DNA of 64,000 bases from Eledone cirrhosa (Eukaryota): assembly GCA_964016885.1 (NCBI GenBank), contig OZ024748.1:31186001-31250000 (forward strand), read 5' to 3'. Positions within the stretch are counted from its first letter, which is position 1, and each line of letters starts with the position of its first letter. Positions 1 through 64,000 of this stretch are shown here, one piece after another. The position numbers and the translations under genes are program-made. Below the pieces are notes generated by a model. That model was not told the origin of the DNA. It did not search any database and worked only from the letters and a program-made list of their open reading frames with translations.

Positions 1-3000
1 TGTATGTTGTTGTCATTTTTCTGCAAGTACCCTCTGTACATCTTATGCTATAGACTACGTTTCTAGTTTTACAGTTTATCCGGGGGTTTACCTTACATAT
101 GATACATTTCCTATTAGTACAGTGGGTTTTCTTAAAAGGGTAGGTTTTGCTGATCAGGGATTTTATGGTGGTTCCTGGCTTTTCTACCACCTTAATCTTT
201 AAGTGGGTCTTTCTCAGGACCTTTCTACACTGGTTAGCTAATTTCCCTCCAGGGGTAGCGTCCACAAACATGACACTCTGGTATCTCTGGTTGTCGTACC
301 ATGAGGTGGCTTTCCCTATCTTATGTCTAGCCCTATCTAAGCTATTCCATGATTTGCTCCTGTATAATGGGCAAATTCCTTTCATGTCCAGTTCTATGAG
401 GGTCTTATACTTCTCCATGGCTCCTTCGTATACTCTGACTCTGTCTCTTTGGTTGTAGCCAGAGAACTGTATGCGGTTGATGAAGTGTTGGATGTGTCTT
501 TTCATTTCTGTTGGGTCGCACATGCGGGAAACATTCTTCATCACTCGTACCAAATCTGCGATCAGAATATTAAACTTAGCACTACTGGACATTGCTGAGT
601 TTTTGAGTATCAGGTATTTGGAGGCCATGGGTTTAGCATAATGTGAGTGGAGAATTTGGGCTCTCTCGTCTATAGTGTTAAACCAGAGTTCCGGTACAGG
701 TAGTCTATTGTTAGGGCATTTGGAAGGGAAGTCGATAGTTACAGTTATACTCTGGTGTATGGAATTAGCTATCTGCTGGATGCTTTCCATTGTGCTACGT
801 TCTAAATCAAACTTGTTAGTGCTCTCTAGTGGGGATGTTCTTATAACTATATTGATATCGTCTACGTAACGAGAGTACATGATGAGGTCTATGGAGCTCT
901 CATTAAGGAGATCTTTAAGTCTCCTTTCCCACCATACCATGAAAAGGTTGGCAACATCACCAGCTATGCTGACGCCAATGGCTGCTCCCTCATTTTGGGT
1001 GCAGATCTTCTCGTTGAACTTGAATATGTGGCCCTTTAGGGTAGTTTTGATACTAGCCCCTATTGCATCTGCGACTATTTTTCTTACCTGATCATTGTTT
1101 TGGGGGGTCCGTATAGCTTTGTTTCACCCAATCCACCTTCCCATGGGAGTCTTTTTTGCCATTGAGGTTATGGTGGAGAGTCTACCTCTTATGGGTCTAC
1201 TAGGGCAGAAACGTCTAAGGTCATGGCTGTCTAGGTAGTCAGTGTCGTAGGTAAGTCTAAGTAGGAGGCCCAGTTCGTCTGTGTCGACGTCGCAGAACTC
1301 CACCTCACTCTCAATGATCATCTCCACACATTTTTCCACAGCAAAATCAATGTTAATGGATGGGTACAGTGATACCAGATCCATGCTGCCTATTATGCAG
1401 TTGGATAGGTTCCTGTTTTTGTTGCACTCACTGATTCTGCTGAGGAGGTCCTCTGTACTGTCACAAATATCTGGGGACATCTTGATTATGGGGCGTATAA
1501 CCATTGAGAGGAAGTAGGAGATCCTATAGTTGCTAGCTATATTAGCTCCGCATACGGGTCTTGTTGGTGGTCCTGTTGTCGGGTCGTCGACTGTCTTGTG
1601 GTCTTTGCGGAGCCCATAAAAGGGTGGTATGCCATTGTTAGACGCCTGGAAGTTGCTGGGAGTGCGTCTGCTTGGCTTTAGGATGTCAGTCCACATCATC
1701 ATATGAGCGTTGAGGATTTTCTCTCTCCCATCATGTGTTTGCTGTGCAATTTCGCTCGTGTTGGTGATGTGGGTTTGCATAGCCTTGATGTAGTTCGGCA
1801 TGCTATCTATTGACATCCTACCAGACTTATCCGTGGGTAGACATACTACCTCACCATCCCTTGTGCGCTGCTTGAGGCTAACCAAGCCTTCTACAGGTTT
1901 CCTCCCAAGTTGTTGTCTCTTAGTATACCGGTCTACTATTTGTCTAATCTTATTTCTAGCTATGGTGAACTGTGCCTCTGTCTCGTCATCTATTTGTTGT
2001 GGTATGCAAGCTCTTTTATTAAAGGGTAACCTCGTAGGATAGATATTACCCATCTTATATGTTTTGTCAGCTGGGTTGAAAAATAGTTTCTCTAAGGGGT
2101 TGTCATTATATCTATCGTCATAGTTGTGTGTGTTGCTATTATTGTTATCATGGTGGTTGTTGTTGTTCCTATCATTAGCATTATTATTATTGTTATGATT
2201 GCTAGATGAATTGTTGTTTACTTCACCGTTATTGTTGTTGTTACTGTTATTTCTCCCATTGTGGTTGTTACTTTTATTATGTTTCTTGTTTTTGTTGTGT
2301 CTATCATTAATGTTGCCTAATGTATTATTTCCATTATTACCACTGTGGTTATTGTTGTGTTCGTATTGTTACCGTTATTACTACTGTGGTCGCTGCTGCT
2401 GTGTCTGTGGTTAATGTTTCTATTATTATTATTATTGTGGTTGTTGTTGTTGTTCTGTCTATCGTTAGTATTATTACCATTATTACTATTTCTCACTCTC
2501 CTGCTATTGTTATTGTTATGGCTGTTATTTCTATACTCAGAGTTATTGTTTATATTACTACTACCGTTATTATTGTTGTTGTTGTTTACTTTTGCATTCC
2601 AACGTATTTTTGTGAAACACTTTTCCAGCTCCGTTTTGCACTCAATAGGGTTAATCTTTTTGTAGATGGCAAATTTTGGTGGTAGCTGCAGGATTTGTTG
2701 TTCTTGTTCACTGATTAAAGTGTTCCCATAAATATTTACTGTGTGGTCATTGGTAAATTCTTCCGGTAGTTTTACATCAGTCATACGGATATTGTTGATG
2801 TTATCTGGGTACTTTTGAGAATATTCTATTTTCCTTTCTTGTAGTTTTTTCTTATTCATCCATTCTAATTTCTTATTGAAATGCCTATTGCATTCGTTTC
2901 GGGCGTATTTCGTTTCACGTCGGATGACGCTCATGAAGTGATCCCTTTCGTTTGGTGTGGTGAGATTTTGGACTTCCTTACCGTTAATGCGTTTCTGTCT

Positions 3001-3325
3001 GTAAAGTTCGTTGACTTTTGTGTATGTTGTTCTTTTCATATTAACTGTTATTGTGTGTTTTAGTCGTTCAGCTTGTGTTTTGTTCAATAATAAATTATTT
3101 ACTTGTTTTGATATGTTTGTTGTGTATATTTTGGAGGAAACACAGTGTTTTAAGAAGCGGATTTGTTCTGTTGTTATTGTAGTTTTTATATAACAAGAAA
3201 CAGTGTCTTTCAATAACCTTTCAGCTTGGCACAAGCTAATGCCATAACGGCGATGAATTAGTTTTGCGAGGTTTTTTATATGAAATCGTGTCGAAACAAA
3301 TATTGTTATACTTGGGGAGGGTCAT
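1..3325 (-). mobile_element. Penelope-like element (family A), frameshifted RT ORF running off the left edge toward GIY-YIG
   Basis: Minus-strand ORF pieces 2317-3234, 1124-2053 and <1120 contain TDKSG, PPFYGLRKDHK..RPV, GSMDLVSLYPSI, EGAAIGVSIAGDVANLFM, RYVDD (857-868) and CxxxxCxxC..CKTRNVVYSIRC. Probable start MTLPKYNN at 3325. Confidence 0.9.
2095..2590 (-). repeat. (AAY)n low-complexity Asn-rich tract inside the PLE family A ORF
   Basis: TTG/TTA-rich plus strand that translates to poly-Asn in ORF 2317-3234. Confidence 0.8.
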
Positions 3326-3469
3326 ATTTGTGTAATATTGCCAGAATTAATAACAGAACACACTCACTGTTTGGTTGGTTTTCGCTTTTCGCTTCTGTGT
3401 CTTTTATATCGGTAATTTAATTTATTCGGTCCTCAATGTTGCCATTGACTGACCGACGGTCAAAAATAA

Positions 3470-3975
3470 TACAGATACAATATAGACACAAACACATATA
3501 TATAGTTTATCAAAGTTCTTTCGTTGCACATCTGCAACATCGTCAGTGGTGCTGTTGTTTCCTCCCGTTACATTGTATGTCTACGCCATTTTTATTTAGT
3601 CTGTCTATATATTTATTTATTTATTTGTTTGTTTATTTTATTTTGTCTTATATATATATTGGCGTAGGACAGAAGAAAGGAAAGGCACAGAAACAAAGAA
3701 AGGAATCCCCAGTCACTGAAGAGGTCACAGAGTGTGTGACGAAAGGACTATGACTATATATAAACAACTATCTGGTTGTGGAACCAACCAACCAACCAGA
3801 AATTTATAAGTTTGTAGATTTGTAAATTTATAAATTTATAAATATATAATAAATTGAAGTGAAAGCAACTGGTGCGTGTGTTTCTTATTGGTAACATGAC
3901 CCTCCCAAATTATAACAATATCGGTTTCAACACACGATTTCAGATAAAGAATCTTGCTAAACAAATAAATTCAGA
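3470..3975 (+). mobile_element. Inverted pLTR of family A: 3' UTR, hammerhead and start of the next ORF ([18 protein letters not shown])
   Basis: Similar to 21450-21870, which follows a GIY-YIG end. The ORF start matches the minus-strand start at 3325. Confidence 0.8.
3711..3755 (+). ncRNA. Type I minimal hammerhead ribozyme (family A)
   Basis: AGUCA CUGAAGA g GUCACA gagug UGUGAC GAAA ggac UA UGACU. Confidence 0.8.
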
Positions 3976-3981
3976 AAAGAA

Positions 3982-4126
<145 letters not shown>

Positions 4127-4129
4127 TTA

Positions 4130-4842
4130 TATATTAAACTCTTGATTTGGCCAGAGATGAATATTTCCAGATACCTTTTAAGTGTAGCTTTCCGTATTTA
4201 TTATTACTATGAAATATTGATTGTTATTCTGGTATCATATCTCTGTTTTTAAATACCTATATGCGTGTATAAATAATACATGCATATATTTATTTTTTAA
4301 AAATCTAATTGAGCTCTTCACACGCAAGGTTTAAATTATTGAAAAAATTAATTGACCCGCGTGCATATTATTTTACTTTCTTATGTTTCGCGATGACCTC
4401 CCCTTTCCGCTTGATGACAGTGTGAAATTTCTCATTCTGAGACTGCTGGAATTTCAAATTTGGCGGTCATTCTGATACGGAGAGGGACCATCGCTAACAT
4501 TGGATTGGATATCGGTAAGAAAGTTTTTTATATCGATGTTTGACGGGCATCCACTGATGATTTATTAGTGCCCACCTGCATATATTCCTATGTGTAGGCT
4601 TTTACATAACCTGGACACATTTTTCCCCAACTTGTAGAAAACTTATAATGAAACAATTGTTTGGAAAGGGAGATGTATTTTAATTATGTCTCATATAAAA
4701 TGATACAACTGGCTATCCGCAAAATACATATAGTTAGCACCCCAAACGTAAAATTGGGATTATACTAAGGTATATCCTAATGTTTTTTGAGTGAGATGGA
4801 AGCCAGTCAGAGTATAGCTTAAAGCTTTCTCTGTTAATGTAT

Positions 4843-4847
<5 letters not shown>
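4130..4847 (+). mobile_element. ORF-less HHR-bearing repeat (family B), flanked by (TA)n
   Basis: Similar to the reverse complement of 49207-50040, 38680-39000 and 21941-22755. Confidence 0.7.
4545..4666 (+). ncRNA. Type I hammerhead with large branched stem II insertion (family B)
   Basis: UCCA CUGAUGA UUUAUUAG [~75 nt] CUUAUAAU GAAA CAAUUG UU UGGA. Confidence 0.75.
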
Positions 4848-4885
<38 letters not shown>

Positions 4886-4893
4886 AAATATAT

Positions 4894-5113
<220 letters not shown>

Positions 5114-6554
5114 TTATTTATATATATATATATTTATACGATATTAAATAAATGGAAACTATGATGCGACCATTATTTTTGGAAGCTGTCTGGATAGTGA
5201 GATGTTTATAATTATTTTATTAGTTATAGTGTTAAGCACAGTTAGAAAAAAGACGGAGAGAAAGACAAAACGGAGAGAGAGAAGGAGAGAGAAAAAGAAG
5301 TAGAGAGAGAAAAGGAATGTATGCAGAAAAAGATATATATAAATAGATAGGAGGAAATGAAAAAGAAAGAAAAAAGAAAGAAATAAGAAAGACAAAAGAA
5401 AGCAACAGAGAGATAATAATTCATCATACAGATAGAGAAACTCAAGAGAGAGGAAGTACTATATAGAGAGAGGAGGATATAGTGACAACTTTACGTCATG
5501 TCATATTAAGTTGAATTAACAATTCATATGAAATGAATAATAAAAATGTAAATATCAATATTCATGAATGAGACATAGATATATAATATGAGAAAATAAC
5601 ATTGTTCAATAATGACCATATGTTTAGTTTAAAACCTTGAGGTCAATATACCAAAATCTGAGTTAAAACCTTCAAAAAATACCCTATTTATAAAAATACG
5701 GATACACATATGTATATATTTATACACGCATATGTACGTCTTGAAAAAAGAGAAAATTATGTCTACTCTAGTCAATAATATAGACATACAAATGATTTCA
5801 CTTGATCACTTCTATACATTTCTTGTGTTATAAAAATGTCACAGTATATATACATAAAAAAATGATTAATATTCATGTCCTCATATATATGATTACCGTT
5901 CATGTATTTAATATTATGCATATCTGCACCACACATCAACATATACACACACAACCATACATACACATACATATGTATAAATAAATATCTGCGTGAGTTT
6001 TCCAGCATCGTTATGCATATATACAGACATATAAGCGAACACATAAATAAACTCTATAAACCTTTTATATGCATGTTAATACACACAAATGGCCTTTGTA
6101 TAGAGATAATCAAATATCAATATATTAACACAGAGATATCAAAGCATTAAATATCTTTAACACACTATAGAGTATCTCAAGTTAAAATAATATGTTTTAT
6201 ATATTTATTATAGAAATCTATCCAACCTATATCTCAAACAAGATATTGCAAGGGTAGACATATGAAAGTTATTAGAAGCTATCAGAGTCAAAAAACAAAT
6301 AAAAAAATAAAAATAATTTAAAAGACCCAGTGATTCTACGGATGCCCTTATATTTAGTATAGAAATTTATCTTACGTAAATTTTATTTAATACATTGGGA
6401 GCATATACATTTTAGAGTAGTTTATTATATCCTTGTTTATATTTAGGAAGAAAATTTAAAAAGAAAAAGGTGAAGGAATCTAATGATTTATCGTCAGGTT
6501 TCATATATTAACTAAATTTCTTAATTAATTATACTACATTTTAAATTTATATTT

Positions 6555-8807
6555 ATATTTAAACGTTGAGTTCAATCTATGTCTGCAGCAACTGAATAAA
6601 TTGCTCCTTAAATTAAGGGAATTTTTGGACTTTAATATAAAGAATATTTCCTCCATACAAAGATCACAACTCTCTGATGAGGAATTAAAAGGAATACCTT
6701 ATGAGACAATATTCCAAATCATCGAATATTTAACATTATCTCGTTTAAGGTGCCAGAGTAGGCTAGATAGCGAAGTTGAGGATTTTTTGTTTGGATCTGT
6801 GAAAGAATTCTTATGATTATTGAAGCGAAGTTAAAATTCTGTCGAGGTGGAACCAACATAGTTGAAAGAATATAAATTAGTTTTAACATTACATTTTTAA
6901 CACTACATTTTTAACACTACATTTTTAGCTAAGCAGTTGTTATTTAACGGACAGTTAAATTTATTTCTACAGTTACAGTTATTTAATTGAATATTGTTTG
7001 GGTTATTATTGGTATTTTGGTTAGGTTTTAAATTCCTATTATTAATTCTGTTAATATTTTGTGCTAAATTTTTGGTGGACGAGTAAGTTAATTTTATAGT
7101 GTGTCTATTAAAAATTGAGTGATATTTATGTGTTCTAGGGAAACGTTTGTCAAGAGCATTAAAGAATAGTTTAGCAATATGGGTTTTAATATTTAGTGAG
7201 AAAGGGGGGGGGGGGCAAACCATAATATATTTCTAGTTTATTTCTTTTTCGGCTTTTGGAATTATTGTAATGTTTTCTATTATAGTTGTTAAAGTTGTTA
7301 CCGTAATTAAAATTGTTATTATTTTGGTTAGTTTGCTTATTATTATCGATGTATTTAATTTTATCTCTATATCCTGCTCTAGCTAACGCTTCATTGTAAT
7401 ACTGCGCTTTTTCATCAAAAATATTTTTATTAGATGAAATTCTGTCGAGGTGGAACCAACATAGTTGAAAGAATATAAATTAGTTTTAACATTACAATTG
7501 TACACTACATTTTTAACAGATCTGGGGGTGATTAGAGTTAAAATTGACATAATTCAAGTTCTCATTTAGTTTGTGAAATTGATAGTGAAGATATGTGTTG
7601 AGATTTAGTGTTACATCCAGAAAATTGACTATTCTATGGTTATTCTCTATTTCTATTTTTAGATTAAAGTAATTAAAAAATTGTATAATTTGTTTTCTTT
7701 TTCTATTTAGTTCACAGCTATTATTTTCAATAAGTAAAAGCATGTCATCACGATATAAACCTCCGGTTACACCTGGTATTTTTCTATGTAGCGAATTAAT
7801 TATAAATAGGCCCACAAGGTCCGTTACCTGAGCTGAGTCAGATGATCCCATAGTTATGTCGAAATTATTATCTCTATCTGCCCTAGTCCATAGTTGGTTA
7901 TTAAATTCTATCAATGTTTTCCTTGCCGATAATATAATGTGCATTTCATTGCTAGTTAGGTCGGTATGTTTAAATGCGTAATTTAGTGCCTTATTCAGTA
8001 GATTAGGAGTGATAGATGAATAGTAGTTAGCAATATCAAGCTGAATAAACTTATTATTATAGTTATATTTAATTTCTTTAAACCACTCAATAACCTCACC
8101 AGTCCCCTTCCATAACTTTAAGTAAGGTAAATAATGTAAGTTTTTAATGTGTTGTATTACCCTGTCTAGAATGTTTTTGCTAAGTTTTCCCAGGTCAGAT
8201 TTTGATGGTGCAATCAATCTCACTGGCAAATCATTTTCAAAGTTTCTTTTGTGATCTTTCATATTGATCTTGGGTTTCCTAGGCATGAAGGGTTGTGTTT
8301 TATTCTCAATGTCTAATTCATGCATTATACAAGATGCCTCTGTATTCATTTTTTCCAGTTCGTCCTTACTTGCTACCTTGTACTTTTTCCTTAGTTCTTT
8401 CAATATAAGGCCGTTATACATGTCCTTTTGTACTCCATAAAGGTTATTAGTTTTGTCAGATTTCACTAAGATCTTCTCTGTTTTCTCCAAGCTTTCAATA
8501 TTATCCTTAATGCATCTTAAATAGTCCTGGCCTTTGAAGTTTCTCTTGAATTTGATGCCTTGGATGATAGAAATTATATCGTTTTCAAAATCCATTAGTA
8601 GTTTGTTGGGGGTGGATTTTTTTTAGATTTGAAAATTTTATCCAAATCTGAAACATTTTCATTTAGATTAGATTTATCAAAGTGGAAAGCACGCCACCTG
8701 ATTCTTCTTATAAACGAGTCTGATTTTTCTATTAATTGTTTAATAAAATCTTTGTTCCTAGGTAGATGTATGTCTTTTAGAGAAGAAGAGATCTTAAAGA
8801 ATTCCAT
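6555..8807 (-). pseudogene. RT + GIY-YIG ORF of Naiad-like family 1, frameshifted
   Basis: [84 protein letters not shown]. Confidence 0.9.
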
Positions 8808-8979
8808 TTTTTCAGTTATAATGTAAAGCGCTCAACAATACTGGAGCAGAATATATGCAAAAGTTCTATCTAAAATTGTTGGGATACAAGTAAATATTTT
8901 ATAACTGATATAAAGCACTCGACAAGTTTTTGGAGTAGATATACGATATTAAATAAATGGAAACTATATTTATAAAACC

Positions 8980-9055
8980 ATATTTATTTCATTATACATA
9001 TTTCAAGGATACCAAATTAAAATATGGTATGCCTTCATCAGACAAAATACAATAT
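8980..9055 (-). ncRNA. Type I hammerhead (family C) in Naiad-1 pLTR
   Basis: UAUUUUGU CUGAUGA AGGcAUACCA..UGGUAUcCUU GAAA UAUGUA UA AUGAAAUA. Confidence 0.75.
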
Positions 9056-10011
9056 ATAAACAGTTTTATAAATAATTTTGACGTACCCTATTAGATGCGA
9101 CCATTATTTTTGGAAGCTGTCTGGATAGTGAGATGTTTATAATTATTTTATTAGTTATAGTGTTAAGCACAGTTAGAAAAAAGACGGAGAGAAAGACAAA
9201 ACGGAGAGAGAGAAGGAGAGAGAAAAAGAAGTAGAGAGAGAAAAGGAATGTATGCAGAAAAAGATATATATAAATAGATAGGAGGAAATGAAAAAGAAAG
9301 AAAAAAGAAAGAAATAAGAAAGACAAAAGAAAGCAACAGAGAGATAATAATTCATAATAATTGACTAGAGTAGACATAATTTTCTCTTTTTTCAAGACGT
9401 ACATATGCGTGTATAAATATATACATATGTGTATCCGTATTTTTATAAATAGGGTATTTTTTGAAGGTTTTAACTCAGATTTTGGTATATTGACCTCAAG
9501 GTTTTAAACTAAACATATGGTCATTATTGAACAATGTTATTTTCTCATATTATATATCTATGTCTCATTCATGAATATTGATATTTACATTTATATTATT
9601 CATTTCATATGAATTGTTAATTCAACTTAATATGACATGACGTAAAGTTGTCACTATATCCTCCTCTCTCTATATAGTACTTCCTCTCTCTTGAGTTTCT
9701 CTATCTGTATGATGAATTATTATCTCTCTGTTGCTTTCTTTTGTCTTTCTTATTTCTTTCTTTTTTCTTTCTTTTTCATTTCCTCCTATCTATTTATATA
9801 TATCTTTTTCTGCATACATTCCTTTTCTCTCTCTACTTCTTTTTCTATCTCCTTTTCTCTCTCCATTTTGTCTTTCTCTCCGTCTTTTTTCTAACTGTGC
9901 TTAACACTATAACTAATAAAATAATTATAAACATCTCACTATCCAGACAGCTTCCAAAAATAATGGTCGCATCTAATAGGGTACGTCAAAATTATTTATA
10001 AAACTGTTTAT

Positions 10012-10087
10012 ATATTGTATTTTGTCTGATGAAGGCACACCATATTTTAATTTGGTATCCCTGAAATATGTATAATGAAATAAATAT
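10012..10087 (+). ncRNA. Type I hammerhead (family C), inverted pLTR copy
   Basis: Same fold as 8980-9055. Confidence 0.75.
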
Positions 10088-10235
10088 GGTTTTATAAATA
10101 TAGTTTCCATTTATTTAATATCGTATATCTACTCCAAAAACTTGTCGAGTGCTTTATATCAGTTATAAAATATTTACTTGTATCCCAACAATTTTAAATA
10201 GAACTTTTGCATATATATTTATATATATTTATATA

Positions 10236-10427
<192 letters not shown>

Positions 10428-10586
10428 TATATATATATAAATATATATATATGTATATATATATAATATTTGTATATATATATATATTTATATATATATA
10501 TATATATTTATATACATATATATATATATTTATATGCGCATAATAAAATACATGGAAATTTTTAACCATCTTTTGATTTTATATAT

Positions 10587-10620
<34 letters not shown>

Positions 10621-10649
10621 GTTATGTAATAAACAACATAAGGCAATTA

Positions 10650-10710
10650 TTTCATTTACCAGTGGTTTCTTGAAAACAAAGAAATTTTATTTTCAATCGT
10701 CAGAATGAAA
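10650..10710 (-). ncRNA. Type I hammerhead (family D)
   Basis: UUUCAUU CUGACGA UUGAAAAUAAA..UUUGUUUUCAA GAAA CCACUGG UA AAUGAAA. Confidence 0.8.
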
Positions 10711-10745
10711 AAATCCTGGTGTATAAAATAAATACACCAGGATTT

Positions 10746-10806
10746 TTTCATTCTGATGATTGAAAGCAAAATTTGTTTGTTTTCAAGAAACCACTGGTAA
10801 ATGAAA
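10746..10806 (+). ncRNA. Type I hammerhead (family D)
   Basis: UUUCAUU CUGAUGA UUGAAAGCAAA auuug UUUGUUUUCAA GAAA CCACUGG UA AAUGAAA. Confidence 0.85.
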
Positions 10807-10911
10807 TAATTGCCTTATGTTGTTTATAAACATAACTATTAAGCTCTGTAACCTACATAGAGCACTCTTTTTCCTGAACCTTTCCGACGGAATTACTTCA
10901 TTCATTTTTAA

Positions 10912-10946
<35 letters not shown>

Positions 10947-11234
10947 TATATATATAAATACATATATATATATATATATAAATATATATATAAATATATA
11001 TATAAATATATATATATTTATATATAAATATATATATATATATATAAATCAATATTTGATGAACATTTACATGTTTTAGTTGCAATTGACTAATAAGATC
11101 GCTAGAGTGAAAAATCTTAATTCAACAACATAAAGTCTGCCTGTACGATCTAAAAAAAAATAATAAATGAATACTCACAGACTCATATGGGCAGAAAGCC
11201 TTGTAAATGACCCCATTGAGTCTAAACTCTAAGC

Positions 11235-11288
<54 letters not shown>

Positions 11289-11302
11289 AATAAATATATA
11301 TT

Positions 11303-11370
<68 letters not shown>

Positions 11371-11687
11371 TATATATATATATATAGAAAAGATGAATAT
11401 AAAATGAGAGTGCTTTTTTTAAAAAAGGAATTTATTAGGTATTGACATATGTTTCTGTAACAGACGGAATACCTATGTATCGCTGCTTGCGTAATCATAT
11501 AATGTTAGCAAGTATTCGATAGCAAATGTATACTCAGTTGTCACTTCTTCAGAGATTTTGGATAAATTGGATATATATATATATATTTAAATATATATAT
11601 ATATATTTATATATATCTATATCTATATATATATATATGCATATATATATATATATTTATTTATATATATATAGCTATATATATATA

Positions 11688-11739
<52 letters not shown>

Positions 11740-11829
11740 TATATATATATATATAAATAAATATATATATATAAATAAATATATATATATAAATATTATA
11801 TATATAGATATATATATATAAATAAATAC

Positions 11830-11860
<31 letters not shown>

Positions 11861-11953
11861 GCTATATATATATAAATAAATATATATATATATATGCATA
11901 TATATATATAGAGATATAGATAGATATAAATATATATATATATATATTTAAAT

Positions 11954-12093
<140 letters not shown>

Positions 12094-12148
12094 TATATAT
12101 ATAATTATATATATATAAATATAAATATATATTTATATATATATAAAT

Positions 12149-12181
<33 letters not shown>

Positions 12182-12519
12182 AATATATATATATATAAAT
12201 ATATAGTAATAATAATAAATTTGAAGACTAAAATCCAAAGAGAGCTCTTATAAATATATATATATATATATATATATGGTCGAGTAATCTTTGAATGACT
12301 GCTGGAAAGCTGCCATTACTCATACTTCTCGCCTCCTTAACCACCTTTTCTACGGCTTCGATATAAATACCCCCTCCTCCTCTGTGGTATTTTTTCGGAG
12401 TTATAAGGGGCTTAGCTCTGTTTCTTGACCGTTGTATCACGTGTCTGACTCCCACTCCGCCTTTTGGGATTCTATCTCACATCATATAAACGTGTTCTTG
12501 AGGCTAGTAAAACGAGGTA

Positions 12520-12609
12520 TCCTCTTGATAAGTCGGCAGACCTCGCAAAAGCTCTATATCTCTATGATGTATTGTTTTTGATTATGCCACGATACTACGT
12601 AGTCGAGGA
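12520..12609 (+). ncRNA. Hammerhead family E, probably inactivated (GAUA instead of GAAA)
   Basis: Same fold as 13112-13201 with an A14U change. Confidence 0.6.
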
Positions 12610-13111
12610 ATCTAGAAGCAGTTTAGGTATGATACATCTTATTACTAATTATATCTAAATGTTTCTTCTCTCTTCATAATGTACTTTTAGCTCTGATACT
12701 GGTTCAGTCTAATCCATTCGGATTGGTTTGTCCCAGTTATTCATAGAGCAACATCGGTTAAGGTTGGCACCATTAACTCAAGGATGGATGTGGATATATT
12801 CTTGTATATGTGTGTGTCCGCATGTATCTGTGTGTTTCTCAATATATTGTTTATAACTCCCTCTGGTCGAGTAATCTTTGAAGTGTAGTGACTGCTGGAA
12901 AGCTGCCATTACTCATACTTCTCGCCTCCTTAACCACCTCTTCTACGGCTTCGATATAAATACCCCTCCGCCTACGTGGTATTTTTTTCGGAGTTATAAG
13001 GGGCTTAGCTCTGTTTCTTGACCGTTGTATCACGTGACTGACTCCCCTCCGCCTTTTGGGATTCTATCTCACATCATATAGACGTGTTCTTGAGGCTAGT
13101 AAAACGAGGTA

Positions 13112-13201
13112 TCCTCTTGATAAGTCGGCAGACCTGGCAAAAGCTCTATATCTCTATGATGTATTGTTTTTGATTATGCCACGAAACTACGTAGTCGAGG
13201 A
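13112..13201 (+). ncRNA. Type I hammerhead with U3-A8 core and extended stem II (family E)
   Basis: UCCUC UUGAUAA GUcGGCA..UGCCAC GAAA CUACGUAG UC GAGGA. Confidence 0.8.
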
Positions 13202-13267
13202 ATTCAGAAGCAGTTTAGGTATGATACATCTTATTACTAATTATATCTAAATGTTTCTTCTCTCTTC

Positions 13268-13435
<168 letters not shown>

Positions 13436-13438
13436 AAT

Positions 13439-13501
<63 letters not shown>

Positions 13502-13620
13502 ATATTTATATATATATATTTATATATATATATATATTTATACATATATATATATTTATATATATATATTTATATGCGCATAATAAAATACATAGAAATC
13601 TTTTAACCATCTTTTGATTT

Positions 13621-13651
<31 letters not shown>

Positions 13652-13653
<2 letters not shown>

Positions 13654-13870
13654 GTTACGTAATAAACAACATAAGGCAATCATTTCATTTACCAGTGGTT
13701 TCTTGAAAACAAACAAATTTTGTTTTCAATCATCAGAATGATAAAATCCTGGTGTATAAAATAAATACACCAGGGTTTTTTCATTCTGATGATTGAAAGC
13801 AAAATTTGTTTGTTTTCAAGAAACCACTGGTAAATGAAATAATTGCCTTATCTTGTTTATTACATAACTA
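13652..13870. ncRNA. Second palindrome with two family D hammerheads (13683-13742 minus, 13779-13839 plus)
   Basis: Direct duplicate of 10620-10838. Both cores are CUGAUGA...GAAA. Confidence 0.8.
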
Positions 13871-14090
13871 TTAAGCTCTGTAACCTACATAGAGCACTCT
13901 TTTTTCCTGGACCTTTCCGACGGAATTACTTCATTCATATATATATAAATAAATATATATATATATAAATATATATATATAAATACATACATATATATAT
14001 AAATATATAAATAAATATATATTTATATATAAATATATATATATATATATAAATTTATATATATATATATATATAAATAAATATATATAT

Positions 14091-14121
<31 letters not shown>

Positions 14122-14196
14122 AATAAATATATATATATATATATATAAATATAATATATATAGATATATATATATATAAATAAATATATATATATA

Positions 14197-14266
<70 letters not shown>

Positions 14267-14396
14267 TATATGCAAAAGTTTTATTTAAAATTGTTGGGTT
14301 ACAACAAGTAAATATTTTATAACTGATATAAAGCACTCAACAAGTTTTGGAATAGATATACGATATTAAACAAATGGAAACTATATTTATAAAACC

Positions 14397-14473
14397 ATAT
14401 TTATTTCATTATACATATTTCGGGGATACCATATTAAAAATATGGCATGCCTTCTTCAGATAAAATACAATAT
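14397..14473 (-). ncRNA. Hammerhead family C (CUGAAGA core)
   Basis: A stem I G-U pair is replaced by A-U relative to the 8980 copy. Confidence 0.7.
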
Positions 14474-16467
14474 ATAAACAGTTTTATAAATAATTTTGAC
14501 GTACCATAAATATTGATCAATGTAAGAAGTTGGTTTGGTAGTGAAATGTTTATAAATATTTAGTGTTAAGCACTATCAGGCTTACTCTGGCAACTTAAAC
14601 ATGATAACGTTGGGTATTCGATGTTTTGGAATATTGTCTCAAGAGGGATTCCTTTTAATTCCTCATCTGAGACATGTGACCTCTGTGTGGAGGAGATATT
14701 CTTTATATTAAAATCTAAAATTCCCTTAATTTAAGGAGCAATTTATTCAGTTGCTGCAGACATAGATTGAACTCAACGTTTAAATATAAATATAAATTTA
14801 AAATGTAGTATAATTAGTTAAGATATTTAATTAATGTATGAAACCTGACGATAAATCTTTCGATTCCTTCAACTTTTTCTTTTAAACCTTCTTCATAAAT
14901 ATATACTAATGATGTAATTAAACTACCCTAAAATGTAGATGCTCCCAATCTATTGAATAAATTTTACGCTAGATAAACTTCTATACTAAATATAAGAGCA
15001 TCTGTAGAACAACAGGGTCTCCTAAATCTTTTAAATGATTTCTGCTAAATAAGTTTTGTTGAATAATTTTTGGTTTTTTGTTTGCTTTTTGATTCTGATT
15101 GCTTCTAATGAACTTGGCAATATATTGTCAGATAAATTGAAAGGGTAGATTTCTGTGGTTGATATGGGGTGCATACTGTGTTTTTTACGGCCCTAGATAC
15201 TCTAGGGAGTGATGAAAATATTTTTAACGTTTTGATATCTCTGTGCTGATATATTAATATCTGGTTGTCTCTGTACAAAAGCCATATGTATTAATATGAA
15301 TATGGAATGATTACAGAGTATATTTTATTTTATCTGCTTACTTTATCTGTCCATGTACACATATATGTGTGCATACATATATATATATATATGTATGTGT
15401 GGGTATAGCTCTGGATATGTTACAGATATCCATAATATTCTATACATGAACGATAATCATGTATGTGAGGGCAGGAGTATTAATATATATTTTTTATGTA
15501 TATATATATATTTTTTATGTATATATGTATATTTTTTATGTATATATATATATATAGTAAAATCTTTTATAACACAAGGAAAACATTTTTTTCTGTGAAA
15601 CAAGAAATTACAGAGTTGATCACGTAAGATCATGGGTATGTCTATAGTATCAACTAGAACTTGAGATGACCTTCTCTTTTTCTCTTTCTTTCCTTTTCCG
15701 GAAAGTACATATATACTTATTTATTTCCGTATTTTTTGAAGTTTTATCTCAGTTTTTGGTACATCGACCTCAGAATTTTAAACTAAACATATGGTCATTA
15801 TTTTTCACACATTATATATCTATGTCTCATTCATGAATATTGATATTTACATTATAATACCCAATTCATATGAATTGATAATTCAAATTGATAGGACATA
15901 ACGTAAAGATGTAAATCTATCACCCCTCTCTCTAGATATAGCTCTTTCTTCTCCTCCCTCTTTATATTTGATGAAGTCTAAGTATCGGTTATTTTAACTT
16001 TACCTCTCCAGTTTCTCTCTTGTTTTCTCTCTTACTTCTCTCCTATTTCTCTCACCTCCCCATATATAATAATTATTATTATTTGGTCTACCCCTTTTTC
16101 CCCCCACCTCTATCTTTCTCTCTCTGTTTTCTCTTCATTTTTTATTTCTCTCCGTCTCCTTAACACTATAACTAAATAAGTACAGTACTCCCTCCCTCCT
16201 AAATCTCTCAATTTGTATGATGAATTATTATTATTCATCTGTTGCCTCAGCTGCCTCTCTTTTTTCATCTCCTCACTATTTCTCTCTCCCCTATCTCTCT
16301 CTATTTCTCTCTGTTTTTCTTTACATACATCTCTTCTTTTTCTCCGTCTTTCTTTTTAACTGTGCTTAACACTAAATATTTATAAACATTTCACTACCAA
16401 ACCAACTTCTTACATAAAAGTTGATCAATATTTATGGTACGTCAAAATTATTTATAAAACTGTTTAT

Positions 16468-16544
16468 ATATTGTATTTTATTTGAAGAAGGCATGCCATA
16501 TTTTTAATATGGTATCCCCGAAATATGTATAATGAAATAAATAT
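16468..16544 (+). ncRNA. Hammerhead family C with uncompensated C3U (UUGAAGA), likely impaired
   Basis: Otherwise matches 14397-14473. Confidence 0.5.
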
Positions 16545-16607
16545 GGTTTTATAAATATAGTTTCCATTTGTTTAATATCGTATAAATATATATATATATT
16601 TAAATAT

Positions 16608-16747
<140 letters not shown>

Positions 16748-16863
16748 TAAGAGGAATTCCAACTTTGTCTGATTTACTCGTTTTATTTACAATCCTTTAA
16801 AATATATATAATATGGTATTATAATGAAATAGTATGATAGAATATTAAATTCTAAGTGTTAAT

Positions 16864-16902
16864 TGAACAAGTACTTTCATGCTTTCGCAATCTTCAGGTT
16901 CA
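16864..16902 (-). ncRNA. Minimal hammerhead (family F), inverted pLTR copy
   Basis: Reverse complement of 18933-18971. Confidence 0.75.
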
Positions 16903-17340
16903 TGATATGTGGTGACAGTCGAGTTTGCAATTTTCAACTGTAATGAGATGGGTAAATTTACTACCTTTTATACATTTTATACAGAGAAAAGTGGCTCCAG
17001 AATGCAAAGCCCTGTAAACTGTATTTCGACCAATCAGTGTGTAGTTTCACTGAATTACTACAGCTGATTGGTTTAAGCGTCACGGCTGGTTGAGCATGCT
17101 AACGTCCAATAGTCATACCCAACGTATCAATTGTTTTGCTTTTTGAAATGATGAAAATAGCATTTTCTATTAATCATCACCATCAACATCACTTTTATTA
17201 TTATTATTATTGTTGTTGTTGTTGTTAGTGGTCGTGGTCATAGTGGTAGTAGAAGTAATACCCCTAGGCGTTATTATTGTTCATTTAGCTTGGGTTTGAA
17301 TTTATCAATAAAATTCTTTTCTTTGATTTTTCTCTTGATT

Positions 17341-18561
17341 TTTCTCTTCAATGGAAAGAATTACATCCAAATTAGAGGCACAACGATGGGAACGAAGTTT
17401 ACTCCCGTTTACGCGAACTCTGTAATGGGATACTTAGAACAACAACTCTACCAAGAAATAGAGGAAAAATATAGTACTGACTTTAGAAAGTACATTGAAA
17501 AATCTTGGAAGAGATACCTTGACGACTGTTTCATCATCTGGACAGAATCTCTAGATACTCTGGATGAGTTCAATATCCTCCTGAATAACCTACACCCATC
17601 TCTCCAATTCACAAAAGAGATGAGTATGACCAAATTACCATTCCTAGATATAATGATAATCAAAAAGGACACCACCATTACCACGGATATATATTATAAA
17701 CACACAGACACCCATCAATATCTGAATTTTAAGTCGCGCCATTCACCTCATACAAAACGCAACATCCCATACTGCCTAGCCAGAAGAATTTGTACCATTG
17801 TAGAAGATACGAATACCAGGTACAAACGCCTAACAGAACTAAGAGAATTTTTGCTCAAACAAAAATACCCATCTCTACTTATAGAAAATGGCATACAGCG
17901 GGCTATAAAAATACCTATACAACAACTTAGAACAACCCAAGGAAGAAGAAACCAAGAACTGGTCATACCATTTATAATGACACACAACCCATGTCACCAG
18001 AATATATTCAACACTGCCAAAGCAAACCTACCGATCATTGCTCAAAGTAATGAATTAAAAGGCTTAATCACAGATCGATCTTTGACTCTTAGTAAAAGAC
18101 AGCCAAAAAATTTGAAGCAATTGCTAACAAAAGCAAAGTTTGACCTTAACAACAAAGACCAATCATTCACTGTATCTAAATGCAATGATAATCGATGCGG
18201 CACATGTCAATCCATACACGCCGGTCAATATATGAAAATAAAAACTGGAAAAATATTCCCAAATGCAAATATGAACTGCAAAAGCAGAAATCTAATTTAC
18301 TGCATTAAATGCCCGAATTATGAAGAACTATATGTCGGTCAAACTGGAAATGCACTATCGGAACGTTCACGGGTACACCGTCAACAAATCAGAGACCCAA
18401 ATGTCCGTCAGATACCCCTAAGCGGCCACCTGGCAACATGTGGTCAGGGAATATTTATAATATTCCCATTCTACAAATTACACAGCCCAAGTGAAATCAA
18501 GAGAAAAATCAAAGAAAAGAATTTTATTGATAAATTCAAACCCAAGCTAAATGAACAATAA
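17341..18561 (+). CDS. Truncated PLE RT C-terminal half + GIY-YIG endonuclease (Neptune-like)
   Basis: GTTMGTKFTPVYAN, RYLDD, LPFLD, YKHTDTHQYL, CNDNRCGTC, LIYCIKC..YVGQT..R..H. The first ~17 codons of the called ORF come from the inverted pLTR. Confidence 0.9.
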   Translation, partial: FLFNGKNYIQIRGTTMGTKFTPVYANSVMGYLEQQLYQEIEEKYSTDFRKYIEKSWKRYLDDCFIIWTESLDTLDEFNILLNNLHPSLQFTKEMSMTKLPFLDIMIIKKDTTITTDIYYKHTDTHQYLNFKSRHSPHTKRNIPYCLARRICTIVEDTNTRYKRLTELREFLLKQKYPSLLIENGIQRAIKIPIQQLRTTQGRRNQELVIPFIMTHNPCHQNIFNTAKANLPIIAQSNELKGLITDRSLTLSKRQPKNLKQLLTKAKFDLNNKDQSFTVSKCNDNRCGTCQSIHAGQYMKIKTGKIFPNANMNCKSRNLIYCIKCPNYEELYVGQTGNALSERSRVHRQQIRDPNVRQIPLSGHLATCGQGIFIIFPFYKLHSPSEIKRKIKEKNFIDKFKPKLNEQ

Positions 18562-18932
18562 TAACGCCTAGGGGTATTACTTCTACTACCACTATGACCA
18601 CGACCACTAACAACAACAACAACAATAATAATAATAATAAAAGTGATGTTGATGGTGATGATTAATAGAAAATGCTATTTTCATCATTTCAAAAAGCAAA
18701 ACAATTGATACGTTGGGTATGACTATTGGACGTTAGCATGCTCAACCAGCCGTGACGCTTAAACCAATCAGCTGTAGTAATTCAGTGAAACTACACACTG
18801 ATTGGTCGAAATACAGTTTACAGGGCTTTGCATTCTGGAGCCACTTTTCTCTGTATAAAATGTATAAAAGGTAGTAAATTTACCCATCTCATTACAGTTG
18901 AAAATTGCAAACTCGACTGTCACCACATATCA

Positions 18933-18971
18933 TGAACCTGAAGATTGCGAAAGCATGAAAGTACTTGTTCA
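18933..18971 (+). ncRNA. 39 nt minimal hammerhead (family F)
   Basis: UGAAC CUGAAGA u UGC gaaa GCA u GAAA GUAC UU GUUCA, with palindromic stem III AGUACU. Confidence 0.75.
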
Positions 18972-19144
18972 ATTAACACTTAGAATTTAATATTCTATCA
19001 TACTATTTCATTATAATACCATATTATATATATTTTAACGGATTGTAAATAAAACGAGTAAATCAGACAAAGTTGGAATTCCTCTTTATAATCTTCTATA
19101 CACAATCATACACACCCGTGTATATTTACCTATCTATCTATCTA

Positions 19145-19220
<76 letters not shown>

Positions 19221-19313
19221 TATATATATATAAATATATATATATAAATATATATATATATAAATATATAGTAATAATAATAAATTTGAAGACTAAAATC
19301 CAAAGAGGGCTCT

Positions 19314-19383
<70 letters not shown>

Positions 19384-19386
19384 AAT

Positions 19387-19417
<31 letters not shown>

Positions 19418-19459
19418 AATATATATTGGAAAATGTGTCTAATCCTTGGTACAGTTAGG

Positions 19460-20710
19460 TATATTAAGACAGGGGGGAAGAAAAAATGGCTTCACTTGTG
19501 CTTTCAACAAATTTATTTTCTTCACAAAATCCAAAAAGAATTTTTTTTTTTTCCGGATTAGAAAGAATTTTTTTCTTAAAAAAAATGATTTTATAAATTA
19601 AGTTGTTGGTTGTTGGTTAGGTCTTAGGAGTTCTTGGTTAATGTAGGAGGTATTATTTCGTTTTTAGAACGACCTTTCACGCTGAGGTGCGCTTGTCAAA
19701 CTGATGTGTATGTGGTGTGTTGTTCTAGATATAGGGATTTAACATGTCTGTGGTGTGGTGGGGGTTTCTTTTCTCCCCCTTTAATAAGTGCATGGGTGTA
19801 GGTGTGTTGAAAAAGTGTTAATAGCAGTAATTAGTTGAGACGGTGAGTAGGGTTGGGTGGGGAGAAATGTAGCAAGTGCGGCCTGCCCCTGTCATTCTCG
19901 AAAAATTCCTTTATTCAGGGGAAGTATGTGGTGGTATGATTACATATTCCTGTGTGTACGTATGTGTATGTGTGTTTTTATATGTGTCTCTATATGTTTT
20001 TGTGTATGTATGTGGATGTATTTGTACATGGGTGTGTGATTTATGGTGTGTGCCTATATATTCCTACATATGCCCGTGTGTGTATGTACGTATATACGCA
20101 CATATGTGTGTGTTGAACAAAGGACTAATTTTGGGATGGACGTAGAAAAATTCTTCATAAAAAAATAAAAAAATAATTATTTACAAACTTGACAGGTGCG
20201 ATTTGCCTGTGACCATTCTCAACACAAAAGGAATACTAAAAACTTTTTCCCCTGAATAAAGGAATTTTTCGAGAATGACCGGGGCAGGCCGCACTTGCTA
20301 CATTTCTACCCACCCAACCCTACTCACTGTCTCAACTCATTACTGCTATTAACACTTTTTCAACACACCTACACCCATGCACTTATTAAAGGGGGAGAAA
20401 AGAAACCCCCACCACACCACAGACATGTTAAATCTCTATATATATAGAACAACACACCACATACACATCAGTTTGACAAGCGCACCTCAGCGTGAAAGGT
20501 CGTTCTAAAAACGAAACAATACCTCCTACGTTAACCAAGAACTCCTAAGACCTAACCAACAACCAACAACTTAATTTATAAAATCATTTTTTTTTAGAAA
20601 AAAATTCTTTCTAATCCGGAAAAAAAAAAAAAAAAAATTCTTTTTGGATTTTGTGAAGAAAATAAATTTGTTGAAAGCACAAGTGAAGCCATTTTTCCCC
20701 CTGTCTTAAT
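19460..20710. repeat. Long inverted repeat (~460 bp arms, ~330 bp spacer), probably a pLTR remnant
   Basis: 19460-19922 is the reverse complement of 20248-20710. Confidence 0.8.
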
Positions 20711-20718
20711 ATAAATAT

Positions 20719-20749
<31 letters not shown>

Positions 20750-20816
20750 AATAAATATATATATATAAATATATAATATATATATATAAATATATATATT
20801 ATATATTTATATATAT

Positions 20817-21870
20817 GGACCAAAATTTGGAATAGAATAGAAGAACTAGGAATAAGGTTAATAGAATAAACTGGTATGATAGCAATAAATACCAGAGTGT
20901 AATGTTCATCGATCCAACCCCTAGAGATGAATTAGCTTACAAATTTAAAAGGCCCTAGATAAACAGAAACTCAATATTAAGATAGTAGAAAGACCAGGTA
21001 CCTCCATAAAAACACTTATTAGCAATACATACCCTTTTCAAAGACCTCCCTGTATAGATAAGAAATGTATAATCTGTTAATTAAGCCCCATATTAACTGT
21101 AAAACTAGAAATGTAGTATATAGCATAAGATGTACTGAAGGACAATGTAGAGATAAGAATATAGTGTACATAGGTGAGACAGCTCGTAGTATAGGGGAAC
21201 GGATAAATGAACACTGGCGAGAGCTTCAAGATAGTAAAGAATCATCTGTACTCTACCAATATGCTAAAATAGGACATAAGGGTAAATTAGACAACATAGA
21301 AATATAAATAGAATCTACACACAGAAAAGAGGCAATGTTTAGACAAATCACAGAAGCAATAAACATAAATGAACTCCAACCAAAATTAAATAGAAAACAT
21401 GAATGGAACAGCAACATCACAACTTACAATTAAGGACAAAATGAAAACACACACGCATATAGAACAAACAACCAACCAGTAACATGTAAATAAACAAATA
21501 AATAAACAAATATAAACACACACAGACACCCGGATGTAACACATGCGCAAACTAAGCACACAACACACACAAAAACAAGATGGCGTAGGACAGAACAAAG
21601 GAGAGGCACACAAACAAAGAAAAGAATCCCCAGTCACAGAAGAGGTCACAGAATGTGTGACGAAAGAACTATGACAATATATAAACAATCATCTGGTTTT
21701 GGAACCAACCGGAAATTTATAAATTCATAAATTTATAAATTTATTATAATAAATTGAAGTGAAAGCAACTGGTGCGTGTGTTTCTTATTGGCAACATGAC
21801 CCTCCAAAAGTATAACAATATCGGTTTCAACACACGTTTTCAGATAAAGAATCTCGCTAAACAAATTCAG
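20817..21870 (+). mobile_element. 3' fragment of PLE family A: GIY-YIG, 3' UTR, mutated HHR (21632-21675, CAGAAGA core) and next ORF start
   Basis: VVYSIRC..VYIGETARSIGERINEH. The pLTR matches 3470-3975. Confidence 0.85.
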
Positions 21871-21931
<61 letters not shown>

Positions 21932-21940
21932 TATATATAT

Positions 21941-22755
21941 ATAAATACATTATCGGAGAAAGCTTTTAGCGATACTCCGGCCAAATTCCAACTCACTCAA
22001 CAAACATTAGGAAATAAGTGAGTATATTCCTAATTAAACGTTCGTGGTGCTAACTAAATGTATTGTGTAGAAAATTGGCTGTATTATTTCATATGAGACA
22101 TATCGAATATATCTCTTCCCAGACGGACGTTTCGTTTCATTATAAGATTCCTACAATGTAGGTGAAATTATACCAATTTATGTAGGAGCTTGTATAGGAT
22201 CAACAGATAATATTCAAGTGGGCCCTTATAATTCATCAGTGGGTGCCCAATAATACTAATATTGATAATCTAACCAATATCAGTATTTAGCGATAATCAC
22301 CATCAGTGCCTGAGGTATCTGTTAGGTTTCTACTCCAACAGTTCTAAAGAAATACTCAAACTGATTCAAAAATTAGGAAGTATATTACCTCCAAAAAAAC
22401 AATACGTGCGCAGGACAATGAATTCTAAGAGTAATTCAGGCCACGTGCTAGAACTCAATTGGAATTTGAAAAAATATCCATGTGTGTACAACGTCTGATG
22501 ACACACATAGATATTTTCTCGGGCAGAATGAGATACAGAATGAGATACAAGAAACAATCAATATTCATATATAATAAAAATAAACAAAGAGAGTTCAAAC
22601 CTTATATCGGGAATTTCATATCTGTTGCACCAAGAGTAAATAAATAAATACATTATCGGAGAAAGCTTTTAGCGATACTCCGGCCAAATTCCAAATCACT
22701 TAAACATTAGGAAATAAGTGAGTATATTCCTAATTAAACGTTCTGGGTGCTAACT
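21941..22755 (-). mobile_element. Family B unit with ~110 bp terminal direct repeat (period about 705 bp)
   Basis: AAATACATTATCGGAGAAAGCTTTTAGCGATACTCCGG occurs at about 21943 and about 22646. Confidence 0.75.
22118..22249 (-). ncRNA. Hammerhead family B
   Basis: CCCA CUGAUGA AUUAUAAG [insert] CUUAUAAU GAAA CG aaacguc CG UC UGGG. Confidence 0.75.
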
Positions 22756-22774
22756 CATATTTCATATGAGACAT

Positions 22775-22920
22775 GCTTTCCAGCATAGTTACGTGCCTTT
22801 ACGATCTGAGTTCAAATCCCGCCGAGGTTGACTTTGCCTTTCATCCTTACGGGGCTGATAAAATACAGTACCAATAATGAACTGGGTAATTGCTGGCCTT
22901 GTGCCTAAAGTAGAAACAAT
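22775..22920 (+). mobile_element. 5'-truncated tRNA-derived SINE with 17 bp TSD
   Basis: B-box GAGTTCAAATCC and core GACTTTGCCTTTCATCC. TSD TATTTCATATGAGACAT at 22758 and 22921. Confidence 0.85.
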
Positions 22921-23014
22921 TATTTCATATGAGACATATATATATATATATATAAATATATATATAAATATATAAATATATATATATATATATAAATATA
23001 TACATATATATATA

Positions 23015-25130
<2,116 letters not shown>

Positions 25131-25151
25131 ATAGAGAGAGAGAGAGAGAGA

Positions 25152-25920
<769 letters not shown>

Positions 25921-25964
25921 ATATATGTGAAGTAATTCCTATCTCATTCTTTTAACGACATGTG

Positions 25965-26015
<51 letters not shown>

Positions 26016-26365
26016 GTGTACATGTATATATATGTGTGTGTGTATGTGTGTGTGTGTGTGTATATATATGTGTGTGTGTGTGTGTATGTATGAATGTATG
26101 TATGTGTATATGTGTGTATATATGTGTATGTGTGTGTAGGTGTACGCTTTATATATATATATATGTGTATATGTATGTGTGTATGCGTACATTTATATAT
26201 ATGTATATATGTATGTGTGTGTAAGTATGCTTTTGTGTTTTTTTTAGTGTGTTTGCATGTGTAGGTTTATTTTATTCTTCCTTTCCTTCTCCCTTTTCCA
26301 GCCTCACTTTCATATAGATTGCATTTTTGTTTTTAGAATCCATATTCAATAAACAAACCAGGATT

Positions 26366-26425
26366 TTTCATTCTGAGGATTGAAAGCAAAACCTTTTGCT
26401 TTTAAGAAACCACTGGTAAATGGAA
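26366..26425 (+). ncRNA. Hammerhead family D (CUGAGGA core)
   Basis: Stem II UUGAAAGCAAA/UUUGCUUUUAA keeps pairing despite substitutions. GAAACCACUGGUA is retained. Confidence 0.75.
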
Positions 26426-26451
26426 TAATTGCCTTATGTTGTTTATTACAT

Positions 26452-26541
<90 letters not shown>

Positions 26542-27189
26542 GTATATATATATATCATGCATAACTACCTGTATGTGTATCTATGTCTATGTGTATATAT
26601 GTGGGAGTTGTGTGTATATATATATATATGCATACAATTCAAATGCACTCGGTTATAAGGGGTTCCTTAAGGTTCGTGATAAACAAACTTATATAATAAC
26701 AGTCACAACTACATAACAGGTGGATTTAGTAAATATAAAATTTATAATATAAGGTTTGTATTATAACATAAGGTTTCTATAATCTTAAATCTCCTTTGTT
26801 ATCTTGACATTTATAACATTTAATATAAGTAAATAACTTAATTTCCTTCATGCTGTTTTGCTATTACATAGAAATGTTTTTCTCCGGGTTTTTTTCTCTG
26901 GTTTTCCGAAAAATCTATGAGTTTAGGAAAATTCCTATATCTTATACATAAAAAGTCCTTTATTATATCTATGTGTATGGTATGTGTAGGTATATATATT
27001 TATATGTATATGTATATATATATGTGCGTATGTATATATATGAATATATTCTTTTAATAATATAGGGGTTTTAATAATATATAGATTTTTTAATAATATA
27101 TAGATCTCAACTTTTTATGTATAGATCTCAATAATGTGATGGATAATTTAATTGATAAACTAAACATTTAATCATATTTAAACACTGGT

Positions 27190-30100
27190 TAAAATTCATT
27201 TGTCTTGTATACGTATTATATACGTATTTGTGGTTACATATACACAAATATACTTGCCCTCATATATGTACTTACGCACACATTTTCACCATACGCATGC
27301 ATTTGTACATACACACATATGTACATTTGTGAGTGTATATACATGCATATACACATACCCTAACTATATTTCCTTATTTTTTATATATCTCTTGCATTAC
27401 TTTTATTTATATATTTTTTACCCGTTAAACTCTAGCATTTCTTGAGGAGACTTTCCAAATATTTCACTATGTGTTAAATTGCCTTGTCCGACGAATGAGG
27501 ACGTTTTTCGTATTCGTCTTATTCGGGAAACCTTTGGTAATGAGGTAATTATATTGTATTGTTTATTATACATTAAATTTTGCTTACATAGAGCACTCTT
27601 CATCCTATGACTTTTTCAATTTTCAACGGAAACTTCAATACTTATACAGCTCCCAAGGGAATGATCGTAGCATATTCTAATTTTTTATGAGATTGGCACC
27701 TTCTAGCCCTTGTAAAGTCGAACACTCTTCAGTCAATAGGATTTTAAATCAATACTGAACATGGATAAATATCCTTTGGATTACTCTATCAAGAATATCC
27801 CAACACCTTCTAACACTTCCTACACGAAAATGCTGATAGACAAATTAGAGAAAGTTTTGATTCTCGATGGACACTTTAACACGGAATCTACGGAACATTT
27901 TGATATCAAAACTCATAAATACCCGCAAACTGTAAAAGATATGACCGCTTTTGAACTAGACTTAGTTAATCTAATCAACAATGTCAATTTTCGTAAGTAC
28001 TCTAACTCTTTTCAATCTAAACTATCTAATGATATTTCAATATTCAAATCTTCTAAAAATAAGTTCATTTTCTCCGACAAAACTAAAAACTAAATACGAA
28101 GTTAATAACAATTTACATGACCAACTCTTAATAGATAACATCACCTCTAAATACCAAATAGCTAATATAAACACGTATAATAATATAAATAAGGAAGCTA
28201 AAGAATTAGCTAGTTCTTTAAAAATAGATAATAGGACAGAAAAACTTGCTAAACGTAATGCATATATCACCCTTAAAGATCACAAACCTGACTTTATTAA
28301 TCGACCTAGTTCTAGATTAATCAACCCTGCTATCGGTCTTGCCAGCAAAAATTTTTAAATAATATAAACACACAGATTAGAAATAAGTCTGAATTACTCC
28401 AATGGATAAATAGCTCTTCCGTAGTACATTGGTTTAATAATATTAAAGATAAAAATAGTTCTAGATTCACCCAATTTGACATTGTAGATTTCTACCTGTC
28501 TATCACTCAGACTCTTTTAGCGAAAGCCTTAAATTTCGCTAGAAAGTTTACCAATATTTCTGATATTGAAGAGAATGTCATCTTGCATGCTAGAAACACT
28601 CTACTCTTTACTGATAATGGCACTTGGGTAAAAATATCTAACCCAGAGAACCCATAAAATGTCTCAATGGGTTCTTTTGACAGTGCTGATGTTTGTGATT
28701 TAGTCGGCCTATTCCTCCTACACACACTTAAAGAAAAATTCCCTAACCATATTTTTGGGCTTTATTGCGACAATGGTCTAATACTTTCTCATACCACCAT
28801 AGGCCATAACTTAGATAGATTAAGGAAAGACTTAATAAAAACCTTCGCTAGTTTTAATCTTAAAATTACTATTGACACTAACCTTTCCAATGTTAATTTT
28901 CTAGATATAAACCTAGATTTGCCTACTGCTTCTTATAAACCATACCATAAACCTAATGAAAATTTAAAATATATAAATAAAGGCTCTTGCCATCCTCCTA
29001 TAGTTTTAAAAACATTATCCCTAATATTAGCCATAGGATCTCCACCCTCTCTTCCTCAGAAGCTATTTTCAATAAGGCATCCCCCTACTATAATAAAGCC
29101 CTTCAAAATAGAGGATTTAGCGAACCGATTAAGTACATACCCAACAATACTAACTCTTTTAAACATTTAAACATAATAATAGGAAAAGAAAAATAATCTG
29201 GTTCACCCCCCCCCCTACTATCTAGCAGTTAAAACTAATGTAGGCAAACAATTCCTAGAGCTCTTAGATAAACATTTCCCTAGAACACATAGATACTATA
29301 AGATCTTCAATAGAAACTGTGTCAAAATTAGCTACTCCTGCGGTCCCCCTATTAAATCTTATATCATCAATAAGAAATCACCCAGAGAACATCAAAATTG
29401 CTCCTGTAGAGTCAAAAGTGAATGCCCATTACAAGGTAAATGCAACACCAAAGCCATTGTATGTGCGGCTAAAGTGACAACCATCAGCAACAACCAACCA
29501 GCCACCAGCAAACGATATGTGGGTATGTCACAAGAAAAATTCAAAACGCGTTATTACTCACATGTCGCATCTTTGCGACAACCAGAAAAAAGATTCACAA
29601 CAGTTCTGGCTAGCAGAATATGGGATTTGAAAGACCAAGGTATCCAATATAAATTGGATTGGTCAATTTTGAACCAATCTAAAGAATAAGCAAGAGGAAC
29701 AAGAAGATGCACACTCTGCATAAGTGAAAAATATTGGATTTTACAGAACCTTAAATCACCAAAAACCTGCCTAAATACAAAAACAGAAATGTTCACCAGT
29801 TGCCCACACATGAAATCACACTTGCTTTCCAGCTCATATAAACTTAACTCACATTCAGATACTTATCCGCCATAAACTCTTATTCTTCACTTTTCTTAAA
29901 TTATCCTCTTTACAGACTTCTCTTTCTGATTTACTTTCATTTTTAACTTTATTTTTAATTTTATTTTTATTTTTACTTCACATCCACCAGTAACCCCCCC
30001 CCCCCCTACTTTTCGATTCGCTTACCTAATATCTTCACATTCCACATTTTTCTTTCACTACTTCATACCACATGTCACTTGCGTTTTCCACTCCAGATAT

Positions 30101-30590
30101 ACGTGCGTACGTATATATATGTGTGTGTATGTGTGTTTTTATATATATGTTTTTTTATATCTATGTTTTTTACATACTTATTTATACGTGTGTATGTATG
30201 CGGGTGAATGTATGTGTATGTGTATGTATATGTGTGTATATTTATGGGTGTGTATGTATATATGTATATATATATATAGTCGCGTACGTACGTGTGATTA
30301 GATATACATGTGGCGATATATATTAATATACGTGTCTCGTGTGTATGTATGTACGCATGCATGCGCCTTTGTCTTTACGTATTTGTGTGTATAAATATTT
30401 ATATATATAGATATGTGTATGTACGTGCGTACCTATGTTTGTTTTCTTTTCTCTAGTATTAATTGATTACTTTCTCTTTGATTTAAAATTTTTTTTCATT
30501 CTCATATATTGTTTCATTTTTATACATATATCGAGAATGACACTTCTTTTTACTATTACACTCCCTTCCCTCTTTATCTTCCGCATTTCT
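27190..30590 (+). mobile_element. Near full-length decayed Naiad-like PLE (family 2) with 5' pLTR
   Basis: ORF pieces 27761-29840 contain SIKNIPTP, SDKT, KDHK, MGSFDSADVCDLVGLF, CSCRVKSECPLQGKC, YVGMS and FTSCPH. Confidence 0.9.
27478..27549 (+). ncRNA. Hammerhead family H (CCGACGA core; small deletion at the stem II base)
   Basis: AUUGCCUUGU CCGACGA..GAAA CCUUUGG UA AUGAGGUAAU, 10 bp stem I. Confidence 0.6.
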
Positions 30591-30629
30591 CGCGGATTAT
30601 GGAGGTGTTTTGAAACCCTTAATGAGGTA

Positions 30630-30722
30630 TCCTCTTGATAAGTCGGCAGACCTCACAAAAATTCTATATCTCTGTGATGTAGTGTTTTTGCATAATATGC
30701 CAGGAAACTACGTAGTCGGGGA
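30630..30722 (+). ncRNA. Hammerhead family E (U3-A8 core)
   Basis: UCCUC UUGAUAA..GAAA CUACGUAG UC GGGGA. Lies in a family E unit fragment at 30610-31130. Confidence 0.7.
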
Positions 30723-30776
30723 CTAAAGAAGCAGTTTGGGTATGATATATCTTGTTATTAATTATATCTAATGTTT

Positions 30777-30965
30777 TCAAGGGCGGTGGATTGGCAGTAT
30801 CAGTAGAGGGTCGGACGCCATGCTTTCCAGCATAGTTACGTCCCTTTACGATCTAAGTTCAAATCCCGCCGAGGTTGACTTTGCCTTTCATCCTTACGGG
30901 GTCGATAAAATAAAGTACCAGTAATGCACTGGGTAATTGCTGGCCTTGTGCCTAAAGTAGAGACA
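30777..30965 (+). mobile_element. Full-length tRNA-derived SINE with 20 bp TSD, inserted in a family E unit
   Basis: A-box-like TGGCAGTATCAG, B-box AGTTCAAATCC, core CCTTTCATCCTTACGGGGTCGATAAA. TSD ATTAATTATATCTAATGTTT at 30757 and 30966. Confidence 0.9.
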
Positions 30966-31133
30966 ATTAATTATATCTAATGTTTCTTCACTCTTCATAA
31001 AGTATTATATAGCTCTGATACTGAATCAATCTAATCCATTCGGATTGGTTTGTCGCAGTTATTCATAGAGCAACATCGGTTGAGGTTGGTACAACTAACT
31101 CAGGGATATATGTGGATATATTCATGTATATGT

Positions 31134-34100
31134 ATGAACCATAGCTATAACAAATGTTAAAGACCAAACACACAGAGACGATGGTTAAACAATCATTCGA
31201 ATAGCCAAAAAAACGGTCAAGTAATTCGGGTCAAACAAATAAAAAATATCTGTGATTGAAAATTTACCCGGACCCCTGGAAGGTTGGTAAAATCCAGTAT
31301 TTGGGTTTCTGCGTCTCCTAAATCAAGTACTGTCCGCTTACATAAATAATGTTAGGCTTCTGGTAAGATGATTGAACAAGGAAGCCACTTTCTCAACAGG
31401 TTTTAGTTCAATGTTAATACAAGGACTGACTATTGCTGACCCCACGTGGGGATCGGCAAGGCAGGCAACCCTTATATCAGGCGAATGAATTCAGTTGTGT
31501 ATATTTTTGCAAGAATGCAAAAACATCACAAATCGAATAGAGTTCTCAACGGAAGGGTTAAAATTAACATAAGCTATTCATCAGTCAATAGAATCAAGTA
31601 AAAAATCAAGAAAATTAACTGGTCAATAGCTAGAGTCTGGAGATTAATACAAACATAAATTATCGAGAATCGCATTTCGGCCCACCAAATAACGAAAAAC
31701 AACCTCCGAGATGTGTGGAAAGTGCTCAATGATTCAGATGAACCAGAGCTATAACAAACGTTAAAGGCCAGACACACTGAGACTATGGTTAAACAATCAA
31801 TCGCATAGCCAAAAAAACGATCAAGTAATTCGGGTCAAACAAATAAAAAAATATCTGTGATTGAAAATTTACCCGGACGCCTGGAAGGTTGGTAAAATCC
31901 AGTATTTGGGTTTCTGCGGCTCCTAAATCAAGTACTGTCCGCTTACATAAATAATGTTAGGCTTCTGGTAAGATGATTGAACAAGGAAGCCACTTTCTCA
32001 ACAGATTTTAGTTCAATGTTAATACAAGGACTGACTATTGCTGACCCCACGTGGGGATCGGCAAGGGAGGCGACCCCTGTATCAGGCGAAGGAATTCAGG
32101 TGTGTATATTTTTGCAAGAATGCAAAAACATCACAAATCGAATAGAGTTCTCAACAGAAGGGTTAAAATTAACATAAGCTCAGTCAATAGAATCAAGTAA
32201 AAAATCAAGAAAATTAACTGGTAAATAGCTAGAGTCTGGAGATTAATACAAACATAAATTATCAAGAATCGCATTTGGGCCCACGAAATAACGAAAAACA
32301 ACCTCCGAGATGTGTGGAAAGTGCTCAATGATTCAGATGAACCAGAGCTATAGCAAACGTTAAAGGCCAAACACACTGAGACGATGGTTAGACAATCATT
32401 CGCATAGCCCAAAAAACGATCAATTCGGGTCAAACAAATAAAAAATATCTGCGATTGAAAATTAACCCGGACCCCTGGAAGGTTGGTAAAATCCAGTATT
32501 TGGGTTTCTGCCGCTCCTAAATCAAGTACTGTCCGCTTACATAAATAATGTTAGGCTTCTGGTAAGATGATTGAACAAGGAAGCTACTTTCTCTACAGAT
32601 TTTAGTTCAATGTTAATACAAGGACTGACTATTGCTGACCCCACGTGGGGATCGGCAAGGGAGGCGACCCCTGTATCAGGCGAAGGAATTCAGTTGTGTA
32701 TATTTTTGCAAGAATGCAAAAACATCACAAATCGAATAGAGTTCTCAACAGAAGGGTTAAAATTAACATAAGCTATTTATAAGTCAATAGAATCAAGTAA
32801 AAAATCAAGAAAATTAACTGGTCAATAGCTAAGAGTCTGGAGTACAAACATAAATTATCAAGAATCGCATTTGAGCCCACGAAATAACGAAAAACAACCT
32901 CCGAGATGTGTGGAAAGTGCTCTAATGATTCAGATGAACCAGAGCTATAGCAAACGTTAAAGGCCAAACACACTGAGACGATGGTTAAACAATCATTCGC
33001 ATAGCCCAAAAAACGATCAATTCGGGTCAAACAATAAAAAATATCTGTGATTGAAAATTTACCCGGTCCCCTGGAAGGTCCGCAAAATCCAGTATTTGGG
33101 TTTCTGCGGCTCCTAAATCAAGTACTGTCCGCTTACATAAATAATGTTAGGCTTCTGGTAAGAGGATTGAACAAGGAAGCCACTTTCTCTACAGATTTTA
33201 GTTCAATATTAATACAAGGACTGACTATCGCTAACCCCACGTGGGGATCGGCAAGGGAGGCGACCCCTATATCAGGCGAAGGAATTCAGGTGTGTATATT
33301 TTTGCAAGAATGCAAAAACATCACAATTCGAATAGAGTTCTCAACAGAAGGGTTAAAATTAACATAAGCTATTTATCAGTCAATAGAATCAAGTAAAAAA
33401 TCAAGAAAATTAACTGGTCAATAGCTAGAGTCGGGAGATTAATACAAACATAAATTATCGAGAATCGTATTTCGGCCCACGAAATAAAGAAAAACAACCT
33501 CCGAGATGTGTGGAAAGTGCTCAATGATTCGGATGAACCAGAGCTATAGCAAACGTTAAAGGCCAAACACACTGAGACAATGCTTAAACAATCATTCAAA
33601 TAGCCCCAAAAACGATCAAGTAAATCGGGTCAAACAAATAAAAAATATCTGTGATTGAAAATTTACCCGGACCCCTGGAAGGTTGGTAAAATCCAGTATT
33701 TGGGTTTCTGCGGCTCCTAAATCAAGTACTGTCCGCTTACATAAATAATGTTAGGCTTCTGGTAAGATGATTGAACAGGGAAGCCACTTTCTCAACAGAT
33801 TTTAGTTCAATGTTAATACAAGGACTGACTATTGCTGACCCCACGTGGGGATCGGCAAGGGAGGCAACCCCTATATCAGGCGAATGAATTCAGTTGTGTA
33901 TATTTTTGCAAGAATGCAAAAACATCACAAATCGAATAGAGTTCTCAACAGAAGGGTTAAAATTAACATAAGCTATTCATCAGTCAATAGAATCAAGTAA
34001 AAAATCAAGAAAATTAACTGGTAAATAGCTAGAGTCGGGAGATTAATACAAACATAAATTATCGAGAATCGCATTTCGGCCCAGGAAATAACGAAAAACA

Positions 34101-34873
34101 ACCTCCGAGATGTGTGACAAGTGCTCAATGATTCAGATGAACCATAGCTATAACAAATGTTAAAGACCAAACACACTGATACGATGGTTAAACAATCATT
34201 CGCGTAGCCAAAAAAACGGTCAAGTAATTCGGGTCAAACAAATAAAAAATATCTGTGATTGAAAATTTACCCGGACCCCTGGAAGGTTGGTAAAATCCAG
34301 TATTTGGGTTTCTGCGCCTCCTAAATCAAGTACTGTCCGCTTACATAAATAATGTTAGGCTTCTGGTAAGATGATTGAACAAGGAAGCCACTTTGTCAAC
34401 AGGTTTTAGTTCAATGTTAATACAAGGACTGACTATTGCTGACCCCACGTGGGGATCGGCAAGGGAAGCAACCCCTATATCAGGCGAATGAATTCAATTG
34501 TGTATATTTTTGTAAGAATGCAAAAATATCACAAATCGAATAGAGTTCTCAACAGAAGGGTTAAAATTAACATAAGCTATTCATCAGTCAAGAGAATCAA
34601 GTAAAAAATAAAGAAAATTAACTGGTCAATAACTAGTGTCTAGAGATTAATACAAACATAAATTATCGAGAATCGCATTTCGGTCCACGAAATAACGAAA
34701 AACAACCTCCGAGATGTGTGGCAAGTGCTCAATGATTCAGATGAACCATAGCTATAACAAACGTTAAAGGCCAAACACACTGAGACGATGGTTAAACAAT
34801 CATTCGCATAGCCAAAAAAAACGATAAAGTAATTAGGGTCAAACAAATAAAAAATATCTGTGATTGAAAATTT
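31134..34873. repeat. Tandem satellite, about 6.2 units of 593-605 bp
   Basis: Marker ATCTG(T/C)GATTGAAAATT at 31248, 31853, 32447, 33043, 33647, 34251 and 34856. Confidence 0.95.
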
Positions 34874-34913
34874 ATATACATATATATAAATATATATATA
34901 TATATGCATATAA

Positions 34914-35002
<89 letters not shown>

Positions 35003-35027
35003 CATATATATATATATATACATATAT

Positions 35028-35079
<52 letters not shown>

Positions 35080-35087
<8 letters not shown>

Positions 35088-38000
35088 GTGAGGTCTTTTT
35101 TTACAAACTGAAAAATAGCCGAGGTGTCCTACACGAGTGAAAGTATAAAGAAAAAGAGATGAAATCGAAAATGAAACTCGAGTCTTATTTTTTATAAGTA
35201 TATATATATTTATTTGGTTCCTTTACCGGTTTCCCAGTTTTTCTGCTTTTCAAAAGGTGAGTTGAGATGGAGGGTCTGTGGTTTTTCTCACATCTGGTTG
35301 GTCTCTGAATGTTACTTGTTTTATATGGAAAAAGTGGCTCGAAATGCCAGGTTTTTCGAGAAGTAATTTGATTGGTTTGTCAATAATTATAATAAATTTC
35401 GCGCCAGTTCGCGATACAATAGTTCTTCAAATAAGAGGGGGGGAGGTTGTCACAGGTTGTTTTTTTTATATATGAGTGTTTAAATTTCTTTTTACTTGAA
35501 AAAAGGAGGCCCACGAAGGCTTTTTGGTTGGTTATAAATGAAATTATGGCTGTCACGTGAATAAGTTTTCATTAAATTTTTGTGCCCTTATTTGGAAATC
35601 TATTCTGTAGCCTTTTTAGAGAATTTTTTGATAAGTGAAAGGGATGGGAGAATTGTTGTGGTTCAGTGAATATGGTTAGTTCGCTGGGGTGTCAGAATTC
35701 AGATTTTCTATTGAATAAAGAAAGTAAAGATATGTATGTTTATTTGTGTGCTTGTGTGTGTGTGCGTGTGTGTGTGTGTTGTGTGTGTGTTTGAATTTCT
35801 TTACTTTTAAAAAAGGTGGCTCACGAAGGCTTTTTTTTAATAAACGTGATTTGATTGGTTATAAATGAAATTTGGCTGTCACGTGAACAAGTTTTCATTA
35901 CATTTTTGCGCCCTTATTTGGAAAACTATTCTGTAGCCCTTATAGCGAATTTTATGACAATGGAAAGATAGTGGTCAAGAGAAATGGGATTGGGAGAATT
36001 GTTCTGGTTCAGTGAATATGGTTAGTTCGCTGGGGTGTCAGAGTTCAGATTTTCTATTTCAGTGAAGATATGTATGTTTATTTGTGTGCTTGTGTGTGTG
36101 TGTATGTGTGTGTGTGTGTGTGTATGTGTGTATTGGAAGATGATTCTATTAGTAGAAATGGGGGAGGGAGTTGTGTGTGTGTGTATATGGGTGTTATGTG
36201 TGTGTGTGCGAGTATGTTAAGATAGAGAGAATATATATTTTGTGTGTGTGTATATATATGTGTGTAGGAAAGTGGTTCTATTAGTAGAAATGGGGAGGGA
36301 GTTGTGGGTGTGGGGGTTGTTATGTGTGTGGGAGTATGGTTAGCATGTTAAGATGAAGAGAATATATATATATATATATATATTGTGTGTGTGTGTATGT
36401 GTGTGTGTAGGAAAGTGATTCCTTTAGTAGGAATATTTTTGAATGAACATATTTTCCTTACTTATTCGTATTTGCTGTTGTATTGTCAGTGCAAACGTAT
36501 GTTAAGGTTTATTTAGTTCGGGTTTTTATTTTCTAAAGTAGAAGGTGTTATGTGTGTGTGTGTATGTCATATTATGGTGTTGACATAATGTATATTAAAC
36601 CATATTTAATGTTGGTCTATATTTTTGAATAAACATATTTTCCTTATTTATTCGCATTTGTTCTGTTGTATTGTTAGCGCAAAGGTAAAATGGGAAGACT
36701 TGGAATTTGGGTGTCTTATTACTTGCGCAAATGTCTAGATATGCACTTAGTGGTATCTGTCTCGTGGTTGGATCTCGTAATTGTTGGCGATGAACTGTCA
36801 TTCTGTTTCTGAGTGTGAGTTTAGTTTGTCCTATATAATCTTCATTGGATCCTTTACATTTAATGGCATAAAATAGATTTTTTGATGAGCAAGTGAAGTG
36901 ATTTTTTACAGTAAAATTTTGTCCTGATTTAAATGTATACGTGTTGCCTTCAATGAGGTGAGTGCAGGTTCCACAATTAGAGCGACCACATTTTTTGATA
37001 CTTGGTTGTGGGTTTGTGGTAGGTAATTTGGCATTGGTGAGTAATGTTTTCAGTGATTTTGGTTGTCTTTTGCTTTTGATTATTTTGTGTGTTTCAAGGG
37101 CTTTTTTCATTCTTGGGTTTTGTTTTAGTAGTGGGATGTTATTGTGAATAGTGTTGTAAGCTTCCGCATTTCTTGGGTTGTGTGTTGAGATATATGATAG
37201 AATATTGGACGTACCTTGAATTTGTTTCTGTTTCCGTAATTCATCAATGCCTATTGCTTTAGCCCTTTCTATTCCATTATTTATTAGTAATAGTGGGTAC
37301 TCTCTCTCTCGAGTAGAATTTCCTTTAATTCTTGAAGTCTTTTATTTCGCGTTTCATAATTGGAGACAATTGTGCAAATTCTTCTTGCTAGGTTAAAAGA
37401 AATGTTCGTCTTCGTGTGCTTTGGATGGTTGGAGGTGAATAGCAGATATTGTTTGGAATCTGTTGGTTTGTAGTGTATGTCAGTTTCGATATTTGTGTCT
37501 TTTTTTAAGATTAAGATGTCCAGAAATGGGAGTTGATCTTGGCTTATTCCATTGTGAATTGGATGTGGTTATTGATGCCGTTTATTAAGTTTTTGAAATC
37601 CTTCAGTTGGTCGAGTGTGTGGGACCAAAGAATGAGGCAATCATCCAAGTAGCGTTTCCAATTCTCTGATAAATATTTGTGGAAGTTCAATCCGTAATTT
37701 GATTTGGACTGTTCATATATCTGGACTTCTAAGTATGCCATGACTAAGTTGGCATAAGTTGGAGCGGCTTTTGTACCCATCGCAGTCCCCGATATTTGCT
37801 TGTAAGTATTGCCATCGAAATCAAAAAAGTTGTTCTGTAGGATGAATTTTAATCCCTCGGTGATGAAGCTTTTTTCTATTCTGTCAGGTATCTCATTGGG
37901 ATATTTCTCTAGCCAGAATCCTATTGCTTCTAGTCCGTATTGGTGTGGGATCGTTGTGTAGAGATTCACTACATCGAAAGACACAATAATAGTGTCGTTG

Positions 38001-38670
38001 TTGACATGTTTGGGGAGGTGGTTTAAGAGGTCCAGATCGTCTCTTACAAGGCTTGGTATGTGTTTCAGTATTGGTTTCAGTAGTATGTCTATAAAGTTGC
38101 TCAATCTGTGTGTTTCACATTGTGGGCCCGCTACAATTGGTCTTAATTTAAGGTCTGTGGGGTATTGTGTGTTCACGCAGGCTGAGGTGGATTGTTTACT
38201 GGCATCGTTGCTTATTTTACACTTGTGGATCTTCGGAAGTCCGTAAAGGTTGCTGGTTTTGTATTCAAAATTTGTTAAATAATCGCGTTCCTTTTTAGTT
38301 AGGTCTTCCTGGTATCGATAAATCAGTGTGTTTAATTTGGTCATTATTTTTGATTGCTGGTAGTTTTTTACTCTTTCATAGTAATTAGTATTTTGTAAGA
38401 GAGAGAACATAGAATTTTTATATTTTTCAGCCTCCATAATGACAACAGTACTTCCCTTGTCCGCTTCCTTAATTATAATGTCCGTATTGTTTTTTAGTTC
38501 ATGGATAATCTCCCATTCCCTTCGACTCGTGTTGGGTTTGGGTTTAGGTTGCGGTAGTTCATGGTATGGGAAGGTAGCTATGTGGTTACAAAATTTGTCC
38601 AGAACTCTGTTTCTACCTTTTGTTGGGTTGTAGCTGCTTTTATTCCGTACAATTGATTCGTCGTTATTCT
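35080..38670 (-). mobile_element. 5'-truncated Neptune-like PLE (family 2), frameshifted ORF 36595-38670 plus long 3' UTR/pLTR
   Basis: ADKGSTVV, LYGLPKIHK, RPIV, SFDVVNLYTTI, GTAMGTKAAPTYANL, RYLDD, CGRSNCGTC, YAIKC..YIGQT. Confidence 0.9.
35220..35257 (-). ncRNA. Candidate minimal hammerhead with U3-A8 core (family I)
   Basis: CCUU UUGAAAA g CAG aaaaa CUG g GAAA CCGG UA AAGG. Sense strand, near the pLTR end. Stems are short. Confidence 0.55.
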
Positions 38671-38869
38671 CTCTCTATATATATTTAATACAATTACAGA
38701 GATAGTTTAAAGCTAAACTCTGACTGGTAACCATCTCACTCAACAAACATTAGGTTATATTTTAATATAAACCCAATTTAAGTGTTTGGGGTGCTAACAA
38801 TATGTATTATGTGGAAAAGCCAGTTGTATTATTTTATGAGATATAATTAAAGTTAAAATACATCTCTCT

Positions 38870-38999
38870 TTCCAAACAATTGTTTCATTATGAGTTTTCT
38901 ACAAATTGAGAGAATATTTCCAGTTTATGTAGAAGCCTAACATATATTCATGTAAGAATATATTTAGGTGGGCGCTTATAAATCATCAGTGGAAGCCCA
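38870..38999 (-). ncRNA. Hammerhead family B, in a unit fragment at 38680-39000
   Basis: UUCCA CUGAUGA UUUAUAAG..CUCAUAAU GAAA CAAUUG UU UGGAA. Confidence 0.7.
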
Positions 39000-41271
39000 T
39001 AAGACTTAATAAAAACCTTCGCTAATTTTAATCTTAAAATTACTATTGACACTAACCTTTCAAATGTTAATTTTCTAGATATAAACCTAGATCTACCTAC
39101 TGCTTCTTATAAACCATACCATAAACATAATGAAAATTTAAAATATATAAATAAAGGCTCTTGCCATCCTCCTATAGTTTTTAAAACCCTTATCCCTAAT
39201 ATTAGCCGTAGGATCTTCACCCTCTCTTCCTCAGAAGCTATTTTCAACAAGGCATCCCCCTACTATAATAAAGCCCTTCAAAATAGCGGATTTAGCGAAC
39301 CGATTAAGTACATACCCAACAATACTAACTCTTTTAAACATAATAATAGGAAAAGAAAAATAATCTGGTTCACACACCCCTACTCTCTAGCAGTTAAAAC
39401 TAATGTAGGCAAACAATTGCTAGAGCTCTTAGATAAACATTTCCCTAGAACACATAGATACTATAAGATCTTCTATAGAAACTGTGTCAAAATTAGCTAC
39501 TCCTGCGGACCCCTATTAAATCTTATATCATCAATAAGAAATCACCCAGAGAACATCAAAATTGCTCCTGTAGAGTCAAAAGTGAATGCCCATTACAAGG
39601 TAAATGCAACACCAAAGCCATTGTATATGCGGCTAAAGTGACAACCATCAGCAACAACGAACCAGCCACCAGCGAACGATATATGGGTATGACACAAGAC
39701 AAATTCAAAACGCGTTATTACTCACATGTCGCATCTTTCCGACATCCAGAAAAAAGATTCACAACAGCTCTGGCTAGCAGAATATGGGATTTGAAAGACC
39801 AAGGTATCCAATATAAATTGGATTGGTCAATTTTGAACCAATCTAAAGAATATGCAAGAGGAACAAGAAGATGCGCACTCTGCATAAGTGAAAAATATTG
39901 GATTTTACAGAACCTTAAATCACCAAAAACCTGCCTAAATACAAAAACAGAAATGTTCACCAGTTGCCCACACATTAAATCACACTTGCTTTCCGACTCA
40001 TATAACTTAACTCACTTTCAGATACTTATCCTCCATAAACTCTTATTCTTCACTTTCCTTAAATTATCCTCTTTACAGACTTCTCTTTCTGATTTACTTT
40101 CATTTTTAACTTTATTTTTAATTTTATTTTTATTTTTACTTCACATCCACCAGTAACCCCCCCCCCCCCTACTTTTCGATTCACTTACCTAATATCTTCA
40201 CATTCCACATTTTACTTCCCCATTTTCTTTCACTACCTGATATCACTTGTCACTTGCGTTTTCCACTCCAGATATATTCTGTTGTTTCGCAGCCGATTTT
40301 ATATTTGTACTCATTTATTCATATAGCTGGTTTATAATCTGTATCTCTTTGTGTGAGTGTGCTTATGTGTGTATATGTTCTGTATATGTATACGAACGCC
40401 TCCCTATGTGTGTGTGCGGACATATATATATGTGTGTGTATGTGTGTTTTTATATCTATGTTTTTTATATCTATGTTTTTACATACTTATTTATACGTGT
40501 GTGTGTATGCGAGTGAATGTATGTGTATGTATATGTGTGTATATGTATATGTATGTATGGGTGTGTATGTATATATGTATATATATATATAGTCGCGTAC
40601 GTACGTGTGATTAGATATACATGTGGAGATATAGATATATATATACGTGCCTCGTGTGTATGTATGTACGCATGCATGCGCTTTTGACTGTACGTATTTG
40701 TGTGTATAAATATTTATATATATATATATATGTGTATGTACGTGCGTACCTATGTTTGTTTTCTTTTCTCTAGTGTTAATTGATTACTTTCTCTTTGATT
40801 TAAAAAATATTTTTTCATTCTCATATATTGTTTCATTTTTATACATATATCGAGAATGACACTTCTTTTTACTAACACACTCCCTTCCCTCTTTATCATC
40901 CGCATATAAGTGACCGCGCGTGTGTGTGTGTTTATACGCGTGCTTTCATACTCATATGTGTATTTAATACCTGTATCTGGATGCGTGTCAACTATATTAT
41001 CATACAATTTCTTTTTCAACTCATATTAATACGTATTTGTGGTCACATATACACAAATATACTTGCCCTCATATATGTAATTACGCACACATTTTCACCA
41101 TACACATTCATTTGTACATACACACATATGTACATTTGTGAGGGTATATACACACATATACACATACCCTAACTATATGTCTTATTTTTTTATATATCTC
41201 TTGCATTACTTTTATTTATATATTTTTTGCATTTCTTGAGGAGACTTTTCAAATATTTCACTATGTTTTAA

Positions 41272-41347
41272 ATTGCCTTGTCCGACGAACGAATGAGGAC
41301 GTTTTCCGTATTCGTCTTATTCGGGAAACCTCTGGTAATGGGGTAAT
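41272..41347 (+). ncRNA. Hammerhead family H (U4C core)
   Basis: AUUGCCUUGU CCGACGA a CGAAUGAGgACG..CGUCUUAUUCG g GAAA CCUCUGG UA AUGGGGUAAU. Confidence 0.7.
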
Positions 41348-41363
41348 TATATTGTATTGTTTA

Positions 41364-60781: not shown

Positions 60782-61879
60782 AATTCCATATATGGTCAAA
60801 GTGATGGTCAAAAATCAGTAGTAATTCTGTGGTTGCAAATTAGTAGGGGAGATGGTGGCTAAACCTGCCAGTAGGAGAAAGATGGGAGGGGGTGGAGTAG
60901 ACCCAATCAAGCGTTGGTAGTGCCAGCTACAGCTGGGCATGAGGTCAAAGAAGATACAGGGGAGGGGGAGGGGGAGGAAGTCGGAACGGTAGGTAGAACA
61001 ATGGGGGGTAGAAATAGGAAAGAAAAAATACTGAGAGTGAAGGAAAGCAAATAAGTGTAAAGAAAAAATTAAATTCTACGACCTAGGTGTCAGGCTATTG
61101 TTAGGCGAGAATAAAATAAAGAAAGAAAGAAAGAAGTAAATAAATAAATAAATAAATAAATAAGGAAATAAGTATAGAACTAGGTGGGACGAATTAGGCA
61201 AGGACCCTTTTAAGAGGTATAAGTACGTAAATGATACGGTGACTGGTCAACAAAAGGGGCCAAAATACTAAAGAGACTACCACGAAATAAACAATAAAGG
61301 TTTCCATCCCGGGCCAGCAACGACCCAGTGCAGCAAAGTGAACTTGTACGACATAATAATTCTGAGTCCCGAGAAAAATATATACTAATGCTAACTCTAA
61401 AAGATCTAAAACAAGCTACATGAAAGTTCGTACGAAATAAAGGTAGAATACGGAGAAATAAGTTCAGAATCCACCCCGCCCAGAAGAAAAGCGAAGCAAG
61501 AAATACTGAAACGAAAAAAATAAGGCATAAGTGCCACTAAGAAATATAGAGGGCACAGAGAATAGTGGGAGCGGTCGGAAAAGGGGGGCAAGTATCCGGG
61601 GTCTAAGCCAACTGCTATAAAGGGCGGAGTCCGCCAAATCTATCAAAGACTAGGGGAGGGGGGAGTGGGGGTACTAAGGCTACATGGGGCCAAAGGGCAG
61701 CCTCGGGTGGGCGAGAAAAGACGCCGACAAAGGAGAAGAGCTGGGGTAGAAGGACAAAGGAGAGAGGGGGGAAGGAAATAAAGGATGCGATAAATGAATA
61801 CAAAGAAGATCTTACGTCTTCCTTGGCAAGCAGGGGTTACCCATTGCAAAATCGGCAACTGGGGTGTTATAGCCCTAGT

Positions 61880-64000
61880 CTACCCCCCCGGGTCATTATG
61901 GGGTTTGAGGGCGAGGTAAGTCCTACGCAATCTATGTTTACATGCAGTAACCAGTTCATCTTTCTTGTTTAGGAGTTGGTCCGTCGAAAACAGCATTTGT
62001 AAAGTTTCCTCCGAGCATAAATTGCACGGACGGCGTCCTCCCGTGTAAGAATTGGCTCTGGACAGTAATCTCCAAGTGAGATCATAGGTGATGTTGTTGT
62101 CCTTGAGGTCCCATATGTGGCCCGAAAGTGTAGTGGCGTGACGCCGGGCCGGGTTTCGGAAGGTATGTCTATGTTGGTATAGCCGGGTCTTGAAGTCACA
62201 TGCGGTAAGTCCTATATAGGCTTTGTTGGAGGTATCCGTCCTCACGTTGCACTGGTAGATCACATTACGGTCTCTGCATCTATTGTCGAGTGGGCAAATA
62301 GATCTATCCGGGCAGTTACACCTCCTGGTCGGTTCTCCACTGCTATTTAGGTTATTTCTGCCATCGGGGTTGAGTTTTTTGTTGTTAGAGGAGACGATGT
62401 TTTGTGCGAAGTTTGGTGTAGTGCTGTAAGAGAGTTTGATGGTATTTTTGTTAATTATGTTGTGGTAGCGGTGTTGTAATGGGAAGTGTTTTTCAATGAG
62501 CCTAAAGAATAGTTTCCCGATGGGAGTAGTCACCTCTGCGTTGTGGGGAGGATTGAACCATGTTACATTGCGTGAGCGGCGGTGTCTCCTGCTGGTTCCG
62601 CTAATGGGATCTGGACAGTAGGATATTTCCTCCCGGAAACCACTCCGCTTGAGGGCCTGGTTGTAATAAGGCGCATGTTCATCGAATATCCGCTCATTAG
62701 CTGACAAACGGGATATGCGGAGGGAGATGTTTTTGACCAGGTTGTTTGTGATGTTCCTAGGATGGTTTGATCGGCGGTGGATGTAGTGCAGATTGTCATT
62801 AGGTTTCCTGTATGGGTAGTACAGGTCGTTTTCGAGGTCGAGGGTTACGTCCAGGAAGTTTGCTAGGGTCAGGGACGTTTGTAGGGTTATTTTAAATCCC
62901 CAGTCGCGGAAGAATCTGATTAATTGTTTCCGGACCCGATCTGTACTACTGGGGTTGTACCCTTTAAGGGTAAGGAGCCCATCATCACGGTACAATCCAC
63001 CACCGAATGCAGGAAACATATCAGTGAGTTTGGCTATTAGGAATAATCCTATAAGATCAGTGACCTCCGCCGAATCCGTAGCGCCCATGCTGACGTCGAA
63101 GGGTGAGTCGGGAGCTCTTTTTATCCATTTAGAGTCGTCAAAGAGTAAGACTGTCTTCCTGGCGTGGAGGATGATTTTTCTTTCCTGGTCGGTGATGGGC
63201 ACGAGTGTTTCGGTGAAGTCCAAGGCGGCAGTAAGTAGCGGTAAGGTGATTGAAGCATAGTAGCTCTCTATGTCGAACTGTATGAATTTAGTTTCTCGTT
63301 TATCCTCCATATTGCTGAACCAGGAGATTACTTCCTGGGTGTTGATCCATAGGCTAAGTCGGGTGTGTTGCTTGACTTTTGGTATCACGCGGTCTAGGAT
63401 TTTTTTGCTGATTCTCCCTATGTCGGACTTCGTTGGGTTAATAAGCCTGATGGAGGGTTTACGGTCAAAATCGGATTTATGGTCCTTCAGTGTGAAGTAT
63501 GGTGTCCGTGGGTCTAGAGGTTCCGTGCGGTCGGCGACCCCGAGGCTGGAGGTGATTTGTTGTCCATCTCGATTTATGTCCTCGATGCAAGAGTGGTTGG
63601 CCTTTTTATAGGTGGAGTTTAGGCTGCTCCTGATCAGTGTGTGGTATCTGTCAGGGTTGACAAAGTATAGGTTCCCAGTTTTATCCGAATGCACCATGAT
63701 GTCATTTGTGTTATCATACTCTGTTAAGTTGCTACGGAGTTTTTGTAGGAATCGGTTGTGTCTGGGTTTAAATTTAATGTTCTTGACCAGTTGGAAGAGG
63801 TCATTCTCGAAGGGTGCGAGCAAGGGGTTCAGGGGCGGAGATTTGTAGGTAATAAATCCGAATCTCTCCTTGGTGCCGAAGTCTTGGTTGTCGCAATATC
63901 TGTCATAGAAAAAAGTTCTCCATCTAAGTCTTTTCGCAAATAGATCAATTTTTTGCGTGAGCATCCGAAGGTAAAGTTTTTTCGGTGGGATTGGGATGTT
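61880..64000 (-). CDS. Uninterrupted Naiad-like PLE RT + GIY-YIG ORF (family 3), continues past the window end; pLTR at 60593-61879
   Basis: 694 aa with no stops: RLRWRTFF, SDKTGNLY, KDHK, QFDIESYY, GLYRDDG, NFLDV, CNCPDRSICPLDNRC, VIYQC..YIGLT..R..H, CNLC, CKH. Confidence 0.93.
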   Translation of the reverse strand, partial: NIPIPPKKLYLRMLTQKIDLFAKRLRWRTFFYDRYCDNQDFGTKERFGFITYKSPPLNPLLAPFENDLFQLVKNIKFKPRHNRFLQKLRSNLTEYDNTNDIMVHSDKTGNLYFVNPDRYHTLIRSSLNSTYKKANHSCIEDINRDGQQITSSLGVADRTEPLDPRTPYFTLKDHKSDFDRKPSIRLINPTKSDIGRISKKILDRVIPKVKQHTRLSLWINTQEVISWFSNMEDKRETKFIQFDIESYYASITLPLLTAALDFTETLVPITDQERKIILHARKTVLLFDDSKWIKRAPDSPFDVSMGATDSAEVTDLIGLFLIAKLTDMFPAFGGGLYRDDGLLTLKGYNPSSTDRVRKQLIRFFRDWGFKITLQTSLTLANFLDVTLDLENDLYYPYRKPNDNLHYIHRRSNHPRNITNNLVKNISLRISRLSANERIFDEHAPYYNQALKRSGFREEISYCPDPISGTSRRHRRSRNVTWFNPPHNAEVTTPIGKLFFRLIEKHFPLQHRYHNIINKNTIKLSYSTTPNFAQNIVSSNNKKLNPDGRNNLNSSGEPTRRCNCPDRSICPLDNRCRDRNVIYQCNVRTDTSNKAYIGLTACDFKTRLYQHRHTFRNPARRHATTLSGHIWDLKDNNITYDLTWRLLSRANSYTGGRRPCNLCSEETLQMLFSTDQLLNKKDELVTACKHRLRRTYLALKPHNDPGG

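Follow-up and report, generated by a model that had tools for sequence, protein, structure and literature searches.

A helix of at least 4 bp joining the stem I and stem II sides was predicted for about 40% of the hammerhead ribozymes examined by Perreault et al. (2011; PMC3088659), of all three types, and in the available portion of that paper compensatory mutations made in a type II ribozyme demonstrate such a pseudoknot. The hammerheads of Penelope-like elements, as presented in the available text of Cervera and De la Pena (2014; PMC4209133), are minimal type I motifs with a helix I of 4–5 bp, a helix II of 7–8 bp started by an extra base, a conserved G10.1-C11.1 pair and a palindromic stem III that implies dimers, and they occur in thousands of dispersed copies. 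The (TA)n-targeting Hydra clade of these elements carries a 3′ hammerhead and is defined, in section 11 of the partly available Craig et al. (2021; PMC8557442), by the motifs RW, DKT and CxCX5C. All Hydra hammerheads in File S2 of that source have a loop 2 of 3–10 nt, and the longest loops in its table (29–35 nt) belong to two plant elements flagged as deviating. Animal non-LTR retrozymes, according to the available parts of two reports (PMC7229834; bioRxiv 10.64898/2026.07.22.740005), are repeats that lack coding capacity and carry a single type I hammerhead in each unit of 220–390 bp; they are proposed there to be non-autonomous Penelope derivatives.

The hammerheads considered here lie in a 64,000-nucleotide stretch of Eledone cirrhosa DNA (the window) and elsewhere in the 3.0-Gb genome; we call the group of main concern family B. 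It resembles the pseudoknotted hammerheads of PMC3088659 in its likely helix between the stem I and stem II sides. The example tested in the available part of that work is, however, a small type II ribozyme from a microbe, its stem II just 1 bp long, whereas here we deal with an animal type I motif whose stem II has 8 bp and in which the partner strand sits within a multibranch junction with one or two further hairpins (a comparison that covers the text of that paper). With the Penelope hammerheads of PMC4209133, family B has in common the type, the helix lengths, the extra base, the palindromic stem III and the dispersed abundance, but the G10.1-C11.1 pair conserved there is mostly U-U here, and the available text of that paper describes neither a tertiary contact nor a large loop II, both of which family B has (the contact likely so). 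It shares (TA)n targeting and a 3′ hammerhead with the Hydra-clade elements of PMC8557442, and the clade's motifs are found here in autonomous carriers of hammerheads with a long stem II; the stem II arm measures 45–103 nt in the hammerheads considered here, as against the short loops of File S2. Unlike the Hydra clade, family B is non-coding, and its own autonomous partner was not found in the contexts searched. Compared with the retrozymes, it likewise has one type I hammerhead per non-coding unit, but the units are longer (669–1,030 bp in 45 units measured), mostly solitary or in partial tandem, and fixed at the 3′ end. The open-access literature, judged by titles, abstracts and passages of text, yielded no account of a multibranch stem II combined with a 5′-flank pseudoknot in animal elements. 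Lunse et al. reportedly described dimeric Penelope hammerheads in 2017, and similar variants are possible there. Pseudoknotted hammerheads on the one hand, and Penelope hammerheads with a 7–8 bp helix II and a palindromic stem III on the other, are known separately; their branched combination was not found in that literature.

The branched-stem-II hammerhead of the window is a real feature, and its presence is confirmed. A covariance model trained on 16 genomic representatives, which are close kin of the window copies, found exactly four full copies in the whole window (129–142 bits; runner-up match 27 bits). The copies, and the parts of copy 1, are as follows.

4131–4850 (+): full family-B unit, flanked by (AT)n tracts and non-coding; many genomic copies align over all 720 of the 720 query bases
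4537–4670 (+): copy 1 hammerhead (covariance model)
22113–22256 (−): copy 2 hammerhead, second subfamily, ~697-bp unit (covariance model)
22637–22760 (−): tail-only partial copy upstream of copy 2, forming a partial tandem with it
38866–39006 (−): copy 3 hammerhead, 5′-truncated element (covariance model)
49387–49527 (−): copy 4 hammerhead, subfamily with ~990-bp unit (covariance model)
4545–4548 (+): copy 1, 5′ flank GGGC, likely pseudoknot strand
4550–4553 (+): copy 1, stem I 5′ strand UCCA, partner 4662–4665
4554–4560 (+): copy 1, catalytic core CUGAUGA
4562–4569 (+): copy 1, stem II 5′ strand, 8 bp, following the U-U opposition
4570–4574 (+): copy 1, junction strand GCCC(A) (GCCC at 4570–4573), complementary to the flank and likely pseudoknot partner
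4575–4598 (+): copy 1, hairpin 1 of the branched stem II
4600–4639 (+): copy 1, hairpin 2, with a 7-bp stem, an internal loop and a 3-bp inner stem
4641–4648 (+): copy 1, stem II 3′ strand, partner of 4562–4569
4650–4661 (+): copy 1, GAAA core (4650–4653), palindromic stem/loop III CAAUUG (4654–4659) and GUU triplet; predicted cut after 4661
4662–4845 (+): copy 1, stem I 3′ strand and ~180-nt tail to the insertion end

All four copies keep the core CUGAUGA, GAAA and GUU or GUC, together with both hairpins. An earlier note on this DNA had described a branched stem II insertion of ~75 nt, a stem I that covaries between UCCA/UGGA and CCCA/UGGG, and, upstream of stem I, a GGGC complementary to a GCCC just inside stem II; each of these is borne out, with the insert measuring 71–78 nt, its two hairpins showing compensatory changes in the 16 representatives, both forms of stem I occurring among the window copies, and the GGGC...GCCC complementarity intact in all four. 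The note's count of four diverged copies stands as a count, but copies 3 and 4 are 95% identical, so that the window represents three subfamilies and not four independent ones. The stem II base was read there as (A/U)UUAUAAG. Copy 1 is slightly decayed: it has UUAUUAG, which gives stem II a U-U mismatch, and its hairpin 1 is shortened by a small deletion; in copy 3, stem II contains one A-C mismatch. As for the expectation that standard descriptors would miss this architecture, Rfam indeed gave no matches in 4450–4800 at E ≤ 10 or in the whole window at gathering thresholds, its other output in the window being AT-repeat microRNA noise; but the short-stem hammerheads of the window are missed as well, so the miss is not specific to the stem II insert.

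Judged from its sequence, the family-B motif is a type I hammerhead with an open-ended stem I, cleavage itself being predicted. The pattern of core plus stem II has 2,684 exact matches in the 3.0-Gb genome and none in the reversed control; no match was found in metagenome contigs. From 118 distinct copies, grouped into 16 clusters, 16 representatives were aligned. The CUGANGA, GAAA and UH core is invariant in 16/16 of them (H being U, C or A). Under the proposed structure 92% of cells are paired (33–47% in slid controls) and 12 of 41 pairs are changed on both sides. None of 500 shuffles matched the paired fraction or the covariation score and 35 matched the number of covarying pairs, statistics that are inflated by the relatedness of the sequences, as the tool itself warns.

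Stems I–III show 90–100% pairing, each with at least one pair changed on both sides. The outer pair of stem I is U-A in 10 representatives and C-G in 5, and that of stem II is A-U in 7, U-A in 7 and G-U in 2. Hairpin 1, said to change its letters while keeping its pairing, does so in 5 of its 10 pairs, and hairpin 2 is conserved as a helix (97–100% of cells paired; both-sided change in 2/7 pairs, and in 1/3 in the inner stem). The two extra hairpins are probably not catalytic, because families with one hairpin exist. At the first stem II pair, the G10.1-C11.1 position, most representatives have U-U, the position being unpaired in 9/16 and paired in 7/16. A G10.1-C11.1 closing pair is usual in hammerheads but not essential. 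U-U is the best-tolerated mismatch at this position according to the available part of PMC3088659. Stem III is a palindrome of 6–11 nt, kept with different letters (CAAUUG, CGAUCG); no monomer hairpin is predicted for it, and its self-duplex is worth −6 to −15 kcal/mol.

Covariation is thus seen in the three stems and the hairpins but not in the helix between flank and junction, where 0/5 pairs are changed on both sides in the family-B representatives. This helix, (U)GGGC/GCCC(A), would link the stem I and stem II sides by 4 bp or more, with a duplex energy of about −9 kcal/mol, and its junction strand is unpaired in the hammerhead-constrained fold. GGGC and GCCC are identical in all four window copies, so the window offers no covariation for this helix. 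Among the first 100 of 2,482 family-B copies listed, counted by eye, 87 have GGGC/GCCC, 3 GGGU/GCCC, 10 GGGC/ACCC (a broken end pair) and none GGGU/ACCC. The eight helix letters are near-fixed, while adjacent letters take 2–4 states.

A generic descriptor run over 1.65 Mb of DNA gave 33 clusters of long-stem-II hammerheads, which were merged by eye into 18 families. In 7 of the 18, the single strand past stem II is complementary to the family's own 5′ flank, as listed here (flank/junction).

Family B: UGGGC/GCCCA
Family C: GAGAAU/AUUCUC
Family D: (UG)AAAAGA/UCUUU(UCA)
Family E: GGAAAA/UUUUCC
Family F: UGGAAA/UUUCCR
Family G: GAGU/ACUC
Family H: GGCG/CGCC

Permuting own against swapped flanks over the 18 families gave p = 0.0017 (0.0004 with the majority letters of family H), with windows chosen after families B and C had been seen; leaving out these two discovery families, p was 0.043 (0.013 with the family H majority letters). 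Pairing of the junction with the 3′ flank was rejected by the same type of control (p = 0.74). In the 9 families that have the junction tied up in other pairs, no flank-complementarity signal was seen (p = 0.84). Families C–F are purine-rich at the flank and pyrimidine-rich at the junction, and common ancestry is possible. The geometry is constant across families: 5–7 nt separate the end of the flank helix from the core, and a further 7–9 nt lie between the core and the start of the junction helix (the spacing in family D was read by eye).

Two copies of family C lie in the window.

25601–25698 (+): family C hammerhead, alike in topology but with a single hairpin; flank GAGAAU, junction AUUCUC
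60417–60511 (+): second family C copy, flank GAGAA, junction UUCUC

In a branch of this family the third pair has gone from G-C to A-U: the first 100 of 724 rows listed (2 of them duplicates, counted by eye) comprise 69 GAGAA/UUCU, 27 GAAAA/UUUU, 3 with a G-U wobble and 1 mismatch. The compensatory swap may have happened just once in evolution. In the case of family H, the pairing was predicted in advance from one copy with a mismatch, and 21 of 29 further copies pair (14 GGCG/CGCC, 3 GGUG/CACC and 4 through G-U; 8 are broken); the variable pair is a CpG site, which decays anyway. Because other families keep the pairing with other letters, family C shows the swap and the family H prediction held, the strand immediately past stem II is the likely pairing partner of the 5′ flank, in a stem I–stem II pseudoknot. 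The pseudoknot proposed in the earlier note is therefore supported from across families, with no double change inside family B.

Long stem II arms are common in this genome, in at least 18 families. Genome-wide there are 13,020 matches for hammerheads with a 42–72 nt stem II arm (13 in the control) and 6,073 for a 73–102 nt arm, with a pattern that mostly excludes family B (15 in the control). In five families (C–G), a GUAAGU-, GUAAAG- or GUAAAU-like motif that resembles a 5′ splice donor stands 12–16 nt after the predicted cut (in the window, 25613–25710 and 60429–60520).

The 3′ end of the family-B unit is fixed, 171–187 nt past the predicted cut, and adjoins (AT)n. Its 5′ end varies from copy to copy, and partial tandems occur often. 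A coding role for the unit was dropped, since the longest stop-free frame is just 60 aa (a sister unit read as a dimer). This anatomy matches Penelope-like insertions and non-LTR retrozymes as portrayed in the available parts of PMC8557442, PMC7229834 and bioRxiv 10.64898/2026.07.22.740005, and by analogy with them we class the family-B element as a non-autonomous, Penelope-like element of the retrozyme type. The tail (4662–4845, +) is predicted to form a long-range consensus stem, the two arms of which vary jointly between subfamilies; it is a candidate RT recognition signal. In the ~990-bp subfamily the unit contains an internal duplication of ~250 bp of its own 5′ region (loci L063, L068, L331 and others).

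No same-strand Penelope ORF ends directly upstream of family B in 136 contexts, and no autonomous family-B partner was found among 108 endonuclease ends in 1.65 Mb of DNA. The RT genes downstream of window copy 3 and of locus L010 were rejected as partners, (AT)n separating them from the element end as expected of nested insertions. Other long-stem-II hammerheads, with an irregular stem II of 83–98 nt, stand 417–825 nt beyond the end of an ORF. Autonomous Penelope-like carriers of such hammerheads occur at L318:1744-4830, L279, L282, L298, L271, L269 and L277; the first, checked in full, has the RW, DKT and CxCX5C motifs and a pLTR-ORF-pLTR tandem. Because the autonomous carriers of a long stem II bear motifs of the (TA)n-targeting Hydra clade, a Hydra-type Penelope enzyme likely drives family B. 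The idea that long-stem-II hammerheads are the missing Naiad hammerheads was dropped, as the autonomous carriers have a C-terminal endonuclease and Hydra motifs. The autonomous long-stem families J, O and R are without the flank-junction helix. Some family J copies have a 5′ flank, UAAUACA, that could pair with UGUAUUA in a distal hairpin loop, a possible second kind of long-range contact.

We favor, with a probability of roughly 0.65, a mechanism that combines type I self-cleavage after GUH, the flank pseudoknot and a Penelope enzyme acting in trans. A tandem or read-through transcript would fold into the hammerhead, and the flank helix would brace stems I and II side by side, as in the pseudoknotted hammerheads tested in the available part of PMC3088659; it would take the place of the usual loop-loop contact and speed cleavage. 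Since stem III is a short palindrome that self-duplexes and does not fold alone, cleavage would probably need two copies within one tandem transcript (PMC4209133, in its available part; PMC6765202). A Penelope-like RT/endonuclease, probably of the Hydra clade, would then begin copying ~180 nt downstream of the cut and insert at (AT)n; reverse transcription that begins inside the RNA has been shown for an Anolis element (PMC11167929). About one third of insertions would have been copied from already-cut RNA, with copying stopping near the cut, and the remainder would have read through an uncut or circularised template, leaving partial tandems.

Folding predictions bear on a different role for the flank helix, that of an off-switch. 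It would form first in transcription, as a hairpin around the CUGAUGA strand, and block stems I and II, delaying cleavage until the RNA is refolded by a protein or a second copy. Both the free minimum-energy fold and the ensemble prefer, in each of the four window copies, the flank helix over stems I and II (probability 0.75–0.99 as against at most 0.13), and with the flank removed the two stems are recovered in copies 2 and 4. Two further observations agree with such a switch: 40 of the 59 insertions scored below pass through an intact hammerhead, and a tested Penelope hammerhead required protein help (PMC11167929). Nested folding, however, must pick one helix set because it cannot represent a pseudoknot, and the flank helix has no bases in common with stems I or II. 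Moreover, the fixed spacing across families is what a stem I–stem II brace predicts, and such pseudoknots raise the rate in the hammerheads tested in the available part of PMC3088659. We therefore consider an off-switch unlikely.

The 5′ ends of insertions provide a sign of cleavage. Copies were picked by their 3′ tail alone, which leaves the 5′ ends unbiased, and 59 of 60 could be scored. In 19 of the 59 the 5′ end falls 0–30 nt past the predicted cut, where 1.55 were expected, a density of 12.5 per kb compared with about 1 per kb in the remaining bins. The bin was set after upstream partial copies and the first subfamily (12/30) had been viewed; the second subfamily (7/29) serves as the replicate, with p = 0.0004. 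One copy begins exactly at the predicted cut and others at +4, +6, +7, +8 and +9; the remaining 40 of the 59 have their 5′ ends elsewhere. The pile-up coincides with an AT-like stretch (+11 to +17), which blurs the breakpoints, and upstream partial copies form a second cluster at −27 to −32; on account of these two features, structure stalls or microhomology would contribute. We regard the pile-up as a hint of cleavage in vivo.

The same data could be read to mean that the motif folds but cleaves little in vivo and acts chiefly as a handle on the RNA or a place for the RT to pause, the pile-up arising from stalling at stem I and microhomology with (AT)n. Besides the AT-like stretch and the −27 to −32 cluster, this reading can draw on an in vitro system in which hammerhead cleavage is dispensable for insertion and on Anolis reads, none of which end at the cut (PMC11167929), as well as on the slowness of Penelope hammerheads in vitro (PMC4209133, available part). 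Against it, stop rates are low at equally AT-like stretches inside the hammerhead, the ends at 0 to +9 listed above precede the AT-like stretch, and the letters of the catalytic core do not change although those beside them do; we find so small a role for cleavage rather improbable. The complementarity of GGGC and GCCC in family B might also be incidental, inherited without having a role, as the lack of double changes and the ~10% of copies with a broken end pair might suggest. This is very improbable given eight near-fixed letters beside variable ones and the same pairing with other letters in six further families.

The window as a whole holds about 28 hammerhead motifs and a dozen Penelope-like ORF fragments of at least two clades, nested in (AT)n tracts. 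At 43308–49031 and 31134–34874 there are tandem arrays with units of ~550–600 bp, the former containing ten short type I hammerheads on the minus strand in a typical retrozyme-like arrangement. At 10650–10806 and 13685–13839, members of a short-tailed hammerhead family lie as inverted pairs, and the long hairpins that result account for spurious MIR2600 matches in Rfam.

Taken broadly, we propose, tentatively and at slightly less than even odds, that large animal type I hammerheads with the 5′ flank pseudoknotted into a multibranch stem II form a class of their own, used by many families of Penelope origin (a single genome containing tens of thousands of the motifs), and that the 5′-end pile-up is a genomic record of in vivo cleavage of the reverse-transcribed RNA. 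Metazoan Penelope hammerheads have been described as minimal, slow and without tertiary contacts; here they include large branched forms with a likely brace. This suggests that animal hammerhead counts are underestimates, and large forms may explain some of the ‘half-core’ cases. Cleavage was dispensable in one in vitro system (PMC11167929). For any Penelope family, in vivo cleavage can be tested simply and from the genome alone by looking for such a pile-up of truncations.
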